This document shows, in pieces, positions 1 to 64,000 of a stretch of 64,000 nucleotides of DNA; the stretch's first letter is position 1, and each line of letters begins with the position of its first letter. Source of the DNA: an uncultured Christensenella sp. (GTDB lineage: Bacteria > Bacillota > Clostridia > Christensenellales > CAG-917); the NCBI GenBank assembly GCA_910578325.1, contig CAJTQT010000002.1:235074-299073 (forward strand), written 5' to 3'. The notes under the pieces were generated by a model. The model was not told the origin of the DNA. It saw only the letters and a list, made by a program, of their open reading frames with translations, and did not search any database. The translations under genes were made by a program, and so were the position numbers.

Positions 1-1483
1 GACCGCGCCTAATTTTTGTATGCTGCTCAGAAAGTACCTTTCCAACGCCTATGTGGACAGCGCGGGCATATACAACTCCGACAGAATACTTTACGTAAAA
101 TTCAACGCTAAAACGGAAATGCGCGACGACGCGCAATTTTATCTGTTTGTAGAAATTATGAACAGATATTCGAACATCGTTTTCACAGACTCGAATCTCG
201 TGATTCTCGACGCCGTCAAACATCTACCCCTCGATTCCGCGCGCGACCACGTCGTTATGAGAGGAGTGCGTTATTCCCCTGTGGTTCAACGCAAAATCAG
301 TTATCTAAACAACTGTTTTCCCATTATTGACACCTTTAAAAGCGGAGATTTGCGAAAGCACATACAAGATAATATTTCAGGTTTTTCAGGCACTACTGTG
401 TCCGAACTGCTTTTGCGCGCGGGACTTCCCGAACAAATCGACGACTTCACTCCCGAAATGTCCGCATCCCTCAAAAATCAGATTGAAAAATTCCGCGCTA
501 TCGACGGCTTCTCGCCTTGCATAATAGGCACAGAGGCATACCCTATGCAATACAGATGCCTTTGCGGCGTCAAAGACGTCAAACACTTCGACACGATGAG
601 CGAGGCATACGATTCTCTTAATACAGAAATAGACGCAGGAGTACGCAACCGCGCAAGACTTAAATCCATATCGGCACAGGCAAAACGCCTGCACTCCCGC
701 GTGGAAAAGAATATCGCTATGGATTTGGAGCACCTCAAAGAGTGCGAAAATATGGATACCTTCCGAATATACGGAGAGTTGATTGTAAACAACATCTACA
801 AAATCAAGCGAGGCGACAGCGTTCTGAAATGCCTTGACTATTACGAAAATAAAGAGGTCGAGATTAAATTAGACCCGCAGTTGTCTCCGTCCAAAAATTC
901 CGCGGCATACTACAACAAGTACAACAAACTCAAACGGACAAAAGAGTTTGTCGAAAAGAAACTTGCAAGCGATAGAAATCTTCTCGGTTACGTCTGTTCC
1001 ATTGAAGAGGAAATTGCAAATCTTCCCTTCGATTCGAGCACCGTTCCGATTGAAGAAGAACTTGCCGCGCTCGGCGGAGTCAAACGCAAATCGTCAAAAG
1101 GAAAAGTACGCAAAGAGCAGTCCGAACCGCCCTATATCTATCTTGTAGACGGCTTTTATATTTACAGAGGTAAAAACAATCTGCAAAATGAGGAACTTAC
1201 CTTTAAACTGGCGTCTTCCTGCGACCTGTGGCTGCATCTTAAAAACGACCACGGCGCGCATACCGTTATAATTACGGAAGGACGCGAAGTACCCGACAAA
1301 GTTCTAAAAATAGCAAGCGAAATCACCGCAAGCACTAAGCAGGCTTCCGCAGACGTAGATCATACGCTCCGCAGAAACGTAAAGCGTCAGCCTAACGGAC
1401 ATTTAGGGCAAGTCATTTACGACAATTTCAAAACCGTTCTTGCCGTCCCCGACGCACATACCGAATATCTCATAAAACATTGA
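1..1483 (+). CDS. rqcH: RqcH/Rqc2 (NFACT family, FbpA-like) ribosome quality-control protein, 5' end cut by the window edge
   Basis: The frame is open from base 2, so the track ORF 20..1483 is only its ATG-anchored part. Motifs seen: 'PNFCMLLRKYL', 'EIMNRYSNIVFTD', and the C-terminal 'DLWLHLKNDHGAHTVIITEG' NFACT-R/DUF814 motif. Confidence 0.8.
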   Translation, partial: TAPNFCMLLRKYLSNAYVDSAGIYNSDRILYVKFNAKTEMRDDAQFYLFVEIMNRYSNIVFTDSNLVILDAVKHLPLDSARDHVVMRGVRYSPVVQRKISYLNNCFPIIDTFKSGDLRKHIQDNISGFSGTTVSELLLRAGLPEQIDDFTPEMSASLKNQIEKFRAIDGFSPCIIGTEAYPMQYRCLCGVKDVKHFDTMSEAYDSLNTEIDAGVRNRARLKSISAQAKRLHSRVEKNIAMDLEHLKECENMDTFRIYGELIVNNIYKIKRGDSVLKCLDYYENKEVEIKLDPQLSPSKNSAAYYNKYNKLKRTKEFVEKKLASDRNLLGYVCSIEEEIANLPFDSSTVPIEEELAALGGVKRKSSKGKVRKEQSEPPYIYLVDGFYIYRGKNNLQNEELTFKLASSCDLWLHLKNDHGAHTVIITEGREVPDKVLKIASEITASTKQASADVDHTLRRNVKRQPNGHLGQVIYDNFKTVLAVPDAHTEYLIKH

Positions 1484-1497
1484 GTCATTTCAAAGAT

Positions 1498-1528
1498 AAA
1501 AAACGCAGAATATAAGTTCTGCGTTTTT
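1498..1528. terminator. Bidirectional rho-independent terminator between convergent rqcH and rluD
   Basis: AAAAACGCAGAA-tataag-TTCTGCGTTTTT: a perfect stem flanked by an A-run and a T-run. Confidence 0.75.
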
Positions 1529-1557
1529 CAATTTCAGACTATTTCAAAATCTTTATT

Positions 1558-2451
1558 TTATTTTTTTAGTTTTTCCACCGCTGTTCGGAAATAATCGGGA
1601 AGCGGACAGTTGAAACTCATAAGGTCGCCTGTATGCGGATGAGTTAAAACCAGTTGCGTGGCGTGCAAAAGTTGTCCTTTGCCGTACAGCACGGTTGAAC
1701 CGCCGTAGACTTCGTCGCCGACTATCGGATGATGTAAACTTGCTGCGTGCACTCTTATCTGATGCGTCCGTCCGGTCTCCAACTCAAAGCGTACTAAAGT
1801 ATACTTCCCGAACCTTTCAATCACTTCATAGTGCGTGACAGCCCGTCTGCCGTTTTCATCGACAGCCATCTTTTTTCTGTCTTTTTTACTTCTCGCAATA
1901 GGCGCGTCGACAGTGCCTTTATCCTCTTTGAAATTTCCGTCGCAAAGCCCGATATATATTCGCCTTGCCGTCTTTTTCTCTATCTGCGCGGCAAGGCTTT
2001 TGTGCGCCTCGTCGTTTTTGGCAACCGCAATAAGTCCCGAAGTATCCTTGTCCAGTCTGTGTACAATCCCCGGTCTTATCACTCCGTTTATGGAACTCAG
2101 ACTGTCGAGATTATACATAAGCGCATTTACGAGAGTATCGTTCTTTCTATATGACGACGCCTGATGAACAACCATCCCCTGCGGCTTGTTTATTATCGCA
2201 AACCATTCGTCCTGATACACGATATCAAGAGGAATGTTTTCCGCCTTTACTTCAAGCGTTTGCGGCTCGGGCGGACAGAATTCCACAACGTCGCCCGTTC
2301 TCAACTCGAATCCGCTTTTATACCGTAAAATACCGTTGACCGAAACTCCTGTCTTTTCAATACAGGTTTTTGCGTTTGAACGCGATATCGCAAACTTATC
2401 TGCGATGAACACGTCCACCCGGATTCTGTCGGTATCAACGGTATGAATCAT
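1558..2451 (-). CDS. rluD: RluA-family 23S rRNA pseudouridine synthase (RluD-like)
   Basis: N-terminal S4-like region plus the 'HRLDKDTSGLIAVAKN' catalytic motif. It lies directly downstream of lspA, as in Bacillus. Confidence 0.9.
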   Translation of the reverse strand: MIHTVDTDRIRVDVFIADKFAISRSNAKTCIEKTGVSVNGILRYKSGFELRTGDVVEFCPPEPQTLEVKAENIPLDIVYQDEWFAIINKPQGMVVHQASSYRKNDTLVNALMYNLDSLSSINGVIRPGIVHRLDKDTSGLIAVAKNDEAHKSLAAQIEKKTARRIYIGLCDGNFKEDKGTVDAPIARSKKDRKKMAVDENGRRAVTHYEVIERFGKYTLVRFELETGRTHQIRVHAASLHHPIVGDEVYGGSTVLYGKGQLLHATQLVLTHPHTGDLMSFNCPLPDYFRTAVEKLKK

Positions 2452-2466
2452 ACGTATAAATGCCTG

Positions 2467-3243
2467 TCAATTCTCCGATTCTTTATTATCGGGCGCGGCG
2501 ACATACGTGTCGCCGAGTACGTTTTTCAAGTCATCGCCATAGCCGTCGTTAAGCACGTCGCGGCTTTCGCGGGATATGCTATCTTCACTCTCGACGAATG
2601 TAAAACTGTTTTCCGATTTCATCATAGGATTCAGATTCAAAGGCGCTTCAAGCGGGTCTTCGTGCATTTCCTGCGGCTTGCCCGCCTGTTCCTTTTCAAA
2701 CTCCTTTCTGTTTTTATTTCCCTCTTTTACAAGCATAACAATAAGAACGATTACCAGCATAAACACGCCGACCGTCACAAACGTATCCGCGACGTTGAAA
2801 ACCGCAAAATCCTTCCAGAATGCAAACTGAATGAAATCACGGACATATCCGAGACCTATTCTGTCCACAAGATTTCCGATTCCGCCCCCGACTATGAACA
2901 GCAGAGATACGCGAAGCCATTGATTTTCCTTTTGCGCAAGCACGAGATAAATCAGGACGCCGACAATCACTATTGTCGTTATCACGGTAAGCGCGACGGT
3001 ATTTCCCGAGAACAGCCCGAATCCCGCGCCCCTGTTTTCGACGTAGGTCAGATGTATGAAATTTTTCATAAGCGGATAAGAATGTCCGCTCTGGGTAAAC
3101 AGAAATTCGACGGCGTACTTTTTAGTAAGCAGGTCGATAAGCAGAATAACCCCTATGACGCCGAGTTCGATAAGCATAATCCACCAGCGTTTCTTTATAA
3201 CTTCGACAACCTGCTCTTTTGTAATCTTGAATTTTTTGGACAT
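2467..3243 (-). CDS. lspA: Lipoprotein signal peptidase II with a long acidic C-terminal extension
   Basis: Motifs 'VENRGAGFGLF', 'GGGIGNLVDRIGLGYVRDFI' and 'FNVADTFVTVG'. At 258 aa it is longer than the roughly 160 aa typical of LspA. Confidence 0.9.
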   Translation of the reverse strand: MSKKFKITKEQVVEVIKKRWWIMLIELGVIGVILLIDLLTKKYAVEFLFTQSGHSYPLMKNFIHLTYVENRGAGFGLFSGNTVALTVITTIVIVGVLIYLVLAQKENQWLRVSLLFIVGGGIGNLVDRIGLGYVRDFIQFAFWKDFAVFNVADTFVTVGVFMLVIVLIVMLVKEGNKNRKEFEKEQAGKPQEMHEDPLEAPLNLNPMMKSENSFTFVESEDSISRESRDVLNDGYGDDLKNVLGDTYVAAPDNKESEN

Positions 3244-3252
3244 ATAACCCTC

Positions 3253-3654
3253 TTATCTTCTGAACTGCGGCGGTATAGTTATAGAAACTCCCGCGGGCGC
3301 AAACAAAAAGATATTGCTCGTAATTTGCTGTATGCTTCCGCCGAGAGCATAAATCGCGCCGCTCATAAAATCGAGTATACGATAAACGGACGTCTGGTTT
3401 ACGGTGGAAAAATCCACAATAACCTGCTCATGCATTTTTAGATGGTCTATGAGCAATTGCACGTCCTCATAAGTCGTAGGAGAATTTATAACCACTCCGC
3501 TCGAACCGCCCGCGCTTGCCGCATAAGACTGCGGAGACGGCGGCTGGGGAGCCTGCGCCCTACGTCCTTCGCGCGACAGCAGTCTGCTCATACGGCTTCC
3601 GCTATCTCTTCGCGTATCTATTTCAGCATCCGCTCTGTAATATCTTTCGTCCAT
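3253..3654 (-). CDS. sepF: Cell division protein SepF
   Basis: The C-terminal core 'YEDVQLLIDHLKMHEQVIVDF...RILDFMSGAIYALGGSIQQI' matches SepF/DUF552. Adjacent to yggS, as in the ylm cluster. Confidence 0.85.
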   Translation of the reverse strand: MDERYYRADAEIDTRRDSGSRMSRLLSREGRRAQAPQPPSPQSYAASAGGSSGVVINSPTTYEDVQLLIDHLKMHEQVIVDFSTVNQTSVYRILDFMSGAIYALGGSIQQITSNIFLFAPAGVSITIPPQFRR

Positions 3655-3698
3655 AACCTACCTTCTACTCAATATTATTTGTTATCTATGTTTAAACC

Positions 3699-4385
3699 TT
3701 ATTTTTGCGTGCGGCGATATTCTGACATAGGTCTTTCGCCGAACAAAAGCCGTCCGAGCCGGAGCATATTCGCACCGTGCGCCAACGCGATCTTATAATC
3801 GCCCGACATACCCGCCGACAAATACTCTATATCTGAATTTCGGGTTTTTATATTCCTTACTCTCTCAAACAGACTTTCCAACCTCGCGTATTCCCCATGC
3901 AACTCTTCTGCATCCGGCAAATTCGGCATTACGGACATAATGCCCTTGACTTCTATATGCGGATAGTTTTCAAGACTATCGATAAAATCGCATACCTTTT
4001 CGGGACTAACACCGCCTTTCGTAATTTCCGCGCCCATATTGACTTCAACAAGGCACTGCTGAACTTTATTGCGTTTTGCGGCTTGTTTTTCTATTTCGCA
4101 AGCGAGTTCGTGTCTGTCCAGCGAATGTATGAGCGAGACTTTATCAATAATGTATTTCACCTTATTCGTCTGTAACCGTCCGATAAAATGCCAGTCGTAA
4201 CGGGAATCGTATTTGGATGTCAGTTCCTGAACACGGTTCTCGCCCAGGACAAATTCGGGCGCGTACACCATAAACTCGTCAACAGTCTGTTTGGTCTGAG
4301 TTTTACAGGCGGCAACGAGTACGACTTTGCGTCCGCACTCCGAAACGTCTTTCCTTACAGATTCCAAACCGTCAAACAATATCAT
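3699..4385 (-). CDS. yggS: YggS/PLPBP family pyridoxal-phosphate homeostasis protein
   Basis: 'WHFIGRLQTNKVKYI' signature, 228 aa, located next to sepF. Confidence 0.9.
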   Translation of the reverse strand: MILFDGLESVRKDVSECGRKVVLVAACKTQTKQTVDEFMVYAPEFVLGENRVQELTSKYDSRYDWHFIGRLQTNKVKYIIDKVSLIHSLDRHELACEIEKQAAKRNKVQQCLVEVNMGAEITKGGVSPEKVCDFIDSLENYPHIEVKGIMSVMPNLPDAEELHGEYARLESLFERVRNIKTRNSDIEYLSAGMSGDYKIALAHGANMLRLGRLLFGERPMSEYRRTQK

Positions 4386-4406
4386 ACTTCCGCCTACCGT
4401 CCGCGA

Positions 4407-6092
4407 TTATTTTATAACGTAATCGCCTGATAACGTATTGAATACAAGTCTGCGAGGCACGCCGTCCTCAACGTAACAAATTCTTATCTTATCCTGTCCG
4501 ACGTACTCCGCGGAAGTTACCTTGCCCTCGAAAGGAGCGTAACTCTCGGTGAGTATCGCCAGTTGTCTGTCGTCGTATTCCGCAACGTTATCGCTTACAA
4601 ACAGCACCGAACCGAACATATTATTGACCTTTGCAAGCAGTTTTTTCTGCGTATCGCTGTATTTAGCGGTTTTATAACCTCCGTTGCGAAGGAAGAAAAC
4701 GTCCGGATCGTTCGCCATAATTCTGCCGTTGAGATGACGGCGGAATATAGCGTTGTTCATAGCGTTGCGGGTTGAGATAACTTCCTGATTTGTCAGTCCT
4801 ACATAAAATTTGTCCTTGAAACTCGTTTCCGCGTCGCAACCTATGCGGCAGGCGTCAACAACCCCGAATGCGGGACCGAGAGGAACTCCGCATCCGAGAA
4901 TGATTTTATCTTTACAGCATTCGCGCAAAAAGTCCATAGCCTCGCACATTATCCTGCCTCGGGATTTCCCGTTTCTGGGATAGATAGCCTCGCAGTACAG
5001 GAAGTCGAGTTTTACCATATCGAATCCCCATTCGTCGAAAATTCTGTCAAACAGTTCTCTTATATACTGACGGACCTCTTCGTTTTCAAAATCGAGCGAG
5101 TAAAAACCGCCCCAGGCAATGCCTCCGATGACCAGTTTACCCTTATCGTCCCTGAGAAGCCAGTCGGGATGCTTTTTGACGATTTCCGCGCCGAACTGCG
5201 CAGAAAACGGGGCGCACCAAAGACCTGCTTTAAGCCCTTGCGCGTGTATCTTCTCCACAATAGGCAGCAATCCAGACGGGAATTTTTCGGAATCGATTTC
5301 CCAATCTCCGATTTTGGTTTCATATCCGTCGTCTATCTGAAATATATTTGCGCAATCGCCCGCTCTTTTCAAACCTTCGAGGTCGCGCAAAATAATCTCT
5401 TCGTTTATATTTTGATAATAATTATACCACGAAGTATATCCTGCAAAATGCTTTACTCTTCCCGTATGTTTACGCGGATAGGCTTCGAAATATACGTCGA
5501 ACACTTCTTCGTAACCGCCGTGAGCGTACATTATATCGAACAACTCATATTCGCCTTCGGCAACCGTTCCCTCGACGTCCTTTGCCGCCACAAGCAGATT
5601 TTCCGCCATATCGGCGTAAAAAACCGTATATCCCGTACGCTCGTTCAACGAGCCGAGCAACTCGACCTTATCGCCGTTTCGAAGATATGTATACGTAAAA
5701 CTGTGATACAGATTTTTGCCGTACTGGGTAAAATGATAATCTCCGCACGCGCCTGCAAACTTTTTTGCGACAGGCAGTTTGCAAATGGGATTCAAACCGC
5801 TCTGAACGTCACCTCGCTTATACTCCCTCGAAGTAGTCCAGGACTGGAATCCGTTTGCAAAAAACCATTCGTTCGTCTCAAAATAACGGTCGTATATAAG
5901 TTCCGCAACTTCGAGGCGCACTTTTTTGACAGAGTTGAGCACTACGCGAAGTCTGTCGCCTTCGCACTCGGCTTTTATAGATACGACACCGTCGTCATAT
6001 CCCTTTTCAATCTCCGTACAGTCTATCGACCGAGTACAGGGCTTTGCGTCCGCCGAATACGTAAGTCTGAGCGTAAAGTCCTTTAAATTCAT
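4407..6092 (-). CDS. Glycoside hydrolase, GH36/melibiase-like alpha-galactosidase
   Basis: 'FQIDDGYETKIGDW' and 'FDMVKLDFLY' (KxD nucleophile-type motif). No signal peptide is visible. Confidence 0.6.
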   Translation of the reverse strand: MNLKDFTLRLTYSADAKPCTRSIDCTEIEKGYDDGVVSIKAECEGDRLRVVLNSVKKVRLEVAELIYDRYFETNEWFFANGFQSWTTSREYKRGDVQSGLNPICKLPVAKKFAGACGDYHFTQYGKNLYHSFTYTYLRNGDKVELLGSLNERTGYTVFYADMAENLLVAAKDVEGTVAEGEYELFDIMYAHGGYEEVFDVYFEAYPRKHTGRVKHFAGYTSWYNYYQNINEEIILRDLEGLKRAGDCANIFQIDDGYETKIGDWEIDSEKFPSGLLPIVEKIHAQGLKAGLWCAPFSAQFGAEIVKKHPDWLLRDDKGKLVIGGIAWGGFYSLDFENEEVRQYIRELFDRIFDEWGFDMVKLDFLYCEAIYPRNGKSRGRIMCEAMDFLRECCKDKIILGCGVPLGPAFGVVDACRIGCDAETSFKDKFYVGLTNQEVISTRNAMNNAIFRRHLNGRIMANDPDVFFLRNGGYKTAKYSDTQKKLLAKVNNMFGSVLFVSDNVAEYDDRQLAILTESYAPFEGKVTSAEYVGQDKIRICYVEDGVPRRLVFNTLSGDYVIK

Positions 6093-6332
6093 AACTGTCC
6101 CCCTAACCGCATAGACGGTCTGTTGATTTATAAGATATTTAATTATATAACATTATTTAGAAAAAGTAAATAGTTATTGTTGAAAGTGAAAGTCCTGATA
6201 CCATTTATCAAAAATCCTTTTCACCGCAGCATTCCGTATAAAATCAAAAGTCCGCTCTTTCGAAACGGGCAAACAAGCAAATACAAACGCTAGCAGAAGC
6301 AGTTTTTGCTTCCGCCGACTGCATTTTCATTT

Positions 6333-6357
6333 CGCGTCCGCGGCTGTCGCGGACGCG
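6333..6357. other. Perfect 10-bp GC-rich stem-loop just downstream of the OB-fold gene stop
   Basis: CGCGTCCGCG-gctgt-CGCGGACGCG. There is no U-tract on either strand, so a terminator role is uncertain. Confidence 0.3.
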
Positions 6358-6372
6358 GGTACAGACACTGAA

Positions 6373-6990
6373 TCAGTCTTGCGGCAAATCGAGTTTTGAA
6401 ATAGAAACCTCGTACGCGGTGCGTTCCTCCGTTTCCCCGTCTTCAAGTTGTTTCTGATAAGTTCTCGACTGTATGCGTCCGACGATATGTACTCTGTCGC
6501 CTATCGAAAAGCCTTTAGCATATCTTGCGTTTCTGCCCCAAGCGATTGCGGGAATATAGTCCGACTTATTGTATGCGCGGTTAACTGCGATAAGCATATC
6601 GGATATTTCACGGTTGAAAGGCGTTGTACGGTATATCGGCTGCTTGCAAACGAATCCGTCGATTTCAATCGTATTAGGCTCGTCTTCGTCCGGCTCCACA
6701 AGTTCTCTGACAAATACGCGTAAAACGAGTTTGCTTCTTCCCTCTACGAGTTTGTTATAACTTCTGAACTGTCCGATGAGTCCTATCAGCGTACCGATTT
6801 CGAAATTTTCGTCTTCCATAAGTCTTTCGGAAATAGTGAGCGGAATAATGTCCTCCTGCCCCGAAAGACGCTTAACCGAAATACTCAGATCGTAAAATCC
6901 TTCTCCCATTATCTCGTGTGAAAATTCGGGAGTACTTGCGATTTTGCCGGTGAGGCAAACTTTGTTGTTCTGCATCTGCTCGTAACTCAT
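6373..6990 (-). CDS. SSB-like protein with two tandem OB-fold-like halves and no acidic SSB tail
   Basis: Two halves resemble SSB OB folds ('VCLTGKIASTPEFSHE..' and 'IDGFVCKQPIYRTTP...IPAIAWGRNARYA..GDRVHIVGRIQSR'). The C-terminal D-D-D-I-P-F type tip is absent. Confidence 0.45.
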   Translation of the reverse strand: MSYEQMQNNKVCLTGKIASTPEFSHEIMGEGFYDLSISVKRLSGQEDIIPLTISERLMEDENFEIGTLIGLIGQFRSYNKLVEGRSKLVLRVFVRELVEPDEDEPNTIEIDGFVCKQPIYRTTPFNREISDMLIAVNRAYNKSDYIPAIAWGRNARYAKGFSIGDRVHIVGRIQSRTYQKQLEDGETEERTAYEVSISKLDLPQD

Positions 6991-7064
6991 AAATCCTCCG
7001 TTACGTTGCGGAAATCCGCAGGCTTTTGTTTTATTTTTCTAATTTCCGACATATTCGACACAAG

Positions 7065-7835
7065 TCAGGAAGCCTTATGCTGTATGCCGTTATTATCGAT
7101 TGTATATCCGCTTGTTGCAACCAGTTCGCTCAGCGTAACAAACTTAAATCCCGCCGATTTCAAGGCGCCGAGCACAAGCGGAAGTGCGTCAAGCACGTGG
7201 TCGCTGTTGTTGTGGAAAAGCACTATATCGCCGCTTTTCGCTTTCGGTACGACTCTGTCGTAGATTTGCTTTGCCGACAGTCCTTTCCAGTCAAGGCTGT
7301 CTATCGACCACTGTACCCCTACCATATCAAGTTCTTCCACCGCGGTCATAAGCCTGTCGCTGTAATCGCCGAACGGGGCACGGAAGTATTTGGGCGTTAT
7401 ACCCGTCAGTTCTTTAACTCTGTCGTTTACGTATTCTATCTCTGCGCGTATTTCGCTATCGCTGAGTTTGGGCATATTGAGATGATTTCTCGAATGGTTG
7501 CCTATATCGAACCCCGCTTTAGCAATCGCTTTTGTCTCTTCCTCGAATTTATCGAGCCAGAATCCGACAAGGAAGAACGTACCTTTGGCGTCGTACTTGT
7601 TCATCGTGTCGATTATACCCTGCGTTTTATCCGCGCCCCACGCGGCGTCGAACGTAAGAGCAATCACCTTTTCCTCTCCCGTCGTATCCACGCCGTAGAC
7701 GGGGATTTTTCTGGAACTCTTTCCGAAAAACACCGCGGCTGTCGACGTTACGCCGAGCGTGCAAGCGAGAATTATACCCGCGATTGCAACCGAAATTGCT
7801 GTGACCAAATTCTTTTTACCGATTGTTATAAACAC
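7065..7835 (-). CDS. Polysaccharide deacetylase (NodB domain), PdaB-like
   Basis: 'LTFDAAWGADKT', 'GNHSRNHLNM', 'YFRAPFGDY', and an N-terminal membrane anchor. Confidence 0.8.
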   Translation of the reverse strand: MFITIGKKNLVTAISVAIAGIILACTLGVTSTAAVFFGKSSRKIPVYGVDTTGEEKVIALTFDAAWGADKTQGIIDTMNKYDAKGTFFLVGFWLDKFEEETKAIAKAGFDIGNHSRNHLNMPKLSDSEIRAEIEYVNDRVKELTGITPKYFRAPFGDYSDRLMTAVEELDMVGVQWSIDSLDWKGLSAKQIYDRVVPKAKSGDIVLFHNNSDHVLDALPLVLGALKSAGFKFVTLSELVATSGYTIDNNGIQHKAS

Positions 7836-8005
7836 AAGTTCACCTCAATTATATACTATTTTTTTTAATTTTTCTACCACTAATTATGTCGATTAGTGTC
7901 GAAAATAGTCTTATTTATATAAATTTATTTTCACACTTAGCCATTTAGAACAAAAATTCCGCTATTCCGTTGACTTTATCGCACGCGAGGAACATAATAC
8001 TTTTT

Positions 8006-8914
8006 ATGAAACATATAAACACAGAGAAAAACAGTTTCGTAAAAAGATTTCTGATCAACGTGCCTTTCGTGCTGATGGCAGTCCTTATGGCGGCGTTATT
8101 CGGCGGAAGCGCGCTGTTGATTTTTTACTCGATCGTTACGGCTGTGGCATTCAACTCCGCAATGATATATCTTATCGTCGCAGGCGCGGCGGCAATACTT
8201 CTCGGCGCGGGACTCGGTCTGATTATTCTCTTTAAAAAATACTATGCTTTTTACAACAAAAAAATGGGCTGGAATTCCGAGAACAAGGACAAAAATAAAG
8301 AAACCAAACAAAAAACCGTAACCTACGAGGATAAAAGCGCGGTCACGTTTATAAAAAAACATCTTACTCTGTCCAACGTATCAATAGCCATCCTCGCGCT
8401 CGGTTCGGTATTTGCGATTATTTCAGCCGCTCTCGGCTCGATTGACAGAGCAAACTGGGTAAACGAAGTCGGCGGTTACAGACAGAACAAAGGTTATTAC
8501 GCAGACGTCCGCTATGAAATCGTATCCTCGTTCTCTACTTCCGACGACCTCTTTATCGACATAAACGGCAACACCTCTATACTCAAAGCAGTGGATACAA
8601 TAAACATTGTTCTGCCCGAAGACGGTTCGAGAAACAAAGAAATCGTTGTGGTTTATACAAAAGATCCTGCCCGCGAAAACGTAATAAGCATAGAGGGATA
8701 CAGAAAGTTCGACGGAGATTTCAACTGCTCCCGCAAAGGCAACGTAGCGACGGTGGATATAGGCACCGCTCCGCCCATCGGAGATACACTGGACAAACTT
8801 CTCTTCTTTGTCTTTAACGATTATCACGTGGAAAAACAAATACTCATCTACGTTCCCGACTATTATCGCGATAAACTGGAAATCAGCAAAGTCGACAAAA
8901 TTGTTGAAGAATAA
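8006..8914 (+). CDS. Hypothetical membrane protein
   Basis: The track ORF 7970..8914 starts at TTG; the ATG at 8006 (MKHINTEK) is the more likely start. It has several hydrophobic helices followed by a soluble C-terminal domain of unknown family. Confidence 0.5.
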   Translation: MKHINTEKNSFVKRFLINVPFVLMAVLMAALFGGSALLIFYSIVTAVAFNSAMIYLIVAGAAAILLGAGLGLIILFKKYYAFYNKKMGWNSENKDKNKETKQKTVTYEDKSAVTFIKKHLTLSNVSIAILALGSVFAIISAALGSIDRANWVNEVGGYRQNKGYYADVRYEIVSSFSTSDDLFIDINGNTSILKAVDTINIVLPEDGSRNKEIVVVYTKDPARENVISIEGYRKFDGDFNCSRKGNVATVDIGTAPPIGDTLDKLLFFVFNDYHVEKQILIYVPDYYRDKLEISKVDKIVEE

Positions 8915-8935
8915 GATAAAATCCAAAACAAATTT

Positions 8936-8969
8936 AAAAAAATACGCGCTTACAAACGCGTATTTTTTT
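8936..8969. terminator. Bidirectional terminator between the convergent membrane-protein gene and icd
   Basis: AAAAAAATACGCG-loop-CGCGTATTTTTTT. Confidence 0.7.
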
Positions 8970-9089
8970 AATCAAGTCTTGTTTATATTTCCGAACCGAC
9001 GCCGACTTCCGAATCGCAACAAAGCCGCTCAATATAACAAGGGTACAACTGAAAGACCGAATTGAAAACGGCGATGCAAAATACTACGG

Positions 9090-10301
9090 TTACTCCTCTG
9101 CCGCACGCTCTACTTCGTATCTTTTTGCAATAGCCTGTAAAAACTCTTTACTCCCGAGTTTGGTTACCTGAATCCCGTCCGCACAGAACAAGCCCGCAAG
9201 GTCTCCCGTCATCTCACCGCTTTCGATGGTCGATAACGCGGCGCGTTCCATATCTTGCGCAAATTTCACGAGAGCGGCATTTTTGTTTGTCTCCCCGCAT
9301 TTTTTCAGCGCGCCGGTCCAAGCAAACAGCGTCGCGACAGAGTTTGTCGACGTGCTTTCACCCGCCTGATATTTTCTGAAATGCCTTGTAACGGTACCGT
9401 GTGCCGCCTCGAATTCATACGCTCCGCTCGGAGATACGAGAACCGACGTCATCATTGCAAGCGAGCCGAACGCCGTTGCAACCATATCGCTCATCACGTC
9501 GCCGTCATAATTCTTCAAAGCCCAGATAAACCCGCCTTCCGAACGCATTACCCTCGCCACCGCGTCGTCTATAAGCGTATAAAAATACTCTATGCCGCAA
9601 TCTTCGAATGCTTTTTTATATTTTTTTTCGAATATTTCCTGAAATATGTCCTTAAAACGGTGGTCGTACACTTTGGATATAGTATCCTTTGCGGAGAACC
9701 ATAAATCGCACTTCTGCGAAAGAGCGTATTCGAAACAACTTACCGCAAAACTCCCGATGCTCTTATCTGTGTTATGTTGCGCCTGCAAAATACCCTTCTC
9801 ATTGCCGAAATCGAAAACTTCTTTCTTCTCATCCCCGCACTGCAAAACCGCAATGCCTCCTTCCGTCCCGATTTCGACCGCTTTGTATACGTCCCCGTAA
9901 GCGTGTCTTGCAATAACTATTGGTTTCTTCCAGGCGGGAACAAGCGGCGTTATGCCTTTAACGATTATAGGCGCGCGAAAAACCGTACCGTCCATTATCG
10001 CTCTTATAGTCGCGTTCGGAGAGGGATACAGTCTTTTAAGACCGAACTCCTCCAACCTCTGAGAGTTTGGAGTTATGGTAGCGCACTTGACGCCGACGCC
10101 GTATTTTAAGCACGCTTCGGCTGCAAGTTTTGTGACTTCGTCGTCGGTTTTATCCCTGTTCTGTATCGACAAATCGTAATACTCCGTTGACAAATCCACG
10201 TAGGGCTCTATCAGGATTTCCTTAACCCATTTCCAAAGCACCCGCGTCATTTCGTCGCCGTCCATTTCGACTATCGGTACGTTCATTTTGATTTTTTCCA
10301 T
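9090..10301 (-). CDS. icd: NADP-dependent isocitrate dehydrogenase (IDH1/2-like, about 400-aa type)
   Basis: 'IVEMDGDEMTRVLW' and end-to-end similarity to the dimeric eukaryote-like IDH family. Confidence 0.9.
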   Translation of the reverse strand: MEKIKMNVPIVEMDGDEMTRVLWKWVKEILIEPYVDLSTEYYDLSIQNRDKTDDEVTKLAAEACLKYGVGVKCATITPNSQRLEEFGLKRLYPSPNATIRAIMDGTVFRAPIIVKGITPLVPAWKKPIVIARHAYGDVYKAVEIGTEGGIAVLQCGDEKKEVFDFGNEKGILQAQHNTDKSIGSFAVSCFEYALSQKCDLWFSAKDTISKVYDHRFKDIFQEIFEKKYKKAFEDCGIEYFYTLIDDAVARVMRSEGGFIWALKNYDGDVMSDMVATAFGSLAMMTSVLVSPSGAYEFEAAHGTVTRHFRKYQAGESTSTNSVATLFAWTGALKKCGETNKNAALVKFAQDMERAALSTIESGEMTGDLAGLFCADGIQVTKLGSKEFLQAIAKRYEVERAAEE

Positions 10302-10415
10302 AGTCTCTCCAAAATCGTTTTCTGTATATTATCACAAGCGTAGCGAGTTGGCAAGTCATAATATTTTAAAAACGTCATCAAACGGTTTTTATTCATAATT
10401 GATTGCATATTATGC

Positions 10416-10462
10416 AAAAACCGCGCTAAATATCTCGTAATCAGAAAATATTATACGCGGCT
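10416..10462 (-). terminator. Probable ddl terminator (long imperfect hairpin plus T-run)
   Basis: On the minus strand: GCCGCG...CGCGG followed by TTTTT, about 60 nt after the ddl stop. Confidence 0.4.
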
Positions 10463-10520
10463 TTGCATAAATAATTTTGCATAGAATGCAATTTCTATAC
10501 GCATCCAGAGCAATGTATTA

Positions 10521-11645
10521 TTATTTCGACATCTTTGCCCCGCCCTTGAATTTCGAAAGCACGTCCGTTTTAAACGCCGACGGAGTCCTGTGCAAGGACT
10601 GATAATTAACCGCGTTTTCAATCAACTTCGAAATCAACGCAGCAAAGTCTATTCCCAAAGGTTCAAACAGATAGAACGCCATCGAACCGGGTACGGTATT
10701 GATTTCGTTTATATACACCTTATTTCTCACTTTGTCGACGAGATAATCGACGCGTATAACTCCGTTTAAGTCAAGTTCGCGGTAAATACGTTCGGTATTT
10801 GCCTTGACTATGAGGTCGAGCGTGCCTATGTCGGCAGGTATGACGTGCCCGCCTCCGCCCATCTTTCCGTTGGACATATACTTATCGTCAAAGGTCAGAA
10901 AATCGTTGAGAGTAAGCGGCTGTTCCGTTTCGGACAGAACAATACGCTCCCCGTCTCTGAACGCCGCACAGTTTACTTCTACGAAATCGGTGAGTTTATG
11001 CTCGACTATAATTTTTGTATCGAATCTGCAAGCCACCTGCAATGCAAAATCCAACTGTTCCCGATTTTCCGCGACAGTGATACCTATACTGCTGCCCTGA
11101 CAGGACGGTTTTACAATCAACGGATAGGTGAGAAAACTTTCCAGCCGCTGTATCGCCCGTTCGGAATCGCGCTCGAACTCCTCTTTCGACACGACTTCGT
11201 GCGGAAGCGTATTGAGAAGCATTCCGTCAAACAATTGTTTGCTCAATGCCTTATCCATTCCGCAAGCGGAAGCGAGTACGGACGGGCTGGTGTGCGGAAT
11301 TCCGTTATATTCCAGAACCGCCTGCAAAATTCCGCTCTCGCCTTCGCCGCCGTGACAGCATATAAAAGCGGCATCGGGTTTGAAATACTTTACAAACGAA
11401 TTGCGCTTTACAGTGTAGAACTCTCCCTTATATAGAATAGCCTTAGAGTGTTCAATCGGATTGAATGCGGAAAAAGAGTCGAGTTTGTCAACGTCCTTGA
11501 CATAAAAGTCGCCCTCGTACATATACACAGGCTCCACTTTATACTGTGACTTATCGATATTTGAAAGCACCTGCATCGCAGTTATGACGGAAATATCGCT
11601 TTCAAGCGACCTGCCGCCGAAAAACAAAGCAATTTTTTTACGCAT
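10521..11645 (-). CDS. ddl: D-alanine--D-alanine ligase
   Basis: ATP-grasp motifs including 'EINTVPGSMAFYLF'. It has the classic adjacency to murF. Confidence 0.9.
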   Translation of the reverse strand: MRKKIALFFGGRSLESDISVITAMQVLSNIDKSQYKVEPVYMYEGDFYVKDVDKLDSFSAFNPIEHSKAILYKGEFYTVKRNSFVKYFKPDAAFICCHGGEGESGILQAVLEYNGIPHTSPSVLASACGMDKALSKQLFDGMLLNTLPHEVVSKEEFERDSERAIQRLESFLTYPLIVKPSCQGSSIGITVAENREQLDFALQVACRFDTKIIVEHKLTDFVEVNCAAFRDGERIVLSETEQPLTLNDFLTFDDKYMSNGKMGGGGHVIPADIGTLDLIVKANTERIYRELDLNGVIRVDYLVDKVRNKVYINEINTVPGSMAFYLFEPLGIDFAALISKLIENAVNYQSLHRTPSAFKTDVLSKFKGGAKMSK

Positions 11646-11773
11646 TATTCACCTCTTATATATCAACTATGCTCACAGCCTAAAAACCGTTACCGAAACT
11701 CTTATACTTCATTGAAAAAGACAACAACGATTTTTATGATGTATTCTAATTTTTTTAATTTTATATAATACTT

Positions 11774-13378
11774 TCATTTCTTTTCATTATAAATATCGGG
11801 CAAATCATTTAATATCAGCAAAATATCCCCAACGTGAAGACGGTTTGAAAAATCATCTTCCGCGTCGGAAAGGCTGTTGTAAATATGTATTTCCCCGCCG
11901 TAACCGCCGTCTACAAGCCCTCTTCTTATGGGATCCGTACGTTTTAAACCGACCAGAAGCACAAGGTCCGCCACCTCGCTCATAAGCGTGCCGAGTTTAT
12001 AGTTCTCTTCGCTTTCGCGTTCGCCAAGTTCCACAAGACCGGGCGTTAATATGACGCGCCTGCCCTCGAACAGTCCGAGAGTTTCCAGCGCGGTGCGCGC
12101 GCCGTCGGGATTTGAATTGAAACTGTCGTCGATAATTTTAATTCCGTTGCCGTGAACAAGTTGCATTCTGTGCGGAACCGGTTCCAACTTCTCTATCGCG
12201 TCGAGGATAAAGGGTACTTCAACCCCCAGTTTATATGCCATAGTCGCTGCAAGCAGAATATCCTCTATGTTGGGATATCCTATCAGAGGCGTACGCACGT
12301 AATGACTTTCTCCGTCTAAAATTATGTCGAAATCGCTTCCGTTTTCGGTTGTGCGTATCTGCTCCGCTCTGAAATCGCATTTTTCGTCTATGCCCGAATA
12401 AACTATAGTAGGCTTCTTTTTAAGATTATTAATACTCTCTTCCGCATCCTTTCTTACCGTAGAATTGACTACGCAGAATCCTTCCTCTCCGACTCTGAGT
12501 ATTCTGCACTTTTCACGCGTAATGTTTTCCTGCGTTCTGAAAGTTTCCAGATGCTGAGAGTTTATACCCGTTAAAATAGTGTAGTCGGGTTTAACTATTC
12601 GCATAAGCGTGCGGATATCGCCCACCCTCCGAGCACCGAACTCCGCTATGAAAACATCGTGTGTTCCGTCAAGTCCGTTTACGGTTTTCGATATACCCAT
12701 AGGAGTGTTGTAACTCGCGGGCGTGACAAGCACGTTGTATTTTTCAGAAAGTATCGCCGCAAGAAAATTCTTTACGGACGTTTTACCGAAACTGCCGGTT
12801 ATCGCTATGCGTATCAGATTCGGATTTGCGTCCAGCAATCTTACGGTGCGCCTTTCATAACGCTTATTGTTTATTCTTTCAAACACGTTTATAACCGCGC
12901 CGAACGTCATAAATATCAGCGGATACACTATCGGGAATCCGAACAGAACAAGATAGCGCATATACGGTTGCGTAATATACGCGTTGCCGACTGCAAACGC
13001 AAGTATAATTACGGTTGTAGATAACACCGTCATCAAAAATAGGAATCTGACCGCGCGTTTTGTATATCTCAGCGGTTTTTTACGCGTAGGCAAATCTTCC
13101 ATAAAATACATAGCGAATTCCGCTATGAAAAAGAACAACACCGTAAGAAAACCCCAAAAGGCGCGCGTCTGCAAGAAATAGAATATACACCATACGCTTA
13201 TAAACAGCGCGACGGCGCACAAATCTATGAGATAAACGAATTTCAACCGCCTGTTCTTAAAAATCTCCGAAATTCTGTAATTATCCTGCTGTATGGCGTA
13301 AAGATATGGGCGCGTCATAAAAAACGCGTCTATAAACACCAAAAGCACGTAGAACCAGTCGCCTCTAACCAACGTCAT
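11774..13378 (-). CDS. murF: MurF-like Mur ligase (UDP-MurNAc-tripeptide--D-Ala-D-Ala ligase) with an N-terminal polytopic membrane domain
   Basis: 'ITGSFGKTSVKNFL' P-loop and 'IDDSFNSNPDGA' C-domain motif. The first roughly 170 aa are hydrophobic helices rather than the usual MurF N-domain. Confidence 0.75.
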   Translation of the reverse strand: MTLVRGDWFYVLLVFIDAFFMTRPYLYAIQQDNYRISEIFKNRRLKFVYLIDLCAVALFISVWCIFYFLQTRAFWGFLTVLFFFIAEFAMYFMEDLPTRKKPLRYTKRAVRFLFLMTVLSTTVIILAFAVGNAYITQPYMRYLVLFGFPIVYPLIFMTFGAVINVFERINNKRYERRTVRLLDANPNLIRIAITGSFGKTSVKNFLAAILSEKYNVLVTPASYNTPMGISKTVNGLDGTHDVFIAEFGARRVGDIRTLMRIVKPDYTILTGINSQHLETFRTQENITREKCRILRVGEEGFCVVNSTVRKDAEESINNLKKKPTIVYSGIDEKCDFRAEQIRTTENGSDFDIILDGESHYVRTPLIGYPNIEDILLAATMAYKLGVEVPFILDAIEKLEPVPHRMQLVHGNGIKIIDDSFNSNPDGARTALETLGLFEGRRVILTPGLVELGERESEENYKLGTLMSEVADLVLLVGLKRTDPIRRGLVDGGYGGEIHIYNSLSDAEDDFSNRLHVGDILLILNDLPDIYNEKK

Positions 13379-13414
13379 AATATATCCCCTTCAATCGTAT
13401 GGTCTTTCGTGCTT

Positions 13415-14152
13415 TCAGCCGATAAACGCGCGCAGTATTGCAATAAACTTCGCGCTGTCGTCTACATAGGAGAAATGTCCGCCGTCCAGCCAGAACAGAT
13501 AACTTCCCCTTATTCCGTCATTGAGTTTCCGCGCCATATACGGCGGAGTTTCGCCATCGTCTTTTCCCCAGAACACCGCCGCAGGACATCGGACAGAGTC
13601 TAAAAGCGGAGTCTGATCGTAATTGACTACCTTTTTAAACGTTTCGCGCATTACCTGCGACAGCGTTCTGTAATCGGACGAACCTTTTAATCCCTTCAAT
13701 CCAAGCCGCCGGAGCAGTTTATGAGTACCCACCTTGACGTAATATTTCAATCCGCGTCTGGGTTTTAAGCCCGCGCTGTCCACAAGCGCGACCGAGCGCA
13801 CTATATGCGGAAACTTTGCCGCAAGTTCCAAACAAACGCGCCCCCCGAAAGAATGCCCGACAAAATGCGCGTCTTTTATCCCTATGATTCCCAAAAGCGA
13901 AATTACGTCGGAAGCATAATCAGGCACGCCATAAGGCTCGGCAGGTTCTTCGCTCTCGCCGAACCCCGCAAAGTCCAACACGGTTACTCTGTGCATAGCG
14001 GAAAACTTTTCCGCGACAAATAAAAAGGCGGAGATGCCTGCACCCCAGCCGTGTAAAAAAACGATATCGTCGCCCGTACCGAATGATACGTAGCGAATTT
14101 TGTGTCCGTTGACAGTCGCGAATTTGTAACCGCGATTGTTTTCTTTATCTAT
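13415..14152 (-). CDS. Alpha/beta-fold hydrolase with a probable non-canonical (ATA) start
   Basis: 'GHSFGGRV' nucleophile elbow. The in-frame sequence upstream of the first ATG (13996) encodes '..FGTGDDIVFLHGWGAG..', the oxyanion-hole HGxG region. There is no ATG, GTG or TTG between that region and the upstream stop at 14168-14170. GGGGAGGA lies 6 nt upstream of the ATA at 14152. Confidence 0.6.
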   Translation of the reverse strand: MDKENNRGYKFATVNGHKIRYVSFGTGDDIVFLHGWGAGISAFLFVAEKFSAMHRVTVLDFAGFGESEEPAEPYGVPDYASDVISLLGIIGIKDAHFVGHSFGGRVCLELAAKFPHIVRSVALVDSAGLKPRRGLKYYVKVGTHKLLRRLGLKGLKGSSDYRTLSQVMRETFKKVVNYDQTPLLDSVRCPAAVFWGKDDGETPPYMARKLNDGIRGSYLFWLDGGHFSYVDDSAKFIAILRAFIG

Positions 14153-14597
14153 TCCCGTCCTCCCCGATAGTCAGCCACATAACAAGAGCGTCGTATCTGT
14201 TTGCATAATACCTCTTGCGTATGCCTTCCACCGTAAACCCGAACGACCTGTACATACTTACCGCCGCAAGGTTGGTGTCTTTGACTTCGAGCGTGACTCT
14301 GTTTACTCCCGCGCGACGCGCGCATTCAATCAGTTCGCGCATCAGCGTCCTGCCTATTCCTTTGCATCTTTCTTCCGCTTTGACGGCGATATTCGTTATA
14401 TGCGCCTCGTCGAGCACTTTATGAAATCCGCCGTAACAGATAACCTCGTTTTCTCCGCGTACGCCAACCAGATAAAACGCATTTCGGTCTGCGACCTCGG
14501 GAATAAACATACGCACGGACCAAGGTTGGTCGAACGCCTCGCTTTCTATCTCCGCCATCTGGGCGAGATGTTCAAATTTCAAGGGTTCAAACCTCAT
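14145..14597 (-). CDS. rimI: Ribosomal-protein-alanine N-acetyltransferase RimI (GNAT)
   Basis: 'ITNIAVKAEERCKGIGRTLM' acetyl-CoA motif. The likely start is MRFEPL at 14597, which overlaps the tsaB end. It shows tsaE-tsaB-rimI synteny. Confidence 0.85.
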   Translation of the reverse strand: MRFEPLKFEHLAQMAEIESEAFDQPWSVRMFIPEVADRNAFYLVGVRGENEVICYGGFHKVLDEAHITNIAVKAEERCKGIGRTLMRELIECARRAGVNRVTLEVKDTNLAAVSMYRSFGFTVEGIRKRYYANRYDALVMWLTIGEDGNR

Positions 14598-15180
14598 CCT
14601 TTTCTCTCTCCGCCTGCGATTTGCGCATATAGTACGGCGCAAGCACCTCGCAGAATTCTTCTCTTGCCAATTTCTGACGCACAACACATTCGAGCGCGCG
14701 GCATCTTTCGCATGCGGGCTCGCTGACCGCTCCCGTCAAATCGAGTCTCTCTTCCGCCTCAACGAATCTCGCCGAAACAACTTTTCCGTCCCGACATTCA
14801 GCCAGATACGCGTTGGAATGCCCCGCATCGACTAATGCCGTCGCATTTTCCCTATTGTATGCAATGAGTTCGAACGAAGTTACGCTTATTCTTTTTGCGT
14901 CGGTTGCAAAAGCAAGCGCAGTCATCGCCGATACACCTATTCTTATTCCCGTAAATGAGCCAGGTCCGACTACCGCCGCAACCGCGTCCAAATCGCCGAC
15001 ATTTAATCCGCTTTCTTTAAACAACTCATCAACAACAGGCATAAGCAGTCGGGAATGTCCCGACTTGCCTACCTCGATTTCGCGACAAAACGCGTCTCCG
15101 TCCTTTATAAGAACGGCTGTCAACCTGCTGTCGGTTGTATCCACCGCAAGACAGTTCACTCGGTATCCTCGCTTTCGCAA
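14587..15180 (-). CDS. tsaB: tRNA t6A37 biosynthesis protein TsaB (YeaZ)
   Basis: 'LAVDTTDS' and 'GPGSFTGIRIGVS'. The start is uncertain: ATG at 15180 or GTG at 15161. Confidence 0.85.
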   Translation of the reverse strand: MRKRGYRVNCLAVDTTDSRLTAVLIKDGDAFCREIEVGKSGHSRLLMPVVDELFKESGLNVGDLDAVAAVVGPGSFTGIRIGVSAMTALAFATDAKRISVTSFELIAYNRENATALVDAGHSNAYLAECRDGKVVSARFVEAEERLDLTGAVSEPACERCRALECVVRQKLAREEFCEVLAPYYMRKSQAEREKDEV

Positions 15181-16478
15181 TCGGCAACGTCAGCCGCCTT
15201 CGCGCAAATTTTTTCTGTATCAATATCTGTGTCCGATTCGTTTATTACGGATTTTCCGGAATCGATTTCCGAATTCTCCGCACCCGCGTTTTCAGATTTT
15301 TTGTCTTCCGCACCCTCGGTTTCATTCGAATCAAAGCCCTCTTCCGATATATCGAAAATACGCGTTTCATCTTCCGCTTTTACCGATATTCGAATAACTT
15401 TGCCTTCAATTTTCCGAAATTTATTCCATTCTATAACAGTTACGGCATCCTCGTCAAAACAATCCTCTACACCGAGTTCGGAAAGTTCGTCCGCGCTTTC
15501 GACTCTGTACATATCCAGATGATTGAGATTGACGCGTCCGCTACCGTATACGTTGAGTATGGTGAAAGTCGGACTTGTAATCTCTTCCTTGACTCCCAAC
15601 GCGGCGGCAAGACCTTTTGTAAACGTAGTCTTTCCCGCACCCAAATCACCGTTAAGCAACAGCACTTCGCCGCCGTCGAGAGTTGCGGCAACCCTCTTTG
15701 CAAGCGCATACGTCTCCTCGACGGAATTGACCTTATACGAACCGCTTATACTCTTCTTGAGCAAACTGTTTCCCTCCCAATGCAAAAGTACGCTCAAACG
15801 CTTGTACAGCAGGAACGTAAGAGCCGACATAATTATACATCTGATCAGATTGAAAGGCAACACTCCCGCCAACAAATATAACGCATAAAAATTCTCCTGC
15901 GTCACGTTTTTATACGGCATCATGCCCAAAAGCGGCGCAAAGTTGCCGTGAAAGAACAGCTCCAGATAAGCGGGAACGGATATGAATCTGTTTACGATTA
16001 TGCCTGTGACAACGAAAGCCGCCGTACCGACAAGCAAGCCGATAAGCGCATGCTTCTTGTCTTTTTTCAATCTGTAAATTACGGACGACGGCAAAACGAG
16101 CGCGATTCCCATGAGAATATCCGTCGCTTCGCCCACAAGAAAAGTGGACGACAGCGGAAATTTCAGCAGGCATTTGAACACTATCACCAGACAGCCGCTT
16201 ATAGGTCCCATGGAAAATCCCGCAAGTAGCGCGGGAAGCTCGGACACCTGCATATCCAGAAAGCTCGGGAAAATCATCGGCAGACTGAACTTCGCAAACT
16301 GATACAAAACAAACGAAATTGCTGTCAACAGCGCAAGTTTCGCCACATAAGCGGCGGAAAATTTCGGACTTGCAAACTTCTTTAAAGTTGCAAGAATTGA
16401 CTCGCCCGTTTTATTTAATTTCTCTTTTACGGACTTTGCCGTTACATCTGCGGCAACAACGTTTTCATTTTTAGACAT
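15156..16478 (-). CDS. tsaE: Continuous ORF encoding an ECF-type riboflavin transporter S-component (RibU-like), then TsaE (YjeE ATPase), then an acidic tail
   Basis: Residues about 35-235 are polytopic and RibU/ECF-S-like and sit behind an FMN riboswitch. Residues about 240-375 carry 'GDLGAGKTTFTKG' and 'SPTFTILNVY' (TsaE). There is no stop codon between the two parts. Confidence 0.8.
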   Translation of the reverse strand: MSKNENVVAADVTAKSVKEKLNKTGESILATLKKFASPKFSAAYVAKLALLTAISFVLYQFAKFSLPMIFPSFLDMQVSELPALLAGFSMGPISGCLVIVFKCLLKFPLSSTFLVGEATDILMGIALVLPSSVIYRLKKDKKHALIGLLVGTAAFVVTGIIVNRFISVPAYLELFFHGNFAPLLGMMPYKNVTQENFYALYLLAGVLPFNLIRCIIMSALTFLLYKRLSVLLHWEGNSLLKKSISGSYKVNSVEETYALAKRVAATLDGGEVLLLNGDLGAGKTTFTKGLAAALGVKEEITSPTFTILNVYGSGRVNLNHLDMYRVESADELSELGVEDCFDEDAVTVIEWNKFRKIEGKVIRISVKAEDETRIFDISEEGFDSNETEGAEDKKSENAGAENSEIDSGKSVINESDTDIDTEKICAKAADVADCESEDTE

Positions 16479-16660
16479 AAAAAAACCTCGCTACCACGAG
16501 GCGTGCAAAATGGGCGCAATAGTAATAATAGATTTTAACGCCCGCTTCTTTCATCCGGACTATACCGTCGGTTTGGGAATTTCACCCAATCAACCCTTGC
16601 AGGCTCGCGGACTTTACCGCCGGTGAGGAATTACACCTCGCCCCGAAGCACTATTATGTT
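16479..16660 (-). promoter_or_regulatory. FMN riboswitch (RFN element) with an SD-sequestering, terminator-like hairpin
   Basis: The minus strand reads 'CTTCGGGGCGAGGTGTAATTCCTCACCGGCGGTAAAGTCCGCGAGCC...GATTGGGTGAAATTCCCAAACCGACGGTATAGTCCGGATGAAAGAAGCG', which matches conserved RFN cores. It is followed by CCTCG-tggtag-CGAGG + T7 + ATG, so the GAGG Shine-Dalgarno sits inside the stem. Confidence 0.9.
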
Positions 16661-16736
16661 ATATCCGCAGACATCGCAATGTCAACGGTTTTGTAAAAAT
16701 TATGAAAAAAAAGTAAATTTCGCAAATACTAATCCT

Positions 16737-17174
16737 ATGACAACGGCATTTATTTATCAAAACGCAGCATACTTCCAACCGTCGTTCGCTCTACAGAAAC
16801 TTAGTACCGCCTATGCCCGACAAAACTTTCAAGCAACCGACACAGAGGTAAAAGACGGAACGGATTTAGACAATATGACGGTTCCCTCTCCTATCACGGA
16901 AGATTTAATCGCCTTTACACTGCAATACGACTGTGTTGTAGGCGCGCGCGCATTCGAATATAACGGCGAGATAGTTGTCGCGGCAATTACTACTCCGTTT
17001 TATTTGAAAAGCGAGCGCGACAAAGCCAAAAACGAGATTCAATCCGACTTGCGTAACCTGACAGATTACGAAAACATCACCGTAACATTCGACGTCGGAA
17101 TTTACAGAAATATAAGAGAAGAGTTAAACGACAGCGATAAGGAACGTCTACTCAAACTCGCCAAAACACGCTAA
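16737..17174 (+). CDS. Hypothetical protein (start uncertain: 16656 or 16737)
   Basis: ORF 16623..17174. Its 5' part overlaps the riboswitch on the opposite strand. I recognised no family, and no clear SD precedes either ATG. Confidence 0.4.
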   Translation: MTTAFIYQNAAYFQPSFALQKLSTAYARQNFQATDTEVKDGTDLDNMTVPSPITEDLIAFTLQYDCVVGARAFEYNGEIVVAAITTPFYLKSERDKAKNEIQSDLRNLTDYENITVTFDVGIYRNIREELNDSDKERLLKLAKTR

Positions 17175-17182
17175 ATAGACGC

Positions 17183-17238
17183 AATTTGCCAGAAGTATTA
17201 TAAAAATTCAATCAAATTATAATACTTTTGGCAAATTT
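17183..17238. terminator. Long hairpin between convergent genes (hypothetical gene and rsfS)
   Basis: AATTTGCCAGAAGTATTATA...TATAATACTTTTGGCAAATT: a roughly 19-bp stem with one mismatch. Confidence 0.55.
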
Positions 17239-17305
17239 GGGTTAATCAATTCAATCAATTGTTAATATCATAAGCAGACGTACAATTGAGATACAAACTG
17301 AGAAA

Positions 17306-17659
17306 TCAGTTCTCTCCAACATACTTCTGCATATTTTTTCCGTCCGACCAGAGTTTTTCAAGGCAATAGAACATTCTCGTTTCGTCATTGAAAATGTGCA
17401 CGATTACTCCGCCGTAGTCAAGCACAGCCCATTTGCCCTCCGTCATTCCGTCGGTGTGCGACGGCAAAATTCCCTCCTTTTTGAGTTTGTCTTCTACAAA
17501 CTCCGCAAGAGCCTTTACCTGTTTCGTGCTCTTCGCCGTGCATATAACGAAATAATCCGTCATTACTGTCAAGTGTTCGACGTCAAGGACGGTTATATCA
17601 ACGGCTTTGTGCTCGTCAAGTTGTTTACAGATGATTTCTTTCATTTCAAAAGATTCCAT
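17306..17659 (-). CDS. rsfS: Ribosome silencing factor RsfS
   Basis: 'TDYFVICTAKSTKQVKALAEFV' and 'WAVLDYGGVIVHIF'. It lies downstream of nadD/yqeK, as in Bacillus. Confidence 0.9.
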   Translation of the reverse strand: MESFEMKEIICKQLDEHKAVDITVLDVEHLTVMTDYFVICTAKSTKQVKALAEFVEDKLKKEGILPSHTDGMTEGKWAVLDYGGVIVHIFNDETRMFYCLEKLWSDGKNMQKYVGEN

Positions 17660-17738
17660 AGTTGCCTCCGAATTCTTATGTATTTATTATTTCCGCATTC
17701 GCCACCGACATTCACATATATCGACGCCGCGATTTCAG

Positions 17739-18878
17739 TCATTCAGACGTTCTTACGCCGTCCTCATTATCAATATAGTATTTATACGCGCTTAAAGTCA
17801 ACGGATATATTTTCCCGCCTTTTGCGATAAGTTTGTCAACCGTATATTTCAGAGTTTCCAAAAAACCGTTTTCAAAATTTTCCCCCGCGATTTTGCGCAG
17901 TTTCGGAATAGGCTGGTATTCCCTGTCATCGGAAAGACTGTCCGCGGTATAAATCAGTTTTTCAAGCAAAGACATATCCGCCTTTGCCGTCGTATGATAA
18001 CGTATCGCGTCCAGAACGTCCTTATCATCTACTCCGAAATCCCGCCTCGCTTTCTCCGCGCCCAAAAACTGATGGAGAACAGGCGTTCCTATGCAGTCGG
18101 GAGGCACGGGCAGGCCGTCTAAGGACGGACGCTGTTTTGCATTGTCGTGCAGTAACGCGGATAGAAAAACTTTTCTGAATTCGAGTTTGAGATTGTGTTT
18201 GGAATTGAAATCCACCGCTCTTTTCACTACAGCCTTGCTATGATAAAACAACTCCTCCGACTGAAAGCCTTTGAGTTTTTCAACCGCGCTCTCGTATTCA
18301 CAGAACCATCCGCGCTCTCGTATAATTCTCGTTACCGATAGAGGTATTTCCCCGACTTCTTCGCCCAAAAGAAGGCGCGCTTTGAGCATAGACGACGACA
18401 CGTCTTCACCGACATAATCCGTAAGGATAAATTCCGCTCCAAACTTTTGAGCAAGGCGATGAGCGGTCTCGCGCACGTCGTCGAATCCATCTCTTTCAGC
18501 GACCGCTATCGGGCATACTTTTGCGATTTGTTCAGGATTGCGCCAACTCTCGAAGTATTGCAGACTGTCTCCGCCGATAAGATACGCAATATCGCCGTAC
18601 TTCTCTTTCATCAGCGGCAGAATTATATAGGAATAATTATCTCCGCCGCGCTCTTTCTCGATTTGATCGACAACGACGTCAAAATCCTTGAAAGCGGCTT
18701 TTATCAACTCGCATCTATCTTCGAATTTCAAAAATCCGCCGTCTTTGTGCGGCGGCATATAAGTCGGTACAACGACCAGTTTGTCCGCTCCGAGAGCAGC
18801 CATAGCCGATTTACATATCGCGATATGCTCATTATGCGGAGGATCGAACGCTCCTCCGAATATCAACGTCTTTGCCAT
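17739..18878 (-). CDS. nadD: NadD (nicotinate-nucleotide adenylyltransferase) fused to a YqeK-type HD phosphohydrolase
   Basis: 'GGAFDPPHNEH' (HxGH-type) in the N-terminal half, and 'HSKAVVKRA...SALLHDNAK' (HD domain) in the C-terminal half. The likely start is MAKTLIFGG. Confidence 0.85.
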   Translation of the reverse strand: MAKTLIFGGAFDPPHNEHIAICKSAMAALGADKLVVVPTYMPPHKDGGFLKFEDRCELIKAAFKDFDVVVDQIEKERGGDNYSYIILPLMKEKYGDIAYLIGGDSLQYFESWRNPEQIAKVCPIAVAERDGFDDVRETAHRLAQKFGAEFILTDYVGEDVSSSMLKARLLLGEEVGEIPLSVTRIIRERGWFCEYESAVEKLKGFQSEELFYHSKAVVKRAVDFNSKHNLKLEFRKVFLSALLHDNAKQRPSLDGLPVPPDCIGTPVLHQFLGAEKARRDFGVDDKDVLDAIRYHTTAKADMSLLEKLIYTADSLSDDREYQPIPKLRKIAGENFENGFLETLKYTVDKLIAKGGKIYPLTLSAYKYYIDNEDGVRTSE

Positions 18879-18967
18879 ATTTATATTATACAGTTTTTTG
18901 CCGCCTTTATCAAGAATTATATGCACGCAGACGTTTTTTAAACCGAACTTTTGTCAACAATTGTATT

Positions 18968-19774
18968 ATGGCAAAAATCGTAGACTATTTTTCTCTGACC
19001 GTGATATCTATGTTACTCACATTCGTCTGGGCGTCGCTTCTCTTCAAAAACTGGATAGGCGCGCTCGTGTTTGCCATAGCGTTCACTGTAATTGTGATAA
19101 TAACTGTAAAATACGTCCTTTCAAAGCGGAACAGACCTTATACATACGACAGGCTTGCTCTTGAATTTTCTATAAGGGGCAACGAGTATGTGATAAACCT
19201 GCTTCAAAGCGCAATGAGATACGGATTTGTCGAAAGCGGCAAGAATTATATCGTACTCAAAGACTGCGTTATTATTTCCGCCTTTAAATTTTCGATGCTC
19301 ACCATTTCCGATATGGGAGCAATCTGCGAACTTTCTCAGAAGTTCAGAGATAAACGCGTTTACGTATTCGCCCGAGGTATTGACAGACGGGCATATTCTA
19401 TAGTTCAACTCGAAAACGTAAACTTTTCGCTGGTTAAGATTAAAACCATATACAAATTTCTGCTTAAACACAACGCTCTTCCCGATTTAAAACCTGTAAA
19501 GAACAAGTTTTCGTTCAGAGCCCTGTTCGACGCCGTTTTGTGCAGAGCGAATTTCAAATCCTATACTTTTTCAGGCGTAGTGCTCATACTTGTATCCTTC
19601 ATCACACCTCTCAGAATCTATTATATCGTTTTAGGCAGCATATCTCTCATACTTGCGCTTCTTACGTTAACGCCGCTCGGAAACGGCACACTTATGTCAC
19701 CGAAAGTCATTTCCGATCTCGAAAGCGCCGCTTCCCAACAGAATGACCAGATCTCTATCGAAGAAATCTCATAA
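18968..19774 (+). CDS. Hypothetical membrane protein
   Basis: Start MAKIVDYF at 18968. It has two N-terminal and two C-terminal hydrophobic helices around a soluble core. Family not recognised. Confidence 0.5.
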   Translation: MAKIVDYFSLTVISMLLTFVWASLLFKNWIGALVFAIAFTVIVIITVKYVLSKRNRPYTYDRLALEFSIRGNEYVINLLQSAMRYGFVESGKNYIVLKDCVIISAFKFSMLTISDMGAICELSQKFRDKRVYVFARGIDRRAYSIVQLENVNFSLVKIKTIYKFLLKHNALPDLKPVKNKFSFRALFDAVLCRANFKSYTFSGVVLILVSFITPLRIYYIVLGSISLILALLTLTPLGNGTLMSPKVISDLESAASQQNDQISIEEIS

Positions 19775-19814
19775 ACCGAAATTTTACACATAATAGAACT
19801 GCATAGAACCGCAT

Positions 19815-19850
19815 AAAAAAACGGCTTATCTCATCCGGAAAGCCGTTTTA
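19815..19850. terminator. Bidirectional terminator between the convergent hypothetical gene and obg
   Basis: AAAAAAACGGCTT-loop-AAGCCGTTTT. Confidence 0.65.
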
Positions 19851-19872
19851 CTTATCGTTAAGGATTATATAA

Positions 19873-21138
<1,266 letters not shown>

Positions 21139-21311
21139 TCACCTGTATTACCGTCGGTCATTGTTCAGACCGACTTTTAGCATTTTTGTTTTTCCGCCGT
21201 AATGACGGCTACCTTTATTATTTCTGGTTTGACCGAGTTTATCCTCTGCAACTCGGAGAATTGCGCCTTGAACTCAATTCTACCGACATCCGTTCGCCGT
21301 CCACGCCCGCG

Positions 21312-22694
21312 CTATCTGCCGCAAGCGTCTTCGAGTATTGCTTTTGCCGCGCGCTTACCCGCGCCCATGGCAAGTATTACGGTTGCCGCGCCAGTCATTG
21401 CGTCGCCGCCGGTATACAGCCGCTCGATATTTGTTCTTCCGTTCGCATCGGCGCACAGCGTACCCTTTGCGGTAGTCGCAAGAGACGGCATACTGTTTTT
21501 TATAATAGGATTCGGAGTAGTTCCTAATGCGACTATAACCTCGTCGCAATCAATATCGAATTCGCTTCCTTCAACCGCAATCGGACTGCGGCGTCCGCTT
21601 GCATCGGGTTCGCCGAGTTCCATACGCACGCATCTGATTCCGCACACATTGCCGTCTTTTCCGAGTATTTCCACGGGGTTAACAAGCAGATTGAATACGA
21701 TACCCTCTTCTTCTGCGTGTTCGATTTCTTCCGCTCTTGCGGGCATCTCCGCACGGCTTCTGCGATATACGAGATGGACTTCCGCGCCAAGCCTTATAGC
21801 AGTCCTCGCGCTGTCCATTGCAACGTTTCCCGCCCCGACTACTACGACTTTTTCGCCGCGAAGAACGGGCGTTGCGGAATCTTCTTTATACGCCTTCATA
21901 AGATTCAGACGGGTAAGGTATTCGTTTGCGGAATAAACGCCGTTCAGGTTTTCGCCTTTTATCTTTAAAAACGACGGAAGTCCCGCGCCGGACCCTATAA
22001 ACACGGCGTCGTATTCTTCAAGCAATTCGTCTATAAACACGGTTTTACCTACTACAACGTCGGTGATTATCTTTACGCCCAACGCAGTTACGTTTTCTAT
22101 CTCTTTGGCGACAAGCGATTTGGGCAGCCTGAATTCGGGGATTCCGTAAACCAGCACGCCTCCCGCTTTGTGCAACGCTTCGAATACCGTAACGGCTACG
22201 CCTGCTCTCGCAAGATCCGCCGCGCAGGATAAAGACGCGGGGCCCGAGCCTACAATCGCAACGCGGAGTCCGTTCCTCTCTACGCAAACGGAATTTGTTT
22301 CTTCCTGATTTGCAAGCGCCCAGTCTGCAGTATAACGTTCCAGATTGCCTATCGCAACCGAGCCGCCTAACTTTACTTTACGCACGCAATACTTTTCACA
22401 TTGATTTTCCTGCGGACATACCCTGCCGCAAATTGCGGGCAAATTGTTGTCCGCTTTCAGAGTTTCCGCCGCTCCGCGCATATCCCCCCCTTTGATTTTA
22501 GAGATAAAATCAGGGATGCGCACACCCACGGGACATCCCGTCATACAGGGCGCGTTTTTGCAGTTCAGACATCTCTGCGCTTCCGCCTGCGCGAGAGCGG
22601 GAGTATATCCGAGCGCAACCTCTTCGAAATTGCGTATTCTGTCCTCCGCCGCCTGCGTTGGCATTGCATTGCGCGTATTGTTTTCTATCGCCAT
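21312..22694 (-). CDS. nfnB: NfnB / GltD-like NADPH-dependent oxidoreductase (glutamate synthase small-chain family)
   Basis: N-terminal Fe-S cysteines plus 'VAIVGSGPASLSCAADLA'. It is paired with an NfnA-like subunit immediately upstream. Confidence 0.8.
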   Translation of the reverse strand: MAIENNTRNAMPTQAAEDRIRNFEEVALGYTPALAQAEAQRCLNCKNAPCMTGCPVGVRIPDFISKIKGGDMRGAAETLKADNNLPAICGRVCPQENQCEKYCVRKVKLGGSVAIGNLERYTADWALANQEETNSVCVERNGLRVAIVGSGPASLSCAADLARAGVAVTVFEALHKAGGVLVYGIPEFRLPKSLVAKEIENVTALGVKIITDVVVGKTVFIDELLEEYDAVFIGSGAGLPSFLKIKGENLNGVYSANEYLTRLNLMKAYKEDSATPVLRGEKVVVVGAGNVAMDSARTAIRLGAEVHLVYRRSRAEMPARAEEIEHAEEEGIVFNLLVNPVEILGKDGNVCGIRCVRMELGEPDASGRRSPIAVEGSEFDIDCDEVIVALGTTPNPIIKNSMPSLATTAKGTLCADANGRTNIERLYTGGDAMTGAATVILAMGAGKRAAKAILEDACGR

Positions 22695-22695
22695 A

Positions 22696-23523
22696 TTAAC
22701 CTCTTATATTGCACAGATGCGCCTGTTCCTGCTGTCTGTATGTGCGGCTTCGAAGAATCGCTTCATCAAAATCCACGGCGTGTCCGTCAAATTCGGGGCC
22801 GTCTATACACGCATATCTGGTGCTTCCGTTGACCGTAAGACGGCAACATCCGCACATACCGGTTCCGTCAACCATCATCGAGTTCATACTCACAACGGTT
22901 TTAATTCCGAGTTCTTTGGTCAGAGCGCAAACCGCCTTCATCATGGGAAGAGGTCCGACGGCGAACACGCAATCGTATTCCTTTCCGCCGCCGACAAGTT
23001 CTTTTAGCATATCTGTAACAAAGCCCTTTTTTCCGCTTGAGCCGTCATCAGTGATAAGATATAGATCATCGCAGTTAGACGCAAAATTATCTCTGTACAT
23101 TATAAGGGATTCGTTTCTCGCGCCTATGATTACGTCAACGCTTTTACCCTCATTGAAGAGTTGTTTCGCCTGCGGATAAATGACCGCAGTACCTATTCCG
23201 CCGCCTATAAGACATATCTTTGAAAACTCCGACAAATCAGTTGCGTTGCCCAGCGGACCAACAAAATCGGCAAGCACGTCGCCTACGCTCATACGTGAAA
23301 GTCTGAGAGTCGTATAACCGACCTCCTGCACAAGAATGCACACAGTGCCTTCGTCGCGGGAATAATCGCAGATAGTAAACGGAACTCTCTCCCCGTCTTC
23401 GTCCGTGCGCAGAATGATAAACTGTCCCGCCTTGCAATGCTTTACCACAAGAGGCGCAAATACGGTATATTCGCAAACATTATCCGCCAAACGTTTTTTG
23501 GAGACTATTTCGAAATTTTTCAT
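22696..23523 (-). CDS. nfnA: NfnA / sulfide-dehydrogenase-like FAD/NAD-binding subunit (PyrK-like)
   Basis: Ferredoxin-reductase-type fold with the C-terminal 'GTGMCGCCRL' 2Fe-2S motif. A 1-nt gap separates it from nfnB. Confidence 0.8.
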   Translation of the reverse strand: MKNFEIVSKKRLADNVCEYTVFAPLVVKHCKAGQFIILRTDEDGERVPFTICDYSRDEGTVCILVQEVGYTTLRLSRMSVGDVLADFVGPLGNATDLSEFSKICLIGGGIGTAVIYPQAKQLFNEGKSVDVIIGARNESLIMYRDNFASNCDDLYLITDDGSSGKKGFVTDMLKELVGGGKEYDCVFAVGPLPMMKAVCALTKELGIKTVVSMNSMMVDGTGMCGCCRLTVNGSTRYACIDGPEFDGHAVDFDEAILRSRTYRQQEQAHLCNIRG

Positions 23524-23603
23524 ACAATACACCTTACCGTTCGCACCGACTCGGCGCCTACGTTTCTATACTTTTCTAATGAAGAGTACGGGGAAGAATA
23601 GGA

Positions 23604-24245
23604 CTACGGCCGCTGCCCTATATTCTTTTTATAATGCTTGCAATACTCCTTCAATGCGCACACGCCGCATTCGGGATTACGCGAATGACACACGTATCTG
23701 CCCTGGAATATCAACAGGTGGTGCAGATGCGACCACAGATTCTCGTCAAAGTTGAGCATCAACTGCTCCTCTGTCTGCTCAGGCGTTTTTGCGTCGACAA
23801 GACCTATTCTGTTTGCAACTCTAAACACGTGAGTATCCACGGCTATGGCATTGCCGCCGTATGCCACGGCATAAACCACGTTTGCGGTTTTACGCCCCAC
23901 TCCGCGCAGTTGCATAAGTTCCTCTCGCGTATCGGGCATTCCGCCGAGTTCGATTATACTCGCGCTCAACTCCTTTATAGCGCGCGCTTTATTGCGGTAA
24001 AAGCCGCAGGAAAATATGCGTCTTTCCAACTCTTCGGCGGGCATATCGACAAACTGCTGCGGCGTGTTTGCCACCTTAAACAGTTCGGCGGTAACCGCGT
24101 TCACGCGTTTGTCCGTGCACTGTGCCGAGAGCACGACCGCAACAAGCAATTCGAAAGGCGATCCGAAATTGAGTTCGCACTCCGCTCCGCCGTGCATCGA
24201 GTCAAGCAATCTGTAAATTTCACCGTTATCTTTCGTCATTCTCAT
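23604..24245 (-). CDS. nth: Endonuclease III
   Basis: HhH-GPD motif 'LRGVGRKTANVV' and the 4Fe-4S loop 'CHSRNPECGVCALKEYC'. Confidence 0.9.
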   Translation of the reverse strand: MRMTKDNGEIYRLLDSMHGGAECELNFGSPFELLVAVVLSAQCTDKRVNAVTAELFKVANTPQQFVDMPAEELERRIFSCGFYRNKARAIKELSASIIELGGMPDTREELMQLRGVGRKTANVVYAVAYGGNAIAVDTHVFRVANRIGLVDAKTPEQTEEQLMLNFDENLWSHLHHLLIFQGRYVCHSRNPECGVCALKEYCKHYKKNIGQRP

Positions 24246-24337
24246 ATTATGTCACAGCAACACGGTTTTGGCAAGAAGTTTGCGCGCGTGAGCGCAATAT
24301 ACGCATACGCGCGCAGATTCGCAGCCTTAAACGCGCA

Positions 24338-24598
24338 TTAAACTCTTATCGCGCTTCCGTTTGTCGAGAAATAATAAAACCCGATAGCCGAATTGAAATT
24401 TCCTCTTTCCAGTACCTTCTTGGCTTGCGGCATATCTCTTGCAAACAGTTTGACCGACAGTCCGCACCCCACCTTTGCGGACGAGGGCGTATTGATAACT
24501 TTACAGGTTATACGGTAACTCAACAACGCTTCGTAAAACGCTATGGCTTCCGAGCGCGAGCGGAATGCAACAAAAAACTCTCTCATCGTCTCCTCCAA
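24338..24598 (-). CDS. DUF3343-like small protein
   Basis: 86 aa, with 'FRSRSEAIAFYEAL...ITCKVINTPSS..VGCGLSV', typical of DUF3343. It is divergent from a class V aminotransferase gene. Confidence 0.55.
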   Translation of the reverse strand: MEETMREFFVAFRSRSEAIAFYEALLSYRITCKVINTPSSAKVGCGLSVKLFARDMPQAKKVLERGNFNSAIGFYYFSTNGSAIRV

Positions 24599-24695
24599 TT
24601 ATATGTATCCGCCCTTTGATTTAATATATTGCGCGCACACATTTTTCGTGATTATCGGCATAAATTAGCCTATAAGGGATTGAGAGGAAACCGAT

Positions 24696-25817
24696 ATGTT
24701 ATACTTAGACAACGCCGCCACGTCGCGCTTTAAGCCGCAGTCCGTAATAGACTGCATAAATTACGACCTTCGTCACAGCGCAAACAGCGGACGGGGCGGT
24801 CACGACGACGCTATCTCCGCGGGTATTAAAATAGAAAATTGCAGACGCTATCTCAAAGATATGCTCAACGCAGACGACGGCTACGAAACGGTATTTACAA
24901 AAAACTGTACCGAGGCTCTGAACCTTGCTATTTTCGGAGCGATCAACGACGGCGACACTGTCGTATCCACCTCAAACGAGCACAATTCCGTACTCCGCCC
25001 TCTGTACGAATTGCAAAGAAGAGGCAGAATAACTCTTCGCATACTCGACACACACGGCAAAAAAGCGGATATGGGCGAACTGCGCAAAATTTCGTCGAGA
25101 GCAAACGTCCTCGTGCTCGGCGGAGCCTGCAACGTTACGGGAGCCACTCTCGATATCGAAGAGGCGGGTAAAATCGCAAAAGATAACGGCGCGCTTTTTA
25201 TTCTGGACGGAGCGCAAAGCGTCCCCGTCCTTCCGACCGATATAAAAAATTTCGGCATAGATATGCTTGCCTGCCCTGCCCATAAAGGATTGCACGGAGT
25301 ACAGGGTACGGGCTTTCTCATCGTCGACAGAAGTATCGAACTCCGCCCATTGCTTTACGGCGGCACCGGAACGTTTTCATCAAGCGTGTTTCAGCCGCCG
25401 CAGTATCCTGACGGACTCGAAGCGGGCACACTGTTCGCAGGAGGAATCGCCGCGCTTCACCAAGGCGCGAAATGGTCTTTCGAACATCTTGCGTCTACTA
25501 AGAAAAATCTCACGCAACTGACTCAATCGTTGCTTTACAATCTCAAAACGATGGGATGTACTCTGTATTCGGAAGAAACCGCTACGGGAGTTGTCGCGTT
25601 CAACGTCAAAGATACGGACAGCACCTATATCGCCGAAATGCTCAACGAATACGGTATAGCCGTACGCAGCGGATTGCATTGCGCGCCGTTGGTGCACAAA
25701 TCGCTGGGCACCGAAAATCAAGGCGCGGTCAGAGCAAGCATAGGCGTCGAAACAACCGCAAAAGATATTTTATACTTCACTAAATGTCTGGACAAAATAA
25801 TAAAATCTCTCGGTTGA
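24696..25817 (+). CDS. Class V aminotransferase / cysteine desulfurase family protein
   Basis: 'LACPAHKGLHGVQGTG' (PLP lysine) and the C-terminal 'RSGLHCAP' motif. Confidence 0.85.
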   Translation: MLYLDNAATSRFKPQSVIDCINYDLRHSANSGRGGHDDAISAGIKIENCRRYLKDMLNADDGYETVFTKNCTEALNLAIFGAINDGDTVVSTSNEHNSVLRPLYELQRRGRITLRILDTHGKKADMGELRKISSRANVLVLGGACNVTGATLDIEEAGKIAKDNGALFILDGAQSVPVLPTDIKNFGIDMLACPAHKGLHGVQGTGFLIVDRSIELRPLLYGGTGTFSSSVFQPPQYPDGLEAGTLFAGGIAALHQGAKWSFEHLASTKKNLTQLTQSLLYNLKTMGCTLYSEETATGVVAFNVKDTDSTYIAEMLNEYGIAVRSGLHCAPLVHKSLGTENQGAVRASIGVETTAKDILYFTKCLDKIIKSLG

Positions 25818-25885
25818 CGAATGACTGTTATAAAAATACGTATATGCGTTACCGATATAAAACTGCCGATTAAACTCCAAATTAC

Positions 25886-25913
25886 AATCCGCCGTTCACA
25901 GTGACGGCGGATT
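25886..25913. terminator. Stem-loop between convergent genes (weak U-tract)
   Basis: AATCCGCCGT...ACGGCGGATT. Confidence 0.4.
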
Positions 25914-25937
25914 CAACTTATTGATACCCTTTGTCTC

Positions 25938-27047
25938 TCAAAGACGGAATATCCTGTTTCCGTCAACGTTAGCGCAACTTCCCACAATAGCGTTCTTTGC
26001 CTGCCTCGGCGTAATATTCCTATACTTCTGACAAAGCAGACAGCACGCGCCCGCCACGTAAGGCGCGGATGCGGAAGTTCCCGACATAAGCGAATAAGTT
26101 CCGCCTGCGGCTATACCTCTGACGTCCACTCCGTCGGCAAACACGTCCGGACGGATGGCGCCCTGATATACTCCCCTTGACGTAAACGGAGCGATTTTGT
26201 TCTTTTCGTCTACTGCGCCTACGCTTATGACCTCATTGCTTACGGCAGGAGATTTAAGAGCGTTTTCTCCGCTGTTGCCCGAAGCCGCGACAACGATAAG
26301 TCCGCTGCGTGAGAGCATCTCCGCGCCCATTTTCAGAGGATCGGCATAGTCGAGAGGCTCCGCTCCGAAACTCATACATACAACCCTTATTCCGTACTGA
26401 CGGAAATTATCGAACAGCCATTGCATTCCGTCGAGGATTTTAAATGTGCCGCTTTCTCCGCTCTCCCCTATAACCTTCAACCCGACAATGTTAGCCTTTG
26501 GAGCAACCCCCGAAATTTTGCCGCCGGACAAGGTGCCGTTTCCACAGGCTACTCCCGCGACGAACGTCCCGTGTCCGTTATCGTCATACGGCTCAGATTC
26601 GCCGTTTATCATATCCACAAAGTGCACTATTCTCTCACGCGGAAGCGACAGATCCGTATGCGGCATAACACCCGTATCCATTACGCACATCGTTACGCCG
26701 CTTCCGTCTAAATCCGTCGGCAGTTCAAACGTCTGCGCGGGACGCATACCGTCTTTGGCGTTCTCCTGCAATGTAAACACCTTGCTCTGCGCCGAGACGT
26801 ATTCCACTTCCTGCATTCTTTCAAGTCTTATAGCGTCTTTAAGCGTACACTTAATACGTACCGACCTTATAAAAGGATACTCCGCGGTAACGTCGAAACG
26901 GCGTTCGAGCATACTCAGATGCAAAGGATTATGTACTCGCACCAACGCATTCGCGCTCTCGCTTACGCTAAGCGCGCTGACGATATTGCCGTCGAATTTT
27001 TTTTCGCCGCGCATTAAATCGATTATGCTTTTATCCAATTTATCCAT
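25938..27047 (-). CDS. S8 (subtilisin-like) serine peptidase with an N-terminal pro-region and no obvious signal peptide
   Basis: Catalytic triad motifs 'CVMDTGV', 'DDNGHGTFVAG' and 'SGTSASAPYVAG'. Confidence 0.85.
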   Translation of the reverse strand: MDKLDKSIIDLMRGEKKFDGNIVSALSVSESANALVRVHNPLHLSMLERRFDVTAEYPFIRSVRIKCTLKDAIRLERMQEVEYVSAQSKVFTLQENAKDGMRPAQTFELPTDLDGSGVTMCVMDTGVMPHTDLSLPRERIVHFVDMINGESEPYDDNGHGTFVAGVACGNGTLSGGKISGVAPKANIVGLKVIGESGESGTFKILDGMQWLFDNFRQYGIRVVCMSFGAEPLDYADPLKMGAEMLSRSGLIVVAASGNSGENALKSPAVSNEVISVGAVDEKNKIAPFTSRGVYQGAIRPDVFADGVDVRGIAAGGTYSLMSGTSASAPYVAGACCLLCQKYRNITPRQAKNAIVGSCANVDGNRIFRL

Positions 27048-27050
27048 AAA

Positions 27051-27413
27051 CTACCTGACAAGCATATCTATTATCGCGCGCATTCTTTTGCGCTGTTCGT
27101 CATTGAGAAAGGGCGCGGCGGTGTTGTACATATTCTCTATCGCGGACGAATCGAAAGAACCTTCGCTCTTCATACGCGCAACGGTCCTTGCCAACTCGCT
27201 CATAAGTTGATTCTCGTCTTTGCCGCTGTACTGTTCAAACTTGTCTCTGACTTCCTGTTCGGTGTACTTGCCGTCAGCCGTAGCGTTGCCTCTCTGCTCG
27301 TTTTGAGCGGACGTATTGTTGCTTTTTACGTCGGCGTTATAAGTCTGACCTGCATTACCTTTGTTTTTAGCGTCGTTTTCGGCGTTATATCCGCCGCGTT
27401 CCCAAAAATTCAT
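27051..27413 (-). CDS. Hypothetical small protein
   Basis: Start MNFWERGG at 27413, preceded by GGAGGA. It has a low-complexity N-terminus and a helical C-terminus. The stop lies 3 nt before the S8 peptidase start. Confidence 0.5.
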   Translation of the reverse strand: MNFWERGGYNAENDAKNKGNAGQTYNADVKSNNTSAQNEQRGNATADGKYTEQEVRDKFEQYSGKDENQLMSELARTVARMKSEGSFDSSAIENMYNTAAPFLNDEQRKRMRAIIDMLVR

Positions 27414-27471
27414 ACCGTCCTCCGTCACATTCAATATATGTCGGCATATTATAGGTGTGACAAGGTGAATT

Positions 27472-28233
27472 ATGAATTTTGACGCGAACACATTATCCGC
27501 ACTTATGCAGATGTTAGGGACTCCGAAAACGCCGAACACCGATACATACGGCGGCTCCAACGACGCCGACCGCGCAAAATCCTCTTATAACGACGGACAC
27601 GGCGGATATGAGCAGAACAGGTCATATACGAACGAACGCGGTCGGTCGGGATACACTGCGCAGTCGGTTTTCGCTATGCAGAACGGACTGGGAGAACAGA
27701 TTGATATAGACGGAAAAACGCGCGAAGAAAGCAAGCGCAAATCCGCGTCGCAAACTTCTGCGAATACAAACCCGATGGCTTCTCTGCTGTCTATGATGAG
27801 CGGAGGCAGCGGCACAGGCGGAACGAACGGAGATATGATGTCCGCGTTTATGCCTATGTTTCTGAATATGATGAACGGAAAACAGAACGTAGCCGCCGCT
27901 TCTCAAAAACCGCAACCCTCCGCAGATAAAAGCGCGGAGCATAACCCGCAGTCCGACACTTCCGACGAAGATCTGAAAAAATACAAGAAGATGTTTGACG
28001 AGATGCTGAAAAAGGAACAGGAATCACTGAAAAACGAAAAGGAACCCTGTTCTACAACAGATTCCGACGCAGAAAATTCGGACGGCATTCCGAAACAGAA
28101 CAAAAGACAAAACGAAAAAGCATACGAAAAAACGCAACCGTCGCGCGCTGATATGTTTGCGCCGATTGCGTTTGCCGGTTATACGCTCATAAGCGCGCTC
28201 AACAGACTTTACTCTGCAAAACGCGCCTTATAA
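27472..28233 (+). CDS. Hypothetical low-complexity protein
   Basis: Start MNFDANTL, preceded by AAGGTGA. The sequence is G/N/S/M-rich with a hydrophobic C-terminal 'FAPIAFAGYTLISAL'. Confidence 0.5.
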   Translation: MNFDANTLSALMQMLGTPKTPNTDTYGGSNDADRAKSSYNDGHGGYEQNRSYTNERGRSGYTAQSVFAMQNGLGEQIDIDGKTREESKRKSASQTSANTNPMASLLSMMSGGSGTGGTNGDMMSAFMPMFLNMMNGKQNVAAASQKPQPSADKSAEHNPQSDTSDEDLKKYKKMFDEMLKKEQESLKNEKEPCSTTDSDAENSDGIPKQNKRQNEKAYEKTQPSRADMFAPIAFAGYTLISALNRLYSAKRAL

Positions 28234-29487
28234 TTACATATCGATATCGTTTGCGTAAATCGGGAATTTTTTGCAAAGAGCAATTACTCTTTCCTTTACG
28301 CTTTCGATTGCGGACTCCTTGCCGAAGATAACGTCCGCGATACAATCTCCGATGATATCCATTTCCTCCTCTTTCATACCGCGCGTAGTAACCGCGGGAG
28401 TGCCGATACGCACACCGCTTGTAATCGAGGGCTTCTGCGGATCGTTGGGAATGGCGTTTTTATTCAAAGTAATATGCGCGGCATCGAGAAGAACTTCGAG
28501 TTCCTTGCCTGTAACGCCGTTTTCAACAAGGTTGAGAAGCATAAGATGGTTGTCCGTTCCGCCGCTTATGATATTCAAGCCTCTCGACACAAGTTTTGCG
28601 GCAAGCGCTTTCGCATTGAGGACGACCTGATGCTGATATGCCTTGAACTCGGGAGACAACGCTTCTTTGAATGCTATCGCCTTAGCGGCTACTATATGCA
28701 TAAGAGGACCGCCCTGAGTTCCGGGAAAAATCGTCTTGTCAATCGCTTTTGCAACCTGCTCGTCGTTAGTAAGAATAAGTCCGCCTCTGGGACCTCTGAG
28801 AGTCTTGTGGGTAGTTGTCGTAACTATATGCGCATAGGGCATCGGGCTCATATGTTCGCCTGCGGCGACAAGTCCCGCTATATGCGCCATATCCACCATC
28901 AGATACGCGCCCACTTCGTCTGCAATCTCTCTGAAACGTTTGAAATCTATCGCTCTGGGATACGCGCTTGCACCCGCAACAATCAACTGCGGCTTGCACT
29001 CTTTTGCGATTCTAAGCACGTCGTCATAATCTATGTAACCCTCTTCGTCGACCTCGTAGAATACGGAGTTGAAAACCTTTCCGCTCATACTGACTTTTGC
29101 GCCATGAGTGAGATGTCCGCCTGCCGACAGCGACATTCCGAGAATCGTATCGCCCGGTTTGAGCAGACTGTAATAAGCGGTAAAATTCGCGTTCGAACCG
29201 CTGTGCGCCTGAACGTTGGCATACTTTGCGCCAAACAGTTCTTTTGCGCGCTCGATAGCGAGTTCCTCCGCTCGGTCGACAAACTGACATCCGCCGTAAT
29301 AACGTCTGCTCGGATAACCCTCCGCATACTTATTCGTATAAAAACTCCCTGCCGCAGCAAGAACTGCGGGGCTTACGATGTTTTCGCTTGCGATAAGTTC
29401 GAGATTGTACTGTTGACGTTCGAGTTCCTGCACCATTGAGTTGTAAAGTTCCTCGTCGGCGGCTTTGATAACTTTTAAATCGACCAT
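28234..29487 (-). CDS. glyA: Serine hydroxymethyltransferase
   Basis: '[10 protein letters not shown]' and '[14 protein letters not shown]'. Confidence 0.95.
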
Positions 29488-29597
29488 TTCACTTCTCCTT
29501 ATATAAAAATTTTCTGTACGTATTCATAAGCGGATTTGCTCCGTCCGCTTTTATATCCTAACAAATTTTGCTCGCACTTGTCAAAGATGCGGAGCAT

Positions 29598-29636
29598 CAA
29601 AATAAAATTTAAGCACGATTCAAAACCGCGCTTAAC
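29598..29636 (-). terminator. Probable trxA terminator
   Basis: On the minus strand: TTAAGCGCG-gttttgaat-CGTGCTTAA followed by ATTTTATTTT. Confidence 0.45.
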
Positions 29637-29641
29637 AATGA

Positions 29642-29953
29642 TTAAAGATATTTGTCCAAAACTTCCGCTATCTGAGTCTTGACTCTGAATCCCACGAGTT
29701 TATCGACCGCTTCGCCGTTTTTAAAAACGAACACGCTGGGAATGGAGTATATTCCGTATCTCTGCGCAAGTTCGGGATTTTCGTCCACGTCGACTTTGCA
29801 GACCTGCGCTCTGCCATCGTAATCCTTTGCAATCTCCGCGATTACTGGCGCAAGCATCTTGCACGGTCCGCACCACGTCGCCCAAAAATCCACAAGCGTA
29901 ACGCCGTCTTTGATTGTCTCGTCAAAATTATCTGAGTTTAAAATTTTTTCCAT
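29642..29953 (-). CDS. trxA: Thioredoxin
   Basis: 'WATWCGPCK', 103 aa. Confidence 0.95.
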   Translation of the reverse strand: MEKILNSDNFDETIKDGVTLVDFWATWCGPCKMLAPVIAEIAKDYDGRAQVCKVDVDENPELAQRYGIYSIPSVFVFKNGEAVDKLVGFRVKTQIAEVLDKYL

Positions 29954-30032
29954 ATCGGTTTCCTTCCTTTTAAAATTTCCGAGCGGCTAAACAGCCGTCT
30001 CGATAAAATATAGTAGTTTCAATTTATATTCT

Positions 30033-30455
30033 TTACTTCGAATTTACAATATATTCCGATTCGGCGCGCTCCCGAATCATTTTCGGCTTTTGTTTCTTAC
30101 GCAATACGCATACGTCTATGGGCACGGCAAACGCCATTCCTATCACGAATCCCGCAACCCCGAGTATAGCGCTCGCGCCTTTGCTCATTATTGAGCCCAC
30201 CCCTGCTCCCAACGCGGTGAGAGCAAACGCGAATATGTATAAAACGACGGTGAGAACCTGAATTTTGCGTTTGTAAACCTCTACCGTGACGCAGTCGCCC
30301 TCGCAAAGATTCAAAGTATTCGCAACCGTAATTTCACTGTGCTTACCGTCTTTTGACGCAACGCACATTCGGCATTTATCGCACTCTGCACGCCGTTTGA
30401 AAACGACTTTTGCATTTTCTCCGTTTACGCTTGCTACTCTGCCGCACTCCGTCAT
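30033..30455 (-). CDS. RseC/MucC-family (SoxR-reducing system) small membrane protein
   Basis: 'GRVASVNGENAKVVFKRRAECDKCRMC' followed by two TM helices. The likely start MTECG forms an ATGA overlap with the hisS stop. Confidence 0.55.
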   Translation of the reverse strand: MTECGRVASVNGENAKVVFKRRAECDKCRMCVASKDGKHSEITVANTLNLCEGDCVTVEVYKRKIQVLTVVLYIFAFALTALGAGVGSIMSKGASAILGVAGFVIGMAFAVPIDVCVLRKKQKPKMIRERAESEYIVNSK

Positions 30456-31699
30456 AACAACGCTTCGGCTATCCTGTCCACGGAGCACTCGCGCTCGGTG
30501 CCGTCCTCCATATTCTTTAAACGAACCGTTCCGCTTGTTATCTCGTCATCGCCGATCACCGCCACGTATGCCGCGCCTGATTTATCGGCATATTTCATCT
30601 GCGCCTTGACGCCTCTGTCCATTATATCCGTCTCCGCTCTGACGCCTTTATTTCTGAGTTCCGAAACAAGTTTGCGCGCATAATCACCCGCGTTTTCGCC
30701 GATAGGAAGAATATAAACGTCCGTTCTCTCCTTAACCGCGCCGAGTTTGCCTGTATTCTCCAAAACAAGAAGAAGTCTTTCAAGCCCCAGCCCGAATCCG
30801 ACGGCAGGCGTAGGCTTGCCTCCGACCTCTTCGACGAGATTGTTGTATCTGCCGCCTCCGCAAACCGTGCCCTGCGCGCCTATGTCCGTGGATACGAATT
30901 CGAAAACGGTACGCGTATAATAGTCCAGTCCTCTTACAATGGACGGATTAACTTTAAACGCAATTCCCTGCTTTGAAAGAAGATTCTGAACTTTTTCGAA
31001 ATGTGATTTACAGTCGTCGCACAAAAACTCGGTTATCTTAGGCGCATTTGCGGTGACAAGTTTGCACTTCTCTTCCTTGCAATCGAGTATTCGGAGGGGA
31101 TTCTTTTCAAATCTTGCCTGACACTGACCGCACATTCCCTGCAAATTCGCGCCGATATACGCTTTTAGAGCGGCGTTATACTTTGCCCTGCACTGCGGAC
31201 ATCCGATGCTGTTTATATTCAGTTCGAGACTTTCAAGCCCTACGCTCCTGAGAAACGTCGAAGCCAGCGATATGACCTCCGCGTCCGCCGCGGGGCTGTC
31301 GCTTCCGTAACATTCGACTCCGAACTGATGATGCTCGCGCAATCTTCCGTTCTGCGGCTTTTCGTATCTGAATACGGACGCGATATAATATGCTTTCATA
31401 GGCATAACGCCCTGCGCAAGTGCGTTTTCTATAAAGCATCTCGCTACGCCTGCGGTACCTTCCGGACGCAAGGTCATACTGCGTCCGCCTTTATCGTCAA
31501 AGGTATACATTTCCTTGTTTACGATATCGGTCGTTTCCCCGACGCCGCGCAGAAACAGTTCCGTATGCTCGAACATCGGCGTTCTTATCTCCTTGAACCC
31601 GAACCGAGCCGCGATTTCGCGCGCAACGTCCTCTACGTAATGCCACTTATATGCTTCCGACGGAAGCATATCCTTTGTCCCTTTGGGTATGTTTATCAT
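30452..31699 (-). CDS. hisS: Histidine--tRNA ligase
   Basis: Class II motifs, 'VCGGGRYNNLVEE', and a C-terminal anticodon-binding domain. Confidence 0.95.
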   Translation of the reverse strand: MINIPKGTKDMLPSEAYKWHYVEDVAREIAARFGFKEIRTPMFEHTELFLRGVGETTDIVNKEMYTFDDKGGRSMTLRPEGTAGVARCFIENALAQGVMPMKAYYIASVFRYEKPQNGRLREHHQFGVECYGSDSPAADAEVISLASTFLRSVGLESLELNINSIGCPQCRAKYNAALKAYIGANLQGMCGQCQARFEKNPLRILDCKEEKCKLVTANAPKITEFLCDDCKSHFEKVQNLLSKQGIAFKVNPSIVRGLDYYTRTVFEFVSTDIGAQGTVCGGGRYNNLVEEVGGKPTPAVGFGLGLERLLLVLENTGKLGAVKERTDVYILPIGENAGDYARKLVSELRNKGVRAETDIMDRGVKAQMKYADKSGAAYVAVIGDDEITSGTVRLKNMEDGTERECSVDRIAEALL

Positions 31700-31748
31700 T
31701 TTCAGCCCCCACCGTCCGAATTGCCGTTATATGCAAATTCGGATAAAA

Positions 31749-33098
31749 TCAGATTATGAATCTTCTCAGGTTGCGCTCTTTAAGCGTAGTGGAAAGATGC
31801 TCTTCCACATACTTTTTATCCACGTTAATCTCTTCCGTTACGTTGTCGTCCGCTTCGAAAAGCACGTCTTTGAGCAACGCTTCGAGCACCGCGTGCAAAC
31901 GGCGCGCGCCGAGATTCTCGCTGCTTTCATTCTGTTCGAACGAGACTCTTGCGATTTCGTCGATTGCCTCGTCCGTAAAGTTGAGTTTAACTCCGTCGAC
32001 CGCAAGCAGTTCTTTATACTGCTTCAGCACCGCGTTATCCGGCTCTGTAAGGATTTTTACAAAGTCTTCTTTTGACAGATTGTCCAGTTCCACTCTGATG
32101 GGGAATCTTCCCTGCAATTCGGGAATAAGGTCCTCCATTCTTGAAATATGGAACGCGCCAGCCGCTACAAACAGAATGAAATCCGTACGAATCGTGCCGT
32201 GTTTTGTCTGAACGGTACTACCTTCCACAATGGGCAGAATATCGCGCTGAACACCCTCTCTTGACACGTCGTGTCCCTGTTGCATTCCGCCGTTGTTAGC
32301 CGCGATTTTGTCTATCTCGTCAAGGAACACGACGCCGTCCTGTTCCGCTCTCTGCAACGCCTCCTGAACGATTGCGTCCTCGTCCACCATCTTTTCGGAT
32401 TCTTTGGCAATAATGATTTCTCTTGCCTGTTTTACAGTAAGTTTACGCTTTTTGACAGAGCCGCCGCCCATACCTTTCATACTGTCGAAAATGCTTCCGA
32501 GATTTATAGTATTGTCTCCGCCGCCACCGAGAGGAATCTGAATGGGCTTAGGCTGCTGGCGAATCTGCATCTCTACGGTAAACGAATCGAGATGTCCCGC
32601 TCTCAACTCGCGGAGAATTTCTTCGTTGAGTTCCGCGTCGCTCTTGTCCGCATCGGCAGAACCCATCGCCTCTTTTCGCACAGGCAGAATGATTTTTGCA
32701 AGTTCGTTTTCTGCAAATTCCGTTGCTCTGGGCAGAACTTCTTTATACTTCTCGTCGCGCACGAGGCGAATAGACGCCTCCACAAGATCGCGGATTATGC
32801 TTTCAACGTCGCGTCCCACGTAACCGACTTCTGTAAACTTAGTCGCTTCCACTTTGACGAACGGAGCCTTTACGACCTTTGCGAGTCTACGCGCGATTTC
32901 GGTCTTGCCTACGCCGGTCGGACCTTTCATAATGATGTTTTTCGGCGTGATTTCCTCGCGCATTTCTTCGGAAAGTTTGCTTCTGCGGTAGCGATTGCGC
33001 AAAGCGATTGCCACCGCGACTTTCGCGTCGTGCTGACCTATGATATATCTGTCGAGTTCCGCAACGATTTGTTTCGGAGTCATAACGTTATTGTCCAT
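31749..33098 (-). CDS. hslU: ATP-dependent protease ATPase subunit HslU
   Basis: 'IMKGPTGVGKTEIARRLA' and the I-domain insertion. It lies downstream of hslV. Confidence 0.95.
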   Translation of the reverse strand: MDNNVMTPKQIVAELDRYIIGQHDAKVAVAIALRNRYRRSKLSEEMREEITPKNIIMKGPTGVGKTEIARRLAKVVKAPFVKVEATKFTEVGYVGRDVESIIRDLVEASIRLVRDEKYKEVLPRATEFAENELAKIILPVRKEAMGSADADKSDAELNEEILRELRAGHLDSFTVEMQIRQQPKPIQIPLGGGGDNTINLGSIFDSMKGMGGGSVKKRKLTVKQAREIIIAKESEKMVDEDAIVQEALQRAEQDGVVFLDEIDKIAANNGGMQQGHDVSREGVQRDILPIVEGSTVQTKHGTIRTDFILFVAAGAFHISRMEDLIPELQGRFPIRVELDNLSKEDFVKILTEPDNAVLKQYKELLAVDGVKLNFTDEAIDEIARVSFEQNESSENLGARRLHAVLEALLKDVLFEADDNVTEEINVDKKYVEEHLSTTLKERNLRRFII

Positions 33099-33108
33099 AC
33101 TTCACCTC

Positions 33109-33642
33109 TCAGACCGTTTCGACCGTAATATGGTCGTTTGTATATACGCAAATCTCGCTTGCGATTTCAAGCGCGGAACGGGCAATACTTTTTGCGTCCA
33201 TATCCGTATTTGCCGCAAGCGCGCGGGCTGCCGCGAGAGCATAGTTGCCGCCGCTGCCTATCGCGCATATTCCGTTTTCGGGCTCTATGACTTCGCCCGT
33301 TCCCGATATAACGAAAAGCGACGTCGCGTCCGCCGCTATAAGCAAGGCTTCGAGTCGTCTTCCGCCTTTGTCCGAACGCCATAATTCGGCAAGTTCCACC
33401 GCCGCGCGCATAAGATTGCCGCTGAATTTTTGAAGCATCGCTTCAAACTTCTCCGACAGCGCGAAAGCATCCGACACCGAACCCGCAAATCCGACCACTA
33501 CTTTGTCGTTATATATGCGTTTGACCTTGACCGCATTCCCTTTCATTATTACACTCTCGCCCATTGTGACCTGTCCGTCACCTGCGACAGCGGTAGTACC
33601 GTTGCGCTTGACAGCGCAGATAGTAGTTCCCCTGAATTCCAT
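33109..33642 (-). CDS. hslV: ATP-dependent protease subunit HslV
   Basis: '[15 protein letters not shown]' (N-terminal Thr nucleophile region), 177 aa. Confidence 0.95.
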
Positions 33643-33741
33643 TTAAGTACACCTCCGTAAGAGTACATTTTATTTATTCCCGCTTGCGATATTCAAAGCG
33701 GTCAGTCGGATACGTGCGAGATAGGCACGCAACCGTAAATT

Positions 33742-35052
33742 TCAGTTATATAAGTTTTCCGACAGCGGCATAGGAATATACGATATCGCCCTGTCATGAT
33801 AAGCCTGTTTTCGGCTTTTTTTGTCGCGCGCGTCCGTTATCGGCGGCAGAATTCCGAAATTAGCGTTCATAGGCTTGAAATCTGTCGGACAACCCGACAC
33901 ATATCTGCAAAGCGAACCTATAATCGTAAACTCCGACGGCACTTCGTAGTCGAGATCTCTCAGGTCCGACGCCATTGCCTGCCCCGCTATCATACCGCTC
34001 ATTATGCTTTCGACATAGCCTTCCACTCCCGACAGTTGTCCCGCTATGTACAACGGCGAGTCGGAAGTTTTGACTCTGAACGTCTCGCTGAGCACGTTGG
34101 GAGCGTCTATGTAGGTGTTCCTGTGCATAACGCCGTATCTCATAAATTCCGCATTTCTCAATGCAGGAATCATCGAAAACACTCTTTTCTGCTCCCCGAA
34201 AGTCAGGTTAGTCTGAAAACCTACGAGGTTGAAACAGTCTCCTGCCACGTTTTCTCTGCGGAGTTGCACAACCGCATACGCTTTTTCGCCCGTCTTAGGA
34301 TTTTTCAGTCCTATGGGTTTAAGAGGTCCGAAACGAATGGTGTCGCTTCCCCGCTTTGCCATCTCCTCGATAGGCATACACCCGTCGAACAGTTCGCTCT
34401 TCTCAAACGAATGCAAAACAACCGACTTCGCGTTTATCAACTCCCGATAAAACGCTTCGTACTCGTCCTTAGTCATAGGCAGATTCAGATAATCGTCGCC
34501 GCCTTTGCCGTATCTTCCGCCGAAGTACGCTTTGTCGTAATCTATACTGTCAGCAGAAACAATCGGTGCGATTGCGTCATAGAAAAACAGTCTTTTCTTT
34601 CCGCTGAGTCGGGCAACCTTTTCCGCCATCGCGTCTGACGTAAGCGGTCCCGTCGCTATTACGGTTGGAGAACCGTCGATATGCGCTACTTCCTGACGTA
34701 TAAGTCTGAAATCCGCATATTTTGCGAGTTCCTCTTCCACAAGCGCGGAAAATTTCGCTCTGTCCACCGAGAGCGCGCTTCCCGACGGAACTCTGCTCTG
34801 CCGTGCAAGCGGCAACAATTTACACCCCAACAATCCGAGTTCCTCTTTCAAAAGCCCCGACGCAGTGGTCGGTTCTTCCGATTTCAGGGAATTCGAACAA
34901 ACGAGTTCCGCAAGCGCGGACGTCTTGTGCGCGCCTGTCTGAACGTCGGGACGCATCTCGAACATATCGACGGCAAATCCGCATCCGAGCAACTGCAAAG
35001 CGCATTCGCACCCCGCAAGACCGCCGCCTATGACTTTGACCGTCCTTTTCAT
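33742..35052 (-). CDS. trmFO: Methylenetetrahydrofolate--tRNA-(uracil-5-)-methyltransferase TrmFO
   Basis: 'VKVIGGGLAGCECA' FAD motif, with topA-trmFO-hslVU synteny. Confidence 0.95.
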   Translation of the reverse strand: MKRTVKVIGGGLAGCECALQLLGCGFAVDMFEMRPDVQTGAHKTSALAELVCSNSLKSEEPTTASGLLKEELGLLGCKLLPLARQSRVPSGSALSVDRAKFSALVEEELAKYADFRLIRQEVAHIDGSPTVIATGPLTSDAMAEKVARLSGKKRLFFYDAIAPIVSADSIDYDKAYFGGRYGKGGDDYLNLPMTKDEYEAFYRELINAKSVVLHSFEKSELFDGCMPIEEMAKRGSDTIRFGPLKPIGLKNPKTGEKAYAVVQLRRENVAGDCFNLVGFQTNLTFGEQKRVFSMIPALRNAEFMRYGVMHRNTYIDAPNVLSETFRVKTSDSPLYIAGQLSGVEGYVESIMSGMIAGQAMASDLRDLDYEVPSEFTIIGSLCRYVSGCPTDFKPMNANFGILPPITDARDKKSRKQAYHDRAISYIPMPLSENLYN

Positions 35053-35055
35053 ATC

Positions 35056-37194
35056 TCAGTTTTCCTCGCCGTTTTCACAGGAAGTCTCTTCGTCCGCAGA
35101 CACAAGTTCCCTGTGTTTGCACTGTCTGTCCGTACAGGAATAATACGTTTTTCCGTCCCGTTTTACCACTTTCATCGTATTTCCGCAATCGGGACAGAAA
35201 TAAGGAGCGGGTACGTCCCAACTGATAAAGTCGCACTGCGGATAATTTGTGCATCCGTAGAAAGTCTTGCCGGATTTGGATACGCGTTTGCTCACGTCTC
35301 CGCCGCATTTTGGGCATTTGCCCACAACTTCGACTATCTTCTTTATGTTTTTGCATTTAGGATAATTCGGACACGCGAGGAAAGGACCGTATTTTCCGTG
35401 TCTGACAACCATTTTTGCGCCGCATTTATCGCACACTTCGTCGCTCTCCTCATCGGGGAGATGCGCCGTGCCTCCCGCCTTTGCCGCTCTGTCCAAAAAC
35501 TTTTGAAGTCTGGGATAAAACGCGCCGATGAGTTCCTGCCAGTGTTGATTCCCGTCCGCAACTTTATCCAGCGCGCCTTCGAGTCTTGCCGTAAAGTCAA
35601 GGCTCATAATATCCGGGAAACTCTTCTCCATATACTCGCAAACCGCTTCTCCGAGTTGTGTGGGAACGATTGCTTTCTGTTGCTTTTCCGTGTATTCACG
35701 CTTTGAAAGAACCGAGATTATAGACGCGTATGTCGACGGACGTCCGATTCCGTTTTCTTCCAGCGCTTTTACAATCGTAGCGTCGTTGTACCTCGCGGGC
35801 GGCTTTGTAAACTTCTGCTCGCAAAGCACGTCGTCGAGATTGAGTTCCTCGCCCTCGTTGAGGTCGGGCATAGTGTCGACTTCCCTATTGTCCTCATCCT
35901 CTTCCACCGTAGCGGAATAAACGGCGGTATAGCCCTTGAATTTCACGCTCTTGCCCTTTACGATGAAGCCGAGGTTGTCCGAACCGCTCGTACCCAAAAT
36001 GTGCACGCGCATCGTGTTGTACTGCGCGCCTGTCATCTGGGATGCCATATATCTCTCGTAAATAAGTTTGTAAAGACGGAAAGCGTCTCTGTCCATTTTG
36101 CCTTCGAGCGATTTCGGCGTGCGGCTCAAATCGATGGGACGTATCGCTTCGTGCGCGTCCTGCGCATTGTCGCTGGTCTTATATACGTTGGGAGAGGACG
36201 GGGCGTATTCTTTTCCGTAATTCTCCTCTATAAACCCTAGCGTCATTTTGGCGAAATCGGGAGAGATACGTACGCTGTCCGTTCTTATATAAGTGATAAG
36301 CGCGTGCTGACCTTCGCCTTCGATGTTAACGCCCTCGTACAGCGACTGGGCGACGCGGCTTGTTCTGTCAGCGGTCATATTGAGTTTATGACTCGCTTCC
36401 TGCTGCATTGTAGAAGTCGTAAACGGAGGCGCGGGCTTAGACGTGGAAACGCTCTTTTTAACTTCGTCCACAACGTAATCGCACCTGCGCATAAAGTCGG
36501 ATATGACAGCCGCTTCGTCCGCGTTTGTAACTTTTATTTTCTTGCCGTTGCTGTCCGAAAGAGATGCGTTGAAAAGATTTGCCTTTGTCTTTTTCGCGCC
36601 GATTTTGAGAAGAAGCGCATTTATGTTCCAGTATTCCTCGGGTACAAACGCGCGGATTTCCTTTTCTCTGTCGACAATCATTTTGAGCGCGGCGGACTGC
36701 ACGCGTCCCGCCGAAAGCCCCGGTTTGAGTTTTCTCGAAAGAATCGGAGATATCTTGTATCCGACAAGTCTGTCAAGCACTCTGCGCGCCTGTTGACTGT
36801 CCACCAAATCCATATTTATTTCTCTCGGACTCTGCATAGCCTTACGCACGGCTTTGGGCGAAATCTCGTTAAACTCAATGCGGACTTTATCCCCCTCTAC
36901 GCCGAGCACGTTTTTAAGGTGCCAACTAATCGCTTCTCCCTCGCGGTCCGGGTCGGTTGCGAGGAATATTACGTCGTACTTTTTCACGGCTTGCGAAAGT
37001 TGTTTTATAGTCGATTCCTTGTCCTGAGAGACGACGTATTGCGGCTTGTAGCCGTTGTCGATATCGATGCCTAACGAGCGTTGCGGAAGGTCGCATACGT
37101 GACCTTTGGACGCCATTACCTGCACGTCGCCGCCAAGATACTTCTGTATCGTCTTTGCTTTATGAGGCGACTCAACGATTATAAGTTGTTTCAT
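35056..37194 (-). CDS. topA: DNA topoisomerase I
   Basis: Toprim 'LIIVESPHKAKTIQKYLG' and C-terminal zinc ribbons (CPKCGG.., CPDCGN..). Confidence 0.95.
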   Translation of the reverse strand: MKQLIIVESPHKAKTIQKYLGGDVQVMASKGHVCDLPQRSLGIDIDNGYKPQYVVSQDKESTIKQLSQAVKKYDVIFLATDPDREGEAISWHLKNVLGVEGDKVRIEFNEISPKAVRKAMQSPREINMDLVDSQQARRVLDRLVGYKISPILSRKLKPGLSAGRVQSAALKMIVDREKEIRAFVPEEYWNINALLLKIGAKKTKANLFNASLSDSNGKKIKVTNADEAAVISDFMRRCDYVVDEVKKSVSTSKPAPPFTTSTMQQEASHKLNMTADRTSRVAQSLYEGVNIEGEGQHALITYIRTDSVRISPDFAKMTLGFIEENYGKEYAPSSPNVYKTSDNAQDAHEAIRPIDLSRTPKSLEGKMDRDAFRLYKLIYERYMASQMTGAQYNTMRVHILGTSGSDNLGFIVKGKSVKFKGYTAVYSATVEEDEDNREVDTMPDLNEGEELNLDDVLCEQKFTKPPARYNDATIVKALEENGIGRPSTYASIISVLSKREYTEKQQKAIVPTQLGEAVCEYMEKSFPDIMSLDFTARLEGALDKVADGNQHWQELIGAFYPRLQKFLDRAAKAGGTAHLPDEESDEVCDKCGAKMVVRHGKYGPFLACPNYPKCKNIKKIVEVVGKCPKCGGDVSKRVSKSGKTFYGCTNYPQCDFISWDVPAPYFCPDCGNTMKVVKRDGKTYYSCTDRQCKHRELVSADEETSCENGEEN

Positions 37195-37294
37195 TCAATC
37201 TCCTATGCCGTATCGGATTTATGTTTTGTATTCGCATATTTATTCGGACGCGCCGCTACACGCATACGCACCCGTGCAATTATAATACTTTCGT

Positions 37295-38377
37295 TCACAT
37301 TCCCGCAAGCGAATAATAGTTACCGCCCGTATTTTGTATCATTCCGTTGAGTTCGAGGTTGAACAGCGCGTTTGTCAGATCTCCCACTCCCATCCCCGTG
37401 ACCGCAAGCAATTCTTCGAAATGCGCTTCGCCGTCGTGCAATGCCTCGACTATCTGACTTTCGCACAGCGTGAGTTCAACCGTATGCTTTTCGACATATT
37501 CCCGCTTTACGTGCAGAGCGTCCAAAACGTCCTCGGGACTTATGACGAGCGCGTCGGGAATCTCTCTCAGCAGTTCGTTTGCGCCCTCGCTTTCCGCGGC
37601 GTAAATATTGCCGGGGACCGCAAACACCTCTTTGCCCTGCTCTATTGCAAAACGCACTGTAATAAGCGACCCGCTTTTCTTTGCCGCCTGCGCCAGAAAC
37701 ACCGCGCGGCTGAGTCCGCTTATTATGCGGTTGCGCTCGGGAAAATGATATTGAAGAGGCTTCGTGCCTAAGGGATATTCGCTTACAAGTGCGCCGCCGT
37801 TGAGAAGTATGCCTTCCGCCAGTCCTCTGTGTTCGGCAGGATAACATACGTCAATACCGCACGCAAACACAGCAACCGTCGGCTTTGCGCACGCCACGCA
37901 CGCTTTATGCGCTATTCCGTCTATGCCTCTGGCAAAGCCGGAAACTACCGTAAGTCCAGCGTTTGCAAATTCGCGCGAAAACTCCTCTGCGACCTTTTCG
38001 CCGTAATGGGTAGGCCTGCGCGAGCCTACAATGCCGATACAGTCACGTTTCAACGCCTCGAAATTTCCCTTTACAAACAGCACGTGCGGTCTGTCTTCTA
38101 GATTGTAAAGGAACTCGGGATAGTCGTCGTCGGTATACACGGTCCAGTGCACGTTCTTTCTTTCCATCGTTTCGATGATCCCGTCCACTGCGGCGTAATT
38201 TTTGAAAAACTCTTCCGCCTGTGAGTCACCCAGCACTTTTCTGACAAGTGATTTTTCACTCGGAAGCACGCTCGGGTCTTTTATCAGGCCGAGCAACGCC
38301 GCTTTCTTTTTATAGCCGAGTTCGTCAACGTACTGTAACGCAATCAGTGCTTTTGCCGTTAAATTCTTTGAATCCAT
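37295..38377 (-). CDS. dprA: DNA-processing protein DprA (Smf)
   Basis: 'IVGSRRPTHYG' Rossmann core. Its start overlaps the comM stop by 1 nt. Confidence 0.9.
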   Translation of the reverse strand: MDSKNLTAKALIALQYVDELGYKKKAALLGLIKDPSVLPSEKSLVRKVLGDSQAEEFFKNYAAVDGIIETMERKNVHWTVYTDDDYPEFLYNLEDRPHVLFVKGNFEALKRDCIGIVGSRRPTHYGEKVAEEFSREFANAGLTVVSGFARGIDGIAHKACVACAKPTVAVFACGIDVCYPAEHRGLAEGILLNGGALVSEYPLGTKPLQYHFPERNRIISGLSRAVFLAQAAKKSGSLITVRFAIEQGKEVFAVPGNIYAAESEGANELLREIPDALVISPEDVLDALHVKREYVEKHTVELTLCESQIVEALHDGEAHFEELLAVTGMGVGDLTNALFNLELNGMIQNTGGNYYSLAGM

Positions 38378-39903
38378 CAGTTGTATTTTCTATCCAGTCC
38401 TCTGTACTGTATCGCTTCGGCAATATGCGCGGGCAAAATGTCCTCGCAGCCTTCGATATCCGCAATCGTGCGTGCGACTTTGAGTATTCTCGTCGTTCCC
38501 CTCGCACTGAGATTCAGTTTTTCGAACGCTTTTGACAAAAGCCGTTCGCAATTCTGGTCTATTTTGCAATATTTGCCGAGTTCCCGCGAACCCATTTCCG
38601 CATTGGTAAAGATTCCGTCGTCTTTGAACCTCTCTCTTTGCACTGCGCGAACCCTGTTTATTCTCTCCTTAATCTGCGCTGAACTCTCCGCTTTCTGCAT
38701 ACCCCGCAACTCGTCGTATGAAATATTATCAACTTCGATCTGCAAATCTATTCTGTCCATAAGAGGTCCCGAAAGTTTTGAGACATAATTATGGATTTGA
38801 GTCGGAGTACAGCGGCAAATCTGGTTCTTTGACCCGAAATTTCCGCACGGACAGGGATTCATACTGGCAATCAGCATAAAGTTTGCCGGGTATTCCACAG
38901 TGCTCTGCACCCTCGACACCGTGACTTTTCTGTCTTCGAGCGGCTGTCTCAGCGTTTCGAGCGCATGACGCGAATACTCAGGCATTTCGTCGAGGAACAG
39001 CACTCCGTGGTTTGCAAGGCTCACCTCTCCCGGCTTCGCCTTTGCTCCGCCGCCTATAAGCGCGGGAACTGTCGTCGTATGATGCGGAGTTCTGAAAGGG
39101 CGTGTTGTCACTATTCCAACCCCCGCGTCCAAAATCCCCGCAACACTGTGCACTTTCGTCACCTCGATAGCCTCTTCGAACGTCATCTCCGGCATTATCG
39201 TTGGGACGCATTTGGCAAGCATCGTCTTACCTGCACCGGGAGGACCTATCATAAGCGCATTATGACCTCCCGCAACCGCTATTTCCATAGCGCGTTTGGC
39301 TACGGTCTGTCCCTTTACGTCTGCAAAATCCACCCCGTAACCGTGCCTTTCGCAACTCGCCACGTAGTCGGAAGTCTCAACGGCGGCATACTCCGCTCCG
39401 TTTAAAAACTCCACCGCTTCTGCAAGCCCGCTCAGCGCATAAACCTCTATTCCGTCTATATAACTCGCTTCTCTGGCATTTCCTTCCGGCAGGATGAATT
39501 TTCTACACCCGCCCTGCATAGCGGAAATAAGAATAGGCATTATGCCGTTCACCTGCCTGAGTTTGCCGTCAAGCGACAGTTCGCCTATCATAACGAAGTC
39601 TTTATACGCCCTGTTCTCTATTTGCCCCGTCGCGGCGAGAATACCCGTCGCAATTGCCAAATCGAACATAGGACCTTCTTTTTTCGTATCCGCAGGCGCA
39701 AGATTGACCGTAATACGCTTTGCGGGATACTGATATCCGCTGTTTTTTATTGCGGAACGCACGCGTTCCTTGCTTTCTTTTGTAGCCGTTGACGCCAGTC
39801 CGACCAACTCATACCCCGGCAAACCGCTGTTTATATCGACTTCTACGTCGACAGAGTATCCGTTCAATCCGTCCAAAGCGTAACTTTTTATTTTCGCAAG
39901 CAT
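38377..39903 (-). CDS. comM: YifB/ComM family Mg-chelatase-like AAA+ ATPase
   Basis: Lon-protease-like N-domain plus 'IGPPGAGKTMLAK'. The likely start is MLAKIKSY at 39903. Confidence 0.9.
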   Translation of the reverse strand: MLAKIKSYALDGLNGYSVDVEVDINSGLPGYELVGLASTATKESKERVRSAIKNSGYQYPAKRITVNLAPADTKKEGPMFDLAIATGILAATGQIENRAYKDFVMIGELSLDGKLRQVNGIMPILISAMQGGCRKFILPEGNAREASYIDGIEVYALSGLAEAVEFLNGAEYAAVETSDYVASCERHGYGVDFADVKGQTVAKRAMEIAVAGGHNALMIGPPGAGKTMLAKCVPTIMPEMTFEEAIEVTKVHSVAGILDAGVGIVTTRPFRTPHHTTTVPALIGGGAKAKPGEVSLANHGVLFLDEMPEYSRHALETLRQPLEDRKVTVSRVQSTVEYPANFMLIASMNPCPCGNFGSKNQICRCTPTQIHNYVSKLSGPLMDRIDLQIEVDNISYDELRGMQKAESSAQIKERINRVRAVQRERFKDDGIFTNAEMGSRELGKYCKIDQNCERLLSKAFEKLNLSARGTTRILKVARTIADIEGCEDILPAHIAEAIQYRGLDRKYN

Positions 39904-40037
39904 ATTATCTTCCGCCTTTATTAAAATAAAGTTAATAAATTTTAGCACAATTTCCAAAAAAAGGCAATCATATAAAAGACTTGCTTTTTTCAGTTTTGAA
40001 ACATAAATTCAATTTTAATCGTTTAGATATCCTAAAA

Positions 40038-40062
40038 TTAAAAAACAGCCTGATCGGCTGTA
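40038..40062 (-). terminator. Rho-independent terminator closing the four-gene McrB-like/peptidase unit
   Basis: On the minus strand: ACAGCC-gatc-aGGCTGT followed by TTTTTTAATTTT, 37 nt after the stop at 40099. Confidence 0.6.
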
Positions 40063-40098
40063 ATATTAAATTTATTGTTTTAACAATATACGATAAAA

Positions 40099-40836
40099 TT
40101 ATTCAGTTTTGCCGTCGCTGTCCCGGCGCGCGTCGTCTTCTTCCGCCCGCTCATCCGAAGGTTTATCCGATTTTAGATAGTCTTCAAGCAATTTTCGTTT
40201 TTGCTCCTCGCTCATATCGTCAAGCGCAACTTTTTTCTCTGCGTTTGCGGCGTTTTCCTTTTCAAGCCTGTCGCGCACGTATCCCACTATCAGCAATATT
40301 CCGACAATACACAGCGGCAAAGCGATAAGCAAAACGTACCCATACCAGTGCGATAGAAATCTGCGAAGACCGCCTATAAATACAGATTTATGCAGATAAA
40401 CCGCTTTTATGTTGGACGGAGACAGCCGCCATTCGTCAATACCAACCGAGGGATTGTCTCCTTTCGTTTTAAAATAAAGCACGCTTCCGTCTTCCGCCCT
40501 TACGACTTCCACAATCCTATGCGTTATGTTACGACCTTTCAACTGTCCGCTCGGTGCGATAAACGTAATTATATCGCCCGCTTTCAGCGATTCGGCATCC
40601 TCAACTTTCTTTGAGACGATAACTTCGCCCTGTTCTATCGTTCCCGACATACTGTCAGTCACGACGTCGAATATATAGTATCCGAATATGCTCGAATCGC
40701 CACCGCTCTTACGCTGCCACATCATCAGCGAGACGATTACAACCAAAAACACAAACACCACCGCCACTATGACGGTGGATATGATATTGTAAATCTTTTT
40801 AGCCTTTGACTGCTCTTTCTTTTCTCGTTTAGACAT
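40099..40836 (-). CDS. Archaeal-type (S26B, SipW-like) signal peptidase I paralog 'D' with a C-terminal TM and a charged cytoplasmic tail
   Basis: N-terminal TM anchor, 'VVTDSMSGTI' (Ser motif), 'ITHRIVEV' (His motif), 'TKGDNPSVGIDEW', a C-terminal TM, and the tail '..MSEEQKRKLLEDYL..'. Confidence 0.7.
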   Translation of the reverse strand: MSKREKKEQSKAKKIYNIISTVIVAVVFVFLVVIVSLMMWQRKSGGDSSIFGYYIFDVVTDSMSGTIEQGEVIVSKKVEDAESLKAGDIITFIAPSGQLKGRNITHRIVEVVRAEDGSVLYFKTKGDNPSVGIDEWRLSPSNIKAVYLHKSVFIGGLRRFLSHWYGYVLLIALPLCIVGILLIVGYVRDRLEKENAANAEKKVALDDMSEEQKRKLLEDYLKSDKPSDERAEEDDARRDSDGKTE

Positions 40837-40869
40837 TTGATTTTACGGCTTCTTTATACGCTTAATAAT

Positions 40870-43239
40870 TCAGTCGCCGTTATGCTCTCCGTCTTCTTTC
40901 TCTTCGGATTTGTGGTGTTCGTCGTCTGACTTATTCTCGGCTTTACGACCTCTTGCCAGCATTCCGAACGGATCGTTTATGTTAAATCCGTCCTTAAACC
41001 TTATTCCCCCGACTGCAACTTTCTTTTCGTCTACGGGTTCTATACTCTTTTTTCTCTTGTTGCGTTTCGGCGCGGGCTGTTCTGGGACAGATTCGCCCTG
41101 CGTGACAGCGCTTTCCTCTTCCGCTCCGATTTCCGATTGCGGATTTTCGTCAGTCTCCGTTTCTTTGTTCTCCGACGGTTTATCTTCTTCGGGAATCTCT
41201 GTCTGTACAGGCTGGACGTCGGCTTCTTCCATTTCAGCGTCGCTTTCAGCAACGTCTTCCGAATCAGTCGCGGTCTCATCAACCGCAGGCTCTGCCTCAC
41301 TGTCGGTTTCGGTTATATCAGAAATCTCGTCAACGTCGGTCTTTTCCTGTTCCGCGTCCGATTCGGAGTTTTCATTCGCATAAGTATTTTCCTCGGACGG
41401 TTCTGTCTCAATGCTCTCCGCCTCGACGTCACAGGTGGCGGTTTCGTCAATTTCGGCGATAATTTCGTTTTGAGAATCGCATTCTTCCGCCGATTCCGAC
41501 TCGGTTATATCGCTATCCGATTCTTTTGCTTTATTCGCCTCTTCGAGCATACGTCTGCGCTCAGCCAGAAGTTCTTCTTCTCTCTTCGCCTCGGCAAGTT
41601 TTGCCATCTGATAACCGAAAGGATCAATGCCGTAATGCACAGTCGCGTCGTGTTGCAACAGATCGGCGTTCTTTTCCAAATCCTCGCGGTGTTTTGCAAA
41701 CGCGGCGGCGCGCTTTTCCATTTCCGCAATTCGGTGACGGATTCTCTCCTGCCGCACACGCTCGTCGATTTCTTCCTGCTTGATTCTGCGGTAAGAAATG
41801 AGACATCTGTCAACCGCGTCCTTTACTTTTGCGATATCCTCCTGTTTGAGTTTATCGTCGTCGGGACGTTTATAAAGTTTGCGTACTTCGTAAAGATGCC
41901 GGTCAAATTTTTCGACGTCCGCGTCGAGGTCGACTTCCTCCTGATCTGCCTTAGGCGCAATTTCTTTGAGCCTTTCGACTTCGACGGGTTTTTCGACTTC
42001 GACCTCCTGAATGATTTCTTTTTCTTTATCTTTTTCGCGCTCTTCAACCTCAGGTTGACGTTCTTGATTCTGCGGAGTTTCAGCGTCGGATTCCTGCGTT
42101 TTGTCTTCGGGTTGACGTTCCTCATCAAGCGACGTCTCCGCTTCTTCGTTTTCTTGCGGCGTAACATCTTCTATTCTGTCTTCTTCGTCTTTCAACTCGT
42201 CGTCCAGTTTCTGAGCATATTCGTCCCGATTGAGTTCGTCTTTCTGGAAATCCATATCGCCAACGCGCAGGAAATCTGAAAATTCTTTATCTTCCATATC
42301 CATATCGGTCTCGTGTTGCTCGTACATACTCTCAAAAATCATCGTATTGAGAGTGACCATATTTTTCAGATTGTCCACGTTATCCGTTTCGATATCGTAG
42401 TTTTCAACCTCGTCGGATGTGGAAAAACCGCCCGTAGCGTTGTAAGTTTCGATAAACTGCCATAGTGTAAGCGCTTTTTTAAAATTCGGCTCTTTCAGGA
42501 TGACGTTCGTACGCATAATAGGCGGACGGACGGGCGCGGAATTGCGCATAGATTTTGCAAAAGACGACGACAAAAAGTCTGTAATAATGCGGTCTATTTT
42601 GGCAACGCGCTCGATTTTGGTCAGAGTGTCGGGATCTAAACGCATAACCTCGTCAAAACTGAGTTGCGCAAAATATTCGGTTCTGAAAGTAACCTTTTTA
42701 CTCGGCAGATTAAAACGCGATTCAACGTCAAGTTCAAGCACGTCCTGCGTTGCGGACGCCTTTTTGATCTTATCGTATCGCATCGTGACAAAATCTTTGA
42801 GTTTAAGAAGCAAAGTATAGATAAAACGGTTTTCGTAAATTTCAAACGACTCTTCTTTTGTGATATTGAGTATTTTGCTGGGAGTAACCATTCCGTCCTT
42901 ATCGACTTTGGATATCATATTCGTATGCTGCGCGAGAAACTTGACGGATTCCGTCGAAATACTGCGCGCAAGAGACACGTCCACAATATCCTCTTCCTGT
43001 ACGATAAATTTTCGAGGGTTACGGACAATCGTATCGAGATTCGGCAGAATTTCTTCTATCGTATCGATCCAGTCAATAGAAATATCCTGTATAAGACGTT
43101 TTTTCGCCAACTTGAAATTCGACGAGCCTTTATCTACGCGTTTTTTAAACTGCTCGTAGAACTCCTCGTTTTTCAGAACGGATACGATTTTGTGCGCATA
43201 CTGCCTGTATACGTCTCTGGTAATCTGATTTTCAGCCAT
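40870..43239 (-). CDS. McrC/DUF2357-N-like protein lacking a recognisable nuclease, with a roughly 450-aa acidic, coiled-coil, low-complexity C-terminal region
   Basis: Residues 1 to about 330 contain 'FEIYENRFIYTLLLKLKDF' and '..ILKEPNFKKALTLWQFI', which resemble the helical pre-nuclease part of DUF2357/McrC partners of McrB-type NTPases. It lies immediately downstream of a McrB-family gene. I could not find a PD-(D/E)xK pattern. This is motif-level recognition only. Confidence 0.45.
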   Translation of the reverse strand: MAENQITRDVYRQYAHKIVSVLKNEEFYEQFKKRVDKGSSNFKLAKKRLIQDISIDWIDTIEEILPNLDTIVRNPRKFIVQEEDIVDVSLARSISTESVKFLAQHTNMISKVDKDGMVTPSKILNITKEESFEIYENRFIYTLLLKLKDFVTMRYDKIKKASATQDVLELDVESRFNLPSKKVTFRTEYFAQLSFDEVMRLDPDTLTKIERVAKIDRIITDFLSSSFAKSMRNSAPVRPPIMRTNVILKEPNFKKALTLWQFIETYNATGGFSTSDEVENYDIETDNVDNLKNMVTLNTMIFESMYEQHETDMDMEDKEFSDFLRVGDMDFQKDELNRDEYAQKLDDELKDEEDRIEDVTPQENEEAETSLDEERQPEDKTQESDAETPQNQERQPEVEEREKDKEKEIIQEVEVEKPVEVERLKEIAPKADQEEVDLDADVEKFDRHLYEVRKLYKRPDDDKLKQEDIAKVKDAVDRCLISYRRIKQEEIDERVRQERIRHRIAEMEKRAAAFAKHREDLEKNADLLQHDATVHYGIDPFGYQMAKLAEAKREEELLAERRRMLEEANKAKESDSDITESESAEECDSQNEIIAEIDETATCDVEAESIETEPSEENTYANENSESDAEQEKTDVDEISDITETDSEAEPAVDETATDSEDVAESDAEMEEADVQPVQTEIPEEDKPSENKETETDENPQSEIGAEEESAVTQGESVPEQPAPKRNKRKKSIEPVDEKKVAVGGIRFKDGFNINDPFGMLARGRKAENKSDDEHHKSEEKEDGEHNGD

Positions 43240-43443
43240 AATACTTTTTTTATATTTGCCGTTTGCTCACCCAGATATCTCTTGCTGAAATCGGGTTTTC
43301 TATTCCGCGCCCGCACGACGCATCGGTCTGAACCGACAAGCCGTACGTTTGCGTTTTAGTTTATAACAGCGCAAATCATTTACTGCCTGCGTGTAACCGC
43401 CGACAACTGCACTCCCAAAAGTGCCTCAACGTCAATTATGCCG

Positions 43444-44958
43444 TTAGAACAGTTTCTTCAATCTGTTGATATATTCCTTGCTCTCCTGCATATTCTCTTC
43501 GCCGAAAAGTTCACTCAGATAAAGCACGAGCCCGTCGATTTCATCACGGATATACGAAAGGTTGAGCGATTCGAACTTTCTGAAAATCTTGTTGCAGAGC
43601 ACGTAATCCAGACCGTCGAGTTCGCTTCCGCCGCAACCGACGTAAGACGGAACAAATTCTTTCAACTGCTTTACGATACGGTTTCCGAACGCGAGTCGGA
43701 AATGCTCGATTACGTAATCGTCAAGTTGATTTATCTTATCAAGATTATCCTGCGAGACCTGATATATTTCCTGGGACTTTTTAAACTCCGCTTCAAGATG
43801 CTTATAACTTATAAACAAATTATCTTCCCACGGCGCTTCGAAAGCAATACCTTTACTGTTAATGTTGATAGGCATAGCACGGTCGTAAACCTTATCAGAA
43901 ATCGCAAACGTAGAGTCGTCGTTGTTAGCCGTTCCGATAAACCACATATTCTGCGGCAGTTGGAATCTACCCTTCTCGATATGCTTAGGGTCGTTCGGCC
44001 AGCCGGACGGCACAAGGTCGACAATCCATTCGTCGCGCGACGGCATTTCGAGTATGGACAACATTTCCGCAAAGTAGTATTCCACACGCGCGATGTTCAT
44101 TTCGTCGAGAACGGTGAGGTAAATCTGGTCGTTCCACGTTGCCTCGTACATCTTCTTTAAAACTTCGGTTTCGTTGAAACGTTTCGTAAATTCGTTAAAA
44201 TAACCGAAAAGTTCGGTACGGTCACGCCAAGACGGCTGTACGGAAGCGATTGTCGCGGGATTGTTTAGGAATATGCCCATAGCGTGCGGCAACGACGTCT
44301 TACCTGTACCTGATATACCCTGCAATATAAGCAGTCTCGACGTCGAAAGGCTTGCCACAAACAGCCTTATTATACGCGGCTGATAAAAAAGTTTCATACG
44401 CGAACAGGCAAAGTTGCGGAACTTATCGCAAAACTGCGGCAAAGTAATTTCGTCGTCATAGACAGGCGGAACATAGTTCTCGTAAATCTTATCGATTTCG
44501 GTAAGTTTGTAAAAACGGGATTCTCCCGACGGACTCTTTTCCTTGCCTTCTTCGCCTTCCGAGCCTTCCTCGCCTTCATAGTTGCCGATATCGCTGACTC
44601 GCATACTCAGTATACGGTCTTTCTCCGCGCTCATCTTTATAATCTGTTTTTTGAGATTCGCGCATTCTTCAACCAAATCCTGCGGCAGAACTTTCGCCTT
44701 GCCCAGTCTTGCAAGTTTGCGCAATCCCATAATGGCAAGTACGATTATAGCAACCATAACCGCTACTATCAGAATAATGAAGATGATGGCGACGGCCCAT
44801 TCGCCCGCGCCGAAATATTCGGTGTAATTTTTGAAAGCGTCAGAATAACCCTCGTTGTAAAAAATATGTAAGAAGCCCCAGAAAATACTCCCGATTCCCT
44901 TATCGTAAAACGCTCCGAGAAACGCTTTAAGAAATTCAAATACAAGATTGATATTCAT
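43444..44958 (-). CDS. McrB-family (COG1401/AAA_5-like) NTPase with an N-terminal transmembrane anchor
   Basis: Walker A 'ILQGISGTGKTSL', 'VQPSWRDRTELFGYFN', Walker B and family signature 'LTVLDEMNIARVEYYFAEMLSILE', and 'FIGTANNDDSTFAISDKVYDRA' (an NxxD-type motif, as in McrB MNTADRS). The N-terminus has the hydrophobic helix 'WAVAIIFIILIVAVMVAIIVLAIMGL'. Confidence 0.65.
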   Translation of the reverse strand: MNINLVFEFLKAFLGAFYDKGIGSIFWGFLHIFYNEGYSDAFKNYTEYFGAGEWAVAIIFIILIVAVMVAIIVLAIMGLRKLARLGKAKVLPQDLVEECANLKKQIIKMSAEKDRILSMRVSDIGNYEGEEGSEGEEGKEKSPSGESRFYKLTEIDKIYENYVPPVYDDEITLPQFCDKFRNFACSRMKLFYQPRIIRLFVASLSTSRLLILQGISGTGKTSLPHAMGIFLNNPATIASVQPSWRDRTELFGYFNEFTKRFNETEVLKKMYEATWNDQIYLTVLDEMNIARVEYYFAEMLSILEMPSRDEWIVDLVPSGWPNDPKHIEKGRFQLPQNMWFIGTANNDDSTFAISDKVYDRAMPININSKGIAFEAPWEDNLFISYKHLEAEFKKSQEIYQVSQDNLDKINQLDDYVIEHFRLAFGNRIVKQLKEFVPSYVGCGGSELDGLDYVLCNKIFRKFESLNLSYIRDEIDGLVLYLSELFGEENMQESKEYINRLKKLF

Positions 44959-45080
44959 AACAATTATTTATTTTATACTCTTCTAAGTTATGCTTGCGCG
45001 TACGCAAACGCAAGTGCGCTTATATGCGTACGCAAGCGGACGGAATATCCGTCAAACCCCCTATTACAGTCCCGAACCGA

Positions 45081-46037
45081 TTATTCCTCGGTTTCATCGG
45101 GAGCGGAAGACTCCTCTTCGGGCTCAGCCGTTTCGGAAATTTCTTCCTTATCTGATCCCGCGGGTATGAGCGTTTGCTCTGCCTGCGCCTCGGATTCCTG
45201 CTTTTCCCTGCTCAACGATGCGAGATATTCCTCCGCAAGACGACGCTTTTCTTCGTCGCTCAGACTGTCCACCGTAACGACCTGCTCTCCTGCAACCTTC
45301 TTGTTGTTTTCGAGTTTAGCAATGACCAAAGTGCGCACCAGAATAAATGCGTAAATTACAAACAAAAGAATCAGCGGAAGCACTACAATGCAGAAGAAAC
45401 GAGTTTTACCTTCCACCGGATCTTGCATAAAGTTTCCGAGTGCGCCCGCGCCTTTGAGCATTTTACCGCTTGTAAAGATAAGTTCTCCGTTTTCACCCTC
45501 GGATACATCTCCCCATACGGCGACGATATCCTCCGGCGAAACTTTATGTTTATCCCAAGACGAATGGTCTGCGTCCTCAGCAACCGTATCCTGCCATCTG
45601 CCTTCCTGATTATCGCCGCGGGTGCGTATAGCCGTAACCGTGCCGGCAGCATTCTTTTCAATACCTACTACTCTGTGCGAGTTGAAGTCCGGATAATTAG
45701 AACCTGCCTGATAACGCAGAAATTTAAACGTGATAACCTGTCCGACTTTAAGGTCCGCTCCGTCTCCGCTGTACGCTGTCGAAATGATAACGTCGTTCTT
45801 TTTGAACGTCGGAGCCATCGAGTCCGAAGCAACCGAGAAATAGCAGTTATCGCCGACGCGTGTAATGTTGTCGGGATTAGCCGAACGTATGATAGTGAAA
45901 ATGGCGACAACCAGTGCAAAAACTATCAAAACGATACAAATAACGTTCACAACCCAATTGAGAATGGTCCTTACCTTCTGTTGAGAGGGCGTGAGTTCTT
46001 TCTTCTCTTTCTGAGAAGACTTTGCGAAAATATTCAT
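45081..46037 (-). CDS. Archaeal-type (S26B, SipW-like) signal peptidase I paralog 'A' with a C-terminal TM and an acidic cytoplasmic tail
   Basis: N-terminal TM, 'VASDSMAPTF', 'SHRVVGIE', 'TRGDNQEG', a C-terminal TM 'FFCIVVLPLILLFVIYAFILV', and the tail '..LSDEEKRRLAEEYL..'. A strong SD (AAGGAG) precedes the ATG. Confidence 0.7.
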   Translation of the reverse strand: MNIFAKSSQKEKKELTPSQQKVRTILNWVVNVICIVLIVFALVVAIFTIIRSANPDNITRVGDNCYFSVASDSMAPTFKKNDVIISTAYSGDGADLKVGQVITFKFLRYQAGSNYPDFNSHRVVGIEKNAAGTVTAIRTRGDNQEGRWQDTVAEDADHSSWDKHKVSPEDIVAVWGDVSEGENGELIFTSGKMLKGAGALGNFMQDPVEGKTRFFCIVVLPLILLFVIYAFILVRTLVIAKLENNKKVAGEQVVTVDSLSDEEKRRLAEEYLASLSREKQESEAQAEQTLIPAGSDKEEISETAEPEEESSAPDETEE

Positions 46038-46227
46038 AAATTTTCTCCTTAGATGCCTTGCCGCGTTCTTTCCCGAGACTTATTGCCGTAAACAGTGCGA
46101 CGCCGCACCGCCGAGATAAAACCCAACCGCTATTGACATCATCGGGCCATACTTATTGCCATTTAAAGCGCTTTGCGCCCTTCACCCGAATGACTTTGCT
46201 GTACCTGCGGACAAGCCGCATATATAA

Positions 46228-46256
46228 ATTATATATGAATATAAAATTAATGTCAA
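46228..46256 (-). promoter_or_regulatory. Consensus sigmaA-type promoter for the four-gene unit
   Basis: On the minus strand: TTGACA (46256-46251), a 17-nt spacer, then TATAAT (46233-46228). Both hexamers match the consensus perfectly. The promoter sits in an AT-rich tract about 190 nt upstream of the first ATG. Confidence 0.65.
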
Positions 46257-46451
46257 TATACGAAATTGCCGTTAATAAATTAAAATTAGCAAAATTGCAA
46301 TAAAATATATGAGCAACGCAAATGCAGTATGTTTGTGAATCGTCCATATACAATAAAATTAAAACTTTGTTATCTGGAAGCAATGCGCAAGACATAGGTT
46401 TTGTAACTGTCTACTTATGAAATATTAAAATTACGTCTATTTAGTTTTTTG

Positions 46452-46487
46452 TAAGAAAAAGGCACTTTTACATTAAAAGTGCCTTTA
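46452..46487 (-). terminator. Rho-independent terminator of the EF-G paralog gene
   Basis: On the minus strand: AAAGGCACTTTTA-atg-TAAAAGTGCCTTT followed by TTCTT. Confidence 0.7.
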
Positions 46488-46516
46488 ATGATTGTATCAA
46501 TACAGTAAGCGCCGGA

Positions 46517-48565
46517 TTACGCTTCGCGGGATTTTGCCTCCGCGATAATCTTATCGTTGTTCATCGCCGGGACCTCTTCGTAACGCGCGTGGTGCATTTC
46601 GAATTTACCTCTACCCTGCGTCATAGACCGCAAATCCGTGGCATAACGGAACATTTCGGCTTGCGGAACTTCGGCAGTTATAATCTGCTTGCCGTTTGCC
46701 ATATCCGTGCCGAGAATTCTTCCGCGACGCTTGTTCATATCGCCGAGGATATCTCCGAGATATTCGTCAGGAACAGTGATCTTCGCTTCCATAATAGGTT
46801 CGAGGAAGCAGGGAGCCGCCGCCGCGATACCGTCGGCATAAGAGAGTTTCGCCGCCGTGACGAAAGCGATTTCCTTACTGTCGACAGGGTGATACTTTCC
46901 GTCGTAAAGCGTTGCTTTCAGATTGACCATAGGATAACCCGCGAGCACGCCGTGCTTGATAGCCTCCCTCAAACCCTTTTCAACCGCGGGAATGAACTGA
47001 CGAGGCACCGCGCCGCCGACAACAGCGTCTACAAATTCGAATTCGCCGTCCGCCGCGCCCGCTTCGTACTTGATAAACACGTCGCCGTACTGACCTGCTC
47101 CGCCCGATTGCTTTTTATGCTTACCCTCTGCCTGCGCAGTCTTTTTTATGGTCTCGCGATACGCCACTCTCGGCTCCTGCCATGCGATATCTATGCCGAG
47201 TTTCGCCTTTACGCGTTTGCACATAATATCGAGTTGAGCCTCTCCGAGTCCGCTGATGAGCACGTCGCCGGTTTCAACGTTCTTTTCTACCTTGAAAGTT
47301 GCGTCCTCTTCCTGCATCTTGATAAGTCCCTGAATCGCTTTTTCCTCGTCTTTCGCCGCTTTTACAGCATAGGAAATGACGGGAGACGGGAATTCTATCT
47401 TTTCAAACACGAGTTTGTTGCCCGAAGCGGCAAGAGTATCGTTTGTATTTGTGTACACGAGTTTCGCAACCGCGCCGATATCGCCCGCGGAAAGACCGTC
47501 GACCGTCTCCTGCTTCTTGCCTTTAAGAACGTAAATCGCGCCGACTTTTTCGGGTTTATCCTGCGAATTATTATATATATTATCTCCGCTGGACAGTTTG
47601 CCCTGTATAACTTTGAATATAAGCAATTTTCCTACGTACGGGTCTACCACGGATTTAATGACCTGCGCGCTGAACGGAGCCGCAGCGTCTACGCCGATTT
47701 CCTTAACCTCTCCGCCGACAGTCGCTTTGATTTTATGAACGCGGCCGGGATGCGGCATAAGGTCGACGATCTTATCCATAAGCCTTGCCACTCCCTTTGA
47801 ATTGAGCGCGTTACCTGCCATAAGCGGGATAAACACTTCGTCGGCGATAGCGACGTGCAAACCTTTCTGGATTTCCTCGTCGGTAAATTTTTCGCCTTCG
47901 AAGAATTTCATCATAAGTTCCTCGTCTGTTTCGGCGATCATCTCCATAAGTTTGGCAGTATACTCTTCAACGTCCGCTTTCACCACGGCGGGAGTTTCTA
48001 TAACCTTGCCCGCAAGGTCGAACGCTTTGCCGGAAAGAACGTCCACGGATCCGATCATCGCTCCGTTTTCCATAATCGGAAGTTCGACGGGAACAACGTT
48101 TTTATACTTTGCCATAATCGCTTTGACAGTTCCGTTGAAATCGGAATTGTCTTTATCCACCGCGTTGACGAATATAAACGACGGAATTTTTTTCTCTCCG
48201 CACAAATCGAGAGCCTTTTCCGTACCGACCGTAACCGAGCCGCTTGCGGAAGTGACGACTACCGCGCTGTCTGCGGCTTGCAACGCCGCCTGCATTTCGC
48301 CCTCGAAATCGAAAAAGCCGGGAACGTCGAGTATATTTATCTTCGTATCGCGATAGACCGCGTAACCCAGAGCAAGAGAAATAGAAATCTTACGTTTTAT
48401 TTCTTCGTCATCATAGTCCATAGTAGACGAACCGTCGTCCACCTTACCGAGACGGCTTATTGTTTTTGCTTCGAACATAATCGCTTCGGCAAGCGAAGTC
48501 TTTCCTTCGCCGGAGTGTCCGATAAGCGCAACGTTGCGTATAGATTGAGTGTCAAAAATTTTCAT
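46517..48565 (-). CDS. Elongation factor G family GTPase (EF-G2-like paralog, not in an str operon context)
   Basis: 'ALIGHSGEGKTSLAEAI' and 'DVPGFFDFEGE', with five-domain EF-G length (682 aa). No rpsL/rpsG/tuf neighbours are present. Confidence 0.8.
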   Translation of the reverse strand: MKIFDTQSIRNVALIGHSGEGKTSLAEAIMFEAKTISRLGKVDDGSSTMDYDDEEIKRKISISLALGYAVYRDTKINILDVPGFFDFEGEMQAALQAADSAVVVTSASGSVTVGTEKALDLCGEKKIPSFIFVNAVDKDNSDFNGTVKAIMAKYKNVVPVELPIMENGAMIGSVDVLSGKAFDLAGKVIETPAVVKADVEEYTAKLMEMIAETDEELMMKFFEGEKFTDEEIQKGLHVAIADEVFIPLMAGNALNSKGVARLMDKIVDLMPHPGRVHKIKATVGGEVKEIGVDAAAPFSAQVIKSVVDPYVGKLLIFKVIQGKLSSGDNIYNNSQDKPEKVGAIYVLKGKKQETVDGLSAGDIGAVAKLVYTNTNDTLAASGNKLVFEKIEFPSPVISYAVKAAKDEEKAIQGLIKMQEEDATFKVEKNVETGDVLISGLGEAQLDIMCKRVKAKLGIDIAWQEPRVAYRETIKKTAQAEGKHKKQSGGAGQYGDVFIKYEAGAADGEFEFVDAVVGGAVPRQFIPAVEKGLREAIKHGVLAGYPMVNLKATLYDGKYHPVDSKEIAFVTAAKLSYADGIAAAAPCFLEPIMEAKITVPDEYLGDILGDMNKRRGRILGTDMANGKQIITAEVPQAEMFRYATDLRSMTQGRGKFEMHHARYEEVPAMNNDKIIAEAKSREA

Positions 48566-48718
48566 AACTAACCCCTTTTATTAGTCGATATTAAAATTCT
48601 ATAATAAAAATATTCAAATTTCAATACCGAATTTCAAACAAATTGTAAATTTTGCACAAATTTTGCGGCGGCAGAAGGCAAAATTCGGGTTATATATGCG
48701 TACGCGCGTACATATCTT

Positions 48719-49474
48719 ATGGATATGACAACCATAGGCGTATACGACAGCGGCATAGGCGGACTCACAACGGCGAAAATACTTCTCAACAGATTTGCAG
48801 GCAACGATTTATTTTATTTTGCCGATAATCTGAATCACCCCTTCGGGAACAAAGACGAGGACAGTTTAAAGGAAACGGTTCGAAAAGGAATCGCGCACGT
48901 AAAAGCGCATTCCGACATCGTAGTGCTCGCCTGCAACACCGCGTCGTCCGTAACCGAAGAAAAGGACGTTATAAAACTGCTTCCGCCTATCGGAGACTTC
49001 TGCGAAGACGCCGAAAACACTCTTATAATGGCAACCAACCGCACTCTCTGCAAGATCTCGGACATCAAATCGGACGACGCATCGCAAAATAAATCCGCTT
49101 TTCTGCGAGATTTCAAAAAGGCGGACACCTCCGAACTTGCTACGCTCGTAGAAATACAGGCAAGTTTGCAAAGCAGAAAAGGCAATCTTGATATGACGGA
49201 ATTGCTTCCCTACTTCGCAGAGAGGATATTTTCATTCAAGGGCGTAAAAAACGTAATTCTCGGATGCTCGCATTACCTATACTGCAAGCCGCAGATAAGC
49301 AAGATACTGGGCGCGGTAAACTATTTCGACGGCAATGAATATCTTTGCCGCGAACTTGAAACCCAAATCTCCGCGCACCCGCAGTCTCCTGCGAAAATAA
49401 CTTTCGGATTCACTTCGCAAAATGAAGAAAAAAAGTATGACAGAATTTTGAAAATCCTGATGAATACCGACTGA
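48719..49474 (+). CDS. murI: Glutamate racemase
   Basis: 'GVYDSGIGGLT', 'LACNTAS' and 'GCSHY' catalytic cysteine motifs. Confidence 0.85.
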   Translation: MDMTTIGVYDSGIGGLTTAKILLNRFAGNDLFYFADNLNHPFGNKDEDSLKETVRKGIAHVKAHSDIVVLACNTASSVTEEKDVIKLLPPIGDFCEDAENTLIMATNRTLCKISDIKSDDASQNKSAFLRDFKKADTSELATLVEIQASLQSRKGNLDMTELLPYFAERIFSFKGVKNVILGCSHYLYCKPQISKILGAVNYFDGNEYLCRELETQISAHPQSPAKITFGFTSQNEEKKYDRILKILMNTD

Positions 49475-49511
49475 AACAGGCATTCTAACGGCATATTTTA
49501 TAATATTTAGA

Positions 49512-50375
49512 CTATCTCCCGAACGTACGGTTGAGCGCGGAGGCTATTACTCCCGCTGACGCTTCGACGAGATAGTCTATTTCTTTCGGCGCAACGACAA
49601 GGTTGGAAAGATTTTTGTCAACCATACTTGCGCGAAGGCGGTATTCGTCGATTTCTCCCCCCGTCTGCTCGGAATAATCCTTTACGAAATTGTATATCGC
49701 GGTACGCATCGAAAGCATAAGCGGCACGCCTATGGCAACCGTCGGCACGCCCAGCACGGACTTGTCTATACGCTGTTTATCCTGTCCTACTCCCGCGCCG
49801 GGGGAAATGCCCGAAGTGCTTATCTGAAACGACGTACCCACTCGGGAAACCGAACTGGTTGCAAGGCTGTCAATCAGAATTACCGCGCAGGGCTTGACCT
49901 TTTCAGTAACCGCGCTCGCAATATCTGCGGACTGAATACCCGTCGTACCCAGAACTCCGGTAGTCATCGCGCAGACGCACTGTCTCGAATAAGACTGTAA
50001 ATACTGTTTTGTGACCTCTACGCCCTCAACCGTGCGCACGCCTAGCGCATCGGCGATTATTCCGCCGTTTCCCAACCCTATAACTAGTACGGGAACAGAC
50101 TTTCGCAGAGTGCCCAGCAATCCAGCCACAGTTGAGGATACGTAGCCCGACAAGGTTTTCAACGCACTCTCGCTGTCGTAAATATTTCGCGGACAGTCGT
50201 AAGTGACGTACACTCCGCGCTCGCGTCCTATTCGTTTTGAGAGTTCGAGACTTTTTACGTTGAGGCACCTCTGAACGATGCCGTAAGACATAGTCGTTTG
50301 TTTTGACAATTCTCCAAGTCCCGCCGCTTCTGCGGCTTCGACAGCCATATCGGTGACAATTTCCGTTGAATTCAT
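49512..50375 (-). CDS. gpr: Germination protease (spore SASP endopeptidase) GPR
   Basis: 'VLVIGLGNGGIIADALG' and overall GPR-like length. It is divergent from rpsT, as in Bacillus. Confidence 0.8.
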   Translation of the reverse strand: MNSTEIVTDMAVEAAEAAGLGELSKQTTMSYGIVQRCLNVKSLELSKRIGRERGVYVTYDCPRNIYDSESALKTLSGYVSSTVAGLLGTLRKSVPVLVIGLGNGGIIADALGVRTVEGVEVTKQYLQSYSRQCVCAMTTGVLGTTGIQSADIASAVTEKVKPCAVILIDSLATSSVSRVGTSFQISTSGISPGAGVGQDKQRIDKSVLGVPTVAIGVPLMLSMRTAIYNFVKDYSEQTGGEIDEYRLRASMVDKNLSNLVVAPKEIDYLVEASAGVIASALNRTFGR

Positions 50376-50417
50376 AGATTTATTATGTATAATAACGAAA
50401 AATCAATGCAAAAATTG

Positions 50418-50446
50418 TTGCAACTTGTTTGCGATTATGATAAGAT
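50418..50446 (+). promoter_or_regulatory. Putative sigmaA promoter of rpsT
   Basis: TTGCAA, a 17-nt spacer, then TGaTAAGAT (extended -10), about 45 nt upstream of the ATG. AGGAG is the SD. Confidence 0.5.
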
Positions 50447-50488
50447 ATCAAAGATATTTAGTCAGTACAAACGTACGAGGAGAAAAAT

Positions 50489-50761
50489 ATGCCAAATATT
50501 AAGTCAGCAAAAAAGAGAGTCATCACTTCGCAAAAGAAAAACGAAATCAACACCGCGAAAAAATCGCGCGTAAGGACTGCTCTTAAAAAATACAATGCCG
50601 CTATCGACGCAAACGACGTCGCTCTCGCAGAAAAACTTCTTCCCGAGACTATGTCCGTTATCGATTGCGCAATGAAAGACGGTATTTATAAAGCAAACAC
50701 TGCGGCAAGAAAAAAAGCGACTATCTGCCGCGCTCTCGACAAAATCAAAAACGTTAAATAA
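50489..50761 (+). CDS. rpsT: 30S ribosomal protein S20
   Basis: 'MPNIKSAKKRVITSQKKNEINTAKKS', 90 aa. Confidence 0.95.
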   Translation: MPNIKSAKKRVITSQKKNEINTAKKSRVRTALKKYNAAIDANDVALAEKLLPETMSVIDCAMKDGIYKANTAARKKATICRALDKIKNVK

Positions 50762-50778
50762 GCGGCTTAATCACGCTT

Positions 50779-50812
50779 AAAAAGAAGGCTGTCTTTAAAG
50801 CAGCCTTTTTTA
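50779..50812 (+). terminator. rpsT terminator
   Basis: AAGGCTG-loop-CAGCCTTTTTTAT. Confidence 0.7.
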
Positions 50813-50850
50813 TGTACTTATTCTTCCCTGCGTTTAAACATTAACTTTAA

Positions 50851-50888
50851 ATATTAAATGCGCGCATAATATTGCGCGCATTTAATAT
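50851..50888 (-). terminator. 15-bp stem hairpin after the S8 peptidase gene
   Basis: ATATTAAATGCGCGC-ataatatt-GCGCGCATTTAATAT. Confidence 0.55.
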
Positions 50889-50908
50889 AACACTCCAAGT
50901 CGATAACT

Positions 50909-52798
50909 CTATTTCTTTAATTTTTTATGCTTAGCAATGACGACTGCCGTCAACGCTCCGACAACCGCAACGATAACAACGCAGGCGGTAAATGTATAGA
51001 TGACAAGTTCTTTCCTGAAAGTTTTATCGGGAAGTTCATCCCCCGCTACGGCAAGCATCACGGGCGTGGTAAATACGCCTTTGACTTTTGCCTTTATCTC
51101 AAACTTTCCGACAGAATCAGGCGTAAATACAAACTCTTTCCCTCCCGCGGCATAAACACCGTTTACGTACCACATTATTCTGTCTGAGTCGACAGGAACG
51201 AAATTCTCGCAATTTTCAAGCCGCAGAACGTATTCCGTCCCGATTGCTAAGACGGAAGTATTCTCAACGCCGGATAAACTCTCTTTTTCGTACACGGCAG
51301 TTTTGACTTTTCTAATCGTTACATCATTATAAGGCATATAACTTACCGCAAGTTCAACCGAGCGCTCAATCTGTCTGAGAACTAAATTTTCACTGTCGTC
51401 GTTAGTCCAAACCGCCACTATATGCGTTGTGCCGACCTTATTTTCCGGCATAAACTCCAATTCAGATCCTTCGCCTAACTTGTTTTCTCCCGAAAACCAC
51501 TCAACCTTTCCATTGACATTCTGAGAAGAAAGTTCAAATTTCAATTTGACTTTCCTAACTTCGCCGAGATACTGTGTGCTGAATGCAGGATTTTCGAGAA
51601 CGATTTCCGCATTCACCCAGTCGAATCCCACAAGTGTCCCGATATCGAATATCGGATAATCGACACCGCCCTTTTTCAACGTCGAGTAAGCGGTGTTGCG
51701 AACCATTGCCGTAAGTTCTGAAACGGATATATTTCTTTTAGTAGCGTCTTTCATTGCGCGGAACTTCATCGTAAGCAGCGCCGAACCGAAAGCCACGACG
51801 GGAGATGCCATACTCGTGCCGTAAAGAGACTTATATATATCCGTGCCGTTGCCGTCCGCGCTGTAAATATCCGAGCCTGCCGCACACAAATCGTAATCCT
51901 TCCCGTAATTACTGCCGCCGTTTTTGGATTCATACAGTTTATTTTCACGAGTGTGATTCATCACTCCGATGACGTTTTTATTTCCTGCAGGATAACGCGT
52001 ATAATCCACCGTTACGCCAAATATATTCGGTCTTTTTCCGCTTTCATGCCCCTCATTGCCCGCCGCGGCAACCAGAATCGCCTTTTCGTGGGCATCATAC
52101 GATACGGAATTCGGATCTTCAAAACCTCCGAATCCCGACGACGTGGAAGCGAGCGACATATTTATTACAGACGCTCCGTGATCCAGCGCGAGATCGATAG
52201 CATCCTCTACCGCCTGCGAGCGGAAATCGCCTTTGTATGCGCCTTTTATGGGCATAATCTTGATATAATCCTCCAAATCCAGAGCGTGTATAAACGTCGC
52301 GACGATACCCGCCACGTGAGTGCCGTGCCTGTTCTCTATATCGTCCGTCATATCTCCTTTGGGGTAATAATGCTGTGAAGCAGGAACCGTGTTATAGCAC
52401 ACGGGCAACCCGTCACTGTCTCTCAAAAGCACGTCGTACTGCCCGACTCCGTTTGAATCTACCTCTCCCACAATTTCCTTACCGTTTTCATCATACTTGC
52501 CCGTAAACAAAATGTGGTCGAGATTTATGCCGGTGTCTATAACCGCTACCACGATCGGATCAGATTTCAGATATTCAAAATCATATTCCGAGGACTGCGT
52601 CCAACTGTCCGTCATCTTTTTGAGGCTTTCAATGTCTAAGTGCTCTCTGTCCAGTTGCCAGTCCAAATCTTTATCCGAAACCGCAACGTTATAACTGTCC
52701 GGCAGGACCGCAAATGCGACGTCCGTCGGCAACAGAATAAACGTAAACAGCGCAACCGCTATAAACATAATAGGCATTGTTTTACGCAAAAATCTCAT
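50909..52798 (-). CDS. Secreted S8 serine peptidase with a C-terminal membrane anchor
   Basis: Signal peptide, 'AVIDTGIN', 'HGTHVAGIVA' and 'GTSMASPVVA', and a C-terminal TM plus 'KHKKLKK'. Confidence 0.85.
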   Translation of the reverse strand: MRFLRKTMPIMFIAVALFTFILLPTDVAFAVLPDSYNVAVSDKDLDWQLDREHLDIESLKKMTDSWTQSSEYDFEYLKSDPIVVAVIDTGINLDHILFTGKYDENGKEIVGEVDSNGVGQYDVLLRDSDGLPVCYNTVPASQHYYPKGDMTDDIENRHGTHVAGIVATFIHALDLEDYIKIMPIKGAYKGDFRSQAVEDAIDLALDHGASVINMSLASTSSGFGGFEDPNSVSYDAHEKAILVAAAGNEGHESGKRPNIFGVTVDYTRYPAGNKNVIGVMNHTRENKLYESKNGGSNYGKDYDLCAAGSDIYSADGNGTDIYKSLYGTSMASPVVAFGSALLTMKFRAMKDATKRNISVSELTAMVRNTAYSTLKKGGVDYPIFDIGTLVGFDWVNAEIVLENPAFSTQYLGEVRKVKLKFELSSQNVNGKVEWFSGENKLGEGSELEFMPENKVGTTHIVAVWTNDDSENLVLRQIERSVELAVSYMPYNDVTIRKVKTAVYEKESLSGVENTSVLAIGTEYVLRLENCENFVPVDSDRIMWYVNGVYAAGGKEFVFTPDSVGKFEIKAKVKGVFTTPVMLAVAGDELPDKTFRKELVIYTFTACVVIVAVVGALTAVVIAKHKKLKK

Positions 52799-53008
52799 AC
52801 AGCCTCTATATAATATACAAAATTATTATATATGCTTTATTACGTTTTGTATAGACCAAAATTAAAAAACACCGTCGGCGATTGAAAAACCGCATATCTA
52901 AACGACTGTTTTTAAAATTTAAATTTGTCCGTACACTTTATTCGACATATAAAAAAAGCGCCCTGACCGCAAAAGAGTCGGACGCGTATATACACGTTAA
53001 TTAAGCAA

Positions 53009-53926
53009 TTAAATCCAGACCAGTTTGTTATCGGGAGTAAGCGTAGCCCACTTTCCGTCCTTTTTTACCTTTGCTTCCCCTCCCTCAAAAGGAGTCGCGG
53101 CGTCATATTCAAAGGGCACAACCACTTCGTTGTCCTTGTTTATATATCCGCACTTATCGCCCTTGACAACCATAGCAAAACCTTCTGAAAAACTCATTGC
53201 CGTGTCATAATCGAAAGGAACCACTATATTGTTATCCTTGTCGATATAACCGCACTTGCCTTCGAGTTCCACAGAAGCAAGCCCCTCTTTAAAGCAGAAG
53301 ACCTCGTCGTACATAGTGGGCACGACAATTTTGAATCCGTCGCTGAAACCCCATTTGCCGCCTTTCATAACCTTGCGCCAATTCTCCACGCTCAGAGGCT
53401 CTGTAAGTTTCTCGGGGCGCACGGGACGGCTATTGTTCTGCGGTCGGCGAGGTTGTTGATGCTGTTGTTTAGGCTCCGTCCGTCTGTCGGCAAGACCGAA
53501 TTTCGACCCGCGCGGCTCTTCTTGTTCGAATCTATTCCTTTCCCGCGGATTTTTCTGCGGTTTAGGCTGTTTTTCGGATCGCACGTCGTTCGCAACGGAC
53601 GCTCCGTCAGATTGCGGACGGGGTTTAGGCGTTTCCTTACGCAGGCTCAGTTCGGCGGCTTTAAGAGAATCCTTGATTTCAAAAAGCATTTTCTTATTGA
53701 AACCCTGTATTCTGTAAAGGTCTTTTTCCGTACGCTTAACGATATCGCCCGCGTTGTTTATTCTGTTTTTAGAAAGAAGTTCGCGCGTAGCGGGACTTAT
53801 ACCCAGTTCTTCGAGCGTTTGCGAAAGTTGCTCCGCAGTATACAAAACGTCGGCGGATACTTCCGAAGCGGAATCCGTCCTCTGCGATTTGTTTTTATTG
53901 CGGTAATAGAATTTTTTATTTGCCAT
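53009..53926 (-). CDS. Protein with an RNAP alpha-CTD-like helix-hairpin-helix domain, a basic Q/P/R-rich linker, and WG (KWG-type) repeats
   Basis: 'LEELGISPATRELLSKNRINNAGDIVKRTEKDLYRIQGFNKKMLFEIKDSL' resembles the RpoA CTD. C-terminal repeats include 'KWGFSDGF..VVPTMYD', 'KCGYIDKDNNIVVPFDYD', 'KCGYINKDNEVVVPFEYD' and 'KWATLTPD'. Confidence 0.55.
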   Translation of the reverse strand: MANKKFYYRNKNKSQRTDSASEVSADVLYTAEQLSQTLEELGISPATRELLSKNRINNAGDIVKRTEKDLYRIQGFNKKMLFEIKDSLKAAELSLRKETPKPRPQSDGASVANDVRSEKQPKPQKNPRERNRFEQEEPRGSKFGLADRRTEPKQQHQQPRRPQNNSRPVRPEKLTEPLSVENWRKVMKGGKWGFSDGFKIVVPTMYDEVFCFKEGLASVELEGKCGYIDKDNNIVVPFDYDTAMSFSEGFAMVVKGDKCGYINKDNEVVVPFEYDAATPFEGGEAKVKKDGKWATLTPDNKLVWI

Positions 53927-54017
53927 ATATAACCTTATAAGCATTCTAACATATTTATATAACTATTTCAAGCAATAAACCCATAAAGTTGACTTTCGGC
54001 GACAAGTTGTCTATACT

Positions 54018-56510
54018 ATGACTATGAAACCGTCAAACGTATTTTCCCGACGCGGACGTATGTTTCCGTTCGGTATTATTTTAATAACTCTTGTCTTTGC
54101 GCTTGCTTTGGCATCGGCATTTTTATGCGCGATATCTGCTCCGACCGGCGCCGCCGACGCAGAGGACGGCGACACTTTTTCCGTCGTATTCCCTACCGTA
54201 AGTTATTTCCAGTCAAACGAACCGACGCTTGTATCTGCAAATAACGACTATCTGATAATATACGACGAATCTGTCTCTTCTCTTTTTGTGCGCAAAAACG
54301 GTTTCGCAGGCACTTATACGTATCCTATCGACATCGATAACGCCGAATTTGTGAAAGCGGTCGGCCATACCGCGTTTATATACGCAGACGGCAACTGCTA
54401 TACCGTTGACTTATCCGATTCGCAGGCGAAACCTGTAAAGCGCGACCTTCCCACCCCCCAGAATGCCAACTATTTCCGAAGCGACGGCACTTATCTTTAC
54501 GCAAAATCGTCATCGGGGTACATAACTATTTACGACGAAAACCTCGAAGTTGCTTTCGGAATTGACGATTACGTATATCTCGACGGCAAAATCAACGTAT
54601 TTGCGGGTATGGATCCGCTCGCAGGCGAAAACGGTCTCATTTATTATTTCCCGTCCATATTCGGAAATCCGTTCTATGTTGTTTACGACCCCGTCAATGG
54701 CGAACGCAAAGTGAATACGCTTATGAACTGCTTTATTACAGAGGCTTACGTCGGCGATATAATCTACGCGCAGGTCAGTTCCGTTGCGGGCATTGAGGAA
54801 ACGGGCGGCGACAATCCGCTTATAGGTATGGACAAAGAGACCGGGAAGGTTCTGTTTACATCGGAAATCATTCCCGACAGTTTCTGCGCAACAGGCGACA
54901 AACTCTTTACGATCGAAGGCAAACAAATCGTAACTTACACTCTGGAAAAATCCGAGGAAGGCGAATATATCGGTTTTAAAAAATTATCCACAATAAGTAT
55001 GGCAGGCAGCGACGCGCATCACCTCGACCGCCCCAACGACGTCACTGTTTTCGACGGCAGAACCGCGGTTGCGGACGGCGCGAACAAACGTATAGGATTG
55101 ATAGACAGCGCGGGCGTTATGACGGATATCCAACTCGATTTCGAACCTTTGCGCATCACAAACGACAGTTCGGGGCTCTACGCGCTATCTTCCGACGGCA
55201 GAATAGTCAAAGTGGAAGGCTCGGAGATTACGCGCACATATACGGCCGAAGGCGCCGTTGACATTGCATATCTCGATAAACTCTATCTCCTAAAACCGGA
55301 CGGACTTTACACTGCGCTCGGAGGAGGCGTTTATAAACTTGCGGATATCGACGGCGGAAAGCGCATATCCTGCGCTAAAGACGGAACAAACGTATACATA
55401 CTCACCGACAACTCCATAGAGGTGTTCACAAGAGACGGAAAACGTCTTACTCAATTTAACGACGACTTCGCGGAGGCAGTAGACGTTGCGATTGATTACG
55501 CAGGACAAATCATAATACTCTACCCCGACCGCGTGGAGAATTACACCAACAACGCAGGCGTGCTGACACTGCTGAATCAAACCGTTTTCCGTTGCGCGAC
55601 AGCCAACGCTCACGCAAATTCGTTTTACCTCAACGGAAAGCATATCCTGTTTACCGCAGACGAATGTCTTATCGGCAAATCGTCTGTCGACGCTGTTACA
55701 AAAGATACTTTCGAATCACATCCGTTTATACCGACGCAAAACGAAGTTTACAGTTTCGCTAAGCGGAAAACCGACACCGATTCCTACATAATTCCGTCCG
55801 ACGGCCGTATGGAAGCAATCAAGGAAGCGCCATCGGAAACGGTTATCTTATTTGATAACGTGGAGTGCATAAGCGAAAACCACGCCTACGCACTTCTTAA
55901 CGGCGAATTCTTCATAATTCAAAAAAACGACTTTGACGAAGTACAAACCGAAACATTAACTGGAGAATATGCCGCTATAACGGATACTTCCCTGTACACA
56001 TTGCCCGAAGTGAACACCGGCAGAACCTCAATAGCAGCGGGCGCGAGATTCAACCGCATCAGCGATTGCGCTGACTACGACGGCGGACAGTGGATACGAG
56101 TCGAGTACGGCGAAAAAATCTATTTCGTCAAAGCGGCGGACTGCGAAGAATATATCTACGTCATTCCCGAAGAGGAAAAGGTTTACGGCAAGGCAAAGGC
56201 AGGGCGAGTCGGCGGACTTGTGGACGTATTTGCCGAAGCCGACGAGGGATCGGAAGTGATTACGCAAATCGTCGACGGTACGCAAGTTGAAATTGTAGAC
56301 GAAACGGAAAACTTTTATATGGTAAGAATCGGAGATGACAAATTCGGTTATATGCGCAAATCCGAAGTGGAATTCGGAGGACTGACCACCGTACAGATTG
56401 TTGCGATAGTGCTTGCCGTATTCGTAGTGCTTTCGGGAATATGCGTCTTTGCCGCAATTCAACTCACCAAAAAGAAGGCGGCCGAATCGGCGAAGAAGAA
56501 AGACAGATAG
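54018..56510 (+). CDS. Large exported protein (beta-propeller/NHL-like repeats, two C-terminal SH3b-like modules, C-terminal TM anchor)
   Basis: Signal/anchor 'FPFGIILITLVFALALASAF', 'HLDRPNDVTVFDG..ANKRIGLIDSAG', an SH3b-like 'GQWIRVEYGEKIYFVKAADC', and a C-terminal TM plus K-rich end. Confidence 0.55.
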   Translation: MTMKPSNVFSRRGRMFPFGIILITLVFALALASAFLCAISAPTGAADAEDGDTFSVVFPTVSYFQSNEPTLVSANNDYLIIYDESVSSLFVRKNGFAGTYTYPIDIDNAEFVKAVGHTAFIYADGNCYTVDLSDSQAKPVKRDLPTPQNANYFRSDGTYLYAKSSSGYITIYDENLEVAFGIDDYVYLDGKINVFAGMDPLAGENGLIYYFPSIFGNPFYVVYDPVNGERKVNTLMNCFITEAYVGDIIYAQVSSVAGIEETGGDNPLIGMDKETGKVLFTSEIIPDSFCATGDKLFTIEGKQIVTYTLEKSEEGEYIGFKKLSTISMAGSDAHHLDRPNDVTVFDGRTAVADGANKRIGLIDSAGVMTDIQLDFEPLRITNDSSGLYALSSDGRIVKVEGSEITRTYTAEGAVDIAYLDKLYLLKPDGLYTALGGGVYKLADIDGGKRISCAKDGTNVYILTDNSIEVFTRDGKRLTQFNDDFAEAVDVAIDYAGQIIILYPDRVENYTNNAGVLTLLNQTVFRCATANAHANSFYLNGKHILFTADECLIGKSSVDAVTKDTFESHPFIPTQNEVYSFAKRKTDTDSYIIPSDGRMEAIKEAPSETVILFDNVECISENHAYALLNGEFFIIQKNDFDEVQTETLTGEYAAITDTSLYTLPEVNTGRTSIAAGARFNRISDCADYDGGQWIRVEYGEKIYFVKAADCEEYIYVIPEEEKVYGKAKAGRVGGLVDVFAEADEGSEVITQIVDGTQVEIVDETENFYMVRIGDDKFGYMRKSEVEFGGLTTVQIVAIVLAVFVVLSGICVFAAIQLTKKKAAESAKKKDR

Positions 56511-56557
56511 TTTTAGAATCAGAACTGTTCCGATATATCAAAATCAAATCACAAACT

Positions 56558-56587
56558 AAAAGCGCGCGGATAAATCCGCGCGCTTTA
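56558..56587. terminator. Bidirectional terminator between convergent genes
   Basis: AAAGCGCGCGGA-taaa-TCCGCGCGCTTT. Confidence 0.65.
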
Positions 56588-56619
56588 CTTTAATAAACAA
56601 TCCGTTTACGTCATAGGGT

Positions 56620-57213
56620 TTATTTTACTTCATAAGGAGCAAGGACACCCTCCTGCGGTTTTATCCCGTCGTGAGAAGCGTTATACTGCCCTATATATTT
56701 TTCCAGTATGGCAATGGCCTCGTCCGCGGTTTTAACGCCGAAAACTTTATCTTCCTCTATTTCTTCATAACGCACGCGGTAATCCATTCGTTTGCCCGCA
56801 ATCTGACCGCTCCATCCGTCTGCGTCGGCATAGGCGAGCATAAGTCTTTTCAAAGTCCAGGCAGTGGCAAGTTCGGACAAAGTACCCGCGCCGCCGCCGA
56901 CCGCTATAACCGCGTCGGAATTCGCAACGATAAAATTGCGATAGATATCAAGTCCCGTGCCTATAACTATATCGGCTAAGCCGTTGGTTTTGCTTCTGTC
57001 AAAAAACGGAAGAATTGCAACCGTATCGCCCTCCTGATAGAACTCGGATGCACGCGCGCCCTCGAAAGCCGCTTGCATTACGCCGCCCATTCCTCCGGAC
57101 ACGACTCTGTATCCGTTGTCCACCAACGCCTTACCCATAGCGTAGGCAAACGCGCGTTTGTTGCTGTCGTTGTCTATAACCGCATCGCCTATGATTGAAA
57201 CAAGTTTTTTCAT
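56620..57213 (-). CDS. TIGR00725/LOG-like (SLOG superfamily) Rossmann protein
   Basis: 'SGGMGGVMQAAFEGA' and 'VGGGAGTLSELATAW'. Confidence 0.7.
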   Translation of the reverse strand: MKKLVSIIGDAVIDNDSNKRAFAYAMGKALVDNGYRVVSGGMGGVMQAAFEGARASEFYQEGDTVAILPFFDRSKTNGLADIVIGTGLDIYRNFIVANSDAVIAVGGGAGTLSELATAWTLKRLMLAYADADGWSGQIAGKRMDYRVRYEEIEEDKVFGVKTADEAIAILEKYIGQYNASHDGIKPQEGVLAPYEVK

Positions 57214-57453
57214 ACACACCTCGTATACTTTTGCTCATTTATTATATGTAAAATCGTAATTATCGCCACATACCGACGGAAATTTACCCGAATATAATAA
57301 CACGGTTTAAAAAAATTTACAACCCGAGCAGTTTTTATTATAAGCAATGTCATATTATAATGCTTTTTATCCGCAATTTTCAGAAAATTTTAAACCGTAT
57401 GACATAAAATGATTACTATATCGGCGAAAACAACCGTCAAAAGAAAAATCTTA

Positions 57454-57482
57454 TTGAAAAAAAGCCGTTTCTATGGTAAAAT
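57454..57482 (+). promoter_or_regulatory. Putative sigmaA promoter of the aminotransferase gene
   Basis: TTGAAA, a 17-nt spacer, then TAAAAT, about 50 nt upstream of the ATG at 57531. AGAGGTG is the SD. Confidence 0.45.
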
Positions 57483-57530
57483 TGTACAACTTAACATATA
57501 TTTATTGTGCTTAAAAAAAGAGGTGCGGAT

Positions 57531-58718
57531 ATGATAGACTACAATTCGTTGCTCAATCCAGTTGCAAGAGATATCAAGCCTTCGGGCATAAGAAAATTTT
57601 TCGGAATCGCAGCCACGCGCAAAGACTGTATTTCGCTCGGAGTGGGCGAACCCGATTTTTCCACTCCTACGATTTTCAGTCAGGCGGGTATCAAAAGCAT
57701 CTGTTTAGGTAAAACGCACTACACCGCAAACGCAGGTCTTTTTGAACTTCGCGATACGATTTCCAAATACACCAAACAGTTTATCGGCGTGGACTATTCT
57801 CCGGAAGACGAGATTCTAATTACAGTGGGCGCGTCCGAAGGTCTGGACGCGGCATTTCGCGCAATCTGCGCACCCGATGACGAGATTCTTATACCCGAGC
57901 CCTGTTTTGTGTGCTATTCTCCTCTCGTCTCGCTTTGCGGCGCGGTTCCGGTTCCAATCGAATGCAGAATCGAAAACGAGTTTAAACTCACTCCCGAGCA
58001 ACTCGAAGAAAAGATAACTCCAAAAACAAAAGGCATACTTCTCGCCTACCCCAACAATCCTACCGGCGCGGTTATGGAGGAGGAAGACCTCAAAAAACTC
58101 GTCCCCATCATAGAAAAAAACAACCTTATAGTTTTCAGCGACGAAATCTACGGCGAACTGGTTTATAACGGACTTAAATTCACATCTATCGCGTCTATCG
58201 GCAATATGCGGGAACGTACAATAGTTGTAAGCGGTTTTTCAAAGTATTTCGCAATGACGGGCTGGCGTCTGGGATACGTATGCGCTCCGAGAGAAATAAT
58301 CGACGTGATTCACAAAATACATCAATACTCGGTTATGTGCGCCTCCACCGTAGCGCAGTATACCGCGCTCGAAGCCCTCAATACTTCATTTAAGAACGGC
58401 TTTAAAGAAGTTCACGAAATGATGGAGGTCTACGATACGCGAAGAAAGTATATCCTCAAACGCTTGCAGGATATCGGTCTCGACTGTTTTGAACCCAGAG
58501 GCGCGTTTTACGTCTTCCCGAGCGTGAAGTCTACGGGTATGGACGGAGAAGAATTTGCCTATGCGCTTCTCGACGCAAAAAACGTAGCGGTTGTGCCGGG
58601 CGGCGCATTCGGAGAAAGCGGCAAGGATTTTATAAGGATAAGTTATGCCTACTCTCTCGACGTTATAGAAAAAGCGTTCGACTTGATAGAAGAATTCGTG
58701 AAAGAATTAAAGAAATAA
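57531..58718 (+). CDS. Class I/II PLP-dependent aminotransferase (aspartate/aromatic type)
   Basis: 'SGFSKYFAMTGWRLGY' PLP-lysine motif and 'YPNNPTG'. Confidence 0.85.
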   Translation: MIDYNSLLNPVARDIKPSGIRKFFGIAATRKDCISLGVGEPDFSTPTIFSQAGIKSICLGKTHYTANAGLFELRDTISKYTKQFIGVDYSPEDEILITVGASEGLDAAFRAICAPDDEILIPEPCFVCYSPLVSLCGAVPVPIECRIENEFKLTPEQLEEKITPKTKGILLAYPNNPTGAVMEEEDLKKLVPIIEKNNLIVFSDEIYGELVYNGLKFTSIASIGNMRERTIVVSGFSKYFAMTGWRLGYVCAPREIIDVIHKIHQYSVMCASTVAQYTALEALNTSFKNGFKEVHEMMEVYDTRRKYILKRLQDIGLDCFEPRGAFYVFPSVKSTGMDGEEFAYALLDAKNVAVVPGGAFGESGKDFIRISYAYSLDVIEKAFDLIEEFVKELKK

Positions 58719-58789
58719 TTCCAAAAAACTTTTCCAATGAATCTCTAAATATAAAATACAGAATTTAAAATCAAATCCATTGATATAAA

Positions 58790-58821
58790 ACAATCGGGAC
58801 GGAATACTCCGTCCCGATTTC
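58790..58821. terminator. Bidirectional terminator between convergent genes
   Basis: AATCGGGACGGA-atac-TCCGTCCCGATTT. Confidence 0.6.
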
Positions 58822-58842
58822 TAAGATTGCATTTTACTGAAA

Positions 58843-61800
58843 TCACTTTTCAGTTGTGTTGCGTTTCTTTTTCATTATCATAATCACAGCAACAACCGCC
58901 GCAGCCACAACTATTACTGCCACCGTACAGCCAACAGCAATACCAACCGTATTGTCCTTCTTTGCAGGCTCTACAGGTTCCTCAGGCTTTTCGGGCTGCT
59001 CGGGCTCTTCGGGTTGCTCGGGCTCTTCAGGTTCCTCAGGCTTTTCGGGCTGGTCCGGTTCTTCGGGTTGCTCAGGCTGGTCAGGCTCCTCGGGCTTTTC
59101 GGGCTGGTCCGGTTCTTCGGGTTGCTCAGGCTGGTCAGGCTCCTCGGGTATTTCATTTCCGACAACAACAGGAATGATTTCAATACCCTTATCAGCATAA
59201 CTCTGAGCCGACGCTTTGGTCACGAAAGACACTTCCAACATATTATCCGACTTAAGTTCGGACTTTGCAAGCGTAAGTTTGCCGTCTTGAATCAATTCAA
59301 GATCAAGAACTTGTCCGTTGAGCACTACACTGCCTACCTGATAGTTCTCGTCAGCCGTTATGGTATATGTGATAGAATCTTCCGTCACTTCGTCGATACC
59401 GCTCTTGCCTATCTCTTTCTCGGTGGATATAGTTCCGCCAACGCCGTTAACGGTTGAGTAGACTTTCTTAGCGTCGGTATCCGTAACCGCTTCGCTGGAA
59501 TTTTTGAGTTGTACTATCTTAAACGGACTGAAACTCTTGACTTGCGCTATAAGACCGTACTCGGTCACAATCACAGGGATTTCTTCTACACCCGTAATAT
59601 TGCCCGCGTTGTCGTGCTTATAGTGATAGATTTTGAACGTCGTGCCCGCGTCGTCGGGAGAATATCCCTCGGGGAATCCGAACGCAACCTGCATATAACT
59701 TCCGTTTGGAACGCGCTGAACCACACCGCATATCTGCAGACTTATCTCAAAGGTTGCGGACGTAACGATATCTTCATCCTTAACGGCAGTCTGTTCTTTG
59801 AGTACTTCGTCCATTTTCTGCTCTTGAGAAGCGGAAGGCTTGTTTGCCACCAACAGCAACTGGCTTCTCTGATTTTCCGCATAGTAGTTTCCGTTCTCGT
59901 CTTTAAAATCGGTCACGGAAAGGTCGGAAGTATCTAGCATCTTCGGCTCGCCGAAAACGTTCATATACAGTCTGCCGTCATTGAATATTTTGCTGCACAC
60001 CACGCTCTTTCCCTTGAAAGAGTAAGTAAACGGATCTGGCACTTTTTTGCTTTCGACGCCGACAAGATTCGTAGGCGTGAAGTAATACATTGCATCGTTA
60101 TGGATATACATTCTGCTCGGAGTAAACGTAAAGGTTATGGTTTTATCTCCGTCCCACTGAAAGTTGGAAACAACCGCCTCCTGTTTTACCGTATCGTTTC
60201 CGCGAGAAGTATAGAAATAGAGTTCTACGTCTTCATCCGTCGCGCCTTCTACCAACATCAACGTATCGTTGTAAACTATTCTCATTTCATAAGTCTGGTC
60301 TACGCGCAGAGTGCCCGTGTTTGTAGGATACAGTCCTGCCGCACCGGGGGCAGGAATATACGAGTCATGACCGTTGTTGAGATACGGCGTGCTGGGGGAT
60401 CCGATTATATCTTTTTCTTCATCGAAAACTTCTTTCTTGTACGCGTAATTCCAAATTTTACCCGCATTTTCACCGTATTTGGGATCATCGGGATAGAATG
60501 CGCCGAAACTTTCGTCAGGGGCTCTGTTAACCAACGCGAACTGAATATATTCGAAACCTGCGTGCGCCCTGAATTCCATATAAGTATCGGTATGTTTGAA
60601 AATTTCACCGTAAGGTTCATTCGCCGCAATGCAGTCAAACCAATATCCCCAGACCACCTCTTTTGTTTCTTTGTCCGTATCGCCGAAACGAACGACCATA
60701 TGCTTACCCTCTTCCAGCAATTTCTCTGCGCCTTTGCCGTCGAAAGAAACAGTAAGCGTCAATAATTTGCCTGTTTCGTCTATGGAATCGGTATAAGAAC
60801 CTATTATATTCATACCGTTGTCGTCGGTATCGTCGCCGAAATCGTAAGGCTTGATTGCGGGATATCTGAATTCGTCTCCCGAAGAAGAAATAATTCCGTC
60901 TTCTATATGCGTTTCGTTCATCGTCTGTCCGCCGACGAGCAACCATTTATCAATCACTCCGCCGGTAGAGTTCCACGTTACGTCAACCGCATACCACAGT
61001 CCTTCGAGTTCCACGTAATTCCACATATGAGGTTGCCAGGCTTCCGAACCGCTCGAAAGCGAATAACCCTGTACGCATACGCAAGGAATTCCGAGCCTGT
61101 CCATAACAGCCTTGAAACCTTTTGCATATCCGCCGCATATAGCCTTGCCGTTGACAAGAGAGCCGTACGCCGTGCTTATGTATGCCGCTTCCGGACTTTC
61201 GACGTTTCTGCCGTCTTCGATTACCGTACCGAAACTGTATGCAGTATTTTTTGCAATATACTCGTTTACATAAGTAATCTGAGCCTCTGTGCCGCCCGCC
61301 GCTTTCGCGCCTGCGACAATCTCTTCTATTTTGGCTTCATAAGCCGCAATCGCGCTCGAAACAGACGCGCTACTGTTGAATCCGCCCAGATATAACGTAT
61401 CCGAACGGCTAGAATCGAGGAATGCGACATAGGCGCCGCTCTGCTGTCCCGCGCTTATCGACGTGCCGAAAAGGTCCGCGTAAAACATATCGGGATTGTC
61501 CATTACGTAAGCATCGCGTCCCGCGGCAAACGCTTTGGGAATTTTCTTTTCCGCATTGTTTACGTAAGCGGCGACATCTTCCTTTGTCACGACTCCGTTT
61601 GCAATGATGTCGTATTCGATTTTACCGTTTTTAAAATCGAGTTGTTCAAAAGCCTTGTAAAACTTTTCGGCTCTTGCGTCATCGGAAATCTGGTCGTAGA
61701 AGTAGTTATAACCGCTTTCATTCGCAGAAACTGCGTAGGTCGCGTTTATCGCTCCGCCGAAAACCAATCCCGAACCTGCAATGATCGTCGTCGCTATCGC

Positions 61801-61845
61801 CGCAATAGTGGCGAACACGCCGACACGCTTCGTTAAAGATTTCAT
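58843..61845 (-). CDS. Large surface protein with a transglutaminase-like cysteine protease core, a P/E/Q-rich repeat stalk and a C-terminal TM anchor
   Basis: Likely start MKSLTKR at 61845 (GGAGG upstream). Cys/His/Asp core: 'CGGYAKGFKAVMDRLGIP', 'HMWNYVEL', 'YAVDVTW'. The C-terminal stalk is '(PEEPDQPEQ/K)n', followed by a TM. Confidence 0.75.
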   Translation of the reverse strand: MKSLTKRVGVFATIAAIATTIIAGSGLVFGGAINATYAVSANESGYNYFYDQISDDARAEKFYKAFEQLDFKNGKIEYDIIANGVVTKEDVAAYVNNAEKKIPKAFAAGRDAYVMDNPDMFYADLFGTSISAGQQSGAYVAFLDSSRSDTLYLGGFNSSASVSSAIAAYEAKIEEIVAGAKAAGGTEAQITYVNEYIAKNTAYSFGTVIEDGRNVESPEAAYISTAYGSLVNGKAICGGYAKGFKAVMDRLGIPCVCVQGYSLSSGSEAWQPHMWNYVELEGLWYAVDVTWNSTGGVIDKWLLVGGQTMNETHIEDGIISSSGDEFRYPAIKPYDFGDDTDDNGMNIIGSYTDSIDETGKLLTLTVSFDGKGAEKLLEEGKHMVVRFGDTDKETKEVVWGYWFDCIAANEPYGEIFKHTDTYMEFRAHAGFEYIQFALVNRAPDESFGAFYPDDPKYGENAGKIWNYAYKKEVFDEEKDIIGSPSTPYLNNGHDSYIPAPGAAGLYPTNTGTLRVDQTYEMRIVYNDTLMLVEGATDEDVELYFYTSRGNDTVKQEAVVSNFQWDGDKTITFTFTPSRMYIHNDAMYYFTPTNLVGVESKKVPDPFTYSFKGKSVVCSKIFNDGRLYMNVFGEPKMLDTSDLSVTDFKDENGNYYAENQRSQLLLVANKPSASQEQKMDEVLKEQTAVKDEDIVTSATFEISLQICGVVQRVPNGSYMQVAFGFPEGYSPDDAGTTFKIYHYKHDNAGNITGVEEIPVIVTEYGLIAQVKSFSPFKIVQLKNSSEAVTDTDAKKVYSTVNGVGGTISTEKEIGKSGIDEVTEDSITYTITADENYQVGSVVLNGQVLDLELIQDGKLTLAKSELKSDNMLEVSFVTKASAQSYADKGIEIIPVVVGNEIPEEPDQPEQPEEPDQPEKPEEPDQPEQPEEPDQPEKPEEPEEPEQPEEPEQPEKPEEPVEPAKKDNTVGIAVGCTVAVIVVAAAVVAVIMIMKKKRNTTEK
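58969..59150. repeat. In-frame tandem repeat encoding the PEEPDQPE(Q/K) stalk, including an exact 54-bp x2 duplication
   Basis: 59041-59094 and 59095-59148 are identical. Degenerate copies occupy 58975-59040. Confidence 0.9.
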
Positions 61846-62065
61846 AAAACCTCCAAATCTTGTTCTTTTTACCTGCGCATCTGCCGAATTCAATCATATA
61901 AAAATCATTCGGCATCATCCGCAAATTCAAATAACCGTATAAGATTATACTCTTTTAAATTGATTTTGGCAACTTTTTTGACGGTTTGTTTATTATCGCG
62001 CTCTTTCCTTATTGCACTATATACTTTTTCTGTTATAATATATAAAACAATGATTACGCGAGAAT

Positions 62066-64000
62066 ATGCGAGGGAAAATGCGCAAATTTTTCAGACCGAT
62101 TTTGATTTGCTTTATCATATTCGTGGCTGCGGCGTGCTTATCAGCCTGCAATCCCACAGCCGGTCTTCCTACGGTAAAAATCACTTATATCGTAAACGGA
62201 GACGTTTACAGATGCGACGAATACGATATCGTAGACTTCAAATTCCCGCCAAAGCCAGCCGACGCTTTTTATACGTTCGAGGGCTGGTTTTTCGACGCAG
62301 AATTCCAAAATGAATTTACAAAATTTTCGGATATAAACGACGGTATGACCGAAATTACCGTTTACGCAAAACGCAGTCCGAAAAAATACAGTTTTATATT
62401 CTATTCAAACGGCGAGACATATCACAGTCAGACCTTTACCGATACAACGGATTTCGTTTTTCCCTCCGATCCATATCGCGAAGGATACGAGTTTAACGGT
62501 TGGTTTCTCGAAAATTCAGTGCAAATAAGCAGTAAGAACATTTTCGAAATATGTCCCCTGCCCGCCAAATACGAACTCTATGCCGCATTCGAGTGCATGC
62601 ACGCGTCCGTAGAAGAGATTATAACGGAACCAACTTGCAAGACGGACGGCAAACACATTATTCGGTGTTTAAACTGCCGCGAAAACATTGACGTCAAAAC
62701 TCTTCCCTCACTCGGTCATATCCGCGTTATAGACGAAGCCGTTAAGCCCACCTGCACAGATAAAGGACTTACGCAAGGCGAACATTGCGAAAGTTGTCTT
62801 GAAGTTTTCGTCACCCAAACAACTTTGAATGCGCTCGGGCACTCGTACGGTGACGGCGTAATCACACTGCCAGCCACCTGCGAACACACGGGAATACTGA
62901 CGTTTTTCTGTAAACGGGACGAGTGCACTCATTCTTATACGCAGGAAATTCCATCCCACACCCTCGGAGACTGGACAACCGTCAAAGCGGGTTCCTGCGT
63001 TGAAAAAGGAGAAAGAGTAAAATCCTGTACGCTTTGCGGACTTGTTATTGAACGCGAGACGTTCGCAGGAAACGGACACAGTCTGAATGAAATGCAATTT
63101 GATGCCGATTTCCACTGGCAAATCTGCACTCTGTGTGAAGAAGCGGTATCCGCTCCTCACTCTTTAAACGGCGCGGACTGTTGCGACGTATGTCCGTATT
63201 TTATACCCGATACGCCTGCGGCAGGAAGCATAATAAAGAATCTCACAAAGCGAATTCCGATATCTTCCGACTTTATAAATAAGCCGAACGGCTCGTCCTA
63301 TGCGCTTGAAATGACCGTAATCGACGTCGCTCAGGGAGACAGTATATTTTTCAGGTTCCCCGACGGACAAACTATGCTTATGGATTCGGGTTCAGTCAAT
63401 TTCCCGATAGGAAATCACTATGACAGAGTCAAAAAAGTCTTCGACGCTAATGGCGTAAAACAACTCGATTATCTGTTTATAACTCACAGCGATTACGACC
63501 ATGTAAGATATATAGAGGATGTTTTAAAAGATTTTGAAGTGAAGAATATATATATTCCGAAACTTTCCGATGACTCTAACGGCAGCACCTGGAAAGACAC
63601 AGTTAAAGCGATATCCGCCGAAAAATACACAGAAAACGGAGTATCCGTACCTGCGCAGATACGCTATAATATCGGCGATTATGAAATATCAGGCAACGGC
63701 TGGCGTATGAGATGCCACTCCTATCTCAGTAAAGACTACCCGACCGTAAACGGTTCGTCCGCATATTCCCCAACCGCTACCGATGCGGACAGCGATGAAA
63801 TCATAAACTCCCTATCCCCGATATGTATGCTGGAATACGCAGGAAGAACGATTGTGCTTACAGGAGACTCTAATCTTTTCAATGAAAAATACCTTATCGA
63901 CAGAGGAATATTCAAAGATATTGACGCCGACGTGCTGAAAGTTGCGCATCACGGTTCGAGAACATCCACAACGGATAAATTCCTATCGGCCGTCAAATGC
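62066..64000 (+). CDS. Lipoprotein with Listeria-Bacteroides-type repeats, four Cys-rich modules and a ComEC-type metallo-beta-lactamase domain; 3' end cut by the window edge and absent from the ORF track
   Basis: My own translation from the ATG at 62066 gives 645 codons to base 64000 with no stop. Lipobox 'FVAAACLSAC'; 'YTFEGWFFD' and 'YEFNGWFLE' repeats; four copies of [TS]C-x3-G-x5/6-C-x2-C..GH; then 'IDVAQGDSIFFRFPDGQTMLMDSG', 'ITHSDYDHV' and 'KVAHHGSRTS' (MBL/ComEC-like). Confidence 0.75.
   Translation, partial: MRGKMRKFFRPILICFIIFVAAACLSACNPTAGLPTVKITYIVNGDVYRCDEYDIVDFKFPPKPADAFYTFEGWFFDAEFQNEFTKFSDINDGMTEITVYAKRSPKKYSFIFYSNGETYHSQTFTDTTDFVFPSDPYREGYEFNGWFLENSVQISSKNIFEICPLPAKYELYAAFECMHASVEEIITEPTCKTDGKHIIRCLNCRENIDVKTLPSLGHIRVIDEAVKPTCTDKGLTQGEHCESCLEVFVTQTTLNALGHSYGDGVITLPATCEHTGILTFFCKRDECTHSYTQEIPSHTLGDWTTVKAGSCVEKGERVKSCTLCGLVIERETFAGNGHSLNEMQFDADFHWQICTLCEEAVSAPHSLNGADCCDVCPYFIPDTPAAGSIIKNLTKRIPISSDFINKPNGSSYALEMTVIDVAQGDSIFFRFPDGQTMLMDSGSVNFPIGNHYDRVKKVFDANGVKQLDYLFITHSDYDHVRYIEDVLKDFEVKNIYIPKLSDDSNGSTWKDTVKAISAEKYTENGVSVPAQIRYNIGDYEISGNGWRMRCHSYLSKDYPTVNGSSAYSPTATDADSDEIINSLSPICMLEYAGRTIVLTGDSNLFNEKYLIDRGIFKDIDADVLKVAHHGSRTSTTDKFLSAVKC

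Follow-up and report, generated by a model that had tools for sequence, protein, structure and literature searches.

To our knowledge, the accepted targets of FMN riboswitches are confined to genes for making and importing flavins, and the accepted picture of TsaE is that of a soluble ATPase of the t6A machinery, supplied constitutively and in many cases essential. In the 64-kb window, the whole stretch of DNA that we analyzed, these two systems meet: an FMN riboswitch stands ahead of a RibU-like transporter gene that continues in frame into tsaE and is followed by tsaB and rimI. The riboswitch and the RibU-like transporter are textbook elements, whereas the conserved ribU-tsaE fusion heading a tsaB-rimI unit is new with respect to the literature that we searched. 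The central question raised by this locus is whether a membrane-tethered TsaE is strictly coupled to flavin status or whether a promoter and a start site nested in the transporter gene restore its independence.

The region from 16479 to 16660 comprises an aptamer and its expression platform. An earlier note, made from the letters of the DNA, had recognized an RFN aptamer here, and a covariance-model scan bears this out. The sole Rfam match in the whole 64-kb window is the FMN family RF00050, which covers positions 16654..16539 on the minus strand with a score of 111.5 bits and E=3.9e-25, the gathering score being 66.2; the alignment spans model positions 1–138 and is untruncated. Aptamers upstream of the gene in eleven related loci (L001–L011) score 106–123 bits against the same Rfam family. 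A strong sigma70-like leader promoter immediately precedes it at 16658..16685 on the minus strand, with a −35 element TTGACA (16685–16680), a 16-nt spacer and a −10 element TATAAC (16663–16658); TAACAT at 16661–16656 is an alternative −10. An equivalent promoter adjoins the aptamer in 22/22 related loci checked and matches 9–12 of the 12 consensus positions. The aptamer thus has its own promoter, and a RibU-type open reading frame begins 60 nt past it on the same strand. Judged by these features, the riboswitch itself is an ordinary, standard member of RF00050.

The expression platform (16479..16502, minus strand) consists of a hairpin at 16502–16485 and a U7 run at 16485–16479. The hairpin, GCCTCGT-GGTA-GCGAGGT, contains seven pairs, including two G·U and four G-C, closed by a loop of four nucleotides. 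Its 3′ arm holds the Shine-Dalgarno (SD) sequence GAGG (16489–16486), T7 (16485–16479) follows, and the ATG lies at 16478. This is the arrangement that the earlier note had described, and its proposal of a double role for the element, which could terminate transcription weakly and could also sequester the SD, agrees with our analysis. Because the hairpin is weak, folding alone at −10.6 kcal/mol, we expect substantial leak through the terminator. The platforms of L001, L002 and L045 are built in the same way, as terminator hairpins with the SD in the 3′ arm.

How FMN binding could be transmitted to this hairpin is suggested by a segment on the 5′ side of the aptamer, GCGAGGUGU (16633..16641, minus strand), which runs from J1/2 to the 5′ strand of P2 and may also be described as P1-5′/J1-2. 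This segment, the proposed anti-terminator and anti-sequestor strand, can pair through positions 16641–16633 with the terminator 5′ arm ACGCCUCGU (16504–16496), and the resulting duplex has a predicted energy of −15.3 kcal/mol compared to −11.4 for the terminator arms. The pairing arises unprompted in unconstrained minimum-free-energy folds of L001 and L002 and also appears when the window transcript is ended before the 3′ arm of the terminator. Against it stands the fact that the nucleotides involved are conserved in all FMN riboswitches, so that covariation lends the pairing no support. An alternative anti-terminator formed by the tail of the P1 3′ strand (GGGCGU with ACGCCU, −11.7 kcal/mol) ranks below the P1-5′/J1-2 pairing. 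The same tail (16543–16538) can form a small hairpin with GCGCCC (16517–16512), spanning 16512..16543 on the minus strand, and L001 carries a compensatory change in this hairpin (GGACG/CGTCC).

In the mechanism that we propose, GCGAGGUGU would pair with the terminator 5′ arm in the absence of FMN, allowing RNA polymerase to read through and leaving the SD free. With FMN bound, GCGAGGUGU would be locked in the aptamer and the terminator/sequestor hairpin could form; transcription would then tend to end at the U-run, and any full-length mRNA would be poorly translated with its GAGG occluded. Two related clades, B and C, have stronger terminators (down to −18 kcal/mol), which lie apart from the SD. 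By this comparison of leader sequences, transcription attenuation is the common denominator of the clades, the combination of terminator and sequestor being a peculiarity of the window's own.

Both halves of this logic are known from Bacillus subtilis, where the RFN element of ypaA/ribU controls a riboflavin ECF S-component gene by SD sequestration and the FMN riboswitch of ribDEAHT acts by transcription termination. The window shares with them the aptamer family RF00050 and the presumed OFF logic, and shares with ypaA/ribU a RibU-type first gene; its platform would merge the two read-outs, sequestor and terminator. Unlike in ypaA/ribU, the window's open reading frame runs in frame into TsaE, and the transcript would extend into tsaB and rimI.

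The gene controlled by the riboswitch is a single open reading frame of 440 amino acids (15156..16478, minus strand), identified as a ribU-tsaE fusion by Pfam, TIGR00150 and PDB matches. Residues 45–225 (nt 16346–15804, minus strand) form an ECF S-component of the RibU type (PF12822, ECF_trnsprt; 77.7 bits against a cut-off of 30.7). A linker at residues 226–250 leads into the TsaE domain at residues 251–371 (PF02367; nt 15728–15366, minus strand; 126 bits against a cut-off of 26.6), and residues 382–440 make up a disordered, acidic tail. The best PDB sequence matches of the N-terminal part are the RibU structures 3P5N (S. aureus, E=1.5e-19) and 5KBW, and L. lactis RibU is matched as well. Among the NCBIfam models, none naming an S-component or RibU matched the fusion, and the assignment as RibU-type is taken from the PDB matches; riboflavin specificity is inferred from these best matches together with the FMN riboswitch context. 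The TsaE part scores 116.3 bits with the equivalog model TIGR00150 (cut-off 60.1) and matches the TsaE structures 5NP9, 5MVR and 6N9A_E, from B. subtilis and T. maritima, with E values of about 1e-24 to 1e-25.

The window's TsaE domain carries the motifs GDLGAGKTT, SPTFT, HLDMYR and EWN, and GxLGAGKTT, SPTFT, HLDMYR and EWN do not vary among 26 fusion sequences. Conservation extends to the linker, LHW(E/D)GxS(L/M), whose serine is encoded by AGY in some clades and by TCN in others, a switch that argues for selection of the linker as protein rather than as DNA. An AlphaFold2 model built from the 26-sequence alignment is poor (mean pLDDT 59, pTM 0.40) and informs on gross layout only: a helical membrane domain, an ill-defined linker (234–241), an α/β domain (246–380) and the disordered acidic tail (382–440). 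This low-confidence model is at least consistent with the RibU–linker–TsaE layout. The C-terminus of ECF S-components is cytoplasmic, so the TsaE domain of the fusion would face the cytoplasm.

Downstream, tsaB (14587..15159, minus strand; TIGR03725, 111.5 bits against a cut-off of 69.3) begins with a GTG at 15159 that overlaps the TGA stop codon of the fusion by 4 nt (GTGA). The next gene, rimI (14145..14597, minus strand; TIGR01575, 117.2 bits against a cut-off of 86.4), shares its first 11 nt, from the ATG at 14597 on, with the end of tsaB. By this arrangement of stop and start codons, tsaB and rimI are translationally coupled. An alpha/beta-hydrolase gene (13415..14151, minus strand) comes next and is kept 3′ of rimI in L001–L009, L095–L098 and L100–L102. 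Its frame is open from about 14155, and the first ATG, GTG or TTG within it does not occur before 13996. Starting 36 nt after the hydrolase gene is a gene for a MurF-like Mur ligase with an N-terminal multi-transmembrane region of ~180 amino acids (11774..13378, minus strand), which is conserved in synteny and probably makes up the distal part of the riboswitch-headed transcription unit; ddl also lies downstream on the same strand. The gene content given in the earlier note holds in that TsaE is in frame with RibU and that TsaB, RimI and a hydrolase follow. Its placing of all of them in the same frame does not, as tsaB and rimI occupy other frames. No strong terminator was found between genes from 16478 to 14145. 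A pattern scan of the region returned 11 terminator-like matches compared to 8.0 expected, and the weak intragenic ones occur at chance rate.

An assembly error, a frameshift error or a recent pseudogenizing read-through could in principle have joined two normal genes, and in one unfused relative, L045, a single stop codon is indeed all that parts ribU from tsaE. The distribution of the fusion speaks otherwise. The identical 440-residue protein occurs on eight contigs from independent samples, and at least 120 distinct clusters (90% identity) among the matches listed carry both Pfam domains, with 60–74% identity to the query. In an exhaustive search, ~30 of the best 150 representatives at the 50%-identity level span both domains, with identities of 34–65%. 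We inspected 22–23 further fused loci directly (L001–L009, L015–L019 and L095–L103), and their linker is conserved as protein. The artefact explanation is effectively refuted, and the sequence comparisons indicate that the ribU-tsaE fusion is real and old.

The linkage of the fusion to the riboswitch is nearly as consistent. We built a covariance model from the aptamers of L001–L011, and it finds an aptamer in L015–L019, L045, L095–L098, L100, L102 and L103; altogether, 22/24 fused loci carry the riboswitch, as do three unfused tandem loci. By comparison, the FMN aptamer was found in 0/74 other tsaE-containing metagenomic loci. These background loci are the remainder of a metagenome scan with the Walker-A pattern GAGKTTFT, in which ~8/80 loci spanned the junction. 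In the two fused loci that lack the element, the fusion gene begins only 7–8 nt behind the gene before it, a PAP2 gene in L099 and rsfS in L101, and is presumably co-transcribed with that gene. Synteny is stable down to 35% identity, in the order nadD, rsfS, a small antisense open reading frame, the riboswitch, ribU-tsaE, tsaB, rimI, the hydrolase gene and the murF-like gene, and every fused locus of sufficient length keeps tsaB(-rimI) next to the fusion. The layout of fusion and riboswitch is thereby a conserved trait of a clade of uncultured, gut-type Clostridia related closely to Christensenella.

The architecture, a P-loop ATPase at the cytoplasmic end of an S-component, also invites the idea that the TsaE-like domain has acquired a new function in the service of RibU, for example as a regulatory or energizing ATPase, with the t6A function supplied by a gene elsewhere. 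A motif search found no ABC-type (ecfA/ecfT-like) signature within the 64-kb window, and the same kind of search found a single TsaE P-loop there. Beyond this architecture, the evidence runs the other way: the equivalog score of 116.3 lies above its cut-off of 60.1, every TsaE signature motif is retained, the canonical tsaE-tsaB-rimI order is preserved with translational coupling, and in unfused relatives this position is taken by an ordinary tsaE. We regard such a change of function as very improbable.

The unfused relatives also suggest how the locus arose. The riboswitches of L010 (a Garciella-like MAG) and of L011 (a Lachnospiraceae MAG) each head a stand-alone ribU; a strong intrinsic terminator and promoter-like sites come next, and then tsaE-tsaB-rimI, which has an SD of its own. 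L020 has its riboswitch-ribU unit oriented divergently from tsaE. L045 shares its synteny and terminator/SD platform with the window, and its ribU and tsaE lie in one frame, parted only by a TAA and 12 nt. These loci may be ordered into a pathway that would start from a riboswitch-controlled ribU adjoining tsaE-tsaB-rimI, the state retained in L010 and L011. The spacer between ribU and tsaE would then have shrunk to a single stop codon, as in L045, and subsequent loss of this stop codon would have produced a membrane protein that carries TsaE on its cytoplasmic side, attached through a linker of 12–25 residues. The reverse direction, in which the L045 state results from fission, is conceivable as well. 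The simplest reading of the compared loci is accretion, in which an adjoining housekeeping cluster was pulled into a riboswitch-controlled transporter unit.

The earlier note had concluded that flavin status would modulate expression of the t6A-pathway genes unless internal promoters exist, and this proviso appears to apply. Searching inside the ribU part reveals a candidate promoter, TTGCCT-17-TATAAT (15832..15860, minus strand), embedded in the codons for L-P-F-N-L-I-R-C-I-I in the last transmembrane helix of RibU. A candidate SD and start site follow at 15762..15777 (minus strand), with GGAGG at 15777–15773 in the codons for W-E-G, an 8-nt spacer and a TTG at 15764–15762. This TTG is in frame as residue 239 and lies 12 residues ahead of the TsaE Pfam match. 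The SD-like GGGAGGG, situated 32 codons past the promoter-like motif, forms a predicted duplex of −10.7 kcal/mol with the anti-SD.

Both signals recur at identical codons, with the promoter-like motif as TTGCCW-17-TATAAT, in 7/8 loci of clade A, the window's clade, and both are absent in L098; the internal start is TTG in five of the eight loci and ATG in two. Recurrence of this kind may also reflect the conserved codons of which the motif is made, which counts against its reading as a buffering promoter. For a fixed amino acid sequence, the motif depends on three codon choices, whose joint frequency under the genes' own usage is ~0.076 (TTG 0.28, TGT 0.60, ATA 0.45). Synonymous conservation in the motif window, expressed as pairwise agreement, is 0.61 compared to a mean of 0.46. 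This is the second-highest value in the gene and no extreme outlier, so the evidence for a conserved internal promoter-like motif in clade A is suggestive only. A conserved internal methionine at the junction was not found across clades, the TTG/ATG candidate being specific to clade A, and internal promoter or start signals were found neither in clades B and C nor in most divergent fusions.

Other promoter-like sites turned up around the TsaE domain. The divergent fusion L019 has TTCACA-17-TATAAT-N6-ATG at the TsaE start, and the unfused L045 has TTGCAA-17-TATAAT-N6-ATG, the two sharing a leaderless-type layout. In clade B, a different and weak site, TTGACA-17-CAAAAT, lies near the end of the TsaE domain. 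A promoter-like site within the window's TsaE domain (15457..15428) was rejected because it is present in the window only and is not conserved. The earlier note had also proposed asking whether tsaE normally has its own promoter in related genomes, and the unfused relatives, with promoter-like sites before tsaE in L010, L011 and L045, indicate that it had one historically.

With these elements in place, the two sides of the central question can be weighed. At one end stands a strict wiring, in which the fusion is the sole source of TsaE and tethers it to the membrane, FMN sets the amounts of TsaE, TsaB and RimI, and the linkage has been selected. The fusion has been kept over wide divergence (35–74% identity), its linker is under protein-level selection, the riboswitch is kept in nearly all fused loci, and the closeness of ribU and tsaE recurs in unfused form in L010, L011, L020 and L045; the same is suggested by clades B and C and the majority of divergent fusions, in which neither an internal promoter nor an internal start is present. 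Set against these observations are the internal promoter- and RBS-like signals conserved in the window's clade, the fusions of L099 and L101 that do without a riboswitch, and the terminator that insulates tsaE from ribU in L010 and L011. We know of no biochemical link between flavins and TsaBDE chemistry. The t6A literature that we searched likewise contains no such link (PMC4615747), and tsaE is essential in many bacteria, which would make tight repression at high FMN hazardous (PMC12632869). On balance, we consider so strict a wiring unlikely.

A related reading holds that the full-length RibU–TsaE is itself a working TsaE, such that the t6A cycle runs tethered to the membrane with its abundance set by the FMN riboswitch, a wire selected in an order-level clade of Clostridia. 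We consider this doubtful; its best candidates are clades B and C together with the divergent fusions, which lack an internal promoter/start signal. If such coupling is functional, it would connect vitamin status with translation fidelity in a new way, and it would show that TsaE is able to function when anchored to a membrane protein.

The reading that we favor, and think likely, is that of an ordinary FMN OFF riboswitch whose unit has grown by accretion, with the t6A genes as passengers whose expression flavin modulates but does not gate. The selected target of the switch would be riboflavin uptake. Supply of the t6A proteins would probably be buffered by the leaky terminator and, in clade A, also by the internal promoter-like element with its SD/TTG, which in the window's clade could provide free TsaE, TsaB and RimI independently of FMN. 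Three findings weigh against this preferred account. In clades B and C and most divergent fusions, TsaE seems to be made only as a fusion, and since internal signals are lacking there, buffering by an internal promoter cannot be general. The fused loci L099 and L101 have no riboswitch at all, and the proposed anti-terminator has the lack of covariation described above.

Accordingly graded, flavin control of the t6A genes appears plausible and probably partial. The modulation foreseen by the earlier note is supported by an operon without an intervening terminator and by the retention of the riboswitch in the great majority of fused loci. Coupling is further favored by a TsaE without an open reading frame of its own, by the coupled tsaB and rimI and by the absence of detectable internal signals from most fused lineages. 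Against tight coupling in the window's clade stand the conserved internal promoter and SD candidates. Vitamin B2 status may thus influence an essential tRNA-modification pathway, and the likely internal promoter could buffer this influence. If the association is accidental, the locus offers a clean case, with intermediates preserved, of how accretion and loss of a stop codon can bring a housekeeping gene that is essential under the control of a metabolite riboswitch, and it shows how genomes may compensate through promoters and start sites nested in the new open reading frame.

Comparison with described systems sets the locus apart in several respects. The canonical Gram-positive cluster is tsaE-tsaB-rimI(-tsaD), as in ydiB-ydiC-ydiD-ydiE of B. 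subtilis (PMC4615747), and in M. tuberculosis the operon reads alr-tsaE-tsaB-rimI-tsaD-groESL (PMC5335608). The window retains the gene order of the canonical cluster and its overlapping stop and start codons. Unlike in the B. subtilis and M. tuberculosis clusters, tsaE lacks its own open reading frame and forms the C-terminal domain of a membrane transporter; in further contrast to the canonical cluster, tsaD is missing from it, hydrolase and MurF-like genes follow, and an FMN riboswitch heads the unit. The M. tuberculosis tsaE promoter has been shown experimentally to lie inside the coding sequence of the upstream gene (PMC5335608), the very arrangement proposed here for the window's internal promoter. 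Surveys of FMN regulons and riboflavin transporters list genes of riboflavin biosynthesis and transport together with a small number of unusual members, among them yaaDE and a carbohydrate kinase, and no t6A genes (PMC3766115, PMC4418817). The cost of repressing tsaE would depend on the organism, as its essentiality varies: S. pneumoniae and many pathogens require the gene, and S. mutans can do without it (PMC12632869).

Neither a TsaE–transporter fusion nor an FMN regulon containing t6A genes appears in the literature that we searched, and on riboflavin auxotrophy in Christensenella the search yielded incidental mentions only. Precedents for joining a t6A component to another protein are the TsaC/HemK fusion of M. 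genitalium, Kae1-Bud32 of Archaea, and the YrdC-like/Kae1-like proteins HypF and TobZ (PMC4615747). The partners in those fusions are soluble and mostly, as in Kae1-Bud32, HypF and TobZ, related to the pathway, whereas TsaE in the window is joined to a transporter. Public annotation names the fusion proteins simply "TsaE", which hides their transporter half.

Two divergent ribU-tsaE fusions, at related loci L099 (1500-2774) and L101 (2501-3535), lack an FMN riboswitch. Each begins 7-8 nt past the preceding gene, which encodes a PAP2 protein in L099 and is rsfS in L101. A ribU-tsaE fusion can thus persist without flavin control.

Candidate promoters for the downstream genes are found at several other loci. 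A near-consensus promoter precedes the TsaE ATG both in L045 (3860-3905), where ribU and tsaE are separate genes, and at the junction of the fused L019, ~60 nt 5′ of the P-loop region. In each case, only 6 nt separate the end of the promoter from the ATG (TATAAT-N6-ATG), a spacing that suggests leaderless tsaE transcripts at both loci and, in L019, a tsaE gene nested within the fusion reading frame. In the fusions of clades B and C, a weak promoter-like site of the type TTGACA-17-CAAAAT lies late in the TsaE domain and upstream of tsaB (near fusion residue ~357 in L003-L006 and ~375 in L007-L008); some riboswitch-independent transcription of tsaB-rimI could arise from it.

From the TsaE domain up to the tsaB start, the fusion in the window continues as a long, acidic, low-complexity tail that is predicted to be disordered (residues 382-440; 15159-15335, minus strand). 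Tail length and charge are highly variable within the fusion family, being acidic in clade A, to which the window belongs, and basic in clade C. Long acidic tails are also present on the stand-alone RibU proteins of the unfused relatives L045 and L020.

Further downstream, the α/β-hydrolase reading frame (13415-14155, minus strand) remains open 5′ of the listed ATG at 13996, and the conserved N-terminus, with its HGWG oxyanion-hole motif, is encoded in this upstream stretch. No ATG, GTG, or TTG occurs there; the sole candidate start is an ATA at 14151-14149, 5 nt past the SD-like run GGGGAGGA. The gene therefore either initiates at a non-canonical codon or yields an N-truncated, probably inactive product.

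In the MurF-like ligase (11774-13378, minus strand), the N-terminal domain typical of Mur ligases is missing, and ~180 hydrophobic, multi-transmembrane residues take its place. The protein scores 213.8 bits against the murF model TIGR01143, under the cut-off of 288.6. This membrane-anchored form is kept throughout the clade (window, L001-L009, and L095-L098).

Opposite the riboswitch promoter lies a divergent plus-strand ORF of up to 183 aa (16623-17174) with no Pfam match. In its longest form it would run antisense across part of the FMN aptamer, which makes the ATG near 16738 the probable true start. All relatives have a small antisense ORF at this position, and that of L098 has a weak Spore_YhcN_YlaJ match. 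On the minus strand, the tail of the 3′ strand of the aptamer stem P1 pairs with a downstream CGCCC across an A/U-rich 20-nt loop, forming a small hairpin (16512-16543) also present in L001 and L002; the L001 equivalent carries a compensatory change (GGACG/CGTCC).

Follow-up and report, generated by a model that had tools for sequence, protein, structure and literature searches.

The window, meaning the whole 64-kb stretch of DNA that was analyzed, carries four co-directional open reading frames (ORFs) on its minus strand that encode, in their order of reading, proteins of 318, 504, 789, and 245 aa. The first and last of these are signal peptidases of family S26B with C-terminal tails, referred to below as SipB-like and SipA-like, respectively, and the two between them are an McrB-like GTPase and an McrC-like protein. 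The features of the locus are as follows.

46228 to 46256 (read from 46256 to 46228), minus strand: promoter-like TTGACA-17-TATAAT of the sigma-70 type, 12 of 12 consensus matches, from a consensus scan only.
45081 to 46037, minus strand: SipB-like S26B signal peptidase, 318 aa, with transmembrane helix TM1 at ~29-52, S73/H121/D142, an insertion, TM2 at ~214-236, and a tail.
45222 to 45263, minus strand: tail motif LSDEEKRRLAEEYL, residues 259-272 of the SipB-like protein.
43444 to 44958, minus strand: McrB-like AAA+ GTPase, predicted to be membrane anchored, 504 aa, from NCBIfam McrB, a PDB profile, and alignment.
40870 to 43239, minus strand: McrC-like protein, 789 aa, with a DUF2357-type N-terminal domain assigned by ortholog alignment.
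40099 to 40836, minus strand: SipA-like S26B signal peptidase, 245 aa, with TM1 at ~18-40, S62/H106/D127, TM2 at ~164-186, and a tail.
40174 to 40215, minus strand: tail motif MSEEQKRKLLEDYL, residues 208-221 of the SipA-like protein.
40045 to 40061 (read from 40061 to 40045), minus strand: terminator-like stem-loop and T-run, from a consensus scan only.

The genes for a peptidase, a TM-anchored McrB-like GTPase, an McrC-like protein, and a second peptidase look like one operon, transcribed as a single putative unit, because a promoter consensus precedes the first gene and a stem-loop with a T-run follows the last. The promoter-like site lies ~190 nt 5' of the SipB-like start codon, and the terminator-like stem-loop lies 38 nt past the SipA-like stop codon. 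Comparison of positions 39000 to 47000 with Rfam at E values up to 1 returned no family, and the ~190-nt leader matches no known riboswitch. Downstream of the cluster lie comM, dprA, topA, trmFO, and hslVU, and an EF-G-like gene lies upstream. A regular-expression search of the 64-kb window for a LepB-type (S26A) peptidase found none.

The two peptidases can be aligned with each other from end to end, tails included, with 28% identity and E = 1e-20. An earlier note on this DNA had described both as SipW-type (S26B) enzymes in which the catalytic residues are kept, and comparison with their relatives bears this out. Among 118 related peptidases, Ser62 of the SipA-like protein is conserved in 118, His106 in 117, Asp127 (the GDN Asp) in 104, and Asp134 in 97; S73, H121, and D142 of the SipB-like protein are invariant among its orthologs. 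On the basis of these alignments, both genes encode S26B peptidases with Ser/His/Asp intact, and cleavage activity is predicted for each. The SipA-like protein passes the archaeal/ER-type model TIGR02228 (sigpep_I_arch) with 68.6 bits against a cutoff of 51.85 bits, and the SipB-like protein, with 45.1 bits, falls just under that cutoff, probably because of its insertion. For the SipW equivalog model NF046067 (cutoff 190 bits), the scores are 100.3 bits for the SipA-like and 37.9 bits for the SipB-like protein, both far under the cutoff. As judged from these models, the window peptidases are SipW-like in type and are not SipW orthologs.

Among solved structures, the best matches of the SipA-like protein are human SEC11C and SEC11A, catalytic subunits of the signal peptidase complex, in both the profile search (E = 1.4e-5) and the fold search (Foldseek E = 2e-4, probability 1.00, with a TM score of 0.6 on the SEC11 target). 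SEC11 differs in that it has a single N-terminal TM helix and the partners SPCS1-3, and it is without a C-terminal TM helix or the tail motif. The best fold matches of the SipB-like protein are all type I signal peptidases and are weak (E = 0.017, probability 0.98). SipA of Streptococcus pyogenes lacks the catalytic residues; its role in sortase-dependent pili is that of a chaperone. This protein (SipA/LepA, PDB 4n31), which has the signal-peptidase fold, was third in the SipA-like fold search and is needed for pilus polymerization, so that it provides a precedent for a signal-peptidase fold in fiber assembly; unlike it, the window peptidases keep Ser/His/Asp.

Each peptidase possesses one N-terminal and one C-terminal membrane helix, the arrangement given in the earlier note, and hydropathy and AlphaFold2 (AF2) are concordant on this point. 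The N termini are rich in Lys and Arg, with seven positive residues in the SipA-like and six in the SipB-like protein. On the basis of the positive-inside rule and the way in which this class of S26B enzymes works, the natural reading is that in both peptidases the N terminus should be inside, the catalytic domain outside, and the tail inside. The tails are about 60-80 residues long. In the AF2 model of the SipA-like protein (m9e327a30a434, pLDDT 79.8), the motif is part of a predicted helix spanning 210-224, which a lower-confidence linker precedes and a disordered acidic end follows; in that of the SipB-like protein (m8997941c31b1, pLDDT 77), the predicted helix that contains the motif runs from 261 to 286 and is preceded by a low-confidence linker (251-259). 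The motif helix is discrete in both models at a moderate pLDDT of ~75-77, and the linkers are of low confidence. The tail is shown in these models as a flexible linker after TM2, an amphipathic helix, and a disordered acidic end.

The 504-aa protein combines a hydrophobic N terminus, a TM helix at ~55-80, a conserved juxtamembrane helix at ~88-120, and an AAA+ core that contains Walker A GISGTGKT (214-221), Walker B LDEMN (284-288), and NNDD (345-348). It is matched by the NCBIfam McrB model with E = 7e-7, and by profile it matches the AAA+ domain of Escherichia coli McrB in the PDB with E = 1.4e-7. Within its G-T-A-N-N-D-D stretch, HMMER pairs NNDD with NTAD of the E. coli protein, which corresponds to an NxxD reading, and an N-x-D reading fits too. 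Homologs of this protein number more than 8,000. In a search for a natural peptidase-GTPase fusion, the one long McrB-like match (P0194, 646 aa) was rejected as an assembly artefact arising from internal duplication. The PADLOC candidate-defense AAA+ model PDC-M26A partially matches the McrB-like protein over residues 188-310 with E = 1e-36, and we judge this match to reflect shared McrB ancestry.

A profile of 68 sequences shows that the McrC-like protein is conserved only in two blocks, at ~40-300 and in a helical stretch at ~441-520, and that it otherwise consists of a variable acidic low-complexity region; the conserved block beyond residue 300 is this helical 441-520 stretch and not a globular one. 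DUF2357 is over the Pfam cutoff in six of 10 McrC-like orthologs. The window protein has no Pfam match itself and aligns with the DUF2357-bearing orthologs over residues 40-300. A PD-(D/E)xK or other nuclease domain was found in none of the 10 McrC-like orthologs, and neither a TM helix nor a signal peptide was found in the McrC-like protein. In comparison with E. coli McrBC, the AAA+ GTPase core and the family of the McrC N-terminal domain are homologous, whereas the window GTPase is without the DNA-binding N-terminal domain, the McrC-like protein is without the PD-(D/E)xK nuclease, and the window system is membrane anchored and located in conserved housekeeping synteny. On the strength of this homology, the McrB-like/McrC-like pair is a system derived from McrBC that is predicted to be membrane anchored and free of a nuclease.

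The synteny with comM-dprA-topA-trmFO-hslVU is fixed in relatives. Identities between window proteins and their orthologs are ~90% for the McrB-like protein, 85% for TopA, ~84% for ComM, ~63% for DprA, and 50-60% for the peptidases. In this lineage, the McrB-like gene is the most conserved of the neighborhood, above topoisomerase I, and this suggests that its role in the cell is important. Its TM helix is followed by Lys and Arg residues and then by the AAA+ domain. A cytoplasmic location is expected for the tails, for the NTPase domain of the McrB-like protein, and for the acidic McrC-like protein, and the statement in the earlier note that the tails share a compartment with the other two agrees with the predicted topology and with the positive residues that follow the McrB-like TM helix.

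By its predicted domain architecture and gene content, the window locus is a CoCoPALM-type system. CoCoPALM was named by Bell et al. 2024 (eLife, PMC11090510) in three sentences that defer its analysis to a later publication, and we found no follow-up in the literature searched. The likenesses are an McrB-like GTPase fused to an N-terminal transmembrane and helical segment, an McrC homolog that carries DUF2357 at its N terminus and is extended by long helical or low-complexity stretches, and signal-peptidase-family genes that adjoin the GTPase pair. The definition of CoCoPALM specifies a transmembrane and coiled-coil (FtsB-like) segment, to which correspond, in the window protein, the TM helix at ~55-80 and the conserved helix at 88-120. 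The CoCoPALM clade was placed among the 'NxD' GTPases (PMC11090510), and the NNDD of the window protein fits either NxD or NxxD. The account of Bell et al. 2024 (PMC11090510) is without the tail motif, the division of the peptidases into long-tailed and short forms, and the secreted …ATYAWF proteins described below. For the tail motif and for the long-tailed versus short split, no description was found in the literature searched, and as far as we found these details are undescribed.

We compared the 14-residue elements of the two tails, MSEEQKRKLLEDYL in the SipA-like and LSDEEKRRLAEEYL in the SipB-like protein, and counted 8/14 identities together with five conservative changes. The shared element noted earlier is real and is conserved in orthologs, but the description 'nearly identical' overstated a resemblance of 8/14. 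When the tails were shuffled with their composition preserved, at least 8/14 identities were reached in 68 of 5000 shuffles (p ~0.014); taken by itself, the similarity of the window pair is modestly significant. A motif HMM scores the SipB-like element at 23.3 bits and the SipA-like element at 22.0 bits. Beyond the two peptidases, the motif was found nowhere else in the six frames of the 64-kb window.

Comparison across genomes supports the motif far more strongly than the window pair does. A genome search anchored on the McrB-like protein yielded 80 loci from Christensenellales, Oscillospiraceae, Acutalibacteraceae, and Ruminococcus, and the association between motif and module was measured from the McrB-like side, that is, in loci anchored on this protein. 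All 80 have a SipW-like gene beside the McrB-like/McrC-like pair, and often there is a second; in most of these related loci, a SipW-like gene lies no more than 450 nt from the McrB-like or McrC-like gene. The tail motif has the consensus [LI]-S-E-E-x-K-[KR]-[KR]-A-I-E-E-Y-L-A and forms a predicted amphipathic helix of 18-20 residues; the consensus from 75 tail instances is xx[LI][SE]EExK[KR][KR]AIEEYLA[KS]Q, with hydrophobic positions in an amphipathic, heptad-like spacing and a conserved hydrophobic face made up of L/I at -8, I at +1, Y at +4, and L at +5. Nearly all of the best 120 SipA-like relatives (53-68% identity) keep [LMI][ST][DE]E[EDQ]K..LL, and the rest of the tail is unalignable. 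Among SipA-like orthologs, L216 is invariant, and conservation reaches 90% or more at E211, K213, and L217. SipB-like orthologs (~50-60% identity) have an almost invariant block, VDSLSDEEKRRLA[EQ]EYLASL, past which conservation ends abruptly, and E263, K264, L267, and A273 are invariant in 40 of them.

Since the HMM was trained on instances from these same loci, the evidence that counts is its silence on other proteins and its matches in the independent sets of SipB-like orthologs and of representatives at 50% identity. The HMM reaches at least 6 bits in 106/120 SipB-like orthologs. Across 2,664 ORFs from 83 loci and the window, all 109 matches of at least 5 bits are in SipW-like proteins, and none of the 2,664 ORFs gave a match in a protein of another kind. 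In a six-frame scan of 20,383 segments, 107 matches scored 8 bits or higher; 105 of them fall in called SipW-like ORFs, and the remaining two are in SipW-like genes truncated by contig ends; outside SipW-like peptidases, the motif was present in 0 of the 20,383 segments. Unrelated proteins are free of the motif, both in the six frames of the window and in the 83 loci, so that neither of the two observations named in the earlier note as speaking against it, a lack of conservation in orthologous clusters and an occurrence on unrelated proteins, was made. As a short linear motif, the tail helix is specific to this family.

The motif is also selective within the peptidase family. At least one motif-bearing peptidase is present in 55/55 of the McrB-like-anchored loci with at least 1.2 kb of sequence on both sides, in line with the conservation across orthologous clusters that the earlier note had looked to. 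In the same loci, the motif is carried by 89/99 long-tailed peptidases (>210 aa) versus 1/17 short SipW paralogs of canonical size. The split recurs in 150 representatives at 50% identity from an exhaustive search, which are sequences outside the HMM training, where 73/120 long and 2/30 short peptidases have the motif. With the SipW model, the short SipW-like paralogs of related loci score much as the SipA-like protein does (101.6 versus 100.3 bits), whereas with the generic archaeal/ER-type model they reach 98 bits versus 68.6. In 30/38 complete loci, only one peptidase bears the motif, and it has one copy; some lineages have two to three tandem copies per tail, and the clade of the window has two paralogs with one motif each.

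The strict co-occurrence of tail motif and GTPase module, together with their shared compartment, suggests to us that the tail helix may dock onto the McrB/McrC-like GTPase assembly, in keeping with the candidate coupling peptides of the earlier note; this is the reading that we favor, and we give it about an even chance. From the cytoplasmic side of the membrane, the helix would link the peptidase to the assembly, and a candidate contact is the juxtamembrane helix of the McrB-like protein, which is conserved and predicted to lie at a similar depth below the membrane. With docking of this kind, the active site of the peptidase would come to lie above the motor. The resulting complex might process, or help to assemble, secreted proteins with TasA-like signal peptides, and their cleavage or assembly could be coupled to the motor in space or in energy. 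The occurrence of two to three tandem motif copies per tail would suit the binding of an oligomeric partner. The spacing between TM2 and the motif, which ranges from ~8 to 45 residues, counts against docking, as does the lack of a candidate substrate gene in this window. With the HMM, the McrB-like and McrC-like proteins showed no motif-like helix from which a specific pairing could be read, which counts against docking too, and motif variants set beside the McrB-like juxtamembrane helix gave no interpretable pairing pattern.

The heptad-like pattern of the motif allows another interpretation, in which the tail helices serve for oligomerization, as coiled-coil-like SipA/SipB heterodimers or, where a locus has a single peptidase, as homodimers, and the GTPase is not contacted through the tails. 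The presence of two paralogs with one motif each in the window clade is compatible with such pairing, as are the tandem copies in one tail in other clades, and the hydrophobic positions are amphipathically arranged. However, the 30/38 complete loci with a single motif-bearing peptidase and a single copy would leave homodimers as the sole option, the motif-less short SipW paralogs of the same loci are left unexplained, and a helix of 18 residues offers little length for a stable coiled coil. We regard oligomerization as the function of the tails as rather improbable.

A regulatory role of the tail has a precedent in Bacillus subtilis SipW: on solid surfaces, the last 20 residues of its C terminus, which are cytoplasmic, switch on the genes of the biofilm matrix, and peptidase function is not needed for this (Terra et al. 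2012, related in PMC8767453 and PMC13082335). That protein is the sole SipW whose tail has been studied experimentally, and the target of this tail is the expression of matrix genes rather than a motor (PMC8767453), which likewise counts against docking. It resembles the window peptidases in its S26B Ser/His/Asp residues, its N- and C-terminal TM helices, and its cytoplasmic C-terminal tail; its tail has a function separate from peptidase activity, and the enzyme is linked to secreted fiber proteins (PMC8767453), both of which may hold for the window type as well. By analogy, the window tails might be signaling modules that contact a regulator of matrix or fiber genes, independent of both the peptidase and the McrBC-like pair. 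B. subtilis SipW adjoins tapA/tasA, however, whereas the window peptidases adjoin the GTPase pair, and the window tails are much longer (about 60-80 residues) and have a distinct conserved helix. Moreover, the canonical-size SipW paralogs of related loci are without the motif, the motif tracks the McrB-like module in 55/55 loci, and no regulator gene is conserved in the module, and on this record a regulatory tail seems unlikely.

Homology to McrB and McrC, together with the partial PDC-M26A match of the McrB-like protein, might be taken to indicate McrBC-type anti-phage defense, with the peptidases as effectors or sensors and the tail similarity as incidental. The McrC-like protein has no detected nuclease domain, however, a membrane anchor stands in place of the DNA-binding N terminus of McrB, and the housekeeping synteny is fixed; the ~90% identity of the McrB-like protein in orthologs is also unlike patchy, fast-evolving defense islands. 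We consider a restriction or defense role very improbable, and the partial PDC-M26A match does not outweigh these points. That the tail similarity is the chance product of two charged, low-complexity tails, as the 8/14 identities reached in 68/5000 shuffles would permit for the window pair, has a negligible probability and is excluded by the comparative data, in which the motif is kept in hundreds of orthologs with unalignable flanking tail and has zero matches outside the SipW-like family.

Returning to docking onto the GTPase assembly, candidate clients of such a complex are encoded at related loci. In 65/80 loci, one to six neighboring genes encode proteins of 200-660 aa with an …ATYAWF-type signal peptide, in which a Lys-rich N terminus is followed by a hydrophobic segment that ends in a conserved …[ST]AT[FY]AWF. 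The SipW-dependent signal of TasA and camelysin is GGTWA|AFND (GGTxAxF-type). The model of SipW-cognate signals, TIGR04088, gives ~12 bits on the …ATYAWF proteins versus a cutoff of 19, and hhalign of an …ATYAWF protein with a TasA sequence was not significant, with a probability of 0.2%. Comparison of the …ATYAWF proteins with Pfam, NCBIfam, and a PDB profile assigned them to no family. On these grounds, we do not call them homologs of TasA/camelysin (Peptidase_M73), there being no family match and the signal peptide alone resembling TasA. No …ATYAWF-type gene was found within the 64-kb window by regular expression or tblastn, so that the …ATYAWF proteins of this genome lie elsewhere or are absent. 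From their genomic context, the …ATYAWF proteins are likely candidates for substrates or fiber subunits; in Oscillospiraceae, the McrC-like gene is succeeded by four consecutive …ATYAWF genes, and these in turn by a short SipW gene.

One arrangement that could unite these components is a previously uncharacterized, NTP-driven, sortase-independent machine of Clostridia in which the tail helix would physically connect an McrB-type GTPase ring under the membrane to the outward-facing peptidases that the ring positions or gates, and which would process and polymerize surface fiber proteins with TasA-type signals. We put this forward tentatively, as a possibility on the doubtful side. If it is true, an engine of envelope assembly of near-housekeeping rank would have been made from the motor of a restriction enzyme. 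The tail helix, being short, sharply delimited, and family specific, offers a concrete experimental handle on communication between motor and peptidase. CoCoPALM-type loci, known from a three-sentence mention, are abundant in gut Clostridia, and confirmed matches to the McrB-like protein number at least 572 among species-representative genomes.

The McrB-like GTPase (window 43444-44958, minus strand) is the most conserved gene of the neighbourhood, with an identity in orthologs of approximately 90%, compared with 85% for TopA, approximately 84% for ComM, and approximately 63% for DprA. More than 8,000 homologs are present in the protein database. One entry, P0194 (646 aa), was considered as a long McrB-like variant and rejected as an assembly artefact with an internal duplication of approximately 140 residues.

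The following features of the module were also identified.

46038-46256, minus strand: putative promoter and leader of the SipB-like gene, with a perfect match to the sigma-70 consensus
45954-46037, minus strand: N-terminal juxtamembrane segment of the SipB-like peptidase (residues 1-28), KKELTPxQQKVRTILNW in orthologs
41680-41919, minus strand: second conserved block of the McrC-like protein (residues 441-520), helical, basic, and moderately conserved
40786-40836, minus strand: N-terminal juxtamembrane segment of the SipA-like peptidase (residues 1-17), KxKKIYN in orthologs
about 40315-40317: conserved TM-helix proline, residue 174 of the SipA-like peptidase (Pro221 in the SipB-like peptidase)

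Conservation in the two peptidases extends to their N-terminal cytoplasmic juxtamembrane segments, with Glu14, Leu26, Asn27, and Trp28 being invariant in SipB-like orthologs, and the segments possibly form a second cytoplasmic contact surface. The proline of the C-terminal TM helix was retained in 117 of the 118 related peptidases. The McrC-like 441-520 block, located within an acidic region that is variable elsewhere, could be an interaction site. In some lineages the tail motif occurs two or three times in tandem within one peptidase tail (e.g., …AIIQEYLRKQQEEEFKKQQIIEEYLAKQK…), which suggests multivalent binding. Such peptidases were found in these related loci:

L056: 6023-6943 and 3984-4862
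L075: 6036-6944
L081: 6059-6940
L050: 8184-8942
L078: 4679-5467

The leader spans approximately 190 nt between the sigma-70 consensus promoter and the SipB-like start codon, and no Rfam family matched it at E values up to 1.

Genes for a family of secreted proteins adjoin the peptidase/GTPase module in 65 of the 80 related loci, with up to six per locus; none was found within the 64-kb window. In these proteins a K-rich N-terminus is followed by a hydrophobic segment that terminates in a conserved …[ST]AT[FY]AWF, and an IWxEGxDxxCxNxxAG block lies at the C-terminal end. No match to any known family was found, and their likeness to TasA is confined to the signal. Examples are as follows.

L024: 10468-14067
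L016: 3932-5083
L019: 1583-2548 and 12176-13042

In Oscillospiraceae loci, the rows of secreted-protein genes end with a canonical SipW paralog of 180-200 aa that is short-tailed and lacks the motif (L024:14085-14648, L032:14398-14940, and L045:14338-14880, with others similar); thus, two classes of S26B peptidase are possible per locus.
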